Source: Armatimonadota bacterium (GTDB lineage: Bacteria > Armatimonadota > Fimbriimonadia > Fimbriimonadales > GBS-DC). From it: DNA of 64,000 nucleotides. The position numbers and the translations under genes were made by a program. Each line of letters opens with the position of its first letter. Position 1 is the stretch's first letter. The notes below the pieces were generated by a model. The model did not search any database and was not told the origin of the DNA. It saw nothing but the letters and a program-made list of their open reading frames with translations. This document shows positions 1 to 64,000 of the stretch, piece after piece. Location of the stretch: the NCBI GenBank assembly GCA_023511915.1, contig JAIMAN010000006.1, positions 3,284 through 67,283 on the forward strand, in the 5' to 3' direction.

Positions 1-355
1 TGTTGCGCGGCGTGAAGAACTCGCGCCGCTGGTGATAATAACCGAGCGCGAAGAGTCCCTGCTCGGTCAGGCTAAGCGTGGTGGGGAACTGGTCGGGCAT
101 GGCGTCTTGCAGGTCGCGTTCGAGGGCAATTGCCAGCCCTTCGCGTTGTTTGCGCAGTTTGCTCAGGTGGGGCTGCGTCATGCGCAGCAGCACGCCGAAC
201 ACGCTGGCGGGTGCGGTGGACGCGCTGCCGTAGTAGCGGTCGGTCAGCGTGGCGTTGGGGTTACCAATCGCCAGGCTCTGGATGCGTTCAATCACGGCGA
301 GCAGTCGCCCGCACTTGTAGGCGGGGTGGCCCTGCGTTTCCGAATTGTGTGTCAT
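1..355 (-). CDS. cas11c: Cas11c-like small subunit (C-terminal module of Cas8c/Csd1) encoded as its own ORF; its 3' end runs off the left window edge
   Basis: Absent from the ORF track because it is open at the window edge. Hand translation from ATG 355-353 gives MTHNSETQGHPAYKCGRLLAVIERIQSLAIGNPNATLTDRYYGSASTAPASVFGVLLRMTQPHLSKLRKQREGLAIALERDLQDAMPDQFPTTLSLTEQGLFALGYYHQRREFF. The motifs PAYxxGRLxAVxExIQ, DRYYGSAS and EQGxFxLGYYHQ are ones I associate with the Csd1 C-terminus. GGAGGTGA (369-362) lies 6 nt upstream of the ATG. Confidence 0.7.
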   Translation of the reverse strand, partial: MTHNSETQGHPAYKCGRLLAVIERIQSLAIGNPNATLTDRYYGSASTAPASVFGVLLRMTQPHLSKLRKQREGLAIALERDLQDAMPDQFPTTLSLTEQGLFALGYYHQRREFFTPRN

Positions 356-368
356 TGGAATTCACCTC

Positions 369-1631
369 CTACAGTAGGTTGTGTGAGTATAGTACTGCTT
401 GGATGAGCCGTGCGCGGTTGTCTGTGACGCTGCGCTCGGCGCTATTGCGCCGGATGGCGAGCTGCAGCAGGGACATTGGCAGCGGGTTTCCCGTGAGCGT
501 GCAACGGATGAGCGTTTCGGGCACATGGGCGGGGATGTCGTCCGCCTTGAAGTAGAGGGCGCGCGCCAGTTGGAACACGCCGACGGGCGTATCGCCTGCG
601 TGCAGTTGCTGCCAGCGGAACCACTGGGCAAGGTTGCGCTGCACGGCGGGCAGGGTGGTCTCAAGGTAGCTGCGCACGACCACGCGCGCGCTGTTCGCCG
701 AGAGCGCAACGGCGTAGAACTCGTTCGCTTGGGGCTGCGCGGGGATTCCACCCCGTGCGACGGTCTCCAAGAGTTGCTTTACTTGAACGGGGTCGGGGGC
801 CTCCAGCATCTGCACGATGCTGAACTGGGTCGGCTTGCGCGTCCAGAAGCAGTAGACGAGTTTACCCACGCGCAGTGAGGTGTCTGGATTGCGCATAAGG
901 GCATCCAACGCCTTGAGCGCGCGTTCGGAGCAGTCCAGACAGATGGGCGACACAAAGGCTTCCGTCAACCGATAGGACTCGAAGGCGTCTGCATTTGCCG
1001 AGATGAGTGACATCCCCGAGCCTTGCCCGCCGGGAATGCCCTTGATGGGCAGGTAATGCCGTCGCACGACGGGCTTGACCTGCCCGCACACAAGGCACGG
1101 CATCGGGTCACCAACAATCTTATACGCGGTGGCTGCGTAATTTGCCCAGTACTGTTGCACATCGGGTAGGTCTATCACCCGCTGCCCGTTGACGCGGAAG
1201 GTGACAGTCTCGGCAGGGTCGTAGTCGTCGGGCACTTTGAGCCTCTTGAAGTGGCGCTGGTAGAACGCGTTAACTGCGCGCGTTTCGGGCAGGTTGAGCT
1301 GCTGATGGCAATCGGCGACCAGTTGCTTGAAGGCGTTGTGCTGTTCTTGGACACGCTCGTCTTTCTTGTTCTTCGCGGCACGCCCCAGCACATAGCCACC
1401 GTTGTCGCAAAACAGCAGGGGCATAATCGCGCTGGTGCGCAGGTTGCCGAGCGTTGGGACGGCGTGCAGGTTGCCGCGCTTCTGTTTGCCCGACGCCTGA
1501 CGCTGGTCTATCATCCCGCGCGGCGCGCCGTTGACGTCCAAATCGATCAGCCAGTCCACAGGCGCGTCCGCGTACAGACAGGGCGGCAGATTCACGCGCT
1601 GACTATACTCCACCAGTCGTTGCAGGAGCAT
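369..1631 (-). CDS. cas8c: Type I-C large subunit Cas8c/Csd1, N-terminal portion only (420 aa)
   Basis: Track ORF 369..1955 trimmed to ATG 1631 (MLLQRLVEYSQRVNLPP...), which overlaps the cas5c stop by 29 nt. It has Cys pairs (PCLVCG, PICLDC) and sits between cas5c and the cas11c-like ORF. The stop is TAG at 371-369. Confidence 0.75.
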   Translation of the reverse strand: MLLQRLVEYSQRVNLPPCLYADAPVDWLIDLDVNGAPRGMIDQRQASGKQKRGNLHAVPTLGNLRTSAIMPLLFCDNGGYVLGRAAKNKKDERVQEQHNAFKQLVADCHQQLNLPETRAVNAFYQRHFKRLKVPDDYDPAETVTFRVNGQRVIDLPDVQQYWANYAATAYKIVGDPMPCLVCGQVKPVVRRHYLPIKGIPGGQGSGMSLISANADAFESYRLTEAFVSPICLDCSERALKALDALMRNPDTSLRVGKLVYCFWTRKPTQFSIVQMLEAPDPVQVKQLLETVARGGIPAQPQANEFYAVALSANSARVVVRSYLETTLPAVQRNLAQWFRWQQLHAGDTPVGVFQLARALYFKADDIPAHVPETLIRCTLTGNPLPMSLLQLAIRRNSAERSVTDNRARLIQAVLYSHNLL

Positions 1632-2256
1632 GGTTGTTCCCTCCGTTGTAGATGTGTTGCGGGACATGCAGCACGCCGCGGCGCAGTTTGGCGTGGAAGA
1701 AGACGGGTTCAGCTTTGCCGTCGGGTTTGAAGCGGATTTCGCCGAGCATGAGCCCCAAGTCGTCGCTCCAGTTGATGGCGCGGTCGTACTTGTTGGACGG
1801 GGCGAAGTAGGCGGCAAACTCGCGACAGCCCAAGTACGGCTGGTGGTAGCACTGCCCGCGCTCGACGCGCCGTTGGAACTGGTCACGATAGGCGGCGATG
1901 TCCTTATCCGCGTGCGGTTGCAGCACGATGTCGGCGACGATGAGGTACGCCACATCGCGCAGGGCGAGCGTGTGGCGCTGCGTGCGCGACTCGTCGGCGA
2001 AAAATGGTTGCGCCCCGCGCACAGGCACGCGCCTGTCCACCTCGTTGCGCAGCAGGGAGATATGGCGCAGCGGCTTCAGCACATGAATCTCGCGTATGCG
2101 CCACTGGAACTCGGGCTTCCAGAAGATGGCTTCCAGCACCCCGCGCGCCGCCGACGGCGTCATCACAGGGTACGACACGCGCTCGACCTTCATCTCGGGG
2201 CGTGTGAAACAGGCATACGGACCCCAGACCTTTACACGGAGCGGTTCATGATACAT
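1603..2256 (-). CDS. cas5c: Type I-C Cas5c (Cas5d) pre-crRNA endoribonuclease
   Basis: MYHEPLRVKVWGPYACFTRPEMKVERVSYPVMTPSAARGVLEAIFWKPEF is the canonical Cas5d N-terminus. Start taken at ATG 2256, with GGAGGA 8 nt upstream, rather than the track start at 2277. Confidence 0.85.
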   Translation of the reverse strand: MYHEPLRVKVWGPYACFTRPEMKVERVSYPVMTPSAARGVLEAIFWKPEFQWRIREIHVLKPLRHISLLRNEVDRRVPVRGAQPFFADESRTQRHTLALRDVAYLIVADIVLQPHADKDIAAYRDQFQRRVERGQCYHQPYLGCREFAAYFAPSNKYDRAINWSDDLGLMLGEIRFKPDGKAEPVFFHAKLRRGVLHVPQHIYNGGNNHAPATTGGV

Positions 2257-2277
2257 GCAAGCTGTCCTCCTATACAT

Positions 2278-2341
2278 AGTATACCCCGCACCGTTTGGGA
2301 TTCCTGCCGATTCTGATTCTCAGGGCGATTGGGGGCAAATT
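2278..2341 (-). promoter_or_regulatory. Putative cas operon promoter module: -10 TATACT (2283-2278), CGGCAGGAATC (2309-2299), AATTTGCCCCCAATCG (2341-2326)
   Basis: Read on the minus strand. The same 11-mer and a related ATTCGCCCCCAAG box occur upstream of the 21653 gene, and the 11-mer alone occurs upstream of lon. Confidence 0.4.
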
Positions 2342-2439
2342 CGGCGCGACGAATTAGGTATCCTTTACACGCACCGACTGCGGGTATGCTTTGACTGAAC
2401 GGTCAGTCTATCGCCCGACGACGGGAACGGAGGGATGCG

Positions 2440-4047
<1,608 letters not shown>

Positions 4048-4098
4048 TTGTGCGTCCGATGCAGGGCGCACAGAATCAACGAGGATGAGGAGGTAAGC

Positions 4099-5367
<1,269 letters not shown>

Positions 5368-5425
5368 CAGTTCAGGGGGCGCGTCCGCGATTGGCATGCG
5401 TCCCCTAAAAAGGTATACTGCCGTT

Positions 5426-5806
5426 GTGGACGCCCAAAAGGTTGCACAACGCTGGTACCAGCAAGCGGTTCACGACGATGACCCTCTCATCGAGCAGTTT
5501 GTGCAGTGCGCGTTGCCGACGCTTGTGGCGCGTGTGCAGCCCGAGCGGGTGATTTTGTTCGGCTCGCGGGCGCGTGGCGACTCCGACTTGGATGTCATCG
5601 TCGTGGCGCAGGCATTTGAGGGCGCGCCGTTCCTCAAACGCATGCCGATGATGCTGCGCATGGCGCGCTTCCCGCGCCATGTGGACTTCCTCTGCTACAC
5701 GCCCGCCGAGTTCGAGCAGGTGCAGCGCACCTCCGCGATTGTGCATCAAGCGGTTCAGGAGGGCATCATCCTCTACGATGCCAAGACGCCCCTCGCCGCG
5801 CGCTAA
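5426..5806 (+). CDS. Nucleotidyltransferase (minimal pol-beta fold, MNT-like) domain protein
   Basis: Contains the NTase motif FGSRARGDSDLDVIVV. The maximal ORF starts at ATG 5396, but a TATACT box at 5414-5419 lies 6 nt before in-frame GTG 5426, which is the leaderless pattern common in this window. Confidence 0.6.
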   Translation: MDAQKVAQRWYQQAVHDDDPLIEQFVQCALPTLVARVQPERVILFGSRARGDSDLDVIVVAQAFEGAPFLKRMPMMLRMARFPRHVDFLCYTPAEFEQVQRTSAIVHQAVQEGIILYDAKTPLAAR

Positions 5807-5819
5807 GACTTGGGCGCGC

Positions 5820-7004
5820 TCACCACGCGGCGGCAGCCACCTCAGGGTGCTTGCTAAAGAAGCGTTTCAGGGCGGGCCAGACATCCTCTTTAGAGGTGAT
5901 TTTGACCACCACCACGCGCGGGTCGTCCTGAAACGCTTCGGTAATCGCCTGCCCCAACGGCGCCAGCCCGTTGGAACTGCCCCACAAATCGTTGGCAATC
6001 TCGCCGTAGCCGATGAGGTTGGCATACTCCACCAGCTTGCGCATGTATTCCACCACCTCGTGGTCGCCCCAGTTGTAGCCGTCGGAGAACATGAAGGGGT
6101 AGATGTTCCACTCGCGCGGGTTGTAGCGTTTTTCGAGGATCTCCAGCGCGAGTTTGTAGGCGGCAGACAGGCGCGTGCCGCCCGAATCGCCCGCCGAGAA
6201 GAAGGTATGCTCGTCGACCTCCTTCGCCTCCGTGTGGCAGGTGATGAACACGATTTCGGTGGCGGTGTATTTGGTGCGCAGAAAGCGCGTCATCCAGTAG
6301 TAGAAGCTGCGCGCGATGTACGCCTCGAACTCGCCCATACTGCCCGACACATCGCGCATGGCGATGACAACGGCGTTGCGCTGCTTCTCGGGCACAATCT
6401 CCCAGCTTTTGAACCGCTTGTCCTCCTCGTGAATCTCCCAGCCGGGGTTGCCCTCGGCGGCGTTGCGCTTCCAAGCGTTGATAAGCGTGCGCTTTTTGTC
6501 GATGTTGGACTGCGGTCCGCGCCGCGCGATGGTGTCGAAACGCACTTGGTCTGCCAGAATGTCTTTTGTGCCCTTCTCGCGTAGGTTCGGCAGGTGCAGG
6601 TCTTCGAAGACCATCTGCACGAGTTCCTCGATGGTGAACTCCGCCTCGTAGAAGTCGACGCCAGGTTCCGTGCCTGCCTGTTTGCCTGCGCCTTGACCCT
6701 GCTGCCCCGATCGTCCGATGACATCGCCCGCCTTGCTGCCGCCAGGGCCTTGCCCGACGCCCTTTTTGCCGTGCGGGTCGTAGCGGATGTGGGGCAACTC
6801 CAGCCCGCGAATGGGAATCTTGACGATTTTGCCGTCCTCGGCGGTGATGATGTCCTGCTGCCCGATGATCTCGCCCAAGTTCTGCTTGATGACCTCTTTG
6901 ACCTTCTCGTTATGGCGCAGCCGATCCTTCTCGGCTCGGCGGTGCAAATCCCACGAGTCGGTCGATAGCCAGTAGCCCTGTCTGCCGTTCTCCACAGCGT
7001 TCAA
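5820..7004 (-). CDS. yhbH: YhbH/YeaH family protein (DUF444, vWA-like)
   Basis: The N-terminus YWLSTDSWDLHRRAEKDRLRHNEKVKEVIKQNL...KIVKIPIRGLELPHIRYD matches the YhbH/YeaH pattern. Confidence 0.75.
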   Translation of the reverse strand: MNAVENGRQGYWLSTDSWDLHRRAEKDRLRHNEKVKEVIKQNLGEIIGQQDIITAEDGKIVKIPIRGLELPHIRYDPHGKKGVGQGPGGSKAGDVIGRSGQQGQGAGKQAGTEPGVDFYEAEFTIEELVQMVFEDLHLPNLREKGTKDILADQVRFDTIARRGPQSNIDKKRTLINAWKRNAAEGNPGWEIHEEDKRFKSWEIVPEKQRNAVVIAMRDVSGSMGEFEAYIARSFYYWMTRFLRTKYTATEIVFITCHTEAKEVDEHTFFSAGDSGGTRLSAAYKLALEILEKRYNPREWNIYPFMFSDGYNWGDHEVVEYMRKLVEYANLIGYGEIANDLWGSSNGLAPLGQAITEAFQDDPRVVVVKITSKEDVWPALKRFFSKHPEVAAAAW

Positions 7005-7099
7005 CCCCCACCTTAAGATACCATGATTGTCGGCAAAAGTTCCGCTTTGGGTCAGCCCTTGACATCACCCCCACCCGATGGGGTATACATTCGTATAGC

Positions 7100-7648
7100 A
7101 TGGCGTTCAATGTGCGACGGTATCTGATACGGGTGCGCGGGGGGCAGCAGTATCTGCCTGTCGCCGCGCGGTTGGTCTGGTTCCGCGAAGACCACCCCGA
7201 CTGGAGCATCGAGACGCATCCGTTGCATCTGGACATAGAGGGCGGGTGCGTAGTGTTTCAGGCGGTGGTGAAGGACGCACAGGGGCGGGTCATCGCGACG
7301 GCGAGCAAGATGGAGACGCGCGACGACTTCGCGGACTTCGTGGAGAAGGCGGAGACGGGCGCAATCGGGCGTGCGCTGGCGATGTGCGGCTACGGCACGC
7401 AGTTCGCGCCTGAACTGAGCGAGGGCGACTTGGAGACGGGGCGCATCGCCTACGCCGACTCGCCGCAACCTCTGCGCGGCGACGCGGCGGGACGCGCCGA
7501 ACACGCCGCCGAGCCGACTGCTGAAGCGATGATCTGCGCCGCGTGCGGACGCGCGCTGCGCAAACCGCAGTACGACCTCAGCATGGCGAAGTTCCACCGC
7601 CCGCTATGCCCGACCTGCCAGCGACACGCCCAGCAAGCCGCCCCATGA
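7100..7648 (+). CDS. Putative Rad52/Sak-like single-strand annealing protein with C-terminal CxxC...CxxC zinc ribbon
   Basis: EKAETGAIGRALAMCGYG resembles the Rad52-family KEAxTDAxKRALxxFG motif. The C-terminus has CAACGR...CPTCQ. Its stop overlaps the rluD start (ATGA at 7645-7648). Confidence 0.4.
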   Translation: MAFNVRRYLIRVRGGQQYLPVAARLVWFREDHPDWSIETHPLHLDIEGGCVVFQAVVKDAQGRVIATASKMETRDDFADFVEKAETGAIGRALAMCGYGTQFAPELSEGDLETGRIAYADSPQPLRGDAAGRAEHAAEPTAEAMICAACGRALRKPQYDLSMAKFHRPLCPTCQRHAQQAAP

Positions 7649-8601
7649 CCGGGCAACGGTTAGACCGCTACCTGAGCGAGCGACACCCCGACATCAGCCG
7701 CGCCCGCTGGCAAGAGTGGATTGCGGCGGGTCAGGTGCGCGTCAACGGGCAGCCCGTCACGAAGCCTGCCCACCGCCTGCGCGCGGGCGACACGGTGGAC
7801 TACACGCTGCCGCCCGACCGCCCGCCCGACTACGACCTCACGCCCGAAGCCATCCCCGTGCCCATCGTCTACGAGGACGACCACCTGCTGGTGGTGAACA
7901 AGCCGCGCGGGCTGACCGTGCATCCTGCGCCTGGGCATCCGCACGGCACGCTGGTCAACGCGCTGCTGGCGCACAGTCCCACCCTCGCGCAGGGCAGCGC
8001 GGGTTTCCGCCCCGGCGTGGTGCATCGGCTGGACAAGGACACCACAGGGCTGCTGGTGGTCGCCAAGACCGACCGCGCACACGCGCGACTCAGCAGCGCG
8101 CTGCAGCGACACGCCATCGAACGCGAGTACCGCGCGCTGGTGTGGGGCATGCCGCGCGAGACGCACTTCACGGTCGACCTGCCGATTGGTCGCCACCCTG
8201 TGCAGCGCAAGAAGATGGCGGCGCTGGACGCAGCGGCGGTTCTGGCGGGCAAGGCGCGCCCCGCACGCACGCACTTTGTGGTGCAGGAGGCGTTCCGCGA
8301 CTGCGCGCTGCTGGCGGCGCGGCTTGAGACGGGGCGCACGCACCAAGTGCGCGTCCACGCCAGCGCGGTGGGGCATCCCGTCGTGGGCGACCCGCTGTAC
8401 GGCGGCATACGCAAGCCCCCGCGCGACTGGTCGCCCGACCTCGCCAACGCCGTCGCCTGCTTGCAGGGGCAACTGCTGCACGCCTACGCGCTGGCGTTCG
8501 AGCATCCCCTCACGGGCGAACGGATGCACTTCACCGCGCCGCTGCCCGACGACTTCCAGCAAGTGCTGACGCTCCTGCGGGGGTATAATCAGGCGCGATG
8601 A
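7645..8601 (+). CDS. rluD: 23S rRNA pseudouridine synthase, RluD family
   Basis: Has an S4-like N-terminus (RLDRYLSE) and the HRLDKDTTGLLVVAKT catalytic motif. Start at ATG 7645. Confidence 0.85.
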   Translation: MTGQRLDRYLSERHPDISRARWQEWIAAGQVRVNGQPVTKPAHRLRAGDTVDYTLPPDRPPDYDLTPEAIPVPIVYEDDHLLVVNKPRGLTVHPAPGHPHGTLVNALLAHSPTLAQGSAGFRPGVVHRLDKDTTGLLVVAKTDRAHARLSSALQRHAIEREYRALVWGMPRETHFTVDLPIGRHPVQRKKMAALDAAAVLAGKARPARTHFVVQEAFRDCALLAARLETGRTHQVRVHASAVGHPVVGDPLYGGIRKPPRDWSPDLANAVACLQGQLLHAYALAFEHPLTGERMHFTAPLPDDFQQVLTLLRGYNQAR

Positions 8602-9227
8602 TCATCGATGTCAGCGTGCCGTTGCGCCAGCCGATGCCGACCTACCCTGGCGACGCGCCGTTCGAACTGATTCCCGTCGTGCGGATGGCGGACGGCGGGG
8701 TATGCAACGGCTCGCGCCTGATGCTGGGCACGCATTCGGGCACGCACATCGACGCCCCGTGGCACTTCAACGACGCGGGCAAGCGCGTCCACGAGATTCC
8801 GCTCGCGCGGCTGATTGGCGCGTGCTGGGTCGCCGACCTGCGCGGCTACCCGCACATCACCGCCGACGCGCTCGAACGCGCGAACATCCCGCCCACCACC
8901 ACGCGCCTGCTGCTCAAGACCGACAACAGCGCGCTCTGGGGGCAGACGCACGAGTTCAACACGGCATATGTCGCGCTCACCCCAGACGCCGCCGAGTGGC
9001 TCATTCGCCGCTGCGTCGATGTCGTCGGGGTGGACTACCTCTCCATCGAACGCTACGGCGCGACGCCCGAAGTGCATCACCTGCTCTGCGGCGCGGGCAA
9101 GATCATCATCGAGGGGCTGAACCTCAGCGCGGTGGACGCAGGCGAGTACGAGTTGCTCTGCCTGCCGCTGCTGATTGAAGGCGCGGACGGCGCGCCTGCA
9201 CGGGTCGCCCTACGCACACTCCGCTGA
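8598..9227 (+). CDS. Cyclase family protein / kynurenine formamidase-like
   Basis: Contains the motif HSGTHIDAPWH. A TATAAT box at 8584-8589 lies 8 nt before the ATG. Confidence 0.75.
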   Translation: MIIDVSVPLRQPMPTYPGDAPFELIPVVRMADGGVCNGSRLMLGTHSGTHIDAPWHFNDAGKRVHEIPLARLIGACWVADLRGYPHITADALERANIPPTTTRLLLKTDNSALWGQTHEFNTAYVALTPDAAEWLIRRCVDVVGVDYLSIERYGATPEVHHLLCGAGKIIIEGLNLSAVDAGEYELLCLPLLIEGADGAPARVALRTLR

Positions 9228-9339
9228 AATCTGGCAAATTTAGCAGTCCTACTTTTCCCAAATCCGAATTATAATAGCCATGCCACTGCACAAGTGGCAG
9301 AGCAGACCGCACAGCCTTGTTAACCCAACCTCCCTCTGG

Positions 9340-9369
9340 TGGAGCCTGCAAAGGCTCCACTATTTTTTT
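9340..9369 (+). terminator. Rho-independent terminator
   Basis: TGGAGCC-TGCAAA-GGCTCCA hairpin followed by CTATTTTTTT. Confidence 0.8.
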
Positions 9370-10294
9370 ACCGCGCGCCCATCCACAGGGGCAGCAGCGC
9401 GAGCGCGGCGACGGTAGACGCCACGACCACCCCCGACGCCAGTTCAGGCTCGGTGCGGCACGCGGCGGCGTAGACCGCGCTGACCATCACGGTCGGCATC
9501 GCGCTCTGCAGGAGCAACGCCTGCGCAGCGAAGGACGGCAACCCCGCCAGACGCAGCAGCCCCAGCATCAGCAGCGGCATCACGAGCGTCTTGAAGCCGA
9601 CAATCAGCGCGACCGCTTTCCAACGCGCGCCCAGCGTGCGCCAGTGGAGCATCCCGCCGATTGCCAGCAGCACCAGCGGCGTCGTGGTCTGTCCCAACCG
9701 TTCGAGCGTGAACAGCAGCGGTTCGGGCAGGCGCACCCCCGCAAGCATCAGCGCGTAGCCCGCAATCGCCGCCCAGAACACAGGCATCTGCGCGAGCCGT
9801 CGCAGCCCGTTCACTCCGTCGGAAACGCCCTCCGCCGCGCCCGCACGCGCCAGCACCCGCGCGCCCACCATGTGGATCATCAGGCTGGTGACGCCCATAT
9901 CGTAGGCGACGGCGGCGGCGACGATGTTGGGTTCGTGGCTGTAGAGCGCGGCAATCAGCGGCGTGCCCAGAAAGCCCGTGTTGCTGATACTGCCCTGCAC
10001 GATGAGCAAGGCGCGGGTCGGCGTCGCCAGCGGCAGTAGGTTGCCCAGCAGCCACGCCAGCCCCATCCCCAGCCACACCGAGAGCATCGCGACGCCCCAT
10101 GCCCCCAGCAGCGTCGGCGAGAACGACGCCTTCGCCAGCGCGCTCAGCACCAGCGCAGGCAACGGCGCAAGCGCGACCAGCCGCGCCAACCACGCCGTCG
10201 TCTCGTCCGTCAGCACGCCCCCGCGCCGCAAACCGTACCCCAGCAGCACCAGGAGCAAAAACATCACCAAGTAGTGCCCAACCGCGCCCTGCAC
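9368..10294 (-). CDS. AEC (auxin efflux carrier) family transporter
   Basis: Polytopic membrane protein (LLVLLGYGLRRGGVLTDE...). The N-terminal 58 codons of the track ORF overlap the divergent OMP gene, so the start was moved to GTG 10294. ATG 10264 is an alternative start. Confidence 0.65.
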   Translation of the reverse strand: MQGAVGHYLVMFLLLVLLGYGLRRGGVLTDETTAWLARLVALAPLPALVLSALAKASFSPTLLGAWGVAMLSVWLGMGLAWLLGNLLPLATPTRALLIVQGSISNTGFLGTPLIAALYSHEPNIVAAAVAYDMGVTSLMIHMVGARVLARAGAAEGVSDGVNGLRRLAQMPVFWAAIAGYALMLAGVRLPEPLLFTLERLGQTTTPLVLLAIGGMLHWRTLGARWKAVALIVGFKTLVMPLLMLGLLRLAGLPSFAAQALLLQSAMPTVMVSAVYAAACRTEPELASGVVVASTVAALALLPLWMGAR

Positions 10295-10407
10295 GCTGAC
10301 CCTAAAGAGTACCCGCTTGTAGGGGCAACCCCCTGTGGTTGCCTTCTTGCGTAAACGCACTGTAATTTCGCGCCCCACTGTGGAAGACTCCCCACGAGGT
10401 GAAACCA

Positions 10408-11058
10408 ATGAAACGCTGGACAATTGTGTGTTCACTGAGCCTTTTGGGCGTTTCGGTGGCGCTGGCAATCCCCGAAACCGTAGTGTTTATGCCGACGGCA
10501 AATCTCAGCACGCCGCGTTCGGTCTACCTGGCGACGGAGCAGTACGGCGTGCCGCGCTATTATAGCCAGACGCGCACGCGCTGCTTCTACACGCAGTTGA
10601 TGGTCACCGAGCGGTTCGACTTCGGCGTCGATTTCGTCGGGCTGGACAACAACCAGTCGCGCCAGACGCTGGGCAATGCTCGCTTCGTGCTATCGCCCGA
10701 ATCGAAACGTTCGCCTGGCTTTGCCGTCGGCGCGCTGAACATTACCGACAACGCGAACCCGACCTTCTATCTGGTAGGCACGCAGACGGTTTCGTTCGGC
10801 AGGTTCCACTTGGGCGCGTATCGTCAGGGGAGCAACACGGGCTGGAGCGGCGCGTTCCAGACCTCGCTGCCGTTCGGTCTGGATGTCGCGCTGGAGTATT
10901 ACCGCTTCCCCGACGGCAACGCCTACACCAGCGTCGGCGCGGGCTACCAAGTCAACCCGACGGTGTACCTTTATACCTACTACTCGCGCCATAGCCAGAC
11001 GCGCGACGCAGACCTCTTCGGCGTCTACCTCGCCTTCACGCCGTTTCAGTTGTTCTGA
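10408..11058 (+). CDS. Secreted beta-barrel outer-membrane-like protein (hypothetical)
   Basis: Signal peptide MKRWTIVCSLSLLGVSVALA, alternating beta-strand pattern and C-terminal Phe. GAGGTG lies upstream of ATG 10408. Confidence 0.5.
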   Translation: MKRWTIVCSLSLLGVSVALAIPETVVFMPTANLSTPRSVYLATEQYGVPRYYSQTRTRCFYTQLMVTERFDFGVDFVGLDNNQSRQTLGNARFVLSPESKRSPGFAVGALNITDNANPTFYLVGTQTVSFGRFHLGAYRQGSNTGWSGAFQTSLPFGLDVALEYYRFPDGNAYTSVGAGYQVNPTVYLYTYYSRHSQTRDADLFGVYLAFTPFQLF

Positions 11059-11212
11059 TACCAATCGCGGGAACACAGTTTACAAAAACAAGCGCGATTG
11101 AAGACCCCCTCCTTAAGGTTCCCCCTGCGAGCAGGGGGAACCAAACCCTGCGCGGTTCCCCTCGCGAAGCGGGGGGAACCTTGGAAAATTACAAACTCTG
11201 GCTGCGCAGTTG
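11056..11212 (+). repeat. Intergenic hairpin-rich repeat element, copy A (about 157 nt)
   Basis: Starts TGATACCAATCGC at the OMP stop codon. Contains GGTTCCCCCTGCGAGCAGGGGGAACC and GCGGTTCCCCTCGCGAAGCGGGGGGAACC hairpins and ends GCGCAGTTG. Collinear with copy B at 48361. Confidence 0.8.
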
Positions 11213-11216
11213 ACAC

Positions 11217-12023
11217 TTACCACTTTACCGCGCCCTTCTCCTGCAGGCGCAACGCCCACTTGATGCCGCCCAGCAGGTGGCGCTGGTACGCCTCGTCCTG
11301 CCACACATCGAGCCGATGCCCCAGCGCGGTGTAAAACATCCGACCTTTGCCGTACTCGCGGCACCACGCCAGCAGGTAGTCGCCCTCTTTGCCCGCTTGC
11401 GGCGTGCCGTCGTCGGGATGACGATCCATCGACAGCAGCACCTGCACGCGCGGGCGGTTGTTCTCCTTGAACAGGTAAATCTCGTCGAAGACCGTCCACT
11501 CAGGCGCAAGGTGCGCCACGGCGGGATGCTCGGGCTGCTCCACTTTGGCGACCACTTTGGTCTGCTTGCCGTGATAGGCGAACTGTCCCTGCACCATCTC
11601 GAGGTATTCGGGGCGGTTATGGTAGGTGTCGGCGGCGGCGTGGATTCCGATGAATGCCTTGTCGCCCTTGAGCCACTCCAGAAACGCGCCCAAGTCGGGG
11701 ATACCGATGTCGCCCGTCGTGTTCAGGAACACCACGCCGTCGTACTTGCCCGCGTTCAGGAACTCAGGGGTGAGCATCTTTTGCACATCGCCCGCGTCGC
11801 GGCAGTAGTCCACTTCAAAGACGCCGCTGCGTTCGCCAATCTCTGCCAGTATCTTCTCGCCCAGTTCAATCGAGTCGCCGTGACGGAAACCTGCTGTGTG
11901 CGTGACCACCAGAAGACGCTTCTTGCCCGTTTGCATGGTGCGGTTCTCCTTCTGCTCGGCAGGGGCATGGACGCCGAGCCAGCCTGCCAAGCCAAGTATT
12001 AGCAGCGCCATTAGCGTTCGCAT
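11217..12023 (-). CDS. ThuA domain-containing protein (secreted)
   Basis: Signal peptide MRTLMALLILGLAG. LVVTHTAGFRHGDSI and FYTALGHR are typical ThuA motifs. A TATAAT box at 12035-12030 lies 6 nt before ATG 12023. Confidence 0.75.
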   Translation of the reverse strand: MRTLMALLILGLAGWLGVHAPAEQKENRTMQTGKKRLLVVTHTAGFRHGDSIELGEKILAEIGERSGVFEVDYCRDAGDVQKMLTPEFLNAGKYDGVVFLNTTGDIGIPDLGAFLEWLKGDKAFIGIHAAADTYHNRPEYLEMVQGQFAYHGKQTKVVAKVEQPEHPAVAHLAPEWTVFDEIYLFKENNRPRVQVLLSMDRHPDDGTPQAGKEGDYLLAWCREYGKGRMFYTALGHRLDVWQDEAYQRHLLGGIKWALRLQEKGAVKW

Positions 12024-12030
12024 ACTGGGA

Positions 12031-13752
12031 TTATACCTGCCGTGTGGGGACGGCTGCGCCTGCGCCGCGTCGCCACGCCACAACCGCTTCGCCCACCAGC
12101 CACACTGCCAACGCGAAGATGACCGCGCTGAATCCCAGCAGCAGCGTGTTGCCCTGCGCCGCAAAGCCCTGCATGCCGATCACCAGCGCAGATAGCGTCG
12201 CCACGAGCATAAACCCCATCGGCAGCAGCGTATACAGCGTCGGTCGTCCCAGCGAGCGCAAATAGAGCGAGACCACCAGCAGCGACAGCGCCGCCAAGAG
12301 CTGATTCGACGCGCCAAACAGTTGCCACAGCAACGCGCCGACCGACTTCAGCTCGCCCGTGACGGGGTCAGGGGCTTTCAGCAGCGCGAAGAAGCCAATT
12401 AACCCCACTGCCAGCAGCGTACTGACCGTCGGGTTGACCAGCGGCGTGATGCGCCACGCGCGCCCCAGTTCCTGCAGGTTGTAGCGAATCAGGCGTGCGC
12501 CTGTGTCCAGCGTGGTGAGCGCGAAGCCGACCGCCACCGTCGCCACGAACACTTTGGCAAGCGCAAGCGGCACGCCGACCGCGCTCACCATCACGCCCGC
12601 CCCATGCACAAAGTTCGCCAGCGCGCCCTTGCCCGCCGTGAGCCAGTCGGGGTATCGGGACTGCCATTCCGCGCCCAAGCCCGCCGCCACCGCCAGCAGC
12701 GCGAGCGTCGCCAGCAGCCCTTCGGTGAGCATCCCGCCGTAGCCGATTGGCAGCGCGTGGCTCTGGCGGTCTAACTGCCGCACGGTCGTGCCCGACGCCA
12801 CCAACGAGTGAAACCCCGACACCGCACCACACGCAATCGTGATAAACAGCAGTGGGAACATCGGCGGCGCGCCCACAGGCGCAGGGTTGAACGCAGGCGC
12901 GCTCAGCGTGAACCCGCCCACCACCGCGCCCATCAGCAGTAGCCCCATGCCCAGAAACAACTGGAACGAGTTCAGGTAGTCGCGCGGCTGCAGCAGCACC
13001 CACACGGGCAGTAGCGTTGCTGCCAGCGCGTAGCCCAACAGCAGGTAAGTCCAGCGCGGCGCGGTCAACTCCCACCCGAACAGGCTCGTAATCGGGTACT
13101 GCACGCCCAGCCATACGCACAGCAGGCTCGCCAGCAGCGCAGGCAGCGTGAGTTTCGCCAGCGACACACGGTAGCGGTAAAACAGCACGCCCACTGCCAG
13201 CGCAAGCCCAATCAGCGCAGCGCTGGGCAACACCGCTTCGGGCACTTGCGCCCCGCCTGCGCCGCCCGCGCCTGGCGCAAACAGGTTCGCGATGTTAATC
13301 ACGAACACGCCCATCGCCAGCGCAAGTGCGAACACCCCAAACAGCAGAAACAGCGCCCGCGCCCGCGCGCCCGCCACATCGTATGCCAAGTCCGCCACAC
13401 TGCGCGCCCGATTGCGCACGGAACTATACATGCAGCCCAAGTCATGCACCGCGCCGACGAAGATGCACCCCAGCACAATCCACAGCAGCGCGGGAACCCA
13501 GCCCCAAATCACGGCAATCGCGGGACCCAGCAGCGGTCCCAGCCCTGCAATCGACGCGAAGTGATGCCCAAACACCACCAGCGGCGGGGCAGGCACGAAG
13601 TCGCGTCCGTCGCGCAGGGTGTGGGCAGGGGTCGGCTCGGAATCGTCCAGCGGGAACACGCGCGTCGTCAGCCAGCGCCCGTACCAGCGATACGCCAGCG
13701 CCAGCAACATCGCAACGCCCAACAGGATGAGTAGCGCGCTCATACACACCAC
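12031..13752 (-). CDS. cstA: Carbon starvation protein CstA (peptide/pyruvate transporter family)
   Basis: FGHHFASIAGLGPLLGPAIAVIWGWVPALLWIVLGCIFVGAVHD is the conserved CstA N-terminal block. The protein is polytopic. Confidence 0.85.
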   Translation of the reverse strand: MVCMSALLILLGVAMLLALAYRWYGRWLTTRVFPLDDSEPTPAHTLRDGRDFVPAPPLVVFGHHFASIAGLGPLLGPAIAVIWGWVPALLWIVLGCIFVGAVHDLGCMYSSVRNRARSVADLAYDVAGARARALFLLFGVFALALAMGVFVINIANLFAPGAGGAGGAQVPEAVLPSAALIGLALAVGVLFYRYRVSLAKLTLPALLASLLCVWLGVQYPITSLFGWELTAPRWTYLLLGYALAATLLPVWVLLQPRDYLNSFQLFLGMGLLLMGAVVGGFTLSAPAFNPAPVGAPPMFPLLFITIACGAVSGFHSLVASGTTVRQLDRQSHALPIGYGGMLTEGLLATLALLAVAAGLGAEWQSRYPDWLTAGKGALANFVHGAGVMVSAVGVPLALAKVFVATVAVGFALTTLDTGARLIRYNLQELGRAWRITPLVNPTVSTLLAVGLIGFFALLKAPDPVTGELKSVGALLWQLFGASNQLLAALSLLVVSLYLRSLGRPTLYTLLPMGFMLVATLSALVIGMQGFAAQGNTLLLGFSAVIFALAVWLVGEAVVAWRRGAGAAVPTRQV

Positions 13753-13767
13753 AGGGCAGCCGTCGCC

Positions 13768-14118
13768 CTATGGCGCACGATTCGCTGGGGACGGGGCAGA
13801 CTCCTGCAGGTGCGCCTGCAAGAAATGGTCGTGCCCCACATAGTAATGCACGGAATGCTCGGCGGGCTTGAACCACACGATGCCCTTGGGCATCGCGGCA
13901 AACAGCGGCTCCACCACACGGTGCGCCTGCGCCAACTCGATGCGCCCGCCGTCGGTGCGCTCGACGCTGCAGTGCAGCAGGTCGTCCTCGCCCTCGAACT
14001 GGATGCGGTAGCCCTCCACCTCCGCGCGGTAGCGCTCGGCGGCGTCTAAGCGAATCGGCAGCCCTGCCTGAAGGTCTTCAAGCAGGGCGTCCAGCACGCG
14101 CCGAATGGAGTCTGGCAT
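13768..14118 (-). CDS. Hypothetical protein (116 aa) directly downstream of rplU
   Basis: ORF only, with no motif I recognise. It starts 4 nt after the rplU stop. Confidence 0.4.
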   Translation of the reverse strand: MPDSIRRVLDALLEDLQAGLPIRLDAAERYRAEVEGYRIQFEGEDDLLHCSVERTDGGRIELAQAHRVVEPLFAAMPKGIVWFKPAEHSVHYYVGHDHFLQAHLQESAPSPANRAP

Positions 14119-14121
14119 CGC

Positions 14122-14433
14122 TTACGCCTCAATAGACTTGATGCGCAGCACGGTCAGTGGCTGGCGGTGTCCCCAGCGCTTGCGCTCGTTCTTCTTGGGC
14201 TTATACTTGAAGCCGATGATTTTGGGCGCTTTGGTCTGCATGACCACCTCGGCGACGACCTTCGCGCCGTCCACATAGGGCGCGCCGACCTTGATGCCCG
14301 CGTCCGTGCGCACCATCAGCACCTCACCAATCTCGATCTCGGTCCCTGGTTCCGCTTCAATCTTCTCTACGCTCACGACGGTGTTCGGCTCCACGCGGTA
14401 CTGCTTGCCGCCTGTTTGAATAATCGCATACAT
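14122..14433 (-). CDS. rplU: 50S ribosomal protein L21
   Basis: MYAIIQTGGKQYRV... is the canonical L21 start. AGGAGG SD and a TATAAT box at 14466-14461 lie upstream. Confidence 0.95.
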   Translation of the reverse strand: MYAIIQTGGKQYRVEPNTVVSVEKIEAEPGTEIEIGEVLMVRTDAGIKVGAPYVDGAKVVAEVVMQTKAPKIIGFKYKPKKNERKRWGHRQPLTVLRIKSIEA

Positions 14434-14531
14434 CGGTAGTTGCCTCCTGTTCGGACGGGGATTATACCCTATCGGCGCGTGCGGCGCATTCTCTCCGCAA
14501 AAATGCGAGTTTTTTCCAAAACACGGAACTT

Positions 14532-14547
14532 TGGCACGGAAGTTGCT
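14532..14547 (+). promoter_or_regulatory. Sigma-54 promoter (-24/-12): TGGCACGGAAGTTGCT
   Basis: Perfect match to TGGCAC-N5-TTGC, 74 nt upstream of the PEP-CTERM gene ATG at 14621. Confidence 0.75.
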
Positions 14548-14620
14548 TGTCTAAGGGTAGGCTTACGCGGGGTTAATTGTCTGTTGCGCCCGATTCGCCC
14601 CCAAGCCGCAAAGGAGGTTC

Positions 14621-15274
14621 ATGATTATGATACGACGAATGATGACTTCGGTCATGGTTGCCAGCGTGCTGGCAACGGGCGCATTTGCGTCCTGGAATGT
14701 CACGGTGATTAACAGCAGCGGGGTACTCAACCCGCCGTCGACGGTGGTGTCTGTGCCGACGATTGTCACCACTTCGCCCCTGCCACAGATTACCTTCCTG
14801 ACGGGGGCGGCGACGCCGAACCCGATACTGGTCGGCGACGGTACCATGTTTACCAACGGCACCTTCTCGGGCGCCTACTCTATCGCGCCAGCGTCCAGTT
14901 CCGCAGGCATGCTCACGGGCTTCAACTTCGTGATTGCAGGCGTGGTGGACGGCAGCGCGATGATTGTCTGGCAGAAGAAGGTCATCCGCAACTCGGACAA
15001 CGCGGTTCTCTACAACGGCTCGGGCATGTTCGCGGGTTCGGGCTTCGGCGGCACGGATGGCGCGTTCAGCGTGGTCATCCCCGCCGTGCTCTCCGCGCCG
15101 GCGAACGATGTGACCGTGTACGAGAACTTCCTGCTGTTCGTGTTGCCGACGCAGCCTGTGTCCACGGCGGGGCTGTTGCTGGTGGAGCAAGACTGGGTGC
15201 CTGAGCCTGCGAGTATGATTGCGCTCAGCAGCGGGCTGGTCGGACTGCTCGCGCTGCGCCGCCGCAAGCGCTAA
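14621..15274 (+). CDS. PEP-CTERM sorting domain protein (paralog 1)
   Basis: Has a signal peptide and a C-terminal VPEPASMIALSSGLVGLLALRRRKR (PEP motif, TM segment, basic tail). GGAGG SD present. Confidence 0.85.
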   Translation: MIMIRRMMTSVMVASVLATGAFASWNVTVINSSGVLNPPSTVVSVPTIVTTSPLPQITFLTGAATPNPILVGDGTMFTNGTFSGAYSIAPASSSAGMLTGFNFVIAGVVDGSAMIVWQKKVIRNSDNAVLYNGSGMFAGSGFGGTDGAFSVVIPAVLSAPANDVTVYENFLLFVLPTQPVSTAGLLLVEQDWVPEPASMIALSSGLVGLLALRRRKR

Positions 15275-15307
15275 GGCGTTTCCGCTGTATCCTCCTGACC
15301 GTAGCGC

Positions 15308-15342
15308 AGGGCGGGCTTCGTGCCCGCCCTGTTTTTGTTTTT
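15308..15342 (+). terminator. Rho-independent terminator
   Basis: AGGGCGGGC-TTCG-TGCCCGCCCT followed by GTTTTTGTTTTT. Confidence 0.8.
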
Positions 15343-15392
15343 CACAGGCGAAAAACGCCAAAAATACCAGTTTTTGCGCGAAAAAAGGCGTT

Positions 15393-15408
15393 TGGCACAC
15401 AAGTTGCT
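15393..15408 (+). promoter_or_regulatory. Sigma-54 promoter (-24/-12): TGGCACACAAGTTGCT
   Basis: Perfect TGGCAC-N5-TTGC, 56 nt upstream of ATG 15464. A-tract palindromes (GGCGAAAAACGCC, TTTTTGCGCGAAAAA) lie just upstream. Confidence 0.75.
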
Positions 15409-15463
15409 CAAATAAGCCTCAGTGCGCGTCTCCAACGCGCCAAACAGAAACGGAGGAACCATC

Positions 15464-16147
15464 ATGAAACGAGTTCTGGCAACTCTGGGAGTCTTGGCTG
15501 TGTTCACGAGCGCGTTCGCCTCGTGGAATGTGACGATGCATACCAGTTCGGGTTCGCTTGTCTCGCCGTTCACGGCGATTCAGGTGCCTGTGCTGCTGAA
15601 CACTTCGGGTCCCTTCTTTGCGCCGTCGCCGACGGTGTCGGTCAGCACGCCGCCTCAGATCACCTTCCTGACCGCGGCTGCTGTGCCGCATCCGCTGATT
15701 GTGGGGCTGGGCACAGGCTACACCGTGGGCGGCTTCACAGGGCAGTACACCATCAACGACCCGACGAACAGCATGCCGTTGCTGAACGGCTTCAACTTCG
15801 TGATTGCGGGGTTTGTACAAGACTACGGGCGTATCACTTGGTACAAGAAAGTGGTGCGCAACTCGGACAACGCGATTCTGTGGGAAGCCAGCGGCGCGAT
15901 TCTGGGCGGCGCGTACACGGGCGGCTCGAACGGCGCGTTCAATGTCGTGATACCCGCCGCGCTCTCCGCGCCCGCCAACGATGTGACCGTGTACGAGACC
16001 TTCCAGTTGGGCGGGATCATCACGCGCGACTCGGCTGCCGCGCTGATGCTGGTTGAGCAGGACTGGACCGTCGTGCCAGAGCCTGCCAGCCTGATTGCGC
16101 TGGCGACGGGGCTGGGCGGCATCGTGCTGCGTCGCCGCCGACGCTAA
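15464..16147 (+). CDS. PEP-CTERM sorting domain protein (paralog 2)
   Basis: MKRVLATLGVLAVFTSAFASWNVT... is collinear with paralog 1 (FASWNVT, PPQITFLT, LNGFNFVIAG, SAPANDVTVYE, LVEQDW). The C-terminus is VPEPASLIALATGLGGIVLRRRRR. Confidence 0.85.
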   Translation: MKRVLATLGVLAVFTSAFASWNVTMHTSSGSLVSPFTAIQVPVLLNTSGPFFAPSPTVSVSTPPQITFLTAAAVPHPLIVGLGTGYTVGGFTGQYTINDPTNSMPLLNGFNFVIAGFVQDYGRITWYKKVVRNSDNAILWEASGAILGGAYTGGSNGAFNVVIPAALSAPANDVTVYETFQLGGIITRDSAAALMLVEQDWTVVPEPASLIALATGLGGIVLRRRRR

Positions 16148-16181
16148 GCGTACCATCCTCCTTTCGCAGGTGGACACACAC

Positions 16182-16208
16182 GGGGCGGTCGCTGACCGCC
16201 CTTTTTTT
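16182..16208 (+). terminator. Rho-independent terminator
   Basis: GGGCGGTC-GCTG-ACCGCCC followed by TTTTTTT. Confidence 0.8.
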
Positions 16209-16250
16209 CGTGGCAGGAGAAACCGCCGCGCTCGCGAATCGTCTTTCTGT

Positions 16251-17615
16251 ATGACGATGCAACGACGCATTTGGGGAGGCGTGTTCACGTTTCTGTGCGC
16301 CGTGATTCTGGCAGGCTGCGGCGAGAACGGCAAGGTCGGCGTCGTGTCAGGCACGATTACCGACATCGAGGGCGACCCCGTCGCCGACGCCGAAGTGTTC
16401 CCCGCCAACGCCGTCAACAGCCGTACCCGCTCGCTGCACAACGGCACCTACTACCTGACGAATGTGCCCGACCGCTTCACGGTCATCCGCGCCCGCGCGG
16501 TCATCAACGGCGTGGAATACACGGGGCAAAATATCGCGCAGGTGTTCGAAAACGAGCAGTCCAAAAATGTGAACATCATGATTGCGCCTGCGAATCGTCA
16601 GGGCGCGGTGGAGGGCTTTGTGCGCGACGCGCTGGGGCGCGGGATTGAAGGCGCGCGGGTGTTTGCAGGCGGCGCGCTCAGCAGCGCGCTGGCGGTCACC
16701 GACCGTCGCGGCTTCTACCGCATCGCCGGGCTGCCCGCAGGCTACGAGTACCCCATCGTCGCCTCCGCGCCCGACTACGAGAACGACACGCGCACGGTCT
16801 CCATCGTCGCTGGAGAGACCGCCCTCGTCAGCTTCACGCTGAACAGCTCGGTAAACCGCCCCGTGCAGACGCCCATCAACCTCTCGGCGACCGCATGGAC
16901 GATGCCGCGCGTGCTGACCGCCACGCGCAGCACCCCGCGCGAGCGCGACGCCTATAACGCCATCCGAGCCCTGTTCGACGACAAGCCGCGCCCGCGCCGC
17001 GCCGTCGCCTCGCGCTCGACCAGCGACTACTGGATCGAAATCGACCTCAGTTGGGACTACGAGGAGCAACTCAGCCTGCTGGGCTACGGGATTTACCGCG
17101 GGCGCACAATCGACGAACTCAACCGCAACGCGATTGCGTTTCTGCGCGACCCGCTGGCGGACTTTTTCGCCGACTTAGACCCCGCCCTGCAGCCGAATGT
17201 GACCTACTTCTACGAGATGGTCGCGCTGAACACCGACTACCTGAACGACCTACCTGGCACGGTGTCGGGGCGGAGCAACCGCGTGAGCGCGCGCCCGTTC
17301 ACGCCCATCGCCATTACCCGCCCGTTCCCCAACGAAATCGTGGACGGTCTGATCCTGCAGTGGACGCCCGTGCCCAACGCCGATTACTATCTGGTGCTGA
17401 TTTACGACCGCTTCCCCGACTACCAAGTCGCGCCCTACTTCCCCACCGACCTGAACAATCCTGGCGCGGCGAAGGTGTTCGCCCCCGCGACCGCGCTGGT
17501 CTACACGGGACCCGCGCTGGTTAGCGGGCGCACCTACTACGCGGTGGTGCTGGCGTTCACCAACAACCGCAACACCCGCGCGATTAGCCAAATCGTGCCG
17601 TTCCAAGCGCGTTAG
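16251..17615 (+). CDS. Lipoprotein with carboxypeptidase-regulatory-like (CarboxypepD_reg) repeats
   Basis: Lipobox VILAGC after [17 protein letters not shown]. Two G-x-V-x-D-x-x-G-x-P-(I/V)-x-x-A-x-V type repeats are present ([34 protein letters not shown]). Confidence 0.6.
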
Positions 17616-17631
17616 GTATAATCCCTCGCCG

Positions 17632-18699
17632 ATGAGCGAGCGCAAACGGGTGCTGACGGGCGACCGACCCACGGGCAAACTGCACCTGGGGCACTATGTC
17701 GGGTCGCTGCAGAATCGCGTGCAACTGCAGGACGAGTACGAGTGCTACTTCCTGATTGCTGACCTGCATATGCTGACCACGCGCCCCACCCACGAAGACA
17801 TCGAAGAGATGCGCACTAACATCCGCGAGATGGTGCTGGACTACCTCGCGGTGGGCATTGACCCGCACAAGTCCACGATTTACCTGCAGTCGGCGGTGCA
17901 TGCGGTCTACGAGATGAACCTGATCTTCGAGATGCTGGTCTCGTTGCCGCGCCTGACGCGCCTGCCCAGCCTGAAAGACATGGCGCGCGCCGCCAACATC
18001 GACGACGAGTCCATCCCCTTCGGGCTGATTGGCTACCCTGTGCTGCAGGCGGCGGACATCCTGATGCCCCGCGCACACCTTGTGCCCGTCGGCAAGGACA
18101 ACGAGGCGCATGTCGAAATCACGCGCGAGATCGCCCGCCGATTCAATCACCTCTACGGTGAGGTGTTCCCCATCCCCGATGTGATGCTCAGCGAGGTGCC
18201 CACCCTCGTCGGCACGGACGGGCAAGCCAAGATGAGCAAGAGCCTCGGCAACGCGATTTTCCTCTCCGACGACCCCAAGACCGTCGAGAAAAAGGTGCGC
18301 GCGATGTATACCGACCCCAAACGCATCCGCGCCGACATCCCCGGCACGGTGGAGGGCAACCCCGTGTTCATCTACCACGACATCTTCAACCCCGACCGCG
18401 AGGAAGTGGACGACCTCAAGACGCGCTATCGGCAGGGGCGCGTCGGCGATGTGGAGGTCAAGGAGAAACTCGCGCGCGCCCTGAACGCCTTCTTAGACCC
18501 CATCCGCGAGCGGCGCGAGCAGTTCGCCCAAGAGCGCGGGCTGGTGGAAGAGATTATCTACACAGGCACGCTGAAAATGCGCCACATCGCTGACGAGACG
18601 CTGGAGGCGATGAAGCAGGCGATGGGGCTGCGCGGCATCTGGCGCAACATCGAACGCAAGGCGCGCGAGCGGATGAAAGACACGCCCCCAACCCCTTGA
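17632..18699 (+). CDS. trpS: Tryptophan--tRNA ligase
   Basis: Has [10 protein letters not shown] (HIGH-type) and KMSKSLGN motifs. A TATAAT box at 17617-17622 lies 9 nt before the ATG. Confidence 0.9.
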
Positions 18700-18896
18700 C
18701 ACGCCCACTACGCTGGGGTATAATAATACCGAATCGCGCAGTTGCCCCTCGCTGCATCGCAACGAAGCGTGCAGACCCCCTACGCGCTGCCCGATTGCCC
18801 GCACCTGTCGGCGACGCTGCCGCCTCAGCATGCGCGCATACCCGCGCGCCCCCTGGCGACACGCCAGAAACCAAAACTAACTCAGAGGAGGATCGT

Positions 18897-20312
18897 ATGA
18901 GTCCACGCGAAGCAATTCAGTTCGCGCGCGAGCATAACGCGCGTGTGGTCGATGTCAAGTTCACCGATCTGTTCGGCATGTGGCATCACTTCTCGATGCC
19001 GATTGAAGCGTTCACCGACGAGATGTTCGAGGAGGGCATCGGCTTCGATGGCTCCTCCATTCGCGGCTTCCAGTCCATCAATGTCTCCGACATGCTGCTG
19101 CTGCCCGACGCCGAGACCGTGTTTATGGACCCGTTCCCCGAAGTGCCGACCGTGAGCGTGATTTGCAATGTAGTAGACCCCATCACGCGCGAGCGGTACA
19201 CACGCGACCCGCGCTATGTGGCGCAGAAAGCGGAGACCTACCTACGCTCGACGGGCGTCGCCGACACCGCCTACTTCGGTCCCGAAGTGGAGTTCTATGT
19301 GTTCAACGATGTGCGCTACGCGCAGGGCGCGCACTTCGGCTACTACTACATCGACTCGGACGAGGGCGAATGGAACACGGGGCGCGAGGAGAAGCCGAAT
19401 CTGGGCTACAAGATGCGCCTCAAGGGCGGCTACTTCCCCTGCCCGCCGTCGGATACGCTGCAAGACCTGCGCACCGAGATGATGCTCACCCTGCAGGAGG
19501 TCGGCATCGAGGTAGAGGTGCAGCACCACGAGGTCGGCGCGGCAGGTCAGGCAGAGATCGACATCAAGTACGATACCCTTGTGCGCGTCGCCGATAAGGT
19601 GCAACTCTATAAATATGTGATTCGGAATGTCGCCGAGCGCAACGGCTACACCGTAACTTTTATGCCCAAGCCCATCTTTCAGGACAACGGCTCAGGCATG
19701 CACACGCACCAGAGCCTGTGGAAGGGCGGGGTGAACATGTTTTACGACGAGCGGGGCTACGCGCTGCTGTCGGACACGGCGCGCTACTATATCGGCGGGC
19801 TGCTCAAGCACGCGCCTGCAATCTTGGCGTTCGCCGCGCCGACCACCAACTCGTACCGCCGCTTGGTGCCCGGCTACGAGGCGCCAATCAACCTTGTTTA
19901 CAGTCAGCGCAACCGCAGCGCGTGCATCCGCATCCCGACCTACTCCAGCAGCCCGAAAGCGCGGCGCATCGAGTTCCGCGCGCCCGACCCGACGGCGAAC
20001 CCGTACTTGGCGTTCGCGGCGATGGTGATGGCAGGGCTGGACGGCATCCAGAACCGCATCGAGCCGCCCGACCCCATCGACAAAGACCTCTACGAGCTGC
20101 CGCCCGACGAGCGCAAGGGCATCCCGACCACACCGCCGACGCTTGCCGACGCACTGAATGCGCTTGAGCACGACCACGAGTTCCTGATGCGCGGCGGGGT
20201 GTTCACGCCCGACCTGCTGGAGACCTACATCGAGTACAAGCGCGTCAAGGAGGTGGACGCTATCCTGCTGCGCCCGCACCCCTACGAGTTCGCGCTCTAC
20301 TTTGACGCTTAA
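18897..20312 (+). CDS. glnA: Glutamine synthetase type I
   Basis: MSPREAIQFAREHNARVVDVKFTDLFGMWHHF..., GSGMHTHQSLW and NSYRRLVPGYEAP are present. Start at ATG 18897 with GAGGAGG; the track start 18696 is an extension. Confidence 0.9.
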   Translation: MSPREAIQFAREHNARVVDVKFTDLFGMWHHFSMPIEAFTDEMFEEGIGFDGSSIRGFQSINVSDMLLLPDAETVFMDPFPEVPTVSVICNVVDPITRERYTRDPRYVAQKAETYLRSTGVADTAYFGPEVEFYVFNDVRYAQGAHFGYYYIDSDEGEWNTGREEKPNLGYKMRLKGGYFPCPPSDTLQDLRTEMMLTLQEVGIEVEVQHHEVGAAGQAEIDIKYDTLVRVADKVQLYKYVIRNVAERNGYTVTFMPKPIFQDNGSGMHTHQSLWKGGVNMFYDERGYALLSDTARYYIGGLLKHAPAILAFAAPTTNSYRRLVPGYEAPINLVYSQRNRSACIRIPTYSSSPKARRIEFRAPDPTANPYLAFAAMVMAGLDGIQNRIEPPDPIDKDLYELPPDERKGIPTTPPTLADALNALEHDHEFLMRGGVFTPDLLETYIEYKRVKEVDAILLRPHPYEFALYFDA

Positions 20313-20345
20313 GCCCCTCTCCCACCGTGTGAGCTTAGGCTTAAG

Positions 20346-20383
20346 GGGGTAGGTTTTTTCTAAGGGTGCGGAAACCTACCCCT
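20346..20383. terminator. Hairpin between convergent glnA and trpD (GGGGTAGGTTT...AAACCTACCCC)
   Basis: An 11-bp stem with a T-run inside the 5' arm/loop on the plus strand. Confidence 0.5.
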
Positions 20384-20460
20384 CAAATCTACATCTCGGG
20401 GCGCTCCTCCTCCGTCCAGATGCTGCGCAGGGACGGTCGCTGCAGAATCATCCCGCCGAA

Positions 20461-21492
20461 TTATACCGCTGCGCAACTGCGCGTGTAGGCGATGTAGTCC
20501 TCCAGCGTCTCTTCGGCGCGTCCCGATTCGATAGCGCGTTGCGCCAATAGGATGCCGTCGCGGATGTCGTCCACGCGCCCTGCGACCCACAGCGCGACGC
20601 CCGCGCTGGGCAAAATCGCCTGCATGCGCCGTTCGTCGTCGCCTGTGATGGCGGCGCGGAGTATCTGCGCGTTCTCCTGCGGGGTGTCGCCTGCGGCAAG
20701 CGCGTCTGCAGGCGCGGGGTCCAGCCCCAAATCCTGCGGCGTGAACTCGAAAGTCTCCACCGCGCCGTCGGGCTTGAGGTGCGCGGCGACCGTGACGCCA
20801 ATCGGCGAGACCTCGTCCAGCCCGTCCATCCCATGCACCACTAAGGCGCGTTCCGTGCCCAGTTGCGCCAGCGCCTCGGCGATGAGCGTCAGCCACTCCC
20901 AGCTGAACACGCCCAGCAGCTGCTTGCGGGCGTTCGCAGGGTTGGTCAGCGGTCCCAGCAGGTTGAACACCGTGCGCACGCCGAGTTCACGACGCACGGG
21001 GGCGACATGGCGCATCGCGGGATGGTGCAGCGGCGCGAACATAAACCCGACGCCGACCTGCTGAATACCCTGCGCGATTTGTTCGGGCGTGAGGTTCAGG
21101 TTCACGCCCAGCGCCTCCAGCACATCCGCGCTGCCGCACTTGCTGCTGACGGCGCGGTTGCCGTGCTTGGCGACAGGCACGCCCGCCGCCGCGACCACAA
21201 ACGCCGTCGCCGTCGAGAGGTTCCAAGTCTTCAGCGTGTCGCCGCCCGTGCCGCAGGTGTCCAGCAGGTCGGGATTATCGATGGGAACCTTCACCGAGTG
21301 GGCGCGCATGGCGCGGGCGAAGCCGACCAGCTCCTGCAGCGTCTCGCCGCGCGTGCGCATCGTCATCAGCACGCCCGCGATTTGCACAGGCGTCAGCGCG
21401 CCCTGCATCATCGCGTCCATCAGCGTCTCCGCCTGTCCCGCGTCTAAGTCGTCTCCTTCCAGCACCCGCCGCAGTAGGCTGGCAAGTTCCAT
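20461..21492 (-). CDS. trpD: Anthranilate phosphoribosyltransferase
   Basis: Contains CGTGGDTLKTWNLSTATAFVVAAAGVPVAKHGNRAVSSKCGSADVLEALG. A TATATT box at 21504-21499 lies 6 nt before the ATG. Confidence 0.9.
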   Translation of the reverse strand: MELASLLRRVLEGDDLDAGQAETLMDAMMQGALTPVQIAGVLMTMRTRGETLQELVGFARAMRAHSVKVPIDNPDLLDTCGTGGDTLKTWNLSTATAFVVAAAGVPVAKHGNRAVSSKCGSADVLEALGVNLNLTPEQIAQGIQQVGVGFMFAPLHHPAMRHVAPVRRELGVRTVFNLLGPLTNPANARKQLLGVFSWEWLTLIAEALAQLGTERALVVHGMDGLDEVSPIGVTVAAHLKPDGAVETFEFTPQDLGLDPAPADALAAGDTPQENAQILRAAITGDDERRMQAILPSAGVALWVAGRVDDIRDGILLAQRAIESGRAEETLEDYIAYTRSCAAV

Positions 21493-21652
21493 ACGCTAAA
21501 TATACCCGTTTTTGTGAAAGTGCCGCTTCTCCCAGCAAATTCACCGAAATTTCCACTCAATTCGCCCCCAAGCGGCAGGAATCGGGGCAAAAACTGGTGT
21601 ATAATTAGGGTGCGTTGAAGCGTTTCAAGCCAACGCGAAGGAGGTTCAAGCA

Positions 21653-22837
21653 ATGAAGCGTACTCTGTTAGCTTTGGGCATTCTGGTGGGCGCGCTGACG
21701 ATAGCGACCGCCCCTGCGCAGATTGTGTACTCGTTCGAACCCGAAGACCTGCATGGCTTTGCGGGCAGCGGAGGCGACGGCTGGCAAGTTCTCCGCGCGA
21801 CGACGGGCGTCACGCACGGCGACTACTCGATGGGCGTTCTCTGGCCGACGGGCAGCGGCGGCTTCCGCTGGCTGTTTGGCAACGGCGCGCGCGACGAACT
21901 GCTACCGTACCTGCAAATCAGCAAGAAACTGTTGATGGACGCCACTGTGCCAACAGACGTGAGTGTTCCCTGGTCGAATATGACATTCTCTTTGAACGGT
22001 CCAAGCCCCTACGGGTGGAACCAGTTGCCATTCTCCACGGGTCTCCCGCGTCAGTCGGGCACGCGCACGGTGCTGATCGATCTCGAGTCGCTGCCGCTGC
22101 CTGACCCCGACATCGAGTGGTTCCAGATTAACTTCGGGATGAACGCGGGCGGCTCACACCAACTCTACCTCGACAACTTGCGCCTGTACCGCACGGCGTG
22201 CGAAATGATGGCGATGGACTTCGAGACGCCTGGAGAATTGTACGGCTTTGCGCCTGACGCGAACAACTTCGGCGTCACCGTCACTTGGAACGACGGCAAG
22301 ATGCGCATCGCATCCACGGGCGGATTCCACTGGATCTTTAACGGCACGGTACCGGGGCTGCTGGAGATGTTGCAGCGCGGCGACCTTGTGGTGATGGATG
22401 TCACGGTCGTCTCCGCGCCGCCTGCGGGCTGGGGCAACATGATAATCTCCGTCAACACAGGTCCCGACGGGCAAGCAGGTACCTGGAGCCAGACCAGCTA
22501 CGCCGCCGAAATCGCAGCGGGCAACAACACCTTTACGCGCGCCATCGCCATCGACTACCGCGATGTCACCTACCATCCGAACCCTGACTACTGCCTGCTG
22601 AATCTCGGCATCAATTCGGGCGGACCGATGACGATTGAGATAGATAACATCCGCATCTACCGCAAGGCGGTGGAGGGCGATGTGAACTGCGACGGATGTG
22701 TGGACGACGCCGACCTGCTGAGCGTGCTGTTCGAGTTCGGCAGCACAGACATTACCCCCGCTGATGTGAACAACGACCGTACAGTGGACGACGCCGACCT
22801 GCTGACCGTGCTGTTCAACTTTGGTACCGGCTGCTAA
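21653..22837 (+). CDS. Secreted protein: two CBM-like beta-sandwich repeats plus a C-terminal double dockerin-like module
   Basis: Signal peptide MKRTLLALGILVGALTIATAPAQ and two roughly 170-aa internal repeats, each ending (L/I)DN(L/I)R(L/I)Y. The C-terminus is DVNCDGCVDDADLLSVLFEFGSTDITPADVNNDRTVDDADLLTVLFNFGTGC. Confidence 0.65.
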   Translation: MKRTLLALGILVGALTIATAPAQIVYSFEPEDLHGFAGSGGDGWQVLRATTGVTHGDYSMGVLWPTGSGGFRWLFGNGARDELLPYLQISKKLLMDATVPTDVSVPWSNMTFSLNGPSPYGWNQLPFSTGLPRQSGTRTVLIDLESLPLPDPDIEWFQINFGMNAGGSHQLYLDNLRLYRTACEMMAMDFETPGELYGFAPDANNFGVTVTWNDGKMRIASTGGFHWIFNGTVPGLLEMLQRGDLVVMDVTVVSAPPAGWGNMIISVNTGPDGQAGTWSQTSYAAEIAAGNNTFTRAIAIDYRDVTYHPNPDYCLLNLGINSGGPMTIEIDNIRIYRKAVEGDVNCDGCVDDADLLSVLFEFGSTDITPADVNNDRTVDDADLLTVLFNFGTGC

Positions 22838-22850
22838 CCTCTCCTCACCT

Positions 22851-22882
22851 CCCAAGCCCCTCCCTCACGCTTGGGGGAGGGG
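22851..22882 (+). terminator. GC-rich hairpin after the 21653 gene (CCCCTCCC...GGGAGGGG / CCCAAGC...GCTTGGG)
   Basis: Alternative 7-8 bp stems with no U-tract. Confidence 0.35.
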
Positions 22883-22956
22883 AGACACCCCCAAGCGTAT
22901 GAAACGCAGCTTCCGCCTGACGCTGAAGCGACCGCTTCAACACTCCAAAGGGACTT

Positions 22957-22986
22957 GGTAGGATTCCAGTCAGTGGGGGCGAATCT
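22957..22986 (+). promoter_or_regulatory. Bipartite promoter-like motif GGTAGGATTC-N11-GGCGAATCT
   Basis: Ends 11 nt before the tricorn ATG. The same architecture occurs upstream of lon and sbcD. Confidence 0.4.
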
Positions 22987-22997
22987 GTGCCTCCGAT

Positions 22998-25900
22998 ATG
23001 TGGATTCGTGCGTTCCTTCTGGCGAGTTTGTGCGGTAGTCTGCTTTGCAGCAGCGTTTCTCAAGCGACGGTTCGGTTTGCGCGATTTCCTGCCCCATCGC
23101 CCGACGGCAAGCAGATTGCCTTCTCGTGGCAGGGCGACTTGTGGGTTGCCCCCATCACGGGCGGCGTGGCGCAGCGGTTGACCGTGCATCCCGCGTATGA
23201 CTTCGCGCCGATTTGGTCGCCCGACGGCAAAAAGATTGCCTTCACCTCCGACCGACACGGCAACGACGATGTGTTCGTGCTGCACTTGGACACGGGCGCG
23301 GTGCAGCGGCTGACCTACTTCTCGGCGCGCGATCGCGCGTGGGGCTGGACGCCCGACAGCCGCGCCGTGCTGTTCGAATCGCGGCGCGAAAGCGAGCCGT
23401 ATGGGGCAGACTTCAGTGCGTATGTCGCCCCGCTGGACGGGGGCACGCCCTACCGCCTGCACAAGGCGTCGGGGTCGCCGTTCGCCCTCTCGCCCGACGG
23501 CAGGCGGCTGGCGTTCGTGCGGCGCGACAGCGCGTGGTGGCGCAAGGGCTACAAAGGCAGCGCGCAGGGCGACCTGTGGCTGCTGGAGCGTGCGACCAAC
23601 CGCTATGTGCGCCTGACCGACACTGACACGCCCGACACCTTCCCGATGTGGGGCGCGGACGGGCGCACGCTCTACTTCGTCTCCGAGCGCGACGGCGCAG
23701 CGAACCTCTACGCGCTGGACACCAACACGCGGCGCATCCGCCAACTCACCCGCTTCAAGGACGACGGCATACGCTTCCCGCAAATCAGCGCGAACGGCGC
23801 GGTGATTACCTTTGAGCAGGGCTTGGACATCTATCGGCTGGACACAGCAACGGGCGCGATGCAGGTCATCCCGCTGCTGGTTCCCGCGCAGGACGCCCGC
23901 GCCGCCGAGCAGGTGCGCCGTACCTTCAGCGCGAATGTGAACGACTACGCGATTGCGCCCGACGGCAAGGAGTTCGTGTTCGCCGTGCGCGGGGAGCTGT
24001 TCGCCGCGCGCTTCCCTGACGGCGGTCCCTCGCGCAACCTGACCGAGACGGTAGAGCCAGAGAGCGACCCGCAGCTCTCACCCGACGGCAAGACGCTTTA
24101 CTTCGCGGCGGAGCGGGACGGTACAGTGCAAATCTACCGCCTCACTTCGGGCGATTCCGATGAGCCGCGCCTGCGCCGCGCACGCACGCATAAGGTGGAA
24201 CCCCTCACGAACGCGCCGCAGGGCGCGAGCAAGCCGCGCCTCTCGCCCGACGGCAAACTGCTGGCGTACCAGCGCGGGCTGGGCGAACTCGTCGTGCGCC
24301 ACTTAGAGACCCAGCAGGAGCGCACCCTGACCGAGTCGTGGAACTTGGGCACGATCGCGTGGTCGCCTGACAGCCGCTGGATCGCCTTTGACCGCTACGA
24401 CGAGAACTACAACGCCGATGTGTTTATCATGCGCGTGCCAAAGTTCGCAACGCCCACGCCCGACGCCGAGCCGAAACAGGAGAAGCAAGAGCCTTCAGGC
24501 GCGGGCGACGCCGTTGAAGACGCGCCCGTCGTCTACAACATCTCGCGCCACCCGCGCAACGACTTCGCGCCGAGTTGGTCGGCGGACGGACGCGCACTGG
24601 TGTTCCTCTCGGAGCGCGAGACCGATGTGCTGAACATCTGCCATGTGTGGCTGCGCCGTGAGGATTATGAGCGCACCCGCGCTGACCGCGAAGAGGAAGA
24701 AGACGACAAGCACGACACGCCCCAAAAAGCCGACGAGAAAAAGGAACCCCTGCGCGTCGAGATCGACTTGGACGACATCCATCTGCGCGTGCGGTTGGCA
24801 ACGCGCTACGCAGCGGGCGTGCAGGAGGCGATCGTCGCGCCCGACGGCGAGCAAATCGCCTTCCGCAGCGCGTACCAGGGGCAACCCGACCTGTACCTCA
24901 TCAAGTGGGACGGCAGCGACGAGCGACGCCTCACTACAGGCGGCGCGTCGCCCGAAAACTTGCGCTGGAGCAAGGACGGCAAGACCGTCTACTACCTCAG
25001 TCGGGGACGGCTGCAGCGCATCGCGGCGTCGGGGGGCAACCCGCAGACCACACGCACCGACGCCGAAATCGTCATCAACCTCCCGCGCGAGCGCGAGTAC
25101 CTCTATGACGCCGCGTGGCGCACCCTCAACGAGACCTTCTACGACCCGAACTTCCACGGGGTGAACTGGGCGGCGATGCGCGAAAAGTACCGCCCCTACC
25201 TGCCCTACGCGCAGAGCGACCGCGACTTCACGGCGGTGGTGCTGATGATGCTGGGCGAGTTGCGCTCGTCGCATCTGAGTTTCTCGCTGGCGCGGGGCGA
25301 AAGCGCCGACGCGCCGTCCAACACGGGGATGCTGGGCGTGATTTTCAGCGACACGCGCGACGGCGACGGGCTGCTGATTGAGCGCGTGCTGCCCGACACG
25401 CCTGCTGCGCGACGCGAGGTGAACCTCAAGCGTGGCGAGCGCATCCTCGCTGTCGACGGCAAGCCGCTTACGCGCACGACGAACCTCTACCAACTGCTGG
25501 ACAACACGGTCGGCAAGCGGATTGAACTCAAGGTGCGCGGCGCGGACGGCAACGAGCGTATGGTCTTCCTGCGCCCCATCTCGGTCGCCGAGTTCAACAA
25601 CGCTGTCTATCGCGACTGGGTGGAGCGCAATCGGCGGTATGTGGAGGAGCGCACGGGCGGGCGCGTGGGGTATGTGCATATCCAAGCGATGGGCGAGGCG
25701 AGCCTGCGCGAGTTCGAACGCGACCTGTACGCCGTCGCCTATGGCAAGGACGCGCTGATTATCGATGTGCGCTTCAACGGCGGGGGGCGCACCGCCGACT
25801 ACCTGCTGACGATGCTACACCCCGCGCGACACGCCTACACCATCGGGCGCAACGGCGCACGCGGCTACCCGCAAGACCGCCTGCCCGTGATTGGCTGGCA

Positions 25901-26219
25901 TCAGCCGATTGCCGTGCTGTGCAACGAGCGCAGCTTTAGCAACGCCGAAATCTTCGCGCACGCCATCAAGACCCTCAAGCGCGGATCGCTGGTGGGCATC
26001 CCGACCGCAGGCGGGGTGATTAGCACGGGGCAACGCCGCCTAATGGACGGCAGCACGGTCAGCACGCCTGGGCGCGGCTGGTACACCCTCGACAAGGGCG
26101 TCAACTTGGAAGGCAACGGCGCCGTGCCTGATTACATCGTGGACTTCACGCCCGACGATGAGGCTGCCGCGCGCGACCCGCAACTGGACAAAGCCATCGA
26201 GGTCATCCGACGGCGGTAG
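22998..26219 (+). CDS. Tricorn protease homolog (beta-propellers, PDZ, S41 peptidase)
   Basis: 1073 aa with a signal peptide. Repeated SPDGKxIAF TolB-like blades, and a C-terminal GYVHIQAMG...IIDVRFNGGG...SFSNAEIFAH S41-type block. Confidence 0.8.
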   Translation: MWIRAFLLASLCGSLLCSSVSQATVRFARFPAPSPDGKQIAFSWQGDLWVAPITGGVAQRLTVHPAYDFAPIWSPDGKKIAFTSDRHGNDDVFVLHLDTGAVQRLTYFSARDRAWGWTPDSRAVLFESRRESEPYGADFSAYVAPLDGGTPYRLHKASGSPFALSPDGRRLAFVRRDSAWWRKGYKGSAQGDLWLLERATNRYVRLTDTDTPDTFPMWGADGRTLYFVSERDGAANLYALDTNTRRIRQLTRFKDDGIRFPQISANGAVITFEQGLDIYRLDTATGAMQVIPLLVPAQDARAAEQVRRTFSANVNDYAIAPDGKEFVFAVRGELFAARFPDGGPSRNLTETVEPESDPQLSPDGKTLYFAAERDGTVQIYRLTSGDSDEPRLRRARTHKVEPLTNAPQGASKPRLSPDGKLLAYQRGLGELVVRHLETQQERTLTESWNLGTIAWSPDSRWIAFDRYDENYNADVFIMRVPKFATPTPDAEPKQEKQEPSGAGDAVEDAPVVYNISRHPRNDFAPSWSADGRALVFLSERETDVLNICHVWLRREDYERTRADREEEEDDKHDTPQKADEKKEPLRVEIDLDDIHLRVRLATRYAAGVQEAIVAPDGEQIAFRSAYQGQPDLYLIKWDGSDERRLTTGGASPENLRWSKDGKTVYYLSRGRLQRIAASGGNPQTTRTDAEIVINLPREREYLYDAAWRTLNETFYDPNFHGVNWAAMREKYRPYLPYAQSDRDFTAVVLMMLGELRSSHLSFSLARGESADAPSNTGMLGVIFSDTRDGDGLLIERVLPDTPAARREVNLKRGERILAVDGKPLTRTTNLYQLLDNTVGKRIELKVRGADGNERMVFLRPISVAEFNNAVYRDWVERNRRYVEERTGGRVGYVHIQAMGEASLREFERDLYAVAYGKDALIIDVRFNGGGRTADYLLTMLHPARHAYTIGRNGARGYPQDRLPVIGWHQPIAVLCNERSFSNAEIFAHAIKTLKRGSLVGIPTAGGVISTGQRRLMDGSTVSTPGRGWYTLDKGVNLEGNGAVPDYIVDFTPDDEAAARDPQLDKAIEVIRRR

Positions 26220-26220
26220 C

Positions 26221-27141
26221 CTACCGCAGGTGCGCCTCCAGGACCGTGCGCCAGCGCTGCACGAGCGGGTCGTCGGCGGGGAGCATACTCAGCGTCTCCC
26301 GCGCGTCGGCGTAGCAGCCGAGTTGGTAGAACACGGCGACGCAGGCGCGCGGGGCGTTCTGGCGGTTCGCGCGCGCCCAGCGCAGGCGTGCCTGCTCGTC
26401 GGGCGTGAGCGTGCGGAACTCGTAGACGCCTGTTAGCCCCTCGCCTGCGACCTCGCCTGCGGCAAGCGCCTCGATGGTCAGGCGATAGCGCACGCCTGCC
26501 TGCAGCGTCGTGTTTGGCGCGAGGCGCGCCTGCGTCCCCTCCACCACGAGGGGTACGGGTTCGCCCGTGTCGGCGCGTTCCAGTCGGGCGCGGTAGCGTG
26601 CAGCGTCGGGCAGGGCTTGCCAGCGGAACTCTGGCGTGAGACTTTCCAGCGCGCGGTTGGCGGGGTTCGGCGCAAGCAGTTGCACGGCGCGTTGGGCGGG
26701 CGCGGCGTCGCTGCGCGTGGGCGCGTCAGGCGGGTTGGCAAACAGCGCGGCTGCCGCCGACGCCCATTCGGGCAGGCGCGTCGTACCCTCGTACCAGACG
26801 CCGTCCTGGTGACGGAGCGCGAGCGTTTCAGGCGCAGTCGGCAGGAGCAGCGCCCGCCCGATGAACACCAGCGCCAACACCGCTGCCGCCGCCGCAAGGG
26901 GCGCAACCCATCGGGGCAGCGCGACGCGCGGGCGGCGCGCCTCACGCACTACCGCCTCCGCCTGCAGGAGCTGCTTGTAGGTCTCCCGACACACGGGGCA
27001 CAGGGTGATGTGGTCAATATACTCGTCGTAGTGGGCGCATTGCCGTCCGCGCTCGACCAGTTCCAGAATCTGCGCCGCGCTCAGGTGCGTCTCGTCTGCC
27101 GCGTCGCTCGGGTGCATCATCACCGCCAGATTCGCTCTCAT
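26221..27141 (-). CDS. Anti-sigma factor (zf-HC2) with one TM segment and an extracytoplasmic domain
   Basis: Contains HITLCPVCRETY (H-x3-C-x2-C) and a TM helix WVAPLAAAAAVLALVFIG. It lies immediately downstream of the ECF sigma gene. Confidence 0.7.
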   Translation of the reverse strand: MRANLAVMMHPSDAADETHLSAAQILELVERGRQCAHYDEYIDHITLCPVCRETYKQLLQAEAVVREARRPRVALPRWVAPLAAAAAVLALVFIGRALLLPTAPETLALRHQDGVWYEGTTRLPEWASAAAALFANPPDAPTRSDAAPAQRAVQLLAPNPANRALESLTPEFRWQALPDAARYRARLERADTGEPVPLVVEGTQARLAPNTTLQAGVRYRLTIEALAAGEVAGEGLTGVYEFRTLTPDEQARLRWARANRQNAPRACVAVFYQLGCYADARETLSMLPADDPLVQRWRTVLEAHLR

Positions 27142-27162
27142 GGCTGTTGCTCCTTGCGCTGC

Positions 27163-27909
27163 TCACTCGATTCGCAGGTACTTTGCCAGTTTCAGCGCGG
27201 CGCGGCGCAGGTCGCCCTGATTGGGCGTTGCGTCGTTCAGGGCGCGTCGTTCGGCGTCGCTGAGCGGCTCGCCGTCGCGCTCCAGCATCGCCATCGCGCG
27301 TTGCACGGCGTCGTCGCCGCCGAGCCAGTCGCGCCGATGCTGCACCAAGTACGCCAGCACCTTCGCGCGCCCGCGCATCAGGTGGCTGCGCACGGTCGCC
27401 GCGTTCATCCCCAGCATCTGGGCGATGTCCTCCAGTCGCTCGTGCTGGGCGTGCAGCCACAGCACGCGCCGCTCCGCGTCCGAGCAGACCTGCTGCACAA
27501 TCGCGTACAACTGCGCCTGCGTCTGCTCATCGGCAATCCGCTCCAGAAGACTCGCCTCGAACGACTCCTGTTGCAGATCGTAGATGCCATCGGGGTTCTC
27601 CAGTTGCGTGAAGGGTGTCTCGGCTTGACGGTAGGCGCGGCTGTAGTAGGTGACGAGGCAGTTCGTGGCGATACGGTAGAGCCAGTGTTCATAGGGCGCG
27701 TTCAGGTGGGTGGTGGGCAGGTAGTTCGCGACGCGCAGCAGCGTCTCTTGCACCAAATCTTCGGCGTCGTCGGGAGTGCGGGCGCGCGCGCGAAAGTAGC
27801 GCTGCAGGCGTATTCGGCTTTCGTTCAGCAACGCCTCCAGCGCGTCGTGGTCGCCGCGAGCCGCCTCGCAAGCCAGCCGATTCAGCGCATCGCTACGGTC
27901 ATCCTGCAA
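27163..27909 (-). CDS. ECF-type RNA polymerase sigma factor with a roughly 65-aa C-terminal extension
   Basis: Region 2 (DAEDLVQETLLRVANYL...WLYRIATN) and region 4 (LEDIAQMLGMNAATVRSHLMRGRAKV) are present. The track start 28011 overlaps the divergent gene's ATG, so I propose TTG 27909. The start remains uncertain. Confidence 0.7.
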   Translation of the reverse strand: MQDDRSDALNRLACEAARGDHDALEALLNESRIRLQRYFRARARTPDDAEDLVQETLLRVANYLPTTHLNAPYEHWLYRIATNCLVTYYSRAYRQAETPFTQLENPDGIYDLQQESFEASLLERIADEQTQAQLYAIVQQVCSDAERRVLWLHAQHERLEDIAQMLGMNAATVRSHLMRGRAKVLAYLVQHRRDWLGGDDAVQRAMAMLERDGEPLSDAERRALNDATPNQGDLRRAALKLAKYLRIE

Positions 27910-28009
27910 CGCAACGCTCCCAACAAATCTATTGTACCCCCTGAAGGTGCCACGCTTTGCGCGGCGGGCGAGTCTTCGCGTTCGGAACCCTTTGGAACGG
28001 AGGACGACC

Positions 28010-30199
28010 ATGCAGAATCGATGGCTGATACTGGGCTTGAGTGTTCTTGTCTCGGCGATGTTATGGGTTGCAGGGCGCGCCCAAGCGGTGATTACCTACC
28101 AGGGCTACCTGCGCATGGGCGGCGCGCCTGCCAACGGAAACTACGACTTCATCTTCACCCTGTACGACGACCCGATGGCGGGCAACCAAGTCGGCGTCCA
28201 AGTCAGAATCAACAACAAGCTCGTCAGAAACGGGTTGTATACTGTGGAACTGGACTTCGGTCCTCACAATGTTATCTGGAACGCCCTGCCCGCACGCAAT
28301 CGTTGGCTGGAGATTCAGGTGCGCCCAGCGGGGGGCGGGAACTTCATGCGACTTGCCCCGCGCGTGCGCATCCACGCCGCGCCCTATGCGTGGGCAGCGT
28401 TTCCTGTGGGACCCGCCGCTGGCGACCTGGCGGGCAACTATCCGAACCCGTTGGTGGTCGGTTTTCGGGGATTGCCGCTGGCGGTGTTCAACGCGGCGAA
28501 CCCGCCGAATGTCGGTGACTTTTTGTTCTGGAATGGCAACTTCTGGAGACCCGCAGGCGGCGCAGGCGGTGCAGGACCCGTGAACGGCGCCCTCTTGTTC
28601 TGGAACGCTGGCATACTCAGGTGGCAGCCGATGGCGGTTCCGCCTGCGGTCGGCAATGTGCCCATTTGGAACGGCAACGCTTGGGCGCCTGGCGTGATTC
28701 CGCCTGGAGGACCCGCGGGCGGCGACCTATTCGGCAACTACCCGAACCCGATGGTCGCAGGGCTGCGCGGGCGCCCCGTCTCGCCGAATCTTCCCCAGAC
28801 AGGACAAGTGCTGAAGTGGGATGGCATGATGTGGACGCCCGCGAACGATCTGACCGATGGCAACTTCACGCTGCCGTTCACGGGCGGCGCAGCCGTACAA
28901 AACGGCGCGACCTTCGCCATCGCCAACCCCGCCTCGACGGGTCAAGCGGTTGCGATTTCGGGCGCGTCTGCCAGCACGAGCGGCGCGGGCATTCTCGGCG
29001 AGGCGACCGCCACGACAGGCGAGGCGTATGGCGTGATTGGACGCAGCGCGAGCGAGAGCGGACGCGGCGTGTTCGGCGAGGCGACGGCATCGTCGGGCAA
29101 CACCTATGGGATGTACGGGCGCGCCAGCAGCACCAGCGGCGTCGGCGTGCTTGGCGAAGCCACCGCGACTTCGGGCGACACGCGCGGTATACTGGGGCGC
29201 AGTAGCAGCACCAGCGGCGTCGGCGTGCTTGGCGAAGCCACCGCGACTTCGGGCGACACGCGCGGTATACTGGGACGCAGTAGCAGCACCAGCGGCGTCG
29301 GCGTGCTTGGCGAGGCGACCGCCACGACGGGCAACACCTACGGCATAGCGGGACGCGCCAGTAGCACCAGCGGCGCGGGCGTGTTCGGCGAGGCGACCGC
29401 CACGACGGGCAACACCTACGGCATAGTGGGACGCGCCAGTAGCACCAGCGGCGTGGGCGTGCTTGGCGAGGCGACCGCCACGACGGGCAACACCTATGGT
29501 GGTCTGTTCCAGAACCCCTCCAGCAGTGGCGCAGGCGTGTACGGCTACGCGCAGGCGACCACAGGCACGAACTACGGCGTGGTTGGGCGTTCCGAAAGCC
29601 CTTCGGGACGCGGCGTGGTCGGCGTCGCCGAAGCCTCCACTGGCACGAACTACGGCGTGCTGGGACGCACCAACAGCAGCGCGAACGGCTGGGGCGTGTA
29701 TGCAGGCGGACGCTTGGGCGCGTCGGGCACCAAGTCGTTCCAGATTGACCACCCGCTCCGCCCAGAGACCCACTTCCTGAACCACTTCTGCATCGAGGCG
29801 CCCGAGCCGTACAACCTCTATCGCGGCACGGTGACGCTCGATGCCCAAGGCGAGGCGTGGGTGCAACTGCCCGACTACTTCGAGGCGATTAACCGCGACG
29901 CTTCGTATCACCTGACCCCTATCGGCGCGGCGATGCCCAACCTGCATGTGGCGGTGGAGATTCAGGGCAACCGCTTCAAAATCGCGGGCGGCGCGCCCTT
30001 CAAAAAGGTCTCGTGGGAAGTGAAAGCCGTTCGCAACGATCCGTGGGTGCAACAGTACGGCTACCAGACCGAGCAAGAGAAGCCGAAAGAGTATCAGGGC
30101 TTGTACCTGCACCCCGAACTGTACGGGCAACCGAAGGAGCGCGGCGTCTTCTATATGCTTCGTACCGAGCCTGCCTACCAACTGCCTGCCGAACCCTGA
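28010..30199 (+). CDS. Secreted tail-fibre-like repeat protein
   Basis: Signal peptide MQNRWLILGLSVLVSAMLWVAGRAQA, then ITYQGYLRMGGAPANGNYDFIFTLYDD (a tail-fibre-like N-domain), about ten 26-aa repeats, and a C-terminal KSFQIDHPLRPETHFLNHFCIEAPE... domain. Confidence 0.6.
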   Translation: MQNRWLILGLSVLVSAMLWVAGRAQAVITYQGYLRMGGAPANGNYDFIFTLYDDPMAGNQVGVQVRINNKLVRNGLYTVELDFGPHNVIWNALPARNRWLEIQVRPAGGGNFMRLAPRVRIHAAPYAWAAFPVGPAAGDLAGNYPNPLVVGFRGLPLAVFNAANPPNVGDFLFWNGNFWRPAGGAGGAGPVNGALLFWNAGILRWQPMAVPPAVGNVPIWNGNAWAPGVIPPGGPAGGDLFGNYPNPMVAGLRGRPVSPNLPQTGQVLKWDGMMWTPANDLTDGNFTLPFTGGAAVQNGATFAIANPASTGQAVAISGASASTSGAGILGEATATTGEAYGVIGRSASESGRGVFGEATASSGNTYGMYGRASSTSGVGVLGEATATSGDTRGILGRSSSTSGVGVLGEATATSGDTRGILGRSSSTSGVGVLGEATATTGNTYGIAGRASSTSGAGVFGEATATTGNTYGIVGRASSTSGVGVLGEATATTGNTYGGLFQNPSSSGAGVYGYAQATTGTNYGVVGRSESPSGRGVVGVAEASTGTNYGVLGRTNSSANGWGVYAGGRLGASGTKSFQIDHPLRPETHFLNHFCIEAPEPYNLYRGTVTLDAQGEAWVQLPDYFEAINRDASYHLTPIGAAMPNLHVAVEIQGNRFKIAGGAPFKKVSWEVKAVRNDPWVQQYGYQTEQEKPKEYQGLYLHPELYGQPKERGVFYMLRTEPAYQLPAEP
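28955..29710 (+). repeat. In-frame tandem repeats of 78 nt / 26 aa (two 13-aa half-units), about 10 copies
   Basis: The unit is GEATATxGxTYGIxGRASSTSGVGVL. Copies at 29129-29206 and 29207-29284 are 77/78 identical. Confidence 0.9.
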
Positions 30200-30208
30200 A
30201 AGCGAGCA

Positions 30209-30235
30209 CCCGCCTGCCCCGCGCGGGGCGGGCGG
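30209..30235 (+). terminator. GC-rich hairpin (CCCGCCTGCCCC-GCGC-GGGGCGGGCGG), no U-tract
   Basis: Inverted repeat read directly, lying between the 28010 and 30263 genes. Confidence 0.35.
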
Positions 30236-30262
30236 TACCCGCATCATCATCGGAGGTGAACC

Positions 30263-30673
30263 ATGCGAAAACTCATCGCAACTCTGGGAATGTTGATTGG
30301 GCTTAGTCTCGCGGGCGTGTATGCCCAGCAAGGCGGGATGTTTGACCTCACTTGGTGGACGATCGACTCAGGCGGCGTGACCTTCGCCACAGGCGGCATG
30401 TTCGAGATGGGCGGCACGGTCGGACAGCACGACGCGCACGAGGAACTCTACTTCCCCGGCGCGAACTTCCTCAACGGCGGCTTTTGGTTCGAGCCGTGCT
30501 GGACCTCCAACGGCGATGTGGACGGCGACGGCTGCGTGGACGACGCAGACCTTCTATTCGTGCTGTTTAACTTCGGGAATATGGGACAGCACCTTGCCGA
30601 TGTCAACTGTGACGAGATGGTGGACGATGCTGACCTGCTGATTGTGCTGTTTAACTTCGGCGCAGGCTGTTAG
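30263..30673 (+). CDS. Small secreted protein with C-terminal double dockerin-like module
   Basis: Signal peptide MRKLIATLGMLIGLSLAGVYAQ and a GGMFEMGGTVGQHDA...GGFW block. The C-terminus is DVDGDGCVDDADLLFVLFNFGNMGQHLADVNCDEMVDDADLLIVLFNFGAGC. GGAGGTGA SD present. Confidence 0.65.
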   Translation: MRKLIATLGMLIGLSLAGVYAQQGGMFDLTWWTIDSGGVTFATGGMFEMGGTVGQHDAHEELYFPGANFLNGGFWFEPCWTSNGDVDGDGCVDDADLLFVLFNFGNMGQHLADVNCDEMVDDADLLIVLFNFGAGC

Positions 30674-30688
30674 CCAACCCCCTGCCTA

Positions 30689-30716
30689 CGCGGCGGCGGG
30701 CACAACCGCCGCCGCG
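30689..30716 (+). terminator. Perfect 11-bp hairpin CGCGGCGGCGG-GCACAA-CCGCCGCCGCG
   Basis: Inverted repeat read directly. Followed by CCTTATGTG and then the TATAAT box of the CHAT gene. Confidence 0.5.
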
Positions 30717-30738
30717 CCTTATGTGCTATAATCCCGCC

Positions 30739-33480
30739 ATGCAGGCGACCTTACCCGAAGGCTGGACGCAAGCCGAGTATGCGTGGCTGAGCGCGCTGGG
30801 GCAGGCGCGCGACCCCGCACGGCTGCTTGACCAGCATCGCGACTGGCAACGCGCGGCGTGGGTGCAGGCGAAGTTAGACGCGCTGCAGGGGCTGACCCCC
30901 GACGCGATGCAACGCCTAACGCCCGCCGTGCAGGGCTTGATCCGCCTTGCCGACCGCTTGGGCGCGCTGGAGTTGCGCTGCTACGCGCGGGAACGGCGGC
31001 TGGACTTCGCGCTGGCGTTGTACGACTTGCGGGGCGTCTCGCCCGTGATGCGCGAGTTGGCAGGGTTGCTCCCGCGCGCCTCGTCGGTGCGTCAGGTCAA
31101 CGGTTGGCGGGCGCTGGCGGGGCTGTATCGGGTGCTGGGCGAGTTGGCGCAGGCGCAGCAAGCCGCGCAACGCGCCTACACCGCTGCGCAACGGCTGGGC
31201 GACCCGACGCTCATCGGGCAGTGTGAGTATATGCTGGCACTTCTTGCGCACACTGCGGGCGACACGGACAGCGCGCTGCGCTGGGTGCAACGCGCCCGCG
31301 CCAACGCACAACGCGCGAACCAACTGCGCGGCGTCGCCGAGTGCTACACCTTCGAAGGCGTGGTGCGCCGCGCCCGCGGCGAGTACGACCAAGCCCTCGC
31401 AGCCTACCGCGCAGGCATCCAAGCGAGCGAGCAAGCCGACTTCCCGCTCGGCGTCGCCCGCTGCATCGCCAATACGGGACTGGTCTACTGGACGATGGGG
31501 CTGTACGAGGATGCGCGGCTGCACTACCGCGAGGCGATGACGCGCTTCCAGCAACTCGGCGCGGAGTGGGATGTGGCGACCTGCACGCTGAACACGGCGA
31601 TCCTGCTGCAGCACGACGGCGACTACGAGGGCGCGCTGGAACTGTACGCGCAGGCGCAGCGACGCTACGAGGCGCTGGGCGACACCGAAGGCGTCGCCTA
31701 CTGCCTGCTCAACCGCGCGGCGGTCTACGACGATATGCGCCAGCACGACCGTGCGGTGCAGACGGCGCATCAGGCGGCGACGCTGTTTGATCGCTTGCAA
31801 ATCCCGCTGCAGGCAGTGCAGGCGCGGCAACTGAAGGCGAACGCGCTGCTGCAGGTAGACCAACCCCGCAACGCGCGCCTCACGCTGGACGCCGCCCAAC
31901 GCCTGCTGGAGACGCTGCCCAATCCGACGCTGGCGGTGCATCAGGCGTACCTGCTGGGCGAAGCGCACGGCAAGTTAGGCGCGTTCCGCGCCGCGCGACG
32001 GCAGTTCGAGGCGTGCCTGCGCCTGATTCGCGAGACGCCCGCCCTGCGCGACGCGCCCCCCGAAGAGGTCGGCGTGTACCTGAGCCAGTTCCGCGAGATT
32101 GTCGCGTCGATTGCGGGCTACTACGGGCGCGCGGGCGACTGGCGCGCGGCGTTCGACGCCTGTCAGCAGGGCAAGGGCAACGCGCTGCGCTTGGCATGGA
32201 ACGCGCCCTTGAGCCTGCCCGAACTCACCCGCGCCGAGCGAGGGCGATTGGACGCCCTGCGCCAGCGCTACGAGACCGCGCTGAGCCGCCAGAGCCGCGC
32301 CCGCACGCCCGCCGAAATCCGCCAGCGTCGGCGCGAGACCGAGCGCGCCCTGCTGGCGTGGCGCGCCTACCAGCGCACGCTCGCCGCGCGCTACCCGCGC
32401 CTGAACTGGCAGCAGCCCGAACCGCTGCGCCCCGAACAACTGCCCTTAGACGAGCAGACCCTACTCATCGAGTACGCCGTCGCGCCTGATTGGTTGACGA
32501 TTGTCTGGGCGCGGCGACAGGGCGGGCGCACCCAACTCGGCGGGCAGGTCGTGCGCGTCCCCGCCGAGACGCTCCGCGCCGAGATTCAAGCCCTGCTGGA
32601 AGCCGTCGAGTCGGAGGCGTCGCCGCCGACGGTGCAGGCGCGGGCGCGCGCGCTGTACGAGCGGCTCATCCGCCCGCTGGAGGCGCAGTTGCAGGGCGTG
32701 CGGCGCGTGATGGTGTGTCCCGATGGCGACTTGCACAGCGCGCCGTGGGCGGTCTTGTGCGATTCGCGCGGGCGGTATCTGCTGGAGCGCACAGCGATTG
32801 CGAGTTGCCCGTCGGCGTCGGCGTGGGCGTCGGCGGAGCGGCTGGCGCGCCCGAAGCCGCCCCCGCGCCGCATGCTGGTGGCTGCCGTGTCGGAGTTTCG
32901 CGGGGCAGGCGGCGACACCCGCGCGCGGCTCAGCCCCCTGCCAGGCGCGCTGCGCGAGGCGAACGCTGTCCAGCGCGTGTGGGGCAGTCCTGTGCAGGCG
33001 CTGCGCAACCAGCAGGCGACCCGCGCGGGGCTGACCCGCGCACTCACGCAAGCCGATGTGCTGCACCTGGCGACTCACGCGACGCCGAACCTGCGCATGC
33101 CGATGCTCAGCGCAATCGCGCTCTGGGGCGAGTCGGAGCCGCAGTGGCTCTACGCGCACGAGGTGCTGCAGCAGCGCCTGCGCGCGCGGCTGACGACGCT
33201 TTCGGCGTGTCAGACGGCGGTCGGCGCGACCACTGCTGACGGCGCGCTGGGGCTGCACTGGGCGTTCCTCGCGGCGGGCTGCCCGACGGTGCTGGCGACG
33301 CTGTGGCGACTGCCCGACGCCGTCGCGCCCGTGTGGAGCGAGCGGTTCTACGCGCGCTACAAGGCGGGCGCGCCCGCGCTGACCGCGATGCGCGAGGCGT
33401 GCCTTGCCGTGCGCCGCACCCCGCAGTTCCAGCACCCGCGCTACTGGGGCGCGTGGCAGTGCTTCGGGGCAACGGCGTGA
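30739..33480 (+). CDS. TPR repeat / CHAT domain protein (caspase-fold peptidase family)
   Basis: N-terminal half has TPR-like repeats (YxxALxxYxxA). The C-terminal CHAT domain has LHLATHA (His) and LSACQTAVG (Cys). A TATAAT box at 30727-30732 lies 6 nt before ATG 30739. Confidence 0.75.
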   Translation: MQATLPEGWTQAEYAWLSALGQARDPARLLDQHRDWQRAAWVQAKLDALQGLTPDAMQRLTPAVQGLIRLADRLGALELRCYARERRLDFALALYDLRGVSPVMRELAGLLPRASSVRQVNGWRALAGLYRVLGELAQAQQAAQRAYTAAQRLGDPTLIGQCEYMLALLAHTAGDTDSALRWVQRARANAQRANQLRGVAECYTFEGVVRRARGEYDQALAAYRAGIQASEQADFPLGVARCIANTGLVYWTMGLYEDARLHYREAMTRFQQLGAEWDVATCTLNTAILLQHDGDYEGALELYAQAQRRYEALGDTEGVAYCLLNRAAVYDDMRQHDRAVQTAHQAATLFDRLQIPLQAVQARQLKANALLQVDQPRNARLTLDAAQRLLETLPNPTLAVHQAYLLGEAHGKLGAFRAARRQFEACLRLIRETPALRDAPPEEVGVYLSQFREIVASIAGYYGRAGDWRAAFDACQQGKGNALRLAWNAPLSLPELTRAERGRLDALRQRYETALSRQSRARTPAEIRQRRRETERALLAWRAYQRTLAARYPRLNWQQPEPLRPEQLPLDEQTLLIEYAVAPDWLTIVWARRQGGRTQLGGQVVRVPAETLRAEIQALLEAVESEASPPTVQARARALYERLIRPLEAQLQGVRRVMVCPDGDLHSAPWAVLCDSRGRYLLERTAIASCPSASAWASAERLARPKPPPRRMLVAAVSEFRGAGGDTRARLSPLPGALREANAVQRVWGSPVQALRNQQATRAGLTRALTQADVLHLATHATPNLRMPMLSAIALWGESEPQWLYAHEVLQQRLRARLTTLSACQTAVGATTADGALGLHWAFLAAGCPTVLATLWRLPDAVAPVWSERFYARYKAGAPALTAMREACLAVRRTPQFQHPRYWGAWQCFGATA

Positions 33481-33598
33481 GAAACTGGCAAAATTCGCGC
33501 CCCAAAGCCGCCAAAGGTGCAACGCTTTCGAAAGTGGGCGAGTCTCCTACCTATGCAGGGAGAAAGGAGACATCGGTTCCCTGCAAGGAGGAAGAACC

Positions 33599-34543
33599 AT
33601 GAAGAAATACGTTGTGGCTGTTACGCTCGCACTTGCGTGCTTGAGCTTCACCAACGCTGTGGCACAGCTTACGGGGATGTCGGGCACAATACTGATTGAA
33701 CACGGTGTCTACCAAGTCGGTGCCAACTCCCCAGGTCCCCTGTACACACCGGACGGCTTTCTGCTATCACCAGGCGCGAACTATCCGGAGGTTCGGAACC
33801 CGGTCATCGTCGGGAACGCCTTCCTTAATTATGCTACGGGTTCCCCGGGAATTGCCTTTCTGAATCGCACGACTGCGCCAGTAGGTCAGTTCGGCGGCGC
33901 ATCGACGAGTATGTATTCCTTAGTCACGCCGAATCGGGGCTTGCTCTGGTGGAACAACTACATGGTGCGCGATGTCCCCTCCAACGACGGCGTGGGTACT
34001 TACAACGCCTCGGGCGGCAATGTCGTGTTTCAGAACGGACCGATTGCGCAAGCAGGGCGGGCGGGTATCTACTTCCCATTCGCAGGGTTTGCGGTCGGTC
34101 CCAACGCCTATGTTGCGGGCGCGATGCTGTTCGAGATGACCATTCTGAATGCGGCGAATGTCATCGTTAACCAGTTCATCTTGGGCGTCCACTTCGGCTT
34201 CGACGGGGTTGGACCGCGCGATAACGGGGTATTTGTGTACGGTACAACGCCCGCGTTCTGGGGCTGGCAGTTCCAAGACTTCGGAAACACCTTCCGCGGC
34301 TACGGGCTGGCTTGGACAAATGTGGTGATTCCCGCAGGCGGAAAGTTCATACTGGAAGGAAGGCTCACCTTGCTGGCAGATCCCGACTCTGGATTCGACA
34401 TCGACAACAGCTTCGACAACGATCCCGATGTGATTGCGAACCTGCCAGAGTTCGGATACACAATCGTTCCTGAGCCTGCCAGCATGACGGCGTTGGGCGT
34501 CGGACTGCTTGCAATGCTGGCGCGTCGTCGACGCACTGCCTAA
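33599..34543 (+). CDS. PEP-CTERM sorting domain protein (third, unrelated body)
   Basis: Signal peptide MKKYVVAVTLALACLSFTNAVAQ and C-terminus VPEPASMTALGVGLLAMLARRRRTA. GGAGGAAG SD present. Confidence 0.8.
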   Translation: MKKYVVAVTLALACLSFTNAVAQLTGMSGTILIEHGVYQVGANSPGPLYTPDGFLLSPGANYPEVRNPVIVGNAFLNYATGSPGIAFLNRTTAPVGQFGGASTSMYSLVTPNRGLLWWNNYMVRDVPSNDGVGTYNASGGNVVFQNGPIAQAGRAGIYFPFAGFAVGPNAYVAGAMLFEMTILNAANVIVNQFILGVHFGFDGVGPRDNGVFVYGTTPAFWGWQFQDFGNTFRGYGLAWTNVVIPAGGKFILEGRLTLLADPDSGFDIDNSFDNDPDVIANLPEFGYTIVPEPASMTALGVGLLAMLARRRRTA

Positions 34544-34556
34544 ACTCATCCAATAG

Positions 34557-34581
34557 GCGGTTCCCTCACAAGGGGAACCGC
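34557..34581. terminator. Hairpin GCGGTTCCC-TCACAA-GGGGAACCGC between convergent genes (member of the GGTTCCCC hairpin family)
   Basis: Inverted repeat read directly. Related to hairpin 2 of repeats A and B. Confidence 0.5.
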
Positions 34582-34589
34582 TCTCCCAC

Positions 34590-35894
34590 TTACTTACCCA
34601 CGCCCATAAACTCGTCTACTTTGCCCGCAAGGTCGTGGTAGAACCCCCAAGTTATAAGGATAAGCGCGATTCCTCCAGCGATGAGGGCAATAAGCGCCCC
34701 CAAATGGAAAAACGCGCGGGGCAACTGGCGCAGGTTCTCGTCGGCGCGCTGGGTGTACCACGCGGCGAGCGTCTGCAGGATGCTGGGCAACTCGCCCGTT
34801 TGCACGCCCGTGCGCGCGAGCATAATCTCTTCAATCGGGAACAGCCCCGACCGCTCCAACGCTTGGTCGATGTGCGCTGCGCCCTCCGCGCGCCCCAACT
34901 CCACCGACAGCAACGCCTCCGCCAGCGCGCGGTTCGGCACAGCGCCTGCCGCCCGCGCGTGCGCCGTCGCAGGGGCGACCCCCGCTTGCGTGAGCCGACC
35001 GAGATGGAACAGGTACTGCTCCAGCGACTGGGCGCGGATCCAGTCGGCGTAGGTGAAAAAGCCCAGCCTGTTCAGGCGCAGCCGCGCGCCTATTCGCTCC
35101 ACCCCCGTCAGCAGGTAGCCCAGCAGCATCAGCGCCGTCAAGAGCAGCGTTGCGGGCAGCCCGTAGCGCAGGTACGCATGCCATACACTGCTGCCAATCG
35201 TCTGCAGCGCGTCCGCCGTCGTGTTGCCCGCAAAATCGCGGAACGCCCAAGTCAGCCCGATCCCGAACGGCGCAATCAGCGGCAGCAGCAGCACTGCATG
35301 CCACAAGCATCCCTGCGTCAATAGCGACCATTTGCGAACCGTGCGCCACTGCTCGTAGTAGGCAATCAGCCGATCGAGCATCTCGAGCAGATAGCCGCCA
35401 TGCTCGGCGGCGCGGAACGCCCCCACCAGAAAGCCTGGAAACAAGTCGGGGAACTTCGCCAGCGCGTCGGAGATGCTTACGCCCTGCGCCGTATCGCGGG
35501 CGATGCTTTCGCTCGCGCGGCGCAAGCCCCCATGCGTCGTGCGCTGACTGAGACTCTGGAACGCATTCGCGGGCGACATCCCCGCCTTGAGCATCGCGCG
35601 GATCTGAATCAACCACAGCGTCATCGGGTGCGGCGCCACGCGCGACTGCTCCCAGTGCGCGGGTTGTGCCCCCCTGACCACGGTCGCCCCTGCTCCGTGT
35701 GGGGAACTGAGTGGGGGTGGGGTTGTCCCGACGGCGTGTGGGGACGCCTGAACGGGCGGGGCGGTTTGGATGTAGGTCGGGATCAGCCCCTGCTGGCGGA
35801 GCAACTGCTGCGCATGGCGCACATCGGTCGCCTGAATCTCCCCCGCGACGCTCCGTCCCCCTGCGTCAACGGCTTGATACCGAAAGGTCTGCAT
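34590..35894 (-). CDS. Type II secretion / type IV pilus platform protein, GspF/PilC family
   Basis: MQTFRYQAVDAGGRSVAGEIQATDVRHAQQLLRQQGLIP is the typical GspF/PilC N-terminus. The body is polytopic. Confidence 0.7.
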   Translation of the reverse strand: MQTFRYQAVDAGGRSVAGEIQATDVRHAQQLLRQQGLIPTYIQTAPPVQASPHAVGTTPPPLSSPHGAGATVVRGAQPAHWEQSRVAPHPMTLWLIQIRAMLKAGMSPANAFQSLSQRTTHGGLRRASESIARDTAQGVSISDALAKFPDLFPGFLVGAFRAAEHGGYLLEMLDRLIAYYEQWRTVRKWSLLTQGCLWHAVLLLPLIAPFGIGLTWAFRDFAGNTTADALQTIGSSVWHAYLRYGLPATLLLTALMLLGYLLTGVERIGARLRLNRLGFFTYADWIRAQSLEQYLFHLGRLTQAGVAPATAHARAAGAVPNRALAEALLSVELGRAEGAAHIDQALERSGLFPIEEIMLARTGVQTGELPSILQTLAAWYTQRADENLRQLPRAFFHLGALIALIAGGIALILITWGFYHDLAGKVDEFMGVGK

Positions 35895-36381
35895 CGTAGA
35901 CCCGTACCTCTTGGGTTTGGATTCGCGGGTCGCGCAACAGTTCCTGCACGCGGGTTCCGTCGGGCAGGGTGTGGTCGGGCGTCATCTCGGCAAGCGGGAT
36001 CAGCACGAACGCCCGCTCGCGCATGCGCGGGTGCGGAATGGTCAGTTCGGGCGTCTGCAGCGTTAGGTCGCCGTACAGGATGATGTCGATGTCCAGCGGG
36101 CGGGGCATCCAGTGTCCTTCGGTGAAGGTGCGCCCCTGCGCGGCTTCGACGGCTTTCACGGCGTGCAACAAATCGTGCGGGCTGAGTTCGGTCTCCGCCC
36201 ACACGCCCAGATTCAGGTACAGGCGCGGGTCGGGCGTCTCGCCGACGGGCGTGGTCTCGTACACGCGCGAGACCTGCCGTGGAAACACCCCATACAGCGG
36301 CAGCCGACGCACCCCCTCGCGCAGGTTCCGCAAGCGGTCGCCCAGATTCGAACCGAGACTGAGATACACCTGCACCGCCAT
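35866..36381 (-). CDS. folK: 2-amino-4-hydroxy-6-hydroxymethyldihydropteridine diphosphokinase
   Basis: Contains MAVQVYLSLGSNLGDR...RPLDIDIILYG...IPHPRMRERAFVLIPL. Only the last 171 codons of track ORF 35866..36876 are used. Confidence 0.85.
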   Translation of the reverse strand: MAVQVYLSLGSNLGDRLRNLREGVRRLPLYGVFPRQVSRVYETTPVGETPDPRLYLNLGVWAETELSPHDLLHAVKAVEAAQGRTFTEGHWMPRPLDIDIILYGDLTLQTPELTIPHPRMRERAFVLIPLAEMTPDHTLPDGTRVQELLRDPRIQTQEVRVYDADLSVSSR

Positions 36382-36444
36382 AGGCGCGGGAGAGTATACC
36401 CGTCTGCACGCGCACAAGCGGGTATACTTCCCTTCGGGATTCCT

Positions 36445-37008
36445 ATGGCGCTTACAGCAACGCATGGAATCAGCTGGGACGAATATCTCCAGTTGCCGCT
36501 CACCCATTATGAGATCCTTGACGGTGAGGTGAACGCTTTGCCAACGCCGCTGTTTAAGCACCAAAAAATCGTTTCGGAACTGATGATTCGGCTGGGCGGG
36601 CAGATTCATCGCGACGCGAAGGGATATCTTGTGCCTGCGCCGTATGATGTCGTGATCCGCCGTGCGCCGCTGCGTACCCGTCAGCCCGACCTGCTGTTTA
36701 TCAGCCGCGAACGCGCCGACCAAATCCCCGACCTGCAGAACCAGCCGCGCATCGAGATTGCGCCCGAACTCGTCATCGAAGTGCTGTCGCCTTCCGACAC
36801 CGCCTCCGAGTGGCTGGAGAAACTGCGCGACTATCACCAAATCGGCGTGCACGAGGTGTGGGCGGTAGACCCGCAATCGGCGTCGGTGGAGGTGCTACGC
36901 TGGTCGGCAGTGGGCTGGCAATCGCAGGGCGTGTTCACGGGCGACCAGCCGATTCGCTCCGAAGTGCTGGGCGAGACGGCGGTCGCGCCCGAAATGCTGT
37001 TCGGGTGA
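36445..37008 (+). CDS. Uma2 family endonuclease (DUF820)
   Basis: YEILDGEV...PDLLFIS...PELVIEVLSPSD...K...Y...GVHEVWAVDP matches the PD-(D/E)xK Uma2 pattern. Confidence 0.75.
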   Translation: MALTATHGISWDEYLQLPLTHYEILDGEVNALPTPLFKHQKIVSELMIRLGGQIHRDAKGYLVPAPYDVVIRRAPLRTRQPDLLFISRERADQIPDLQNQPRIEIAPELVIEVLSPSDTASEWLEKLRDYHQIGVHEVWAVDPQSASVEVLRWSAVGWQSQGVFTGDQPIRSEVLGETAVAPEMLFG

Positions 37009-37022
37009 GGTATCCTTGCGCT

Positions 37023-38060
37023 ATGCGTGTGCAACCGATTGAGTGGCGCGACGGTGTCGTGGCGATTTTAGACCAGACGCAGTTGCCGCAGCGGGTAGTG
37101 GTTCACGAGTACGACAACTGGCAGGATGTGGCGGAGGCGATTCGCGGGATGCAGGTGCGCGGCGCGCCTGCGATTGGCATCGCCGCGGCGTATGGGCTTG
37201 CGCTCGCTGCGCGCGCGATCGACGCCCCGACGATGGAGGCGTTCCGCGCTGAGTTTGGGGCGGTGTGCCGCGCGTTCGCCCAAACGCGCCCGACTGCGGT
37301 GAACCTGTTCGGCGCGATTGAACGCCTGCAGGCGGTGGTCGCCCAGTGCCCGACGCCCGACGCAGCGCGGGCGCGTCTGCTTGAGGAGGCGCACGCCATC
37401 CGCGCGGAAGACCATGCCGCCGACCGCGCGATGGCAGAATACGGCGCGGCGCTGTTGCCCCCAAACGCCCGCGTGCTGACCATCTGCAACACGGGCGCAC
37501 TCGCAACAGGCGGCATCGGCACCGCGCTGGGCATTATCCGAATTGCGCACCAGCAGGGCAAACTCGCCCATGTGTACGCCTGCGAGACGCGCCCCCGCCT
37601 GCAGGGACTGAAACTCACCGCGTGGGAACTGCAACAGGAGGGCATCCCGTTCGAGGTGATTGCCGACAGCGCGGCAGGCGCACTCATGGCGCAGGGCAAG
37701 GTGGACGCCGTAATCGCAGGCGCAGACCGCATCGCTGCCAACGGCGACACTGCCAACAAAATCGGCACCTACACGCTGGCGGTGCTGGCCCACTATCACG
37801 GGGTTCCGTTCTACATCGCCGCGCCCGTCTCTACGATTGACCCGCGCACGCCCGACGGCGCGTCCATCCCGATTGAGTACCGCGACCCTGCGGAGATTAC
37901 GCACATCGACGGGCTGCAGATTGCTCCCACGGGCGCGCCCACGCTCAACCCCGCCTTCGATGTGACTCCCGCCGCGCTGATTCACGCCATCATCACGGAG
38001 CGAGGGGTGTTCCGCCCGCCGTATGATTTCGCTGCGCGCTTGCGTGCGTCAGATGGATAG
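37023..38060 (+). CDS. mtnA: S-methyl-5-thioribose-1-phosphate isomerase
   Basis: Contains MRVQPIEWRDGVVAILDQTQLP...VRGAPAIGIAAAYGLALA...ICNTGALATGG...GADRIAANGDTANKIGTY. Confidence 0.85.
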   Translation: MRVQPIEWRDGVVAILDQTQLPQRVVVHEYDNWQDVAEAIRGMQVRGAPAIGIAAAYGLALAARAIDAPTMEAFRAEFGAVCRAFAQTRPTAVNLFGAIERLQAVVAQCPTPDAARARLLEEAHAIRAEDHAADRAMAEYGAALLPPNARVLTICNTGALATGGIGTALGIIRIAHQQGKLAHVYACETRPRLQGLKLTAWELQQEGIPFEVIADSAAGALMAQGKVDAVIAGADRIAANGDTANKIGTYTLAVLAHYHGVPFYIAAPVSTIDPRTPDGASIPIEYRDPAEITHIDGLQIAPTGAPTLNPAFDVTPAALIHAIITERGVFRPPYDFAARLRASDG

Positions 38061-38081
38061 TCCGACAGGTAAAATTGCGCC

Positions 38082-39601
38082 ATGCCGCTGCAGGTGGTGT
38101 GGTTCAAGCGCGATTTACGCACGGTTGACCACGCGCCGTTGTATGAAGCCAGCCAGCGCGGGCAGGTCGCGCCGCTGTATATCTTCGAGCCCGAATTGTG
38201 GCGTCAGCCGACGCTTCGAATCGGCAGTGGCGGTTCGCCCGCGAATGCCTGCAGGAGTTAGACCGCGCGCTGGGACGGCTGGCAGGGCGACCCCGCGGGC
38301 TGATCCTGCGCACGGGCGACGCCGTCCGCGTGCTGGAGCAGATCCACCAGACGCATGGCATCGCTGCGCTGTGGGCGCACCAAGAAGTGGGCAACGACTG
38401 GACATTCCAGCGCGACCGTGCGGTGCGTTGCTGGGCGCGCGAGCGCGGCGTGCCCTTCCACGAGATTCCGCAAGACGGCGTCATTCGCGGGCTGCAATCG
38501 CGTGAGGGCTGGCGCGACCACTGGGACGCCGAGATGCGCCGCCCGCTTGTGCCTGAGCCGCCCGAGCTGCAGGTTGCGCCGTTGCCGTCGGATCCGCTGC
38601 CCGAATCGGTCGGCGACGATGCGTGTCCGCTGGCGCAGCGGGGCGGGCGCAGTCGCGGGCTGGCACTGCTGCGCTCGTTCCTGAGCCACCGTGTGCGGAG
38701 CTACGCGCGGGGGCTGTCGTCGCCGCTGACCGCGCCGAGCGCGTGTTCGCGCCTGTCGCCCTACCTGACCTACGGCGCACTGTCGCTGCGCGAGGTCGTG
38801 CAAGCCACCCGCCGCGCGATCGAGCAGGCATCAAGCGACCCGAAATTCGCAGGGCGATTGCGTTCCCTGCAGGCGTTCGAGGCGCGCCTGTCGTGGCGCA
38901 GCCACTTCGTGCAGCGGCTGGAGAGCCTGCCCAGCATCGAGTTCGAGCCGATGCACCCCGCGCTGGCTAACGACCGCACGCAGGTAGACCCCGCGCTGTT
39001 CGAGGCGTGGGCGCAAGGACGCACGGGCTACCCGTTTGTGGACGCCTGCATGCGCATGCTGCACGCAACGGGCTGGCTCAACTTCCGCATGCGGGCGATG
39101 CTGACTGCCTTCGCGTGCTATCACTTGTGGCAGCCGTGGCGCGCGGTGGGGCTGCACCTTGCACGGCTGTTCGTGGACTACGAGCCCGGCATCCACTGGA
39201 GCCAAATCCAGATGCAGGCGGGCTGCACGGGCATCAGCGCGTTCCGCATCTACAATGTGGTCAAGCAGTCGCACGACCAAGACCCGACAGGCGCGTTCAT
39301 TCGCCGTTGGGTTCCCGAACTGGCGCGTGTGCCCGCCGCGTGGATTCACGAGCCGTACCGCATGCCGCCTGAGTTGCAGCGGCAGTACGGGTGCGTGATC
39401 GGCGTGGACTACCCTGCGCCGATTGTGGCGCACGAGTTGACGGCGCGCGCCGCGCGGCAGAAACTCTTCGAGGCGTACCGCACGCCCGAAGCGAAGGCGA
39501 TTAGCGAGCAGTTGCTGCAACGGCACAGCAGCCGTTCCCGCCGCGAACCGCGCCATGCGCCCGCACGCGCCCAGCAGTTGGGGCTGTTTGACCCATCGTA
39601 G
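38082..39601 (+). pseudogene. Photolyase/cryptochrome family gene with a 1-nt frameshift near 38208-38211
   Basis: Frame from ATG 38082 reads MPLQVVWFKRDLRTVDHAPLYEASQRGQVAPLYIFEPELWRQP, then goes out of frame to a stop at 38259. Frame from 38198 reads ..DASNRQWRFARECLQELD... through the FAD-binding domain (WRSHF, GWLNFRMRAM, DYEPGIHWSQ). A TAAAAT box at 38070-38075 lies 6 nt before ATG 38082. Confidence 0.8.
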
Positions 39602-39636
39602 GACGCGATTGCCTATCGAGGTACAATTCCAGCGAT

Positions 39637-39870
39637 ATGGACAAGGCGCACATTTTGCAGTTGCTGACCCAGTTGTCCCCTGTGGAGCGGCTGTCGGTAC
39701 TCGAAGCAGCAATTCACCAACTACGGCGCGACATGGCGCGTGAGCTGCAGGCGAAGCAGTCGGCAGAGATGGAAGCCGCAGCGCACGCCCTCCTCGAAGA
39801 CTACCTTCACGACCCAGAGCTGACGATCTTCAGTTGCCTGGACAGTGAGGATTGGGATGAAACGCGGTGA
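39637..39870 (+). CDS. Antitoxin-like small protein (orphan)
   Basis: 77 aa. The C-terminal LEDYLHDPELTIFSCLDSEDWDE resembles antitoxins paired with MazF/PemK toxins. An overlapping ATG at 39857 opens MKRGEIWLI, a MazF-like start that then decays. Confidence 0.45.
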   Translation: MDKAHILQLLTQLSPVERLSVLEAAIHQLRRDMARELQAKQSAEMEAAAHALLEDYLHDPELTIFSCLDSEDWDETR

Positions 39871-39927
39871 GATTTGGCTCATCAGAGCCTCTCTGAGTGT
39901 ATCGCCACAAGGTACAATACTCCCCCG

Positions 39928-41145
39928 ATGCAGGCAAGCGTCACGGAACAGATTACCGCGCTTCGGCGCGGCGCGGACGACATCATCACCGAAGCGGAAC
40001 TGGAAGCCAAACTCGCGCGGGGCACGCCGCTGCGCGTCAAACTCGGCATCGACCCCACCGCGCCCGATGTGCATCTGGGCTGGGCGGTCGTGCTGCGTAA
40101 ACTGCGCCAGTTCCAAGACTTCGGGCACACCGCCTGCCTGATTGTGGGCGACTTCACCGCGATGATCGGCGACCCGACAGGCAAGTCCAAAACCCGCCGC
40201 CAACTCAGCCGCGAGGAGGTCATGGGCTATGTGGAGCGCCTCAAGCCGCAACTGTTCCGCATTTTAGACCCCGACCGCACGCAGGTCTACTACAACGCCG
40301 ACTGGCTGGGCAAGATGACCTTCGCCGATGTGATTCAACTCGCCAGCCGCTACACGGTCGCCCGCATCCTCTCGCGCGAGGACTTCGCCAACCGCCTCGC
40401 CAACAACCTGCCGCTGGGCATGCACGAAATCCTCTATCCGCTGTGTCAGGGCTACGACTCGGTGGCGATTGAGGCGGATGTGGAACTGGGCGGCAGCGAC
40501 CAGCGGTTCAACAACCTCGTCGGACGCGACCTGCAGCGCGAGTACGGGCAGGAGCCGCAAATCGTGTTCCTGATGCCCCTGCTGATAGGGCTGGACGGCG
40601 CGGACAAGATGAGCCAGTCGCTGGGCAACTATATCGGCATCAGCGAGCCGCCCGACCAGATGTTCGGCAAGGTGATGAGCCTGCCCGACGAGTTGATGAC
40701 GCACTATTTTGTGCTGTGTACCGATGTGCCGCTGGAGGAGGTCGAGGCGTTGGAGCGCGACTGGCGCGAAGGGCGGGTCAACCCGCGTGATGTGAAGCGA
40801 CGCTTGGCGCGGGAGATTGTCGCGCTGTACCACTCGCCCGACGCCGCCGCGCACGCCGACGAGGAGTTTGTGCGCATCTTCTCGCAGCGCCAAGCGCCCA
40901 CCGACGCGCCCGAAGTGGCGATCCCGCCGCACCTCATCCGCGAGGATGGCACGGTCATGCTGGCGGCGCTGATTGCGGGGATCGGCTACGCGCCGAGCAA
41001 CTCGGAGGCGCGTCGGCTCATCCAAGGCGGCGGGGTGGAGTTGGACGGCGAGCGCGTCGGCGATCCGACGGCGGTCTACCCTGCCGACGACCTGCGCGGG
41101 CGACTGCTGCGCGTGGGCAAGCACCGCTTCGCACGGCTGCGCTAA
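39928..41145 (+). CDS. tyrS: Tyrosine--tRNA ligase
   Basis: Contains DPTAPDVHLGW, KMSQSLGN and a C-terminal S4-like domain. A TACAAT box at 39913-39918 lies 9 nt before the ATG. Confidence 0.9.
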   Translation: MQASVTEQITALRRGADDIITEAELEAKLARGTPLRVKLGIDPTAPDVHLGWAVVLRKLRQFQDFGHTACLIVGDFTAMIGDPTGKSKTRRQLSREEVMGYVERLKPQLFRILDPDRTQVYYNADWLGKMTFADVIQLASRYTVARILSREDFANRLANNLPLGMHEILYPLCQGYDSVAIEADVELGGSDQRFNNLVGRDLQREYGQEPQIVFLMPLLIGLDGADKMSQSLGNYIGISEPPDQMFGKVMSLPDELMTHYFVLCTDVPLEEVEALERDWREGRVNPRDVKRRLAREIVALYHSPDAAAHADEEFVRIFSQRQAPTDAPEVAIPPHLIREDGTVMLAALIAGIGYAPSNSEARRLIQGGGVELDGERVGDPTAVYPADDLRGRLLRVGKHRFARLR

Positions 41146-41182
41146 ACTCCGCCTCACGCCTCTAGGTAGGTACTCTATCGCC

Positions 41183-41773
41183 ATGTTCACGGGGATTGTG
41201 GAAGCGACGGGCGTGGTGGAGGCGATGACGCCTCATCCTGACGGCGGGGCGCGGCTGACGATACGCGCCTTCCCGATGACAGTCGGCGAGAGCCTCGCGA
41301 TTAACGGCGTGTGCCTGACCGTGCAGCACGCGGAAGGCGACCGCCTGCACTTCGACGCCGTGCCCGAAACATTGCGCCGCACGAATTTGGGCGACCTCAA
41401 AGCGGGCGACCGCGTGAACTTGGAGCGACCACTCACGCCCGAAAGTCGGCTGGGCGGGCACTTCGTGCAAGGGCATGTGGACACCACCGCGCGGCTGGTG
41501 GAAGTGCGCCCCGAAGGCAACGCCCGCGTGCTGCGATTCCAACTGGACGACACCCGCTACATGCGCTACATCGTGCCCAAAGGCTCCATCGCGGTGGACG
41601 GCATCAGCCTCACGGTGGTCGATGTCGGCGACGACTGGTTCACCGTGTGGATTATCCCGCACACTTGGGAGGCGACGAACCTGCACGCACGGCAGGTGGG
41701 CGAGCGCGTGAACATCGAGACCGACATCTTAGCGCGGTATGTGGAACGGCTTCTGGAGCGGGATGAAGTTTGA
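41183..41773 (+). CDS. ribE: Riboflavin synthase alpha chain
   Basis: Contains MFTGIVEATG...SLAINGVCLTV...GSIAVDGISLTV. A TACTCT box at 41171-41176 lies 6 nt before the ATG. Confidence 0.9.
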   Translation: MFTGIVEATGVVEAMTPHPDGGARLTIRAFPMTVGESLAINGVCLTVQHAEGDRLHFDAVPETLRRTNLGDLKAGDRVNLERPLTPESRLGGHFVQGHVDTTARLVEVRPEGNARVLRFQLDDTRYMRYIVPKGSIAVDGISLTVVDVGDDWFTVWIIPHTWEATNLHARQVGERVNIETDILARYVERLLERDEV

Positions 41774-41800
41774 TTCCTGCGCAGGCGGTACAATTGGCGC

Positions 41801-42535
41801 GTGATGAAGCCGTTGGAAGTGATCCCCGCGATTGACCTGCGCGGGGGGTACGCCGTGCGCTTGCTGCAGGGCGACTACGCGCAGGAGACCCGCTACCATG
41901 ACGACCCCGTCGCGTTGGCGCAGCACTGGGCGCAGCGCGGTGCGCCCCGCCTGCACCTTGTAGACCTTGACGGCGCACGCGCGGGCTACCCCGCGCAACT
42001 GGAACTGATACGGCGCGTCATCCGCGCGGTGGACATCCCTGTGCAGGTGGGGGGCGGGGTGCGCTCGGACGACGCCGTGCGTCTGCTGCTCCAGGCGGGG
42101 GCGAATCGCGTGATTGTGGGCACGCTCGCTGTGGATCAGCCCGACGCTGCCGAAGCGATTTTCCGCAAGTACGGCGCGCAGGTCGCCCTCGCGCTCGATG
42201 TCAAGTCGGGGCGCGCGGCGACCGCAGGCTGGCAATCGGTGTCGGAGACGCCCTATCTGCAGTTCGCGCAGGAGATGGCACAGCGCGGCGCACAGCGCAT
42301 CATCTTCACACAGGTCGAGCGCGACGGCACGCTGCAGGGCGTGGCGTTCGAGCCGCTGATTGACCTGCTGCGCGCGGTGTCTGTGCCCGTGATTGCGTCG
42401 GGCGGCGTGCGCGACGCGGGCGACCTACGCACTTTGCACGCGCTGGCGCAGTCCACCGCGCTGGAGGGCGTCATCGTCGGCAAGGCGCTCTACGAAGGCG
42501 CGCTCGGCGACGACTGCTGGCAAGCGTTCGGCTGA
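41801..42535 (+). CDS. hisA: 1-(5-phosphoribosyl)-5-[(5-phosphoribosylamino)methylideneamino]imidazole-4-carboxamide isomerase
   Basis: Contains VIPAIDLRGGYAVRLLQGDY...LHLVDLDGA...GGGVRS...SGGV. A TACAAT box at 41789-41794 lies 6 nt before GTG 41801 (ATG at 41804). Confidence 0.85.
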   Translation: MMKPLEVIPAIDLRGGYAVRLLQGDYAQETRYHDDPVALAQHWAQRGAPRLHLVDLDGARAGYPAQLELIRRVIRAVDIPVQVGGGVRSDDAVRLLLQAGANRVIVGTLAVDQPDAAEAIFRKYGAQVALALDVKSGRAATAGWQSVSETPYLQFAQEMAQRGAQRIIFTQVERDGTLQGVAFEPLIDLLRAVSVPVIASGGVRDAGDLRTLHALAQSTALEGVIVGKALYEGALGDDCWQAFG

Positions 42536-42541
42536 ACCCCG

Positions 42542-44995
42542 CTACAGCATCGCCTCCGTGCGCTCCGCTTCCTTGAGGCGGTCTTCCAGTCGCTCGCCGT
42601 GCGCCAACGCCAGCGGCAGCACCTCGTCCATGTGGCGCACCAAGTGGAACTGCATCTGCTCGCGCACATGGTCGGGGATGTCGTCCAGGTCGGGTTCGTT
42701 CTCGGCGGGCAGGATGACCTCGTAGATGCCCGCGCGGTGCGCCGCGATAACCTTCTCTTTGATGCCGCCGACGGGCAGCACGCGCCCGCGCAGGGTGATC
42801 TCGCCCGTCATGGCGATGTCGCGCCGCACAGGACGCCCCATCAGCGCGGACGCCAGCGCGGTCGCCATCGTGATGCCCGCCGAGGGACCGTCTTTCGGGA
42901 TCGCGCCTTCGGGCACATGGATGTGGATGTCGCGATTGCGGTAGAACTCGGGGTCGATGCCCAGATGCAGCGCGCGCGAGCGGATGTAGGTCATCGCCGC
43001 CTGCGCCGACTCTTTCATCACCTCGCCGAGGTGCCCCGTCAGCAGCAGCCGCCCCTCGTGCCCAGGCACGACGGCGACTTCGACGGACATCACATCGCCG
43101 CCGAACTCGGTGTACGCCAGCCCCATCGCCACGCCCACCTCGTCTTTCTCCTCCTTGACGCCGAATCGGTAGCGCGGCTTGCCCAGAAACTCCGCGACCT
43201 TCGGCGCATCCACCGCCACACGCACCCGCTCGCCCGCCGCGACCTGCTTGGCGACCTTGCGGCAGATGGTGGACAACTCGCGTTCGAGGTTGCGCACGCC
43301 CGCCTCGCGCGTGTATTCGCGGATGATGCGCAGCAGCGCGTCCTCGCCAATCTCCAGATGCTCAGCCGTCAGCCCGTGCCGCTCCAGCACGCGCGGAATC
43401 AGGTAATCGCACGCGATGTGCAGCTTTTCGTCCTCCGTGTAGCCCGAGAACTGGATAATCTCCATGCGGTCGCGCAGCGGCGGCGGGATGGTCTCCAGCG
43501 TGTTCGCCGTCGTGATGAACATCACATCCGACAGGTCGAACGGCGCCTCCAGATAGTGGTCGGAGAACTTGTCGTTTTGTTCGGGGTCTAACGCCTCCAG
43601 CAGGGCGGAGGTGGGGTCGCCGCGGAAGTCGTAGCCGAGTTTGTCGATTTCGTCCAGCATGAACACGGGGTTGCGCGTGCCCGCTTGCCGCAGCCCCTGA
43701 ATGATGCGTCCGGGCATCGCGCCGATGTAGGTGCGTCGGTGTCCGCGAATTTCCGCTTCGTCGCGCACGCCGCCCAGCGACACGCGAATGAACTTGCGTC
43801 CCAGCGCGCGGGCGATCGAGCGACCCAGCGAGGTCTTGCCCACGCCCGGCGGTCCCACAAAGCACAGAATCGGTCCCTTGAGCGAGCCTGCGAGTTTGCG
43901 TACCGCCAGGAACTCCAGCACGCGCTCTTTGACTTTCTTAAGCCCGTAGTGGTCTTCGTCCAGAATCTGCGCCGCTTCCGCGATGTCCACGCGGTCTTCG
44001 GTGCGCTCTTGCCACGGCAGCGAGAGCATCACATCGAGGTAGGTGCGGATGACCGACGCTTCGGGCGAGCCGAAGGGCATCTTTTCGAGGCGGTCAACCT
44101 CTTTGAGGGCGCGCTCGGCGATGTCTTCGGGCATGCCCGACTCGGCGATGCGCTTGCGGTAGTCTTCCACTTCCGAGAAGCGGTCGTCGCGTTCGCCCAG
44201 TTCGCGCTGGATGATTTTGAGTTGCTCGCGCAGGTAGTATTCGCGTTGCGTGTCGCCGAGTTCCTGCTCCACACGGTCGCGGATGCGCTGTTGTAGCTCG
44301 ACGACCTCCAACTCGTGGCGCAGTAGGTGTACCAGCGTTTCGAGCCGCTCCTTGACAGGCACGGTCTCCAGCACTTTCTGTTTGTCGGTGAAGCGCAGGG
44401 GCGCAAAGTGCGCAATTGTGTCGGCGAGTCGCCCTGGCTCTTGCATGTAGGCGATGGTGGCGACGACTTCGGGCGGGATGCTGCGCTCGTGTGAGGCGAT
44501 TTCCTCGAACATCTCGACTGCCGAGCGCATCAGCGCCTCGATGTCGGTGGTCAGTTTCGCCTCGCGCGTGGGGATGGGGTCAATCCGCGCCAGCAGGTAC
44601 GGCTCGTCGGACTGAAGCGCAACCAGTCGCGCGCGTTGCACCCCGCGAAACACGACGCGCATCGTGTTGTCGGGCGCGTGAATCGCTTGCAAAATCTCGG
44701 CGACGACCCCCACCTCAAACAGGTCTTCCAGCGTCGGCTCCTCTATGGTGACATCGCGCTGGGTGACCAGCAGCATCAGTTTGTTGTGCATCTCCAGCGC
44801 GGCTTCGACGGCGCGGAGCGACTTCTCGCGCCCCACCAGCACAGGCGCGAGCGTGTTCGGGAAGTAAACATTGTCGCGCACAGGCAGGATGGGCAACGCG
44901 CTTGGCACTTCCACGCGCCGTTTGACCACGCGCCGCCGCCGTCGGGCAGGCGTCTCCACAGGTTCCGATACAGGCGAAGTTTTCTTTCTCGGCAT
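42542..44995 (-). CDS. lon: ATP-dependent Lon protease (endopeptidase La)
   Basis: 817 aa with Walker [16 protein letters not shown] and the protease motif [15 protein letters not shown]. Confidence 0.95.
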
Positions 44996-45041
44996 AGCGT
45001 CTACCTCATGGATATACGCAATTAGGGCGATTGCGTTCCAG

Positions 45042-45071
45042 AGATTCGCCGCGCCTGCGCCGATTCCTGCC
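45042..45071 (-). promoter_or_regulatory. Bipartite promoter-like motif GGCAGGAATC-N11-GGCGAATCT upstream of lon
   Basis: Read on the minus strand, 46 nt upstream of the lon ATG. The leader contains GAGGT. Confidence 0.4.
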
Positions 45072-45081
45072 GTTCGCGAGT

Positions 45082-45111
45082 AGCAGGAGCGCGCGCATTA
45101 TGGGCGAATCG
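45082..45111 (+). promoter_or_regulatory. Weaker copy AGCAGGAGCG-N11-GGCGAATCG upstream of sbcD
   Basis: Back-to-back with the lon copy. Ends 7 nt before ATG 45119. Confidence 0.3.
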
Positions 45112-45118
45112 AGACCGC

Positions 45119-46195
45119 ATGCTCCGCTTCGCCCACACGGCGGATGTGCATTTGGGCAGGGCGTTCGGCTATCTGGGCGACTCGGCGTCGGCGCATCAGG
45201 AGCGACTCAAGCGGGCGTTCCAGCGCGTGTTCACTCAGGCGCAGGCGCACGGGTGCGCGCTGGTATTGATTGCGGGCGACCTGTTCGACAGCCCCAGCGT
45301 CGGACGCGAGTGGGTCGCCTTCGCGCTGCAGACCATCGCCGACGCGCGCCTGCCGACGGTGGTCATCCCCGGCAATCACGACCCTGCCGAGCGACACCCG
45401 TTCCGCGACGCCGCGCTGCCAAGCAATCTGCACTTCCTCGCGGAGACGGGACGCTTGCGCCTGCCAACGCTGGATGTGGAGATTGTCGCCTGCCCTGCAG
45501 GGGACGCCGTGCGTTGGGAGACCGCCTTGCGGCGCGACCCGCACGGCGCGCCGCTGCAACTCGCGCTGACGCACGGCTCGATGCCCGCCGCAGGCATTCA
45601 GGGCGCAATCCAGCCCGCATGGATCGGCGCGAGCGGGCTGGACTATGTCGCGCTGGGCGACTGGCACTCGCCGCAGGAGTGGACGCAGGGTCAGACCGTG
45701 TGCTGGTACAGCGGCGCGCCTGAGATGATTCTGCCCCGCCAGCGACTGCCCGCCACGATGTGCCTTGTAGACCTGCAGCAGGGTCAGCCCGCGCGCGTGT
45801 CGCACCTGCCCACAGGCGAGGCGCGCTACCCCGACAGCGCGCCCGACGGCATCCTGACCTGCGATGTCTCGCCCTATCGCGACGCGCAGGGCTTGCTGCA
45901 CGACCTCTCGGCGATGCTGACGCCCGAAACGGTCGCAACCATTCGCCTTGTCGGTCGCTGGAACGCCGACGAGCCGCTGGACGCCGCGACGCTTGCCGAG
46001 TACCTGCAACCGCGCTGCCTCTGGCTGGAGGTGCAACCCGCCTACCAAGCGGGCGAACTCACCCCGCGCACGCCGTTCGAAGACCTGCTGACGCAACTGG
46101 CGCAGGCATATGAGTCGCGCGCCCCGCAGGACGCCGCCCTGTACCGCGAGGCGGCGCAACTGAGCCTCTATCTGCTGCGCGGAGGGCGACTGTGA
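45119..46195 (+). CDS. sbcD: SbcD/Mre11-like metallophosphoesterase (DNA repair exonuclease)
   Basis: Contains FAHTADVHLGRAF, LIAGDLFD and PGNHD motifs. Overlaps the next gene by 4 nt. Confidence 0.75.
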   Translation: MLRFAHTADVHLGRAFGYLGDSASAHQERLKRAFQRVFTQAQAHGCALVLIAGDLFDSPSVGREWVAFALQTIADARLPTVVIPGNHDPAERHPFRDAALPSNLHFLAETGRLRLPTLDVEIVACPAGDAVRWETALRRDPHGAPLQLALTHGSMPAAGIQGAIQPAWIGASGLDYVALGDWHSPQEWTQGQTVCWYSGAPEMILPRQRLPATMCLVDLQQGQPARVSHLPTGEARYPDSAPDGILTCDVSPYRDAQGLLHDLSAMLTPETVATIRLVGRWNADEPLDAATLAEYLQPRCLWLEVQPAYQAGELTPRTPFEDLLTQLAQAYESRAPQDAALYREAAQLSLYLLRGGRL

Positions 46196-48360
46196 TGCGC
46201 TTTATCACGCTTGCGCTGGAGGGCTACGGGCGGTTCCGCGAGCGCACGGTGTTCGAGTTCGACGCGGGGCTGACCTGCATCGTCGGCGCGAACGAGTCGG
46301 GCAAAAGCACGGTGCTTGCCGCGCTGCTGGACGCCCTGTATACGCAGCCGACCTCCACAGCGCAATCCGTGCGTGAGCGCATCCACTGGGGACACCCACA
46401 CGGCTGGACGCTGGAACTGGCGTTGGAACTGCGCGGGGAGAGCATCCGCATCCGCAAGTTCCACCCCCTCGATGAGCCGCGCCGACGCGCCGAGTTTGTG
46501 CTGGAGCATAACGGCGAGACGCTGTCGGGCGAGGCGGCGCGCGGACGCTGGGAGCAACTCTGGCGCGTGCCGCAGCCCGTGTATCGCGCCACCGCGTGCG
46601 TCGCCCAGCGCGCCGTCGCACGCATCGAAAAAGGCGACCTCAAATCCCTGCAGCAGCAACTGCGCGAGAGCGCGGTGAACACGGACTTGGATCGCATCCT
46701 GACCGCGCTGCAGACCGAGCGACGCCGCGTGCGCCAAGACATCGAACGCGCCCAGAACCGCCTGCGCGAAACCGAGCAACGATTGCACGCCGCCCGCCAA
46801 GCCGAGCAGCAGCGACACACCCTGCGTGAACGCCTGCGCCAAGCCCAGCAGGAAGCGGACGCCCTGCGCGAGCAACTTGAGCGGGACGAGCGGCTACTGG
46901 AGCGCTGGCGCGCCCTGCACGAGCAACGCACGACGCTGGAACGCCTGCGCCGTGAGGCGGACACGAAGCAACGGCACATCGAGCAGTTGGAACAAATCGA
47001 GCGACGCCTGCAGGAGTTGGAGAGCGAATTGCAGCGCGACTTCGCCGCATGGCATGCCCTACCCGACGACCACAAGGCGCAGGTAGACGCCGCGTGGGTG
47101 CGCTACCAGGACGCCGTGCGCCGTTTGGGAGCGCTGGAGCGCGAGGCGCAAGCGCAACGGAGCGCGCAGCAGGCGTCGGTCGGGCGCGCGCGGGCGCGGG
47201 TCGGCTACGCCGTGCTGGGGCTGGCGCTGTGCGTGGCGAGCGTGCCGCTGTGGGGCATTGCGCCCGCACTGGGGGCAATCGCGCTTGGGCTGGGGTTGGT
47301 CGCCCTCGCCGTTGCAGGGCTGTGGCGCACGCGACGCGACGCCGAGCCCGACACTCTCACGCCTGCGCTGGACGCCGCCCGCCGCGAGGCGCACAGCCAC
47401 TGGGAGCAACTGACCGCGCTGCTGGCGCAGGCGAGCCTCACGGTGGAAACGCCGCCCGCCAACGGCGCGCCCGACGCGCATGCCCACGAGATCCTGCAAC
47501 GCCTCCAGCACGCGCTGCACTGCTACAGCGAACGCTGGAACGCCCTGCAGCAACGACTCGCCGAACAGAAACGGCTGCGCGACCAGCGCGACGCCCTCCA
47601 CCACCTCGCGCCCGACCCGAAAGCGCTGCGCGACCGCCTGCGCGAACTCGCCCTGCAAATCATGGGGCTGGAAGAGCAGATTCGGCGCAACCCTCTCACG
47701 CAACACGACCTGCCTGAGCGCGAACTGCTGTTGCTGGACGAGCGGGTGCAGCAGGAACGGCAGCGACTGGACGCCCTGCGCGAGGAGCAACTGCGTCTTG
47801 AGGGCATGCTGGAGGGGATGCCCGCCCACGAGCCAACCGACGCGCTGGAACTGGAACACACGCGCGACCAGCAACGGCTGGAGCAACTGCAATACCGCGT
47901 CCGCCTGCTGGAGACCGCCGAGCAACTGCTGCGCGAGACGAACACGCGCTATCTCAGCGACCTGCGCCCGCGCCTGAAACCGCGCATCGAGCAGCACCTG
48001 CCCGCCCTCACGCTGGGACGCTACACGCAGGCGGAACTCGGCGACGACCTGAGCCTGCAGGTCTATCACCCCGAACGCGGCGCGACGCTGCCTGTGCAAG
48101 AGGACGCGGCGGCATGGAGCGCGGGCGTGCTGGATCAGCTCTTCTTCGCCTGCAGGCTGGGGCTGGCGGACGCACTCGCCGACGACCTGCGCCTGCCCCT
48201 GCTGCTGGACGACCCGTTTGTGTACGCCGACCCCGCGCGCCACAAGGCAGCGCTGGAGCTGCTTATGCGCGTTGCCCGCGAAACGCAGGTCGTACTGTTC
48301 ACCTGCCGCCCACTGCCCGAAGGCGACTGGGGGAAAGTGATTACGCTTGGCGGGGTGTGA
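46192..48360 (+). CDS. SbcC/Rad50-like AAA ATPase with long coiled coil and two central TM helices
   Basis: Has Walker A GANESGKST, a C-terminal LLLDDPF (Walker B/D-loop region) and an Arg/Glu/Gln-rich coiled coil. A hydrophobic hairpin spans aa 337-377. Confidence 0.7.
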   Translation: MMRFITLALEGYGRFRERTVFEFDAGLTCIVGANESGKSTVLAALLDALYTQPTSTAQSVRERIHWGHPHGWTLELALELRGESIRIRKFHPLDEPRRRAEFVLEHNGETLSGEAARGRWEQLWRVPQPVYRATACVAQRAVARIEKGDLKSLQQQLRESAVNTDLDRILTALQTERRRVRQDIERAQNRLRETEQRLHAARQAEQQRHTLRERLRQAQQEADALREQLERDERLLERWRALHEQRTTLERLRREADTKQRHIEQLEQIERRLQELESELQRDFAAWHALPDDHKAQVDAAWVRYQDAVRRLGALEREAQAQRSAQQASVGRARARVGYAVLGLALCVASVPLWGIAPALGAIALGLGLVALAVAGLWRTRRDAEPDTLTPALDAARREAHSHWEQLTALLAQASLTVETPPANGAPDAHAHEILQRLQHALHCYSERWNALQQRLAEQKRLRDQRDALHHLAPDPKALRDRLRELALQIMGLEEQIRRNPLTQHDLPERELLLLDERVQQERQRLDALREEQLRLEGMLEGMPAHEPTDALELEHTRDQQRLEQLQYRVRLLETAEQLLRETNTRYLSDLRPRLKPRIEQHLPALTLGRYTQAELGDDLSLQVYHPERGATLPVQEDAAAWSAGVLDQLFFACRLGLADALADDLRLPLLLDDPFVYADPARHKAALELLMRVARETQVVLFTCRPLPEGDWGKVITLGGV

Positions 48361-48525
48361 TGATACCAATCGCCAAGCCAAAGTCCATAAAAGCACGAAT
48401 GAACGAGAACCCCTCCTTAAGGTTCCCCCTGCTCGCAGGGGGAACCGAACCCGGCGCGGTTCCCCCCGCTTCGCGAGGGGAACCTGCAGGAGGGGGGCAA
48501 TTCATGGAACTTTGGACGCGCAGTT
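48361..48525 (+). repeat. Intergenic hairpin-rich repeat element, copy B (about 165 nt)
   Basis: Starts TGATACCAATCGC immediately after the sbcC-like stop. Contains CCCTCCTTAAGGTTCCCCCTGCTCGCAGGGGGAACC and GCGGTTCCCCCCGCTTCGCGAGGGGAACC and ends GCGCAGTTG. Confidence 0.8.
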
Positions 48526-48604
48526 GGTATGGCGCTCGCGTTTCCAGCACGCGCTGCGCTGGGAACGTGGGCGTCCCGCCCGCCATGCCAACCGCGCGCC
48601 CCGC

Positions 48605-49387
48605 TTACTGGCAGTAGCGAATCTGGAACGGCGCGTTCATGCCCCACGGCGCCCACGGACCGAACGGGAAGTTATCGCCTCCCCCGCAGCAGGGCGGGTA
48701 GACCCAGTGTCTCGATAGGCTACCGTCGCCCCCGCGCAGACTCGGCTTGAGCCATTTCACATGCCCGTCCATCCACAGGATGTTCGTGCCGCCCGAATGC
48801 TGGAACCAAATCTCGTTCGGCTGCCCGCAGTCGATGTCCGTATCCGCGGTTGCATTTTGTCGATTGATTGCATCTCGCCCGCGCACCTCCAGCAAGAACA
48901 GCGACTCAGCAGGCTGTTGCCAAGTCGCAATCGCGGGGTAGTCCAGCACATGCTCGCTCAGCGCGTAGCTCATGTGGAACTCGAAGGTGCGGCGCGGCGT
49001 CATGCGCAAGCCCCATTCTGGCAACGGGAGCGTGCGAAAGTTCGGCGACATCACAATCGGGTTGCTCGGACAGCTGAAAAAGTTGTCGCGCGCCCCCTGA
49101 ATATCGCTCGGCTTCATCTTAATGTAGGGAATCAGCAGGAACGGCCACCAATCCTCCTGCCAATAGCGATTCGGTATGGAATTGTCGCTCGGTCGGGTGA
49201 AAAACTGCTCGTCGTAGTCCTGCAGGTACATCTGCTGGGCAATCCCCAGCTGCTTCAGGTTGGACGCGCACACGGTCTGGCGCGCCTTCTCGCGCGCCTG
49301 CGCAAACACAGGAAACAGAATCGCCGCCAAGATCGCGATAATCGCAATCACGACCAGAAGCTCAATCAGGGTGAATCCCTTACGCAT
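48605..49387 (-). CDS. Prepilin-type N-terminal cleavage/methylation protein with DUF1559 (H-X9-DG) domain
   Basis: N-terminus [36 protein letters not shown] and C-terminal [24 protein letters not shown] present. Confidence 0.85.
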
Positions 49388-49505
49388 GGCTCATCTCCTT
49401 ACAAGGGTAGAGTACCTTGTGGCTGTTTAAGGTTGTGTTAAGAAATCCGTTTCTTAACGCGCATTTAAACTTGCCATAGGTACTCTTTGAATGGAGGCTA
49501 TCGAA

Positions 49506-50450
49506 ATGAGAGGCATAGCGACTATTGTTGTGGCGACTGGCTTAGCGCTCTGCGCGACAGCGCAGGTGCGCATCACGGAAGCGGTGGTCAACCCGCCTGG
49601 CTCCCCTGATGCGGGACGCGAGTTCATCGAGATTCAGAGCTGCCGACCGAACTTCTCCCTGCAGGGCTACTGGCTGATCGGCATCGACGGCGACTTGATT
49701 CCCGGCTTTATAAGCCCTGGCAATATCCACTGGGCGGTTGACCTAAGCGCGTACAGCACGGGCAGCAACGGCTTGCTGCTGGTGCGCGATGGCAACGGGG
49801 TACTACTCCCCGAGCCCGCAGCGGAAACTGCAGTGGCGGTTATCTCGTTTGCATTCACTGAGGCGGGTATGGGCAACGACAGCTACACGGTCGCGCTCGT
49901 GCGCGGCTTCACGGGGCAACCAGGCGACGACATCGACGCGGACGACAACGGCACTATCGACAATGAGCTGTGGAGCGAGGCGGTGCAGGCGTTTGGATGG
50001 CTCGATGGCAACGCGGAAGATGTTGTCTACGCGACGCAACTGAACGGGCTCGAATCCCCTGTGAGTGACCGTACCATCGGCGGCGATGTCTGGGAGCCTG
50101 ATGGGATCATCTTCTTCCAGAATGGCGCCATCATCGTAGCCGATATCGGGCGCGTGACGGGAGCAGGCGATTTGGGACCGTTCCGCACGGACAACGAGGA
50201 GATCGTCGTCTACAACGGCACACCGCCCAGCGAGTTCAATCGCCAAGTGACGCCGGGCAACCTGAACCCAGGCGACCGCCCCGCGGTGGAGGGCGATGTG
50301 AACTGCGACCGCTGCGTCGATGACGCCGACCTGCTGCAGGTGCTGTTCAACTTCGGCGGCAGCGATCCGAACACCGACATCAACGGCGACGGTGTTGTAG
50401 ACGACGCCGACCTGCTGACCGTGCTGTTCAACTTCGGCAGCGGCTGCTAA
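49506..50450 (+). CDS. Secreted lamin-tail-domain (LTD) protein with C-terminal double dockerin-like module
   Basis: Contains ITEAVVNPPGSPDAGREFIEIQS (LTD-like). The C-terminus is DVNCDRCVDDADLLQVLFNFGGSDPNTDINGDGVVDDADLLTVLFNFGSGC. GGAGG lies 9 nt before ATG 49506. Confidence 0.65.
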   Translation: MRGIATIVVATGLALCATAQVRITEAVVNPPGSPDAGREFIEIQSCRPNFSLQGYWLIGIDGDLIPGFISPGNIHWAVDLSAYSTGSNGLLLVRDGNGVLLPEPAAETAVAVISFAFTEAGMGNDSYTVALVRGFTGQPGDDIDADDNGTIDNELWSEAVQAFGWLDGNAEDVVYATQLNGLESPVSDRTIGGDVWEPDGIIFFQNGAIIVADIGRVTGAGDLGPFRTDNEEIVVYNGTPPSEFNRQVTPGNLNPGDRPAVEGDVNCDRCVDDADLLQVLFNFGGSDPNTDINGDGVVDDADLLTVLFNFGSGC

Positions 50451-50476
50451 CCCCCCCTGTCTGACCTCCTCTTCAA

Positions 50477-50520
50477 CGGTTCCCCCGAACTGCAGGGGGA
50501 ACCGATTTCCTTTGGTATCG
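50477..50520 (-). repeat. Short inverted copy C of the repeat family
   Basis: CGGTTCCCCCGAACTGCAGGGGGAACCG hairpin plus TTGGTATC (reverse complement of GATACCAA). Confidence 0.6.
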
Positions 50521-50575
50521 GGAAACCCCACGCTGCGCCATGCGTCTAACGGCGGGTACACTCTGTGGAGCGACG

Positions 50576-51814
50576 ATGAGACGAAGCGCACTGTGGTTGT
50601 TCGGGCTAATGGTTGTGCTGCTGCCCCTGCTGGCGGGGTGCGGTGGGGGCGGACGCGCCAAGCCGAATCCCCCGCCTGGCGGGCGCGGCGCGCTGCAGTG
50701 GACAGTGATGGTGTTTATGAACGCCGCGAACGACCTCGACGACTACAGCGAGCTGAACATCAACCAGATGGAGCAGATTCAGACCAACCCGAATGTGCGC
50801 GTGGTGGTGCAGTGGAAACGCGCCGCGCGCTTTGCCCCGTCGGGCAGCTGGACAGGCACGCGCCGCTACCTGATTCAGTACGACACCGACGCGCAGCGGG
50901 TCAACTCGCGCCTGCTGGACGATTTGGGGCAGGGCGTCGATATGGGCAGCGCGGACACCTTGCGCGAGTTTGTGCGCTGGGCGCGCACGACCTACCCCGC
51001 CGACCGCTACGCGCTGGTGATCTGGAACCACGGTTCGGGCTGGCGCTCGCGCGCGGCGTTTCGCGGGCGCGCCGTGTCGTTCGACGACGAGCTGGGCACC
51101 AGCATCAAAATCTGGGAGCTGCCGACCGCTATCCGCCCCAGCGCCGCCGACCCTGTGATGGATGTGCTGCTGTTCGACGCCTCGCTGATGCAGATGCTCG
51201 AAGTCGCCTACGAGTGCCGCAACATCGCCCGCTATATCGTCGGCTCGGAGGAAAGCCCCCCAGGCGAGGGCTACCCGTACCATGAGATTCTCAAGCCCCT
51301 GATGGACAACTCGGACATCGCGCCTGCGCAGTGGGCGAGCGCAATCCCGCGCATCTTTGTGAGCTGGTATCACCAGAACTACCCGTTTTACCGCAACATC
51401 ACGCAGTCGGCGGTGGACGCGGCGCGCTTGGAGGCGGTCGCCGACGCGCTGGACGCGCTGGCGGAGCAGCTGATTGCCAAGCGCACGCTGTATGTGAACG
51501 CGCTCGCCCGCGCCCGCCAAGACGCGCAGAACTACTCCACTTACCCTGAGTACCGCGATTTGTGGCACGCAGCGGCGCTCATCAAGCAATACACTGACGA
51601 CGCCGAGCTGAGCCAGCGCGTGAACGCCCTGCACGCTGCGCTGGGGCTGGCAGTGATTGCCAACGACCGCGACACACGGGCAGGCGCGCGCGTGCCCAAC
51701 TCCTACGGGCTGTCGATCTACTATCCCGATTCGGGCAGCTACTTGGGACGCTACAGCAACACCGCGCTCTCACGCGCCACGCGCTGGGACGAGTGGCTGC
51801 AGGTCGCGCCGTGA
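50576..51814 (+). CDS. Clostripain (C11) family peptidase homolog, lipoprotein
   Basis: Lipobox LLAGC. VMVFMNAANDLD and VIWNHGSGW (His) are present. The expected DAC nucleophile motif reads FDASLMQMLEVAYE. Confidence 0.65.
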   Translation: MRRSALWLFGLMVVLLPLLAGCGGGGRAKPNPPPGGRGALQWTVMVFMNAANDLDDYSELNINQMEQIQTNPNVRVVVQWKRAARFAPSGSWTGTRRYLIQYDTDAQRVNSRLLDDLGQGVDMGSADTLREFVRWARTTYPADRYALVIWNHGSGWRSRAAFRGRAVSFDDELGTSIKIWELPTAIRPSAADPVMDVLLFDASLMQMLEVAYECRNIARYIVGSEESPPGEGYPYHEILKPLMDNSDIAPAQWASAIPRIFVSWYHQNYPFYRNITQSAVDAARLEAVADALDALAEQLIAKRTLYVNALARARQDAQNYSTYPEYRDLWHAAALIKQYTDDAELSQRVNALHAALGLAVIANDRDTRAGARVPNSYGLSIYYPDSGSYLGRYSNTALSRATRWDEWLQVAP

Positions 51815-51859
51815 GCGCGGCGCGACCCAGCCGATATGCCGCAGCGCGGGGATGTCCCC

Positions 51860-54472
51860 TCAAGCGACGGGCAACGCACTCGGCGCACGCTCGAAGGTGA
51901 ACGCGCCGTCGCGATAGTCCACGCGCACGGTGTCGCCGTCCGCAAACTCACGGGCGAGCAGCCGCTGCGCCAGCGGGTTCAGAATCTCGCGCTCGATCGT
52001 GCGGCGCAACGGACGCGCCCCCAGCTGCGGGTCGTAGCCCCGAACCGCCAACTCCTGCTTCGCATCCTCCGTCAGCTCCAGCGTGATCTTGCGCTCGTCC
52101 AGACGCTTCTGGATGTAGCGCAGCTGCAAGTCCACGATGCGCTTGATCTGCAGGATGTCCAGCGGGTTGAACATGATAATCTCGTCGATCCGGTTCAGGA
52201 ACTCTGGGCGGAAGTGCGCCCGCACCGCCTGCATGATTTGCTCGCGAATCTCCTCCTTGTTGAACTCGTTCATCTCCTGATACAGCACCGAGCCGATGTT
52301 GCTGGTCATAATCACCAGCGTGTTGCGGAAGTCAACCGTGCGCCCCTGCCCGTCGGTTAGGCGTCCGTCATCCAGCAGTTGCAGCAGCACATTGAAGACC
52401 TCAGGGTGCGCCTTCTCGATTTCGTCGAACAGGATGACGCTGTAGGGGCGTCGACGGATGGCTTCGGTGAGTTGTCCGCCCTCTTCGTAGCCGACATAGC
52501 CAGGCGGCGCGCCAATCAACCGCGCCACCGAGTGCCGCTCCATATATTCGCTCATGTCGATGCGCACAAGGTTGCGCTCGTCATCGAACAGGAACTCGGC
52601 GAGCGCTTTGGCTAACTCGGTCTTGCCGACGCCTGTCGGTCCCAGAAAGATGAACGAGCCGATGGGTCGGTTCGGGTCGGATAGCCCCGCGCGCGAGCGG
52701 CGGATGGCGTTCGCGACCGCCATAATCGCCTCGTCTTGCCCGACCACGCGCTGGTGCAGGCGTTCCTCGATGTGCAGCAGTTTCTCGCTCTCGGTCTCCT
52801 TGAGCCGCTGCACGGGGATGCCTGTCCACTTGGCGACCACTTCGGCGATGTCGTCGGCGTCTACCTCTTCCTTCAGGAGCTGCATCTCCTGTTGCACTTG
52901 GGCGAGTTGCTCCTGCAGGCTTTGGAGCTGCTTCTGGAGTTCGAGCAGCACGCCGTAGCGCAGTTCCGCCGCGCGTGCGAAGTCGCCTGCGCGTTCCGCC
53001 TGCTGCTCCTCGAAGCGTGTCTGCTCGATGCGCTCTTTGGTCTCGCGGATGCCCATGATGAGTTCCTTCTCGCGCTGCCAGTGGGCGACCAGTCGGCTCT
53101 TTTCCTCGTTGAGCGCAGCCAGCTCGCGCTCCAGTCGCGCGATTTGCTCTTTGGCTTGCGGGTTCTCCTCTTCACGGCGCAACGCCTCGCGCTCAATCTC
53201 CAGCTGGCGGATCTTGCGGTCAATCTCGTCGATCTCGGTGGGCATGGAGTCGATTTCCATGCGCAGTTTGGCGGCAGCCTCGTCGATGAGGTCAATCGCC
53301 TTGTCGGGCAGGAATCGGTCGGTGATGTAGCGGCTGGAGAGTTTGGCGGCGGCGACAATCGCGCTGTCGCTGATGCGCACGCCGTGATGCACCTCGTACC
53401 GCTCCTTCAGCCCGCGCAGGATGGCGATGGTGTCTTCGATGCTCGGCTCGCCGACATAGACGGGCTGGAAGCGTCGCTCCAGCGCGGGGTCTTTCTCGAT
53501 ATGCTTGCGGTACTCGTCGAGGGTAGTCGCGCCGATGGTGCGCAGCTCGCCGCGTGCGAGCAGGGGCTTGAGCATATTCGCAGCGTCCATCGCGCCCTCT
53601 GCCGCGCCCGCGCCAACCAGCGTGTGAATCTCGTCGATGAACAGGATAACCTGTCCCTCCGCGCTGGTGACCTCCTTCAGCACGGCTTTGAGGCGTTCCT
53701 CGAACTCGCCGCGATATTTTGCGCCCGCAATCAGCGCGCCGAGGTCTAACTGCACGACGCGCTTGTCCTTGAGCGTGTCAGGCACATCGCCTGTGGCGAT
53801 TCGCTGCGCCAGCCCCTCCACGATGGCGGTCTTCCCAACGCCCGGCTCGCCAATCAGCACGGGATTATTCTTTGTGCGGCGCGAGAGCACATGGATTACG
53901 CGCCGAATCTCTTCGTCGCGCCCGATGACGGGATCGAGTTTGCCCTGCCGCGCCAGCAGGGTGAGGTCGCGCCCGTATTTTTCGAGTGCCTGATACTTCT
54001 CTTCGGGGTTCTGGTCGGTGATGCGCTGTCCGCCGCGAATGTCCTGCAGGGCGCGCAGGATGGCGTCGCGCGTGACGCCTTGCATGCGCAGGGCGCGTCC
54101 CGCCTCGCCTGCGGTGTCCGCCGCCAGCCCCAGCAGCAGGTGTTCGGTGCTGACATACTCGTCCTTGAGGCGCATCGCCTCGTCGAAGGCGGTATCCAGC
54201 GCGGTCTTCAGTCGCTGGGTGATTTGTGCGCCGACGGTGGACGCACCCGACACCTGCGGACGCCGCTGCAGGTCTTGCTCAACTGCGCTCTCAATCACGC
54301 GGGGCATAACCCCCAGTTTCTGCAGCAGCGACGGCACAACGCCTCCCTCCTGCCTTACTAACGCCAGCAGCAGGTGTTCGCAGTCAATCGCAGGGTGGCG
54401 GTACTGTTCCGAGAGGCGTTGCGCCTCCTGCAGGGCTTCCTGCGCCTTAATCGTCAGTTTGTCAAATCGCAT
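51860..54472 (-). CDS. clpB: Chaperone ClpB
   Basis: 870 aa with a Clp N-domain, two AAA modules ([30 protein letters not shown]) and a middle coiled coil. Confidence 0.95.
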
Positions 54473-54486
54473 CGTCGTCCCTCCAA

Positions 54487-54531
54487 GTTGAGTACGGTAT
54501 TGTCAAGTCGCTTGACAAGCACTGTATAATA
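54487..54531 (-). promoter_or_regulatory. clpB promoter/operator region: -10 TATTAT, palindrome TTGTCAAG-CGA-CTTGACAA, HAIR-like CTTGACA-N7-ACTCAAC
   Basis: Read on the minus strand. Matches the HspR HAIR consensus CTTGAGT-N7-ACTCAAG at 11 of 14 positions. It lies between the -10 box and the SD. Confidence 0.4.
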
Positions 54532-54673
54532 CCCAATTCCCGCGCGGGAAGTTCCCACGGTCTATAGCGCCAAGAGTACAGGCGCAGCGTCCCAGCCATC
54601 CCACATCGTCGCCTCCCAGTGTACCCGCTGGAGAATCGGCTCCAAACACCCGCCTGTGAGGGGTATAATCTGC

Positions 54674-55435
54674 ATGGCTATGCCGATTATCGAGACCGTA
54701 GAGCAGCTGGCGGACTTTCTGGAGCAGAACGAGGAATGGCGGCGCAGGATATACAGCATCCTCGTGCCGCGTGAATTAGCGCGCCTACCTGCGGAGTTCG
54801 ACGAGTTTCGCGCGGAGACGCGCCGTGAGTTTGACTCCGTGCGTGCGGAAATGCGCGAAGGCTTTGAGCAAATCCGTGCAGAGATACGCGCGAGCGAGGA
54901 ACAACTCCGTGCAGAGATACGCGCGGGTGATGAGCAAATCCGTGCAGAGATGCGGGAGAATAGCAAGCGAGTGGAACAGAAAATTCAAAAGAACACTGAC
55001 GCCATCGCCGAACTCAAGGGAATTTCGCTGGAGCAGTATTACCGCAACAAGGCGCGTGCGCTGTTTGGCAGGTACTTCCGTGATGTCAGGGTCATCGACT
55101 GGATAGACTTGGAGGAACCATTGGAAGCAGTTGCGCCGCTGACCGAGAGAGAGCGTGAGGAACTGAGCGTTGTTGACCTGCTGGCGCGCGGTTGGCGCAA
55201 GACCGACGGTCAGGAAGTTGTGTTGGTGATTGAGGTTTCGTGGGTGATTGTGCGGAACGATGTGGAGCGCGCCGTGCAACGGGCGAAGATACTGTCGCAG
55301 CGTGGTGTTGTGGCAACTCCCGTTGTTGCAGGGCGCGAGATCGACGACGAGGCGCGCGAGGCGGCGCGCACAGCAAGATGCGCGCTCGTGATGGACGGAC
55401 GCTTCGAGCTTAACCAACCCCTGCGGGGAGCATAG
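54674..55435 (+). CDS. Hypothetical protein: N-terminal 11-residue-repeat coiled coil plus C-terminal PD-(D/E)xK-like domain
   Basis: Has three 33-nt repeats at 54866-54964 (EQIRAEIRASE/EQLRAEIRAGD/EQIRAEMRENS). VVLVIEVSW is a possible nuclease E-x-S/K motif. A TATAAT box lies at 54664-54669. Confidence 0.45.
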   Translation: MAMPIIETVEQLADFLEQNEEWRRRIYSILVPRELARLPAEFDEFRAETRREFDSVRAEMREGFEQIRAEIRASEEQLRAEIRAGDEQIRAEMRENSKRVEQKIQKNTDAIAELKGISLEQYYRNKARALFGRYFRDVRVIDWIDLEEPLEAVAPLTEREREELSVVDLLARGWRKTDGQEVVLVIEVSWVIVRNDVERAVQRAKILSQRGVVATPVVAGREIDDEAREAARTARCALVMDGRFELNQPLRGA

Positions 55436-55438
55436 CGA

Positions 55439-56173
55439 ATGCGCACCGACTACATCCCCCAAGTGTTGCGCCTGCTGCAGGAGACCTACGCGCGTCAGCA
55501 GGAGACGCTGCAGACGGCGGCGACTTGGATTGCCGACGCGCTGGCAAGCGACGGCGTGCTGTATGTGTTCGGCGCGTCGCACGCGGGCATCATCACGGAG
55601 GAACTCACCTACCGCGCGGGCGGGCTGGTTCCCGTCAGTCCGATTTTCATTCCTGGCTTGACCTGCGATGTGCGCCCGCTGCCGCTCACTTCCGCGTTGG
55701 AGCGCATCGACGGCTACGCGCTGGCGGCGGTGAAGCACATTCCGATTAGCCCCAGCGATGTCGTGCTGGTGCACTCTGTGTCGGGGCGCAACGCCGCGCC
55801 TGTGGAGGTCGCGCTGCATGCGAAGCAGCAGGGCGCGAAGGTGATTGCGCTCACCGCGCTGGACTACTCGCAGTCGGTGTCGCCGCGCTCCAGCACGGGC
55901 TATCGGCTGTTCGAGGTCGCCGACTTGGTGATCGACAACGGCGCGCCCCGTGGGGACGCAGTGGTGCATCTGGCGGGCTTTCCGCAGCCTGTTGCGCCCG
56001 TCTCGACGGTGCTGGGCGCAGCGCTGGTGAACGCCATCGTCGCTGAAGCGTGCGCCATCCTGCTGGAGCGCGGGATTACCCCGCCCGTCTTCATGTCCGC
56101 CAACCTCGACGGCGGCGACGCGCACAACGCGAAACTGATGGAGCGCTATCGGGGCAGGGTGTTGTATTTGTAG
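55439..56173 (+). CDS. SIS domain-containing protein (UPF0309-like)
   Basis: Contains LYVFGASHAG, VHSVSGRNAAPVEVAL and AKVIALT. Confidence 0.7.
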   Translation: MRTDYIPQVLRLLQETYARQQETLQTAATWIADALASDGVLYVFGASHAGIITEELTYRAGGLVPVSPIFIPGLTCDVRPLPLTSALERIDGYALAAVKHIPISPSDVVLVHSVSGRNAAPVEVALHAKQQGAKVIALTALDYSQSVSPRSSTGYRLFEVADLVIDNGAPRGDAVVHLAGFPQPVAPVSTVLGAALVNAIVAEACAILLERGITPPVFMSANLDGGDAHNAKLMERYRGRVLYL

Positions 56174-56509
56174 TCAAAAACTAAACGCTTGGCGGAAACG
56201 CTCTAAAACATCCGCAAGGTCAGCGTCCGTAATGCGTCCTACATACTCCACCAACTCGTTCTGCTTGAGCGTTATCGGGTTGCACTTCACATAGGAGGCT
56301 TTGCGCAGTCCTGCCTCGCGCCAGTCATGCAAAACGCAGTCCGTTTTGCATTTCGCGCGTTCAATTTTGGTGCTAATCGGCAGCACGATCACATCGCCTC
56401 GGCAACGAGAGTACTCTGCAGTGCTGATTACTACTGCTGGGCGATGCTTGTTCTCAGGGTTGAATATGTCGGCGATGAGCCATACATCACCTTGATTAGG
56501 CGTCCTCAT
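56174..56509 (-). CDS. mazF: PemK/MazF family toxin
   Basis: Contains MRTPNQGDVWLI...HRPAVVIS...VIVLPIST. The start at ATG 56509 overlaps the antitoxin stop by 14 nt. Confidence 0.75.
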   Translation of the reverse strand: MRTPNQGDVWLIADIFNPENKHRPAVVISTAEYSRCRGDVIVLPISTKIERAKCKTDCVLHDWREAGLRKASYVKCNPITLKQNELVEYVGRITDADLADVLERFRQAFSF

Positions 56510-56783
56510 CCTCGTCCCAGCAGTGCCTGCGTCCGAGACGGCTCCATGCAAGGTCTTCCGCCGTCTCCTCGATGTCGTCGACGGCGAAGTAGAGCGTTGG
56601 CGTTGGGGTCGTTAGGAAAGTGAAGGCTTGCTTCTCGTAGGTTCGGCGCGGCTTTTGCGAGGAAGGCTTGGACACATACACGGGCAAGAACCCCTGCTGT
56701 GCCCACTGGAGCAACACCTGTTCCTCGATCCCGAGCCGTTGCGCGGCTTGACTGAGCGTTATGTATCGCATCATCATCCACAT
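56496..56783 (-). CDS. Antitoxin with N-terminal helix-turn-helix
   Basis: Contains ITLSQAAQRLGIEEQVLLQWAQQGFLP (MerR/excisionase-like HTH) and an acidic C-terminus. It lies upstream of and overlaps mazF. Confidence 0.6.
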   Translation of the reverse strand: MWMMMRYITLSQAAQRLGIEEQVLLQWAQQGFLPVYVSKPSSQKPRRTYEKQAFTFLTTPTPTLYFAVDDIEETAEDLAWSRLGRRHCWDEDEDA

Positions 56784-56839
56784 CCCCTAAGAGGGACGCC
56801 CTCCAGTCAATAGTATACCACATTTCAGCGCGCTGGAAT

Positions 56840-57301
56840 ATGATCCCCACTGCTGAAGCACACTGCCCAACGGGTATCCTTACAGGTATGGACGGCGAAC
56901 TGGTCTGGAAAGGCAACATGCTGTTTGAGGGCGCGTGCGACATCACGGGGCACAAGGTGCTGTTCGATGCCCATCCGCAGTCAGGCGGGAACGATGTCGC
57001 CGCGACGCCGATGGAACACCTGCTGCTGGCACTCGCGGCATGTACGGCGATGGATGTCGTAGCCATCCTGCGCAAGATGAAGCAGGAGCTGACCGCCTAC
57101 CGCATTGAGATTCACGGCGAGCGACACCCCGAACACCCCCGCCGCTTCACGGAAGTGACGATCACCCACTACCTGCAGGGCAACAACTTAGACCCGAAGG
57201 CGGTGGAGAAGGCGGTCAAGCTCTCGGACGAGAAATACTGCTCGGCGTCGGCGACGCTGCGCATGCCGACGGAGGTGCGCTCGGAGTTCGTGATTGAGTG
57301 A
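56840..57301 (+). CDS. OsmC family peroxiredoxin-like protein
   Basis: Contains PMEHLLLALAACTAMDV and SDEKYCSASATL (the two conserved Cys). An alternative start is ATG 56888. Confidence 0.75.
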   Translation: MIPTAEAHCPTGILTGMDGELVWKGNMLFEGACDITGHKVLFDAHPQSGGNDVAATPMEHLLLALAACTAMDVVAILRKMKQELTAYRIEIHGERHPEHPRRFTEVTITHYLQGNNLDPKAVEKAVKLSDEKYCSASATLRMPTEVRSEFVIE

Positions 57302-58011
57302 TGGTCGTGCGCTCGGACGATTGGCTGTATCGCGCAGGTTGGGTGCTGGTGCGGGTCGTTGCGCGGCTGGTGTGGCGGCTGGAGGTGCAGGGCGCGTCGA
57401 ATGTGCCGCTGGAGGGCGCGGCGATTATCGCGCCGAATCATTTGAGCCTGCTCGATCCGCCGCTGATTGGCTGCGCCTGCCCGCGCGAGTTGCGGTTTAT
57501 CGCCAAAGCGGAGCTGTTCCGCTACGGGCTGTTCTCCAGACTCATCCGAAGGGTGGGCGCGTTCCCTGTGGAGCGCGGCACGGCGGATGTGGGCGCAATC
57601 AAGACCGCGCTGCAGTTTCTGCGGGACGGGCGCGCGGTGATTATCTTTATCGAGGGCACACGCGGCGCGGGCGAGCATCTGCTGCCCCCGACGCCAGGCG
57701 TGACGCTGCTGGCGCGTCATTCGGGTGCGCCTGTGGTGCCGACGGCGATTGTGGGCAGCGAGCAAGCGTGGCGCAAAGGCGCGAAACTGCCCCGCCGCGC
57801 ACAGGTCAAGGTCGCCTTCGGGGAGCCTGTGCGCTACGATGAGGTGTTCGGCGCACGCACCGACCGCGAAGCGCGCGACGCCTTCAGCGCACTCATTATG
57901 GAGCGGATTGAGGCGCTGACCCGCCAGTTGGGACGCCCGATTCCGCGCCTGCCGACGGGAGCGGGATTGGCAGCCAGCCCGACCGATCCAGTTCCGCCCC
58001 GTACAGTTTGA
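57298..58011 (+). CDS. plsC: 1-acyl-sn-glycerol-3-phosphate acyltransferase
   Basis: Contains the APNHLSLLD (NHxxxxD) and FIEGTR motifs. ATGA overlap with the OsmC stop. Confidence 0.8.
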   Translation: MMVVRSDDWLYRAGWVLVRVVARLVWRLEVQGASNVPLEGAAIIAPNHLSLLDPPLIGCACPRELRFIAKAELFRYGLFSRLIRRVGAFPVERGTADVGAIKTALQFLRDGRAVIIFIEGTRGAGEHLLPPTPGVTLLARHSGAPVVPTAIVGSEQAWRKGAKLPRRAQVKVAFGEPVRYDEVFGARTDREARDAFSALIMERIEALTRQLGRPIPRLPTGAGLAASPTDPVPPRTV

Positions 58012-59275
58012 CTCGCGCGAGTAGGTAGGCGCGTTCGGCGTTCGCCAGCGGGCGGTGCGGGAGCCACAGATGCAGCGCGTTGCCCGCGCGCCGCGCCGAC
58101 AACCGTCGGTTCGGATATCGCCAGCGCGTATCGCTCCAGTTGCCCTGCGCGTCGACGCTCAGCAGGGTCAGTTCCACTTGATACGGCGTGCGCAGGGGTT
58201 CGCGCGTTTCGAGGCTCACCCGCACGCCTTCGCGTCCCGCCTGCGCCTGCACGCTTGCCAAATCGGCGCGCGGCTGCAGATGAACGGCGGGGTTGTCGTC
58301 GGTGGGCAGGGTGTAGCGCGGGCGCGGGGGCGAGGCAGGCAGGAACAGCTCACTGCGCCGTATGAAACTGCTTAAAAAGCGCGCCAGAATCGCGTATTGC
58401 GACTCGTGGGCGCGGATGGCGTCGCGCTTGCGCTGCTGCGCGGCGTTGTCCAGCCAGAACACCTGCCACGGCTCGCCCAGAAGCCCCAGCGGCGGTGTCA
58501 GCGGGCGGTTCGGGTGCATGCCCTGCGGGAGCGGCCAGTCCCCGTAGTGGACGAGGTAGTAGTAGAGCGCAGGTGGGGCAATCTCGCCTGCTTGCACGGC
58601 TTGCGCAATCGCCTCGCGGGTCAGCAGCGCGGCGGCGGCGTGGTCTTCGTGGTCGTCCAGTGGGTGGGTGGTGAACACGCGCGTCGGCTGGAACGCGGTA
58701 ATCGCGCGGCGCAGGTCGTCTATCAGCGCGGGCGCGAGGTACGGCGCGTCGGGCGACTGCGCGTCGGCGTAGGGCACGGCGCGGGCGCGCGTGGCGCACG
58801 ACTCCTGCACGCGGTTCGGGCGTATGGTCATCGGCAGCAGCCCGCGATCGGGGTAGCCCAGAAACACGGCATCGTCAGGGCGCATCCCAAGCGTCTCCAG
58901 CCCGCGACGCGCCTCCTGCATGCGCAATCGCCCCAACTGCAAGCACTCGTCGGGGTCAGGCGCAGCGCGCGCGGTGAGCGCGGCGGCGACGGTGAACGCA
59001 TCGCCCGAAGTCAGGTACACCACGCGCACGGGGATCCCCTGCGCCGCCGCGGTCGCAATCAGCCCGCCACAGCCCAACGCTTCATCGTCGGGGTGCGGTG
59101 CGACAATCAGCAGACGGTCGTCGGGACGCAACGCGGGCAACGGGGGGTACTGGTGCGCCTCTTGCGAGAGGCTGGCGCGATGCGTCGCCGCCACAAATAG
59201 CAGCGCGCTCAGCCCGACATACGAGCCAAGCCCGCCCACAAGCGCGAGCGCAATCCGAACCGACCAGCGTTTCAC
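57896..59275 (-). CDS. PIG-L (LmbE-like) family deacetylase with N-terminal TM helix and C-terminal extra domain
   Basis: Contains LLIVAPHPDDEALGCGG. Start set at GTG 59275 (VKRWSVRIALALVGG...), because the upstream part of the track ORF is the antisense of tRNA-Ser. Confidence 0.7.
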   Translation of the reverse strand: MKRWSVRIALALVGGLGSYVGLSALLFVAATHRASLSQEAHQYPPLPALRPDDRLLIVAPHPDDEALGCGGLIATAAAQGIPVRVVYLTSGDAFTVAAALTARAAPDPDECLQLGRLRMQEARRGLETLGMRPDDAVFLGYPDRGLLPMTIRPNRVQESCATRARAVPYADAQSPDAPYLAPALIDDLRRAITAFQPTRVFTTHPLDDHEDHAAAALLTREAIAQAVQAGEIAPPALYYYLVHYGDWPLPQGMHPNRPLTPPLGLLGEPWQVFWLDNAAQQRKRDAIRAHESQYAILARFLSSFIRRSELFLPASPPRPRYTLPTDDNPAVHLQPRADLASVQAQAGREGVRVSLETREPLRTPYQVELTLLSVDAQGNWSDTRWRYPNRRLSARRAGNALHLWLPHRPLANAERAYLLARVKLYGAELDRSGWLPIPLPSAGAESGVPTGGSAPQSAP

Positions 59276-59297
59276 ACGCGACTCCCCTTCACAGCAG

Positions 59298-59388
59298 TGG
59301 CGGAGGGGGAGGGATTCGAACCCCCGTCCCACACGAGGTGGGATGCGGTTTTCAAGACCGCCGCCTTCAGCCACTCGGCCACCCCTCC
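59298..59388 (-). tRNA. tRNA-Ser (anticodon UGA), CCA encoded
   Basis: Minus strand reads GGAGGGGTGGCCGAGTGGCTGAAGGCGGCGGTCTTGAAAACCGCATCCCACCTCGTGTGGGACGGGGGTTCGAATCCCTCCCCCTCCGCCA. It has a 7-bp acceptor stem, anticodon loop CTTGAAA, a long variable arm and T-loop TTCGAAT. A TATAAT box at 59406-59401 lies 12 nt upstream. Confidence 0.9.
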
Positions 59389-59445
59389 GCGCGGTGTGCT
59401 ATTATACCCCAGCGCGGCGCGTGCAGGGTATACTCGCGCGCGAGT

Positions 59446-60345
59446 ATGGGCGTCGTTGTCGGGCTGGAGGGCGGCGGCACCAAAACGGGCTGCGCCGTGC
59501 TGAGCGAGCACGGGGAGCGGCTGGCATACGCCGAGGGCGGTCCCGCCAACTTGAACTTCGTAGATGAGGCGACGCAGCGCCAGTCGTTCGAGGACGCCTT
59601 GAACGGCGCGCTGGGGGGCATCGACGCGCCCGTGCGTGCGTTGGGCTACTGCGCCGCGGGCACACGCGCCAACTGGGACTGGGTTCTCCAACGGCTGGGC
59701 AACCCACCTGCCTACCCGATTGAAGAGTCGCGCATGGCGATGCTCAGCACGGGCGTCGAGACGGCGCATGGGGTAGCGGTCGTTGCGGGCACAGGCGCGC
59801 TGATTGGCGGGTTCGTGGACGACGAGTTAAAGGCGCAAATGAGCGGCTGGGGCGCGCTGCTGGGCGATGAGGGCAGCGCGTATGATGTCGCCATGCGCGC
59901 CATTCGCGCCGCTGTGCGCGCATGGGACGGGCGCGACCGCGAAACCGCGCTGGTTGAGGCGGTGCAACGCTACTTCGGCGTGCGCGACCTGCGCGAACTC
60001 GTGCCGCTGTTTTACGAGCGGGGCGTGCCGCGCCATGTAGTCGCGGGGTTCGCTATGCATGTGGTGGACACGGCGCGCGCCGACGACATGCGGGCGAAAT
60101 TCATCCTGCGTCAGGCAGGCGAGGAGTTGGCGCGCGACGCGCTCGCCTGCGCCGCGAAACTGTTCGAGCGCGACGACATCTTCACTGTCGCCATGACGGG
60201 CGGAATGTTCAAAAGCCGCATCTTCCGCAGGGCGTTCGAACGGGCGTTCGAACTGCTGTTCCCGTATGCCGAGTTTCGCGAACCTGTGATGCCGCCTGCG
60301 GAGGCGGTAGCGCGCGCCGCGCTGCGTCGGCTACGCGCGGGGTAG
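59446..60345 (+). CDS. BadF/BadG/BcrA/BcrD-type ATPase (N-acetylglucosamine kinase-like)
   Basis: Contains VVGLEGGGTKTGCAV, VVAGTGALIGG and GWGALLGDEGSAYD. Confidence 0.7.
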   Translation: MGVVVGLEGGGTKTGCAVLSEHGERLAYAEGGPANLNFVDEATQRQSFEDALNGALGGIDAPVRALGYCAAGTRANWDWVLQRLGNPPAYPIEESRMAMLSTGVETAHGVAVVAGTGALIGGFVDDELKAQMSGWGALLGDEGSAYDVAMRAIRAAVRAWDGRDRETALVEAVQRYFGVRDLRELVPLFYERGVPRHVVAGFAMHVVDTARADDMRAKFILRQAGEELARDALACAAKLFERDDIFTVAMTGGMFKSRIFRRAFERAFELLFPYAEFREPVMPPAEAVARAALRRLRAG

Positions 60346-61194
60346 CCACACGAAGTCGCCCAGCGCCGCGCGCACCTGCACGGGCTTGTCGCTCGGCGGC
60401 AGCGGCACGATCACGCGCGTTGTCAGCGTCGTGCGCATCCGCAAGCGCAACGAGATGCCCACATCGTACATCACATGCCCGTTCCCTGCCAGAATCACAA
60501 ACGCCAAGCGTGGCGAGGGCACAGTGCGCTCCAGATAGCGCAGCGCGGTGTCCGCCATGCCTGTGTCCCACACCACCTGCGCGGCATAGAAGTTGTCGTC
60601 GCCCTGCTGTCCTGTGGGGTGTCCGCCGCCCAGCAGCGCGTAGAACAATTTGCGGTGCGCCTCGATGCTAAGGTCAGGGTCGGGAATGCCCAATCGCTCG
60701 GCTTCGGGGATGCTTTGCCAGCCGCCGCGCGCCGTTTGGCGCACCAGCGTTCGCGGCACATTCAGCCCCACCAGCCGCAGCCGATGGCGGTAGACCACCT
60801 CGAAGATGGGGCGGTAGAGCGCGAAGTCGAAGCCCCACTGCGTGCGCCACTCGCTCTGCTCGATGAACTCCGCCTCGCGGAGCCGATTGAGCGTCCAGAG
60901 GTTCAGCTCAGGCTGCTTTGTGCGGTCGAACATCTCCATGCCGACAATCACGCTGCGCCCCGCCTGCACGAGGGCTTCGATCACCTGCGCCTGAAACTGG
61001 TGGTGCAGGGCGTTGTCGTGCAACTCGCCAATCAGGATAAAGGTCGCAGGCTCCAGCAGGCGCGTCATTTCGGCAAGGCTCACGGCGCGGCGACGGTGGG
61101 TATCGACAATCTCGTCGGGGCGCGCCGTCAGCAGGTACTGACGGCGCGGGTCGCCAATCGGCAGGGTGTACACAGTCTCGGGTTGCGTGCGCAT
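60331..61194 (-). CDS. ChaN family (DUF399, Tiki/erythromycin-esterase-like) protein
   Basis: Contains FILIGELHDNALHHQFQ and VGMEMFDR motifs. Start at ATG 61194. Confidence 0.6.
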   Translation of the reverse strand: MRTQPETVYTLPIGDPRRQYLLTARPDEIVDTHRRRAVSLAEMTRLLEPATFILIGELHDNALHHQFQAQVIEALVQAGRSVIVGMEMFDRTKQPELNLWTLNRLREAEFIEQSEWRTQWGFDFALYRPIFEVVYRHRLRLVGLNVPRTLVRQTARGGWQSIPEAERLGIPDPDLSIEAHRKLFYALLGGGHPTGQQGDDNFYAAQVVWDTGMADTALRYLERTVPSPRLAFVILAGNGHVMYDVGISLRLRMRTTLTTRVIVPLPPSDKPVQVRAALGDFVWLPRA

Positions 61195-61291
61195 CGCCAG
61201 CGAATTCGCTCCCTGTGCGCCGTTTCCTGCAGGAGTCTGGCAGCGCGGCGCGAACCGTGCGTCGGGTACAATACGCTTCGGAGGCAAACAG

Positions 61292-61618
61292 ATGCAGAAG
61301 GGTGTGGATCCGATAGGGATAGGCGTGATTGCGCTGGGCGTGGTGATGCTCATCGTGCTGGTGGTGATTAGCAACAATCAGATGCCGCAGCCGTTGCCCG
61401 CGCCGCAGACGCCCGATTTGAACGGCTTGGCGCGCAAGATCGAAGACCCGCTGTCGGCGGCGGTCGGCGCAGCGGGTATGGGCGGCGCGCCGATGATGGG
61501 CGGACCGACAGGCGGCTTTGGGGCTGCGCCGCCGCCCACCGCGCCGATGGGCGGACCCGCCGCGCCCGCAGGCGGCGGCATGGGCGGACGACGCGGCGAA
61601 ATGCCCGAAGATTACTGA
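61292..61618 (+). CDS. Small membrane protein with Gly/Pro/Met-rich tail (hypothetical)
   Basis: One TM helix (IGIGVIALGVVMLIVLVVI). GGAGG SD after a TACAAT box at 61267-61272. Confidence 0.45.
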   Translation: MQKGVDPIGIGVIALGVVMLIVLVVISNNQMPQPLPAPQTPDLNGLARKIEDPLSAAVGAAGMGGAPMMGGPTGGFGAAPPPTAPMGGPAAPAGGGMGGRRGEMPEDY

Positions 61619-61684
61619 AAACGCTCGGAACACAGGCAGAGATGCGCCGTCTATAGACTCTGCAAGGGTCGTCCTATGCATCTG

Positions 61685-61720
61685 GTGCACCTGCTATCCA
61701 AGGCGGGTGAGGATTGAAAC
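61685..61720 (+). CRISPR. Solitary CRISPR-repeat-like sequence GTGCACCTGCTATCCAAGGCGGGTGAGGATTGAAAC
   Basis: A 7-bp stem (CACCTGC/GCGGGTG) is followed by AGGATTGAAAC. Type I-C repeats typically end ...GTGGATTGAAAC, which is the 11-nt 5' handle left by Cas5c. There is only one copy and no array in this window. Confidence 0.35.
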
Positions 61721-61740
61721 CAGAGAGCATCTCTGCCAGA

Positions 61741-61765
61741 GGCTCGCATGCCGAGCCTTTTTTTT
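61741..61765 (+). terminator. Rho-independent terminator
   Basis: GGCTCG-CATGC-CGAGCC followed by TTTTTTTT. Confidence 0.85.
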
Positions 61766-61797
61766 ACGCGGGGTATCCTTACAATGGGTGATACGCG

Positions 61798-62361
61798 ATG
61801 CCAGCCCTGAAGACGCGCACGCTACCGAAGCGTAAACGCCGCTGGACAGAGGCAGACCTGCTCTGCCTGCCCGACGACGGACGCAAATACGAACTGGTGA
61901 ACGGGAGGCTTGTCGAAGTGCCGACAGGGGCGCGACACAGCCGAATCAGCGTGGAGATGGGTGCGCGACTCCATGCGGCGCGTCCGAGCGGGACAACTAT
62001 GTTTGCTTCCAGCACAGGCTTCCGCATGGCGCAGGGCAACATCCGTTCGCCCGATGTGTCGGTGATGCGCACGGATCGCCTGCCTGACGGCAAGGCGCCT
62101 GAAGGGTTCGTGGAGGGCGCGCCCGACCTCGCCGTCGAGGTGGTGTCGCCCAGCGAGCGGCTGAGCGACCTGCTGGCGAAGATGGCGGAATACTTCGAGT
62201 CGGGCGCGCAGGAGGTGTGGCTACTGTTCCCTGAGCGCAAGCAGGTGTACCGCTATCGCGCCGACCTCACGGTAGAGGTGCTGCACGAGAAAGACATCCT
62301 GCACGGCGCGCCGCTGCTGCCCGAATTCGCCGTGCGCGTGGGCGACCTGTTTGTAGAATAA
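61798..62361 (+). CDS. Uma2 family endonuclease (DUF820), second copy
   Basis: Contains YELVNGRLVEV...PDVSVM...PDLAVEVVSPSE...K...YFESGAQEVWLLFP. Confidence 0.75.
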   Translation: MPALKTRTLPKRKRRWTEADLLCLPDDGRKYELVNGRLVEVPTGARHSRISVEMGARLHAARPSGTTMFASSTGFRMAQGNIRSPDVSVMRTDRLPDGKAPEGFVEGAPDLAVEVVSPSERLSDLLAKMAEYFESGAQEVWLLFPERKQVYRYRADLTVEVLHEKDILHGAPLLPEFAVRVGDLFVE

Positions 62362-62383
62362 GCGCGTCGGGTACAATTTAGCT

Positions 62384-62962
62384 GTGCAGACGGTAACGCT
62401 GCCCGAGCCGACGCTACCGCCGATTATCCAGCGCGTGTGGCTCGACGAGCGCAAAATCAAGCGCAAGGTACGGCGTATCGCGCAACAGATTGACCGCGAC
62501 CACGCGGGGCTGAACCCCCACCTGGTCACGGTCATGAAGGGCGGGCTGTTTTTCTTGACCGACCTCGCCCGCGCGATGACCATCCCCCACACGCTGGACT
62601 TCCTCGCCATCACCAGCTACGGACCCCAGTCCCAATCGGGCGAGGTGCGCATCACCAAAGACCTCGACGAACCCATCGCGGGGCGCCATGTGATTATTGT
62701 GGAAGACATCTTGGACACGGGGCTGACGCTGGCGTACATCTATAAGACTCTGGAGCGGCGCAAGCCCGCCAGCCTCAAGGTGTGCGTGTTTTTAGACCGC
62801 CCCTACCGACGGCTGATTGACATCCCCATCGCCTACAAGGGCTTTGACGCGCCCGACGAGTTTCTGGTCGGCTACGGGCTGGACTGGCGGCAGCAGTATC
62901 GGAGCCTACCGTACATCGGGATTGTCAAGCCCGAAGTGCTGCGGGCAGAGATGCAAGGGTGA
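62384..62962 (+). CDS. hpt: Hypoxanthine phosphoribosyltransferase
   Basis: Contains VTVMKGGLFFLTDL and VIIVEDILDTGLTL (PRPP-binding). A TACAAT box at 62372-62377 lies 6 nt before GTG 62384. Confidence 0.85.
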   Translation: MQTVTLPEPTLPPIIQRVWLDERKIKRKVRRIAQQIDRDHAGLNPHLVTVMKGGLFFLTDLARAMTIPHTLDFLAITSYGPQSQSGEVRITKDLDEPIAGRHVIIVEDILDTGLTLAYIYKTLERRKPASLKVCVFLDRPYRRLIDIPIAYKGFDAPDEFLVGYGLDWRQQYRSLPYIGIVKPEVLRAEMQG

Positions 62963-62966
62963 AGCG

Positions 62967-63449
62967 ATGCGAACGACGCTGGCGCTATGGGTTGCGTTTC
63001 TGGTGATAATCGTGCTGTTTGCCGCCTCGTTGCTGGCTGCGCGTCAGGCGGGCGCAGGCGCGCTTGCCCGCGCGAACGCGCCCGCCATCCCGCCAGAGCG
63101 CGTCGTTTTGGACTCAAGCGACCTCGTTATCGAAGGCTGCGTCGCGCCGTTGCCGTCGGGCGAGCAGGAGGTGCGCCTCAAACTCTACAACACGGGGCTG
63201 ACCGCCCTGCGCGAGATGCGACTTGAGGTCGCTTTAGACGGCAAGCCGCCCAAGTCGCCCGCCTCGCCCATCACCATTCGCCGCTTCCCGCGCAAGGCAA
63301 CGCCCACAATTACCTTGCTGTTCGACAAGACCGCCCGCCGCAAACTCTCCGTCAAGGTGGATTATCGCTGGGGGCTGCTGGGATCGGGCGGCGGGTCTGC
63401 GTCCGCGTCCAAACTCCTGCCGCCCTGTCAGAGCGCGCCGAGCCAGTGA
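62967..63449 (+). CDS. Membrane-anchored hypothetical protein
   Basis: N-terminal TM helix MRTTLALWVAFLVIIVLFAASLL. No motif recognised. Confidence 0.4.
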   Translation: MRTTLALWVAFLVIIVLFAASLLAARQAGAGALARANAPAIPPERVVLDSSDLVIEGCVAPLPSGEQEVRLKLYNTGLTALREMRLEVALDGKPPKSPASPITIRRFPRKATPTITLLFDKTARRKLSVKVDYRWGLLGSGGGSASASKLLPPCQSAPSQ

Positions 63450-63991
63450 ACGCGCGCCTGCTCGATGACGAGTGCGCCGTCTGCGCCCTTGCGGAGCATA
63501 CCCAGCACCGCCACGCGGTCGCCCTGCAGCAGCGGCAGCGCGGGCGCGTCTACCCTGACCGCAACGGTCGCCTCGCCGAGCGCGTTGCGTACCTGTAGCA
63601 GCGCGTCAGGTTGCAGCCAGTCCGCCGCGACGACCGTGTTCAGCAGCAGCACGGGTGCGCCGTCGGGCAGCGCGGCAAGGCTTTCGATGCGCCGCACAGG
63701 TTGCGCCTCCGCCTCGCCCAGCAGCACGGGCAGGTTCACGCCCAGCCCTGCCGTCACCCACACCGCGCCAATCGAGCGCGCGGGCAGCCCGTCCGCGCGG
63801 GCAATCAGCGCGTAGACGCCCGCGGGCAGATGCACCGCCGCGAAAAAGCCGTTGCCGTCCGTTGTGAGCGTGCGCACGAGCGATCCCTCCCGATAGACCT
63901 CCACCGTCGCGCCGTCCACAGGCGTCAGCGTGCGGGCGTCCAGCACCGTGCCCATCAGATGCCCCGCCGTCGGCGCGAGTTTCCACGCCAT
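63428..63991 (-). CDS. Hypothetical protein with carboxypeptidase-regulatory-like domain (the N-terminus may extend beyond the window)
   Basis: Contains GTVLDARTLTPVDGATVEVY...TDGNGFFAAVHLPAGVY (CarboxypepD_reg-like). No in-frame stop lies between 63991 and the window end. Confidence 0.45.
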   Translation of the reverse strand: MAWKLAPTAGHLMGTVLDARTLTPVDGATVEVYREGSLVRTLTTDGNGFFAAVHLPAGVYALIARADGLPARSIGAVWVTAGLGVNLPVLLGEAEAQPVRRIESLAALPDGAPVLLLNTVVAADWLQPDALLQVRNALGEATVAVRVDAPALPLLQGDRVAVLGMLRKGADGALVIEQARVHWLGAL

Positions 63992-64000
63992 CGGCGGGGT

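Follow-up and report, generated by a model that had tools for sequence, protein, structure and literature searches.

Is a cas8c gene that closes after 420 codons a damaged gene, or is it one half of a two-gene unit? This question is raised by a type I-C CRISPR locus at one end of a 64,000-nucleotide stretch of Armatimonadota DNA (the window), where the cas genes considered below lie on the minus strand. In canonical type I-C systems, including those of D. vulgaris and N. lactamica, the small subunit Cas11c is produced by internal translation within cas8c, Cas8c has 582–612 aa, and the composition of the complex is Cas7(7) Cas8c(1) Cas5c(1) Cas11c(2) (10.1101/2020.04.18.045682; PMC7684278). According to the original prediction, cas8c is split here at the Cas8c/Cas11c boundary, which would be either a natural confirmation of the two-protein architecture or a frameshift that happens to be tolerated. 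In our opinion, it is very probable that this is a genuine two-gene type I-C locus, with a cas8c devoid of its C-terminal domain (CTD) and an independently translated cas11c, fixed in a hot-spring lineage.

Genes and domain boundary in the window

The cas5c gene (1603–2277, 224 aa) matched Pfam Cas_Cas5d (E 1.6e-33), TIGR01876 Cas5c (E 1.5e-46) and the PADLOC Cas5c profile (E 1.6e-64), and its TIGR01876 score of 159 bits against a curated cut-off of 85 identifies it as Cas5c of the type I-C kind. Its 3' end overlaps by 29 nt the start of cas8c (369–1631, ATG at 1631), whose product begins with MLLQRLVEY, an N-terminus kept also in relatives, and closes with ...NRARLIQAVLYSHNLL-TAG (371–369); the coordinates and sequence of this Csd1-like ORF agree with those predicted. 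An exact look-up of the 420-aa ORF gave no recorded protein, and in public annotation each of the two pieces is called "Csd1" or left nameless.

A second ORF, preceded by a Shine-Dalgarno (SD) sequence and starting 13 nt further on in another frame, had also been predicted and is borne out by the sequence. Within the element TAGGAGGTGA (362–371) the cas8c stop merges into the 8-nt cas11c SD GGAGGTGA (369–362), which is expected to be complementary to the 16S rRNA 3' tail. A non-coding 6-nt spacer ATTCCA (356–361), varying in sequence and length among split loci, leads from the SD to the cas11c ATG (355–353), which lies 13 nt (368–356) after the cas8c stop and in the +1 frame relative to cas8c. 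The stand-alone small-subunit gene cas11c (1–355) shows 118 codons and continues past the window start; the corresponding products of relatives have 138–145 aa. Cas11c is thus encoded not from an in-frame internal start within one cas8c ORF, but by a separate ORF after the stop. Between the two ORFs, no promoter-like or terminator-like site was found on the coding strand. All three frames contain stops between 371 and 352, and therefore one indel could not join the two ORFs.

Profile alignment, proposed as a check of the split, placed the two ORFs on adjacent, non-overlapping regions of Pfam Cas_Csd1, the first on positions 1–434 (E 1.8e-77) and the second on 448–559 (E 4.8e-38) of 559. Similarly, they cover 9–454 and 470–584 of the 588 positions of TIGR01863, and singly both pieces (209.2 and 134.8 bits) miss its cut-off of 218.65 bits. 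The homology is unambiguous, and the single Cas8c/Csd1 protein described by TIGR01863 is split rather than absent; since neither piece exceeds the cut-off, typing tools could label such loci partial or degraded. Among the Pfam, TIGR and PADLOC profiles, the cas8c and cas11c ORFs of the window match Csd1/Cas8c models only.

Solved structures gave the same picture. The first ORF aligns with residues 28–441 of N. lactamica Cas8 (8G9T), comprising the NTD, wedge and adaptor domains, and the full-length Cas11c of a relative (P0002) aligns with residues 468–572 of the same protein. This Cas11c also aligned, over residues 12–119, with the free Cas11c chains 7KHA_K of D. vulgaris (E 1.2e-24) and 8G9S_H (E 2.3e-24), and these alignments indicate that the cas11c product is homologous to the experimentally defined Cas11c and Cas8c CTD. 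In N. lactamica Cas8, according to the published description, the adaptor domain gives way to the CTD at residue 457/458, and, judged by alignment, the break falls exactly on this boundary. The supposed position of the split is upheld by profiles and structures, and the split is conserved in 23 loci, counting the window. The notion of a natural confirmation of the two-protein architecture holds in that two genes are present, but it understates the case, because canonical type I-C complexes keep a Cas11-like domain attached to Cas8c and the window Cas8c has lost it entirely.

Conservation among hot-spring relatives

Comparison of orthologous loci, another proposed check, revealed the same two-gene arrangement in 23 loci including the window, originating from hot-spring metagenomes and Armatimonadota MAGs; the nearest genome matches of the split lineage are Armatimonadota MAGs. 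TAG followed by GGAGGTGA is invariant in 22 of them, and the contig of the 23rd (L099) stops at TAGGAGG. Gap-free contigs over the junction came from three hot-spring DNA runs independent of each other and also from a metatranscriptome; the metatranscriptome contig (799 nt, depth 24) represents a variant about 92% identical and may reflect DNA carry-over.

These data bear on the explanation by a sequencing or assembly error, or by a private recent lesion, in a single cas8c of ~540–560 aa. Split-looking cas8c calls do exist elsewhere (L002, L004, L102 and L103–L108), but an identical junction in 23 loci from differing samples and assemblers, and in contigs of three DNA runs, is hardly to be expected from error. 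Moreover, all three frames are closed and the relative frame differs between strains. With the junction repeated in independent assemblies and in the RNA contig, the tolerated frameshift or 1-nt error envisaged at first is refuted, and an explanation of this kind is extremely improbable.

The split-looking calls deserve separate mention. A word-index protein search returned short "Cas11c-only" proteins alone, falsely implying that splits are common, and an exhaustive search of relatives showed that the majority have 550–610 aa. The idea that independent splits are frequent was rejected, as all nine inspected loci outside the clade were artefacts or damaged genes: a scaffold N-gap (L002), a frameshift in a contig of 2x coverage, where the upstream ...AALIKLIL helix can still be read in the cas11c frame (L004), a truncated cas8c beside an opposite-strand gene (L102) and contig-end calls beginning at an internal Met (L103–L108). 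Among GTDB species loci, 77 of 80 are fused, and the three split ones all belong to the split clade.

The distance from stop to ATG in split loci is 10, 13, 14 or 15 nt, and all three relative frames (+1, +2 and 0) consequently occur. This variation is relevant to the proposal that a fused Cas8c is still made through recoding, i.e., TAG readthrough, +1/-1 frameshifting or hopping. In the two loci with 15-nt gaps (L094 and L097) the cas11c ATG is in frame with TAG and no further in-frame stop intervenes; rare readthrough could give some fused protein there. However, most loci, the window among them, have the ATG in the +1 or +2 frame, the window carries stops in every frame at 371–352, and recoding would depend on a fixed relation between the two frames, whereas this relation varies among split loci. 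TAG terminates 14 of the 48 predicted genes in the window and is consequently an ordinary stop here, so its reassignment was rejected, and no significant RNA structure was found at the cas8c/cas11c junction (z = -0.72). Recoding is thus very unlikely.

Downstream, cas7 is directly next in every split locus long enough to reveal it. In the syntenic locus L111, with 90–94% nucleotide identity to the window, cas11c is followed by cas7-cas4-cas1-cas2-CRISPR-cas3, and in L001, L003 and others by cas7, cas4-cas1-cas2 where present, a CRISPR array and cas3; many split-clade loci have no cas4-cas1-cas2 beside the effector genes. No cas6 was called in L111, L001, L003 and other inspected syntenic or split loci. 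While cas7, cas3 and an array are present in relatives, the window itself stops inside cas11c and contains no CRISPR repeat copy, the array lying beyond its edge as in L111. Arrays of the split clade have up to 23 repeats, differ in their spacers and adjoin the cas genes. The repeat of relatives, GTTGCACCCGCCCCCACGGGCGGGTGAGGATTGAAAC, shows two features of type I-C, a stable hairpin and a 5' handle of 11 nt that comes from ...ATTGAAAC, and a repeat ending in ATTGAAAC is typical of type I-C.

The position of cas11c also argues against a stand-alone Cas11c-like ORF with a role outside Cascade, for example, as a decoy or regulator. A precedent exists in the phage-borne Cas11b homologue AcrIB4, a stand-alone homologue of the Cas8b C-terminus proposed in a preprint to poison Cascade by replacing Cas11 (10.1101/2025.06.06.658234). 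Yet the ORF in question is placed between cas8c and cas7, exactly where fused relatives have their Cas11c part, and overlaps cas7 by 4 nt (L001 and L111). It is chromosomal and syntenic, its product is 75–94% identical across the clade, and these operons have no other source of Cas11c; a decoy function has next to no probability.

Selection on the two genes was estimated within the split clade. Median dN/dS is 0.20 for cas8cN (the CTD-less cas8c) and 0.29 for cas11c, with dS relative to the window up to 1.37 and up to 0.62, respectively, and these values indicate that both genes are under purifying selection. Cas8cN identity among split loci is 63–86%, and L101 combines a divergent Cas8cN (65%) with a Cas11c that is nearly identical (94%).

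A degenerating type I-C remnant without function, with an inactive, truncated Cas8c and ORFs kept by chance, would be in keeping with the absence of cas4-cas1-cas2 beside the effector genes in many loci and with frameshifts in cas11c of P0022, P0025 and L089, the last being a 1-nt indel right behind the ATG in an older WGS assembly. Against decay stand the low dN/dS at considerable dS, both ORFs intact in 22 of 23 loci, an 8-nt SD that does not change while the neighbouring spacer drifts, long adjoining arrays with different spacers and the RNA contig covering the region. We regard decay as improbable. The two-gene type I-C variant is real and old, and apparently functional, and it is conservation together with the arrays that suggests interference activity of the split systems.

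Probable origin from a fused gene

In neighbour-joining trees of Cas8cN, Cas11c and both concatenated, the split loci form one clade, the sister group of which is fused and consists of L005 (Fimbriimonadales MAG), L007 (Armatimonadetes JP3_11 MAG) and protein P0122. The fused sisters show 75–83% identity to the window in Cas11c, and L005 and L007 show 55–60% in the Cas8c N-part. The sisters have one ORF of 558–564 aa with L-K-E-V/A at the junction position, where the split clade has TAG. The two with available DNA, L005 and L007, read ctc AAG GAG GTa and ttg AAG GAG GCg (P0122 has Lys at the protein level), i.e., they carry AAGGAGGT/C in frame as K-E-V/A where split loci have the stop and SD, and the internal SD of the fused sisters occupies a position homologous to that of the split-clade cas11c SD.

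The presence of AAG GAG GT. at the same site in the fused sister lineage favours a nonsense-mutation origin, and the split is best explained by an AAG-to-TAG change at the 5' edge of an existing internal ribosome-binding site, the ancestral AAG codon being deduced from three fused sister sequences. The earlier view of the lesion as an indel is refuted by the same comparison, which shows a nonsense codon. The ancestral cas8c would have been of the canonical fused kind and would already have yielded Cas11c from an internal ATG behind an internal SD (AAGGAGG, translated in frame as Lys-Glu-Val/Ala). A single A-to-T change would have converted Lys AAG to TAG and terminated Cas8c directly before the SD, and the stretch from SD to ATG, no longer coding, would then have drifted by indels, so that the frame relation of the ORFs came to differ between strains. 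Because the internal ribosome-binding site pre-existed, one nonsense mutation was apparently enough for the split.

McBride et al. left undecided whether type I systems with a separate gene for the small subunit had gone back from a fused state or whether fusion had happened more than once (10.1101/2020.04.18.045682). The split clade would provide a concrete, polarised case of reversion from fusion.

Predicted operation and comparison with known systems

In the proposed scheme, one mRNA would hold cas5-cas8c-cas11c-cas7, and ribosomes would terminate at the TAG located atop a strong SD, with Cas11c started by new initiation or reinitiation at the ATG 6–11 nt past the GGAGG core. Cascade would form from Cas5c, Cas7, CTD-less Cas8c and solely free Cas11c. 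In D. vulgaris, two free Cas11c have been described as nucleating from the tethered Cas8c CTD. Free Cas11c would take the position that in the complexes of D. vulgaris and N. lactamica is held by the tethered CTD, and three free Cas11c are accordingly predicted in place of a CTD plus two.

It is possible, although we put this forward only tentatively, that removal of the covalent link altered the belly of the complex (with three Cas11c, all free, or with the minor filament shortened), allowed independent evolution of Cas8cN and made linkage an evolvable control of dosage and modularity. If so, the PAM-reading and Cas3-docking Cas8cN could evolve and recombine apart from the conserved Cas11c; the lower identity of Cas8cN (63–86% against 76–94% for Cas11c) and the pairing seen in L101 fit this pattern. 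Cas8c proteins with 2–4 tandem Cas11c domains represent the opposite extreme, and no Met precedes the units in the one examined. Taken together with the split clade, they would mean, if the idea is true, that linkage of large and small subunits tunes small-subunit dosage and modularity.

Long purifying selection on a CTD-less Cas8c implies that Cas8c can do without a covalently attached Cas11-like domain, and the split clade may be considered a natural deletion experiment on this domain. In type I-C editors for eukaryotic cells, Cas11c must come from its own gene, and the split form is of interest for compact editors of this type. The full-text literature searched yielded no account of a natural cas8c/cas11c split, most subscription journals being outside its coverage.

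With canonical type I-C the split clade shares its protein families, the cas5-cas8c-cas7 order and an SD+ATG element before the Cas11c part, and its Cas11c aligns full-length to the free small subunits in the canonical structures 7KHA and 8G9S. The difference is that canonical Cas8c keeps a covalent Cas11-like CTD, whereas split-clade Cas8c stops before it, with cas11c usually in another frame. In types I-B and I-D, an internal ribosome-binding site likewise pre-adapts the 3' part for its own expression (10.1101/2020.04.18.045682; Haloferax Cas11b, PMC11899642), but their large-subunit genes, of other Cas8/Cas10d families, stay single ORFs, in contrast to the two ORFs found here. Types I-E (cse1 and cse2/cas11e) and I-A (cas8a and csa5) resemble the split clade in having separate adjacent subunit genes and free small subunits only; they belong, however, to other protein families, and the two-gene state of the split clade would be secondarily derived from the type I-C fusion.

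Structure of the junction and place of the break

Three genes are located on the minus strand at the left end of the window. The first is cas5c (2277-1603), which is followed by ORF1 (ATG 1631 to stop TAG 371-369; C-terminus ...NRARLIQAVLYSHNLL-TAG), a cas8c without the C-terminal Cas11-like domain (CTD), and by ORF2, a stand-alone cas11c (ATG 355-353, 118 codons and then the window edge) in the +1 frame relative to ORF1. The Shine–Dalgarno sequence (SD) of cas11c, GGAGGTGA (369-362), abuts the cas8c stop codon and is separated from the ATG by the spacer ATTCCA. The coordinates in the original prediction, which described a 420-aa ORF ending in this TAG and an SD-preceded ATG in another frame, were thus confirmed. 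The last 29 nt of cas5c are shared with the beginning of cas8c (1603-1631, minus strand); this overlap is common to the related loci L003, L111 and L112 and is absent in L001, where cas5c was called shorter.

Using profile searches, it was found that the two ORFs cover adjacent, non-overlapping regions of the Csd1 family, as had been predicted. Pfam Cas_Csd1 (length 559) matches ORF1 at 1-434 (E 1.8e-77) and ORF2 at 448-559 (E 4.8e-38). NCBIfam TIGR01863 (model length 588) is covered at 9-454 and 470-584, respectively, and its equivalog cut-off is reached by neither ORF alone; the four PADLOC Cas8c models also place them side by side. ORF1 aligns with residues 28-441 of N. lactamica Cas8, and P0002, a full-length orthologue of ORF2, with residues 468-572 of the same protein and 499-610 of D. 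vulgaris Cas8c. The free Cas11c chains of structures 7KHA and 8G9S match P0002 with E about 1e-24. Since the published domains of N. lactamica Cas8 are the NTD (1-259), wedge (260-348), adaptor (349-457) and CTD (458-582), the break sits exactly at the adaptor/CTD, that is, the Cas8c/Cas11c boundary.

The alternative proposed originally, a tolerated frameshift or a 1-nt error, did not survive inspection of the junction. Three-frame translation revealed that positions 371-352 are closed in all frames (TAG 371-369, TGA 364-362 and TGA 354-352), and therefore no single insertion or deletion can fuse the ORFs. Moreover, three independent DNA runs from hot springs yielded contigs that cross the junction with 0 gaps and 0-4 mismatches. 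On these grounds, sequencing error and simple frameshift were rejected. A metatranscriptome contig (799 nt, depth 24), representing a variant about 92% identical, covers window positions 1-584 gap-free and contains TAGGAGGTGA unaltered. In this genome TAG serves as a regular stop codon, since 14 of the 48 predicted window genes end in it. No promoter-like or terminator-like site was found between ORF1 and ORF2 on the coding strand, and RNA structure at the junction is not unusual (z = -0.72).

Distribution and origin of the split

Close relatives of ORF2 in protein databases are stand-alone proteins of 126-145 aa. Their loci were fetched, GTDB genomes and JGI metagenomes were scanned, and this comparison of orthologous loci bore out the split in 22 further cases (L001, L003, which shares a contig with L006, L008, L009, L085-L101 and L111/L112). 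In all of them the cas8c TAG runs directly into GGAGGTGA (the L099 contig ends at the junction), and the stretch from stop to ATG differs in sequence and length. Gaps of 13 nt, as in the window, and of 10 nt put cas11c in frame +1, 14 nt in +2 and 15 nt in 0. A fixed stop and SD beside a drifting spacer, with an unconserved frame relation, is the pattern expected of two independently translated genes; neither a recoding site nor a newly arisen lesion would look like this. Frameshifted cas11c was noted in a few metagenome copies, namely P0022 and P0025 (out-of-frame tail after ...LSKLRKQ) and L089 (1942-1975), an older WGS assembly with an extra base just behind the cas11c ATG; such copies may reflect errors of sequencing or sporadic decay.

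An exhaustive profile-free search yielded 3603 relatives of ORF2, and the best 150 cluster representatives are mostly fused proteins of 550-610 aa. At the species level in GTDB, 77 of 80 loci encode the Cas11c part within one long open reading frame, and the three split ones are all Armatimonadota MAGs within the window's clade. All nine short "Cas11c-only" calls inspected outside the clade were artefacts or damaged genes. Many "Cas11c-only" proteins in metagenome catalogues (125-145 aa) have as their first residue precisely the internal Met of a fused cas8c, and the split-like calls were caused by a contig starting inside the gene, a scaffold gap or a frameshift (L002-L004, L102-L108; P0026, P0038, P0053, P0067, P0111, P0112). 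Such short proteins at gaps and contig ends imitate split cas8c and should not be counted as split.

In neighbour-joining trees of Cas8cN (the CTD-less Cas8c), of Cas11c and of both combined, all split loci cluster in a single clade. The sister group of this clade consists of the fused L005 (Fimbriimonadales MAG), L007 (Armatimonadetes JP3_11) and P0122 (564 aa), which have ...L-K-E-V/A-...-M at the homologous position. At the DNA level, L005 has ctc AAG GAG GTa ctt act ATG, L007 has ttg AAG GAG GCg ATG and the split clade has ctg TAG GAG GTG A.... Judging from these alignments, the simplest history would be a single nonsense change, A to T, converting the Lys codon AAG at the 5' edge of a pre-existing internal SD into TAG, after which the spacer, no longer coding, would have gathered indels.

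Within the split clade, Cas8cN has diverged faster (63-86% identity) than Cas11c (76-94%). In L101 (505-2296), an early-branching Cas8cN 65% identical to that of the window is accompanied by a Cas11c 94% identical, which groups with L093; this pairing of a divergent with a near-identical protein suggests recombination between the two genes.

Operon context and probable functioning

The 2.76-Mb contig L111 is syntenic with the window at 90-94% nucleotide identity and has the order DUF444, isocitrate lyase, malate synthase and cas5-cas8cN-cas11c, continued beyond the window edge by cas7-cas4-cas1-cas2, a CRISPR array and cas3. The split clade shows two operon forms, cas5-cas8cN-cas11c-cas7-CRISPR-cas3 and the same order with cas4-cas1-cas2 placed after cas7 and before the array; in the arrays the repeat GTTGCACCCGCCCCCACGGGCGGGTGAGGATTGAAAC occurs up to 23 times, separated by differing spacers. 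As a rule, cas3 heads the type I-C operon; here it comes instead after the array in those loci that extend far enough (L001, L003, L111).

Median pairwise dN/dS values (Nei-Gojobori) within the split clade are 0.20 for cas8cN and 0.29 for cas11c, with maximum dS from the window of 1.37 and 0.62. Of the 23 loci, 22 have intact copies of both ORFs. Together with the retained operon partners, the arrays with different spacers and the RNA contig, these values argue for a working system.

The SD of cas11c is strong and conserved, its GGAGG core being 6-11 nt upstream of the ATG. Since the stop codon abuts it, translation of Cas11c would start independently or by termination-reinitiation. Cascade would be built from Cas5c, Cas7, CTD-less Cas8c and free Cas11c only. 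The D. vulgaris complex is Cas7(7) Cas8c(1) Cas5c(1) Cas11c(2), and according to its published description the two free subunits nucleate from the identical CTD of Cas8c; on this basis, three free Cas11c are predicted, one docked non-covalently at the usual CTD position.

Elsewhere in the window, a 755-aa ORF without a Pfam match (27932-30199, plus strand) contains a tandem repeat of 78 nt (26 aa) in about 7 copies (28959-29545) and is followed by a 136-aa ORF (30263-30673) and a 919-aa TPR and CHAT-domain protein (30721-33480, plus strand).

Relation to known type I systems

The opposite extreme of the split was also met among the 3603 relatives, as Cas8c proteins in which diverged Cas11c-like domains are arranged in tandem, 2, 3 or 4 in number. 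P0149 (724 aa) has two units, P0123 (858 aa) three and P0121 (1003 aa; L109:3628-6639) four (483-590, 627-733, 760-869, 887-994); P0266 (1023 aa; L110:5504-8575) is 72% identical to P0121. L109 and L110, from two samples, are complete cas3-cas5-cas8c-cas7-cas4-cas1-cas2 operons. Because no Met occurs within 30 residues upstream of any P0121 unit, the small-subunit filament may here be covalently concatenated, not made by internal initiation.

In the full-text literature searched, a naturally split cas8c/cas11c is nowhere described, and databases annotate the pieces as "Csd1" or not at all. McBride et al. (10.1101/2020.04.18.045682) raised the possibility that systems without the fusion derive from fused ones by reversion; the split clade is a polarised example of such a reversion. 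Its main value is as a natural experiment on the need for the tethered CTD in Cas8c and as a clear-cut case of gene fission enabled by an internal ribosome-binding site.

The split locus is made of the same families as type I-C and probably works alike. It departs from the canonical single protein in that neither piece is recognized as such by TIGR01863 and Cas11c does not come from internal in-frame initiation, and its architecture of separate large- and small-subunit genes is that of types I-E and I-A.

Follow-up and report, generated by a model that had tools for sequence, protein, structure and literature searches.

A structured 3'UTR RNA of Fimbriimonadales with a solitary type I-C CRISPR repeat, remote from the cas locus: a probable substrate of Cas5c

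Ectopic CRISPR repeats that redirect Cas effectors to regulation have so far been described within or beside cas loci or on phages, as is the case for CreA, CreR, crRNA-like RNAs, scaRNA and s479. In Neisseria, a type I-C solitary repeat unit (SRU) with one repeat and a 3' hairpin represses the Nezha promoter by means of Cascade-dependent crRNA-like RNAs of 48-50 nt that carry an 11-nt handle (10.1101/2024.12.27.630466). The host sRNA s479 of Haloferax volcanii is matured by Cas6 and bound by Cascade, and its precursor holds an almost complete CRISPR repeat (PMC8155600). Moreover, repeat-like sequences were found by Shmakov et al. to be enriched in cas loci and depleted in other intergenic regions. 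Here we describe a solitary type I-C repeat in a 64,000-nucleotide stretch of DNA from a bacterium of the Fimbriimonadales (Armatimonadota), which is referred to as the window. The repeat lies ~59.4 kb from cas5c, with roughly 50 unrelated genes in between, in the gap that separates a gene for a small membrane protein (stop codon TGA, 61616-61618) from an Uma2 gene (ATG at 61798). The features of the locus are collected in Table 1.

Table 1. Features of the locus, with coordinates counted from the first base of the window.
Feature	Coordinates	Strand	Remarks
cas11c-like separate ORF	2..355	-	Csd1 profile positions 448-559; runs off the window edge
cas8c large-subunit ORF	369..1631	-	420 aa; Csd1 profile positions 1-434; Pfam E 3.9e-77
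cas5c	1603..2256	-	Pfam Cas_Cas5d, E 1.6e-33; endoribonuclease expected to recognise the repeat
small membrane-protein gene	61292..61618	+	ORF of 108 aa; N-terminal TM helix; Pro/Gly/Met-rich tail, end RRGEMPEDY
conserved structured terminator-ended RNA with variable arm	61619..61765	+	3'UTR or 3'UTR-derived sRNA; form B in the window
P1 closing stem, 5' arm GGCAGAGATGC	61635..61645	+	pairs with 61727-61737
captured segment	61676..61720	+	45 nt, ATGCATCTG + repeat; basis L001, L002, L005, L132 and alignment A2
6-bp enclosing stem, 5' strand	61681..61686	+	TCTGGT x ACCAGA (61719-61724); encloses the repeat hairpin; predicted fold
solitary type I-C CRISPR repeat (psiR)	61684..61720	+	37 nt; basis CRISPR-DR9 match, clade array repeats, pi
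repeat hairpin	61688..61709	+	61688-61695 x 61702-61709, 8 pairs, two G.U; loop 61696-61701; predicted fold
11-nt 5'-handle sequence AGGATTGAAAC	61710..61720	+	identical to array repeats
ancestral 3' arm, CAGAGA + P1 3' arm GCATCTCTGCC	61721..61737	+	present in repeat-less relatives
intrinsic terminator	61738..61765	+	9-bp stem, 5-nt loop, T8; hairpin 61738-61760, T-run to 61765

An initial annotation, made from the letters of the window, had placed a single type I-C-like repeat in this gap, and all features that it describes were recovered at the places given, with its interpretation supported in part. The gap measures 179 nt as given, and the proposed 36-mer, GTGCACCTGCTATCCAAGGCGGGTGAGGATTGAAAC, is found at 61685-61720. 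The Rfam model CRISPR-DR9 (RF01322) covers the 37-mer 61684-61720 over its full length (model positions 1-37 of 37) with 33.4 bits and an E-value of 6e-6 locally or 0.001 for the whole window, where this is the sole such match. The score lies below the gathering score of 45 for the family because the apical stem is shortened and the loop larger; true array repeats of the clade reach 48.8 bits. The annotation had advised a comparison with the array repeats of the genome itself, which lie outside the window, and this comparison was carried out on relatives, including the syntenic locus L137 of the closest relative retrieved; exact look-ups of Uma2 and Cas5c had given no match, and the best hit among the genomes searched was 76% identical. 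Indeed, 31 of the 37 positions are identical to the type I-C array repeats of Fimbriimonadales (L128/L137, L129/L130), with contiguous identical runs of 18 and 9 bases that rule out a chance resemblance. The lower stem and the 11-nt handle are the same as in the clade arrays, and the six differences (positions 2, 12, 13, 14, 16 and 18) are confined to the 5' overhang, apical stem and loop. Since Cas5c has been shown by mutagenesis to recognise the stem base and the 3' overhang, and not the loop or the 5' overhang (PMC8524198), all six fall into parts of the repeat that are reported to be dispensable for Cas5c; by our own combinatorics, the probability that six of six differences lie within the ~12 of 37 dispensable positions is ~4e-4. 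The 10-mer GGATTGAAAC, which had been considered improbable by chance, occurs in a single exact copy in the window, and its one-mismatch matches are at chance level. A second copy of the repeat or of the element was not found within the 64 kb.

The predicted anatomy of the repeat is that of a Cas5c substrate. The stem CACCTGC/GCGGGTG comprises 7 bp with one U.G (8 bp if the pair T61695.G61702 is counted) and is directly followed by the 11-nt handle, both at the places given in the initial annotation. In the predicted fold the handle is mostly unpaired, with just 61719-61720 engaged in the enclosing stem. A cognate stem base, a cognate 11-nt overhang and a mostly single-stranded handle are thus combined in one element, as read from the sequence and the predicted fold, and the cut predicted between G61709 and A61710 is at the correct position for such a repeat, as had been proposed. 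These comparisons identify 61684-61720 as a true repeat of type I-C, of the kind found in the arrays of the lineage.

The cas5c and cas8c genes that the annotation had reported at the left edge of the window were recovered there by Pfam profiles (Table 1). The Cas5c of the window is 91% identical to P0043, the representative of the 90%-identity cluster that contains the Cas5c of L137. This syntenic locus contains malate synthase, cas5c, cas8c (420 aa) and cas11c (142 aa), and cas1, cas2 and cas4 are absent from it. The split into a cas8c of 420 aa and a cas11c of 142 aa recurs in L137 and L138.

The small membrane-protein gene in front of the repeat has 42 homologues, all of them from Fimbriimonadales/Armatimonadota, and shows a coding signature (pi of 0.034, 0.017 and 0.15 at codon positions 1, 2 and 3); no Pfam family was found for it in a Pfam profile search. 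A structured RNA was found 3' of this same gene in 39 metagenome loci and in additional protein-ascertained loci. It is conserved in a subclade of the Fimbriimonadales, where P1 closes a multiloop from which a distal arm extends whose content varies. Over 157 nt, the plus strand folds with -64 kcal/mol and z = -3.4, against z = -1.9 for the minus strand, and transcription from the minus strand was rejected on account of this weaker fold and of a terminator that has no T-run on that strand. No Rfam family was found for the RNA core or for the forms C and D described below; the repeat portion alone matches. The 11-nt pairing of an upstream arm with the "spacer-like" segment that the initial annotation had noticed corresponds to P1, in which GGCAGAGATGC is perfectly complementary to GCATCTCTGCC over 11 bp. 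In alignment A2, 97% of the P1 cells are paired and the outer 7 bp are invariant. Compensatory changes in P1 were not seen in this alignment, which is a weak test because the search pattern had fixed the 3' arm in L009-L047; in the protein-ascertained L143, an altered 3' arm, CGTCTCTGCC, by inspection retains a pairing of 10 bp. In the 6-bp stem that encloses the repeat hairpin, columns 71/126 of the alignment hold a U-A pair in form B and a C-G pair in form C. The repeat is followed by 20 nt, CAGAGAGCATCTCTGCCAGA, and then by the strong terminator that had been described, which is conserved in all forms of alignment A2 with its stem kept and its loop variable. The surrounding context is core chromosomal and syntenic across strains, with a ChaN-like gene, a tRNA-Ser gene and a hypoxanthine phosphoribosyltransferase gene, and with EF-Tu nearby in relatives.

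The content of the distal arm allowed us to distinguish four forms of the RNA, which fold alike (z of -4 to -7). Form A is the RNA without the repeat, forms C and D carry other hairpins at the same site, and form B, known from about 30 contigs of many samples, carries the repeat. Form B and type I-C cas genes were found together in one genome, that of the window. In form B, the captured segment takes the place of the 14-nt GCTCTCAAGACACA of the ancestral form A. In the tree, every deep branch has form A or form D, and the crown clade shows a mixture of A, B and C. The alignment of these forms shows that the variable arm of one crown lineage captured a fragment with the lineage's own type I-C repeat and a further 9 nt. 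As relatives carry the RNA without the repeat, the 20-nt segment downstream, which had been called spacer-like, is therefore not a spacer; it is the ancestral 3' arm. Similarly, the long hairpin thought to enclose the repeat was not built around it, because the same RNA with the older stem P1 exists in repeat-less relatives. Judged from these relatives, neither the "spacer" nor the enclosing stem of 11 bp nor the terminator is CRISPR-derived; all three are ancestral to the host RNA. The mixture of forms A, B and C, together with the unrelated hairpins (form C, perhaps D) or the empty arm (form A) of close relatives, implies that the RNA can do without the repeat, which was lost or remodelled on several occasions.

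Within the strains that possess it, the repeat is strongly conserved. Among 20 form-B contigs, 4 of its 37 sites segregate (pi 0.011), versus 53 of 107 third codon positions of the adjacent gene (pi 0.15; Fisher p = 2.7e-5); the terminator loop, ~30 nt from the repeat, has a pi of 0.13. The handle is identical in 19 of the 20 contigs and in eight of eight further form-B loci, and the one T->C variant, GGAUCGAAAC, is also found in a natural array (L125). The other substitutions are a C->U in the stem, by which a G.U pair is kept, and changes in the loop. Just 3' of the repeat, the linker has been shortened repeatedly, giving nine indel tail variants of 0-13 nt (seven among the 20 contigs, two from protein-ascertained loci), none of which enters the repeat. 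This pattern of diversity indicates that the repeat is under purifying selection in form-B strains.

Taken together, these data suggest that the host RNA probably became a substrate of Cas5c. The explanation we favour, with a probability of about 0.55, is that the element represents an SRU distant from cas which links a host RNA to the CRISPR machinery, with Cas5c cutting at the predicted site 61709/61710. The RNA would be transcribed together with the upstream gene and end at the terminator; Cas5c, encoded ~59 kb away, would bind the repeat and cut between G61709 and A61710, leaving an mRNA that ends in the repeat hairpin. The RNA released by this cut would be ~45-60 nt long, with AGGAUUGAAAC at its start, the ancestral 3' arm next and the terminator hairpin last. 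Such a crRNA-like product might nucleate Cascade (Cas5c, Cas7, Cas8c and Cas11c), and the output could be either a Cascade with a fixed, host-derived "guide" or an abundant RNA that buffers free Cas5c and Cascade. Several observations weigh against this explanation: the Rfam score below the gathering value, a would-be guide partly tied up in P1 and the terminator, the varying nucleotides behind the handle, the lack of a TTC-flanked match beyond chance in the loci searched, the mixture of forms in the crown clade, and the joint occurrence of form B and type I-C cas genes in one genome.

The same data might be explained by a repeat fragment that landed by illegitimate recombination in an arm tolerant of hairpins and was kept as a stabilising stem-loop with no contact to Cas proteins, which we regard as possible and yet rather unlikely. 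The forms would fit such a history, since unrelated hairpins (C, D) or a short loop (A) occupy this site in other strains and all forms fold equally well; their interspersion on the tree implies that gain, loss or replacement is frequent, and the absence of a guide target from the searches described below is in line with it as well. A purely structural role, however, leaves unexplained why the handle, although largely unpaired, is conserved like the stem (one of 11 sites varies, in one lineage), why the repeated tail deletions stop exactly at the last base of the repeat, and why all differences from the array repeats avoid the determinants of Cas5c recognition.

A regulatory role of the CreR/CreA type, which had been put forward in the initial annotation, appears improbable. 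The processed RNA would here guide Cascade, by partial complementarity next to a TTC PAM, to a promoter of cas, toxin or other defence genes and repress it. In architecture the element agrees with the Nezha-repressing crRNA-like RNA of type I-C, which likewise has a single repeat, and a target might be situated outside of the 64-kb window or be of low complementarity, which is hard to find computationally (PMC10120712). However, the search with nine tail variants, a TTC/TTT PAM and a seed match of at least 8-9 of 10 yielded no TTC-flanked match beyond chance, be it upstream of cas5c (2257-2440), elsewhere in the 64 kb or across ~400 kb of related loci; neither L137 nor other clade cas loci showed a TTC-flanked target. 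The few matches obtained are at chance level and lie inside coding sequences, namely cas1 of L129-L131 and a DUF444 gene. Within the window, there is no second copy of the 61721-61737 arm. The sequence right after the handle, i.e. the would-be seed, differs between strains through indels that shift its register by 0-13 nt, and the would-be guide predates the repeat, being ancestral RNA that is partly locked in the 11-bp P1 and the terminator hairpin. The distance of ~59 kb to the cas genes also speaks against this role, since known units of this kind are found within or next to cas loci. A CreR-like guide function is thus unsupported in the loci searched. The two array readings that had also been considered, a mini-array with one repeat or what is left of an array after decay, are rejected, even though the repeat is single and apically degenerate and the stretch behind it is about as long as a spacer. 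Both flanks belong to the conserved host RNA, which is repeat-less on all deep branches and into which the repeat was inserted; moreover, the upstream flank lies 65 nt from the stop codon of the protein gene and pairs with the downstream flank, no second repeat-like sequence is present in the window, and the "spacer" has no match in viral contigs. The element was accordingly not classified as a CRISPR array, be it mini or decayed, as it has one repeat only and its flanks are host RNA in relatives.

If processing by Cas5c as favoured here is true, a selected repeat in the 3'UTR of an unrelated gene, ~59 kb from cas, would extend the known range of such units, and the transcripts that CRISPR ribonucleases may be drawn to could include ordinary ones of the host. 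The locus also offers a worked example of how a unit originates, by capture of a repeat in a tolerant arm of an existing structured RNA, and the polymorphism of the strains (forms A, B and C in near-identical backgrounds) provides ready-made controls for the effect of the coupling. Tentatively, the type I-C system might even be partly domesticated, with Cas5c maturing a host sRNA from the 3'UTR of the conserved membrane-protein gene and Cascade binding it, which would give a CRISPR effector a role in housekeeping RNA metabolism, or as a sensor of the Cascade level, at a site remote from every cas locus. Under this reading, the capture in form B, a possible second capture in form D and the remodelling in form C may reflect repeated gain and loss of the coupling as strains gain or lose their CRISPR system.

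With respect to known systems, the element resembles the type I-C SRUs (10.1101/2024.12.27.630466) in having one repeat, an intact 11-nt handle, a segment of 20-33 nt and a 3' hairpin in place of a second repeat. The expected product of ~45-60 nt, depending on the tail, compares with 48-50 nt for the SRU. As in SRUs and crRNA-like RNAs, the standalone repeat is conserved among related genomes (~30 form-B contigs, pi 0.011). However, the Neisseria SRU is situated in the cas operon between herA and cas5c and has a 16-bp TTC-flanked promoter match, whereas the element of the window is neither in nor adjacent to a CRISPR-cas locus and resides in the 3'UTR RNA of an unrelated gene, with a guide older than the repeat, a variable seed register and no target found. 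It belongs to the category that was depleted in the survey of Shmakov et al. With CreA/CreR and mini-arrays (PMC10120712; PMC9458426; 10.1101/2023.03.10.532045) it shares an ectopic, partly degenerate repeat in which the parts recognised by Cas proteins are kept and which is conserved in related strains; those usually comprise two repeat-like sequences that flank a pseudo-spacer, are part of a cas locus or its neighbourhood and act on promoters of cas or toxin genes. RNA anti-CRISPRs (Racrs) and viral SRUs (PMC10651486) likewise have one repeat and no true spacer, by which Cas subunits could be trapped in complexes that are not productive, but Racrs are borne by phages and plasmids, whereas the element described here is core chromosomal and inherited with its host gene. 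A Racr identity was rejected on the grounds of the context, syntenic across strains, and of the conserved 3' arm, which, as the form-D hairpin, has no match in viral contigs. In the viral collection, a phage-like contig (L136) does contain a solitary repeat of this family. Like s479 (PMC8155600), which has a crRNA-type 5' handle and is stabilised by Cascade, the element is a host RNA that contains a CRISPR repeat; s479 belongs to a type I-B system with Cas6, in an archaeon, and lies between a CRISPR array and the cas cluster, whereas the RNA of the window is linked to a type I-C system with Cas5c, in a bacterium, and represents a strain-polymorphic 3'UTR far from cas with predicted processing.

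The elements that the initial annotation described in the gap between the small membrane-protein gene and the Uma2 gene were all found, as were cas5c and cas8c on the minus strand of the window, which has 65% GC and belongs to a Fimbriimonadales (Armatimonadota) chromosome. The plus strand of the intergenic RNA folds with -64 kcal/mol (z = -3.4) and the minus strand less well (z = -1.9). In the predicted fold the repeat forms a hairpin enclosed by a 6-bp stem (TCTGGT/ACCAGA); its last 11 nt, the handle, are mostly unpaired.

Features of the window discussed in the text
Feature	Position	Strand	Remarks
Small ORF, 108 aa	61292-61618	+	Stop TGA 61616-61618
P1, 11-bp perfect pairing	61635-61645 with 61727-61737		GGCAGAGATGC with GCATCTCTGCC
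Solitary repeat, 37-mer	61684-61720	+
36-mer first noted	61685-61720	+	Inside the 179-nt gap
20 nt CAGAGAGCATCTCTGCCAGA			Directly 3' of the 36-mer; initially called spacer-like
Intrinsic terminator	61738-61760	+	T-run to 61765
Uma2 gene	Start 61798		179 nt from the small-ORF stop
cas5c	1603-2256	-	Left edge
cas8c, 420-aa ORF	369-1631	-	Left edge; Csd1 profile 1-434; stop TAG 369-371
ORF of the Cas11c part	2-355	-	Csd1 448-559; 13 nt past the cas8c stop, after AGGAGGTGA
tRNA-Ser (anticodon tga)	59298-59388	-	A long plus-strand ORF that overlaps it is spurious
Tandem repeats	28959-29545		Period 78 nt (also read as 156, 234 nt); probably repeat-containing coding region
Tandem repeats	54865-54966		Period 33 nt; probably repeat-containing coding region

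Judged by its sequence, the solitary element is a genuine type I-C repeat from its own lineage, as had been proposed. The 37-mer aligned over the whole Rfam model CRISPR-DR9 and was the sole such match in the window, scoring 33.4 bits against a gathering score of 45 (E-value 6e-6 locally, 0.001 for the window); this is lower than the 48.8 bits of the clade's true array repeats because the apex is degenerate. The comparison with array repeats asked for initially was run on loci of relatives. In all type I-C loci whose Cas5c is closest to that of the window, the repeats are 37 nt long and follow the pattern GTTGCACCCG...CGGGTGAGGATTGAAAC, and in the Fimbriimonadales loci L128 (Cas5c 84% identical) and L129/L130 (80%) the repeat reads GTTGCACCCGCCCCCA[C/A]GGGCGGGTGAGGATTGAAAC. 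Sixteen copies of this repeat occur in L137, a locus on a 3.07-Mb contig that is syntenic with the window (DUF444, a HEPN/nucleotidyltransferase pair, isocitrate lyase, malate synthase, cas5c of 217 aa, cas8c of 420 aa and cas11c of 142 aa). The solitary copy is identical to these clade repeats at 31 of 37 positions, differing at position 2 and, in the apical stem and loop, at positions 12, 13, 14, 16 and 18, and it agrees with them throughout the handle and in the 7 lower base pairs of the stem. Chance resemblance to a CRISPR repeat was rejected.

The RNA around the repeat has a history of its own. The small protein, conserved in Fimbriimonadales, has a TM helix at its N-terminus and a tail rich in Pro, Gly and Met, and its gene shows a coding signature (pi 0.034 at first, 0.017 at second and 0.15 at third codon positions). 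Directly after its stop codon, relatives L001, L002 (a complete genome), L005/L006 and the more distant L132, reached through the small protein, carry the same RNA with the P1 arms, the invariant CAAGGGTCGTCC motif and the terminator of the window. The repeat is absent from the RNA of these loci, in which GCTCTCAAGACACA stands in place of the window's 45 nt (ATGCATCTG plus repeat) and pairs with GAGAGC in a small hairpin. A search of the RNA against Rfam matched no family.

When metagenomes were scanned for the conserved 3' arm, 39 loci matched, every one in this gene context, which were scored on the arm bounded by GGGTCGTCC and CAGAGAGC. Form A, with a short loop, was found in 7, form B, with the repeat, in 23, form C, with a different hairpin (GCGCTT...AAGCGC), in 8, and form D, with another long hairpin, in 1. 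Ten further loci, retrieved through the exact small protein and free of the DNA-pattern bias, belonged to form B in 8 cases and to forms C and A in 1 case each. All four forms are predicted to share one fold architecture (z -4 to -7), and one pair of the enclosing TCTGGT/ACCAGA stem switches between U-A and C-G in forms B versus C. The P1 3' arm of the 39 loci, L009-L047, is fixed by the search pattern, so they cannot show covariation there; the sole 3'-arm variant among loci not chosen by DNA pattern, L143 (form B, ~2430-2450), has an altered arm CAGAGACGTCTCTGCC that by inspection can still form 10 bp with the 5' arm, which has not changed.

In a tree built on ~1.4 kb of upstream sequence, forms A and D occupy every deep branch, and B, C and one A are interspersed within the crown clade. 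Since repeat-less relatives carry the RNA, the 20-nt segment initially called spacer-like and the long enclosing hairpin are ancestral components of the host RNA. The orthologous repeat-less RNA and the tree likewise rule out the suggested one-repeat mini-array or decayed-array relic, both flanks being this same host RNA. In the simplest history the arm took up a repeat-bearing fragment once, and losses, remodelling or recombinational allele exchange came afterwards. Form C (L025, L026, L029, L031, L038, L043-L045, L145), found at two places on the tree, has in common with form B only the junction CATCTGG (CAAGCATCTGG[T/C]GC) and the GGTGAG motif; with the handle gone and a new GCGCTT/AAGCGC hairpin built, form C seems to derive from the repeat by remodelling. 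Form D, in the deepest-branching relative (L013, 5834-6001, minus strand), has an 8-bp hairpin followed by GAGGGTTGCAGC, identical to GAGGATTGAAAC at 9 of 12 positions, and could be a second, decayed capture in the same arm, or else chance; its hairpin had no Rfam match and no exact match among the viral contig collection.

Within form B the repeat is an island of low diversity. Across 20 complete contigs its 37 nt contain 4 segregating sites (pi 0.011), the handle having 1 variable site in one lineage, and pi is 0.066 in the 9-nt junction 5' of the repeat and 0.13 in the 5-nt terminator loop ~30 nt downstream. In 21 form-B contigs, 53 of the 107 third codon positions in the neighbouring gene segregate (pi 0.15; Fisher p = 2.7e-5 against the repeat). 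Diversity returns to normal within a few nucleotides to either side, so a recent sweep cannot account for so short an island, and purifying selection on the repeat itself can. The changes that do occur are a C->U in the window that still leaves a G.U pair, substitutions in the loop (L040 type, L142, L147), and GGATT->GGATC in the L040-type handle, a variant used by natural arrays too (L125). Just 3' of the repeat the linker exists in nine versions of 0-13 nt (none, AC, AAAC, AAACCA, AGACAAAC, AAGATACAC, AAGACACAC, AAACAAGACACAC, AAACCAGACACAC), the longest retaining the form-A loop AAGACACAC; among these variants, in the 20 contigs and the protein-found loci, no deletion passes the last base of the repeat.

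What the repeat does in this arm can be read in several ways. As the main rival, it may be kept merely as a hairpin in an arm that accepts any hairpin, which is favoured by the other hairpins of forms C and D and by the interspersed phylogeny; however, the handle is conserved, the deletion boundary coincides with the repeat end, and the differences from the array repeat spare the Cas5c determinants. Mutagenesis has shown that Cas5c recognizes the stem base and the 3' overhang, loop and 5' overhang being dispensable (PMC8524198), and all six differences fall in the dispensable parts (6/6 within ~12/37 positions, p ~4e-4 by our own combinatorics, natural repeat divergence also being concentrated there). 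The CreA/CreR-type regulatory guide proposed initially fared worse. TTC-flanked seed matches did not exceed chance in the window, the region 5' of cas5c included, or in L137 and the other clade loci searched; moreover, the variable linker moves the seed register between strains, and the would-be guide is predicted to be partly sequestered by P1 and the terminator. A guide role for the processed RNA has no support, and a CreR-like autoregulator is unlikely.

Cas5c processing and assembly of a Cascade-like complex is the most likely mechanism. Since the terminator at 61738-61765 is the only one for the small gene and the RNA, both are probably co-transcribed. Cas5c would cut between G61709 and A61710, leaving the repeat hairpin as the 3' end of the upstream mRNA, and the released 3' part, made up of the handle, the ancestral 3' arm and the terminator hairpin, would nucleate the complex. 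The output is possibly buffering or decoy activity, or Cas5c-dependent shaping of a 3'UTR or sRNA. Form B together with type I-C cas genes was observed in one genome, that of the window.

The split of cas8c (420 + 142 aa) recurs in L137 and L138 and is thus a stable arrangement, not a pseudogene; in L130 the gene is fused (519 aa). The order in this lineage is cas5c-cas8c-cas11c-cas7-array-cas3, with cas3 downstream of the array (L137 10001-16589, L128 10001-17416, window left edge). No cas1, cas2 or cas4 lies within 10 kb of the locus in L137 and L128, and cas4-cas1-cas2 precede the array in L129/L130. The locus adjoins aceB/aceA in the window and in L137, and L128-L130 have it beside the his operon; it has thus moved. 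Between cas1 and cas2, L130 (9386-9422, plus strand) and likewise L129 contain a solitary repeat of another kind, GTTGCACCCGCCCTCAAGGGCGGGTAAGGATTGAAAC, which matches the array repeat at 35/37 positions. It ends 16 nt ahead of the cas2 ATG, which places the cas2 ribosome-binding site in the "spacer" position, and is preceded by a leader-like sequence with TTGACA, as are the arrays of L128 and L137; the repeat could be a sign that Cas5c/Cascade controls cas2. The phage-like contig L136 (IMGVR_UViG_3300031520_000005), which encodes a large terminase (723-2321) and a DnaB just 43% identical to a host DnaB, carries a single solitary repeat of the Fimbriimonadales type, GTTGCACCCGCCTCTAGGGGCGGGTGAGGATTGAAAC (4470-4506, plus strand). 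This repeat adjoins the dnaB 3' end, antisense to dnaB, and may be an RNA anti-CRISPR or a crRNA-like RNA of viral origin.

Regulatory ectopic repeats are already established (CreA/CreR, crRNA-like RNAs, scaRNA, s479, Racrs), the described cases being part of cas loci, next to them or carried by mobile elements, and repeat-like sequences are depleted in intergenic regions away from cas loci (Shmakov et al., PMC10120712). Single-repeat type I-C solitary repeat units give crRNA-like RNAs of 48-50 nt with an 11-nt handle and a 3' hairpin (10.1101/2024.12.27.630466), an architecture the window element shares, its processing being predicted. The proposed Cas5c-processed RNA also resembles Haloferax s479, a host sRNA matured by Cas6 and stabilised by Cascade (PMC8155600). 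With its conserved standalone repeat of apparently Cas5c-competent sequence, located neither in nor adjacent to a cas locus, the element is best read as a cas-distal solitary repeat unit within an older, conserved 3'UTR RNA.
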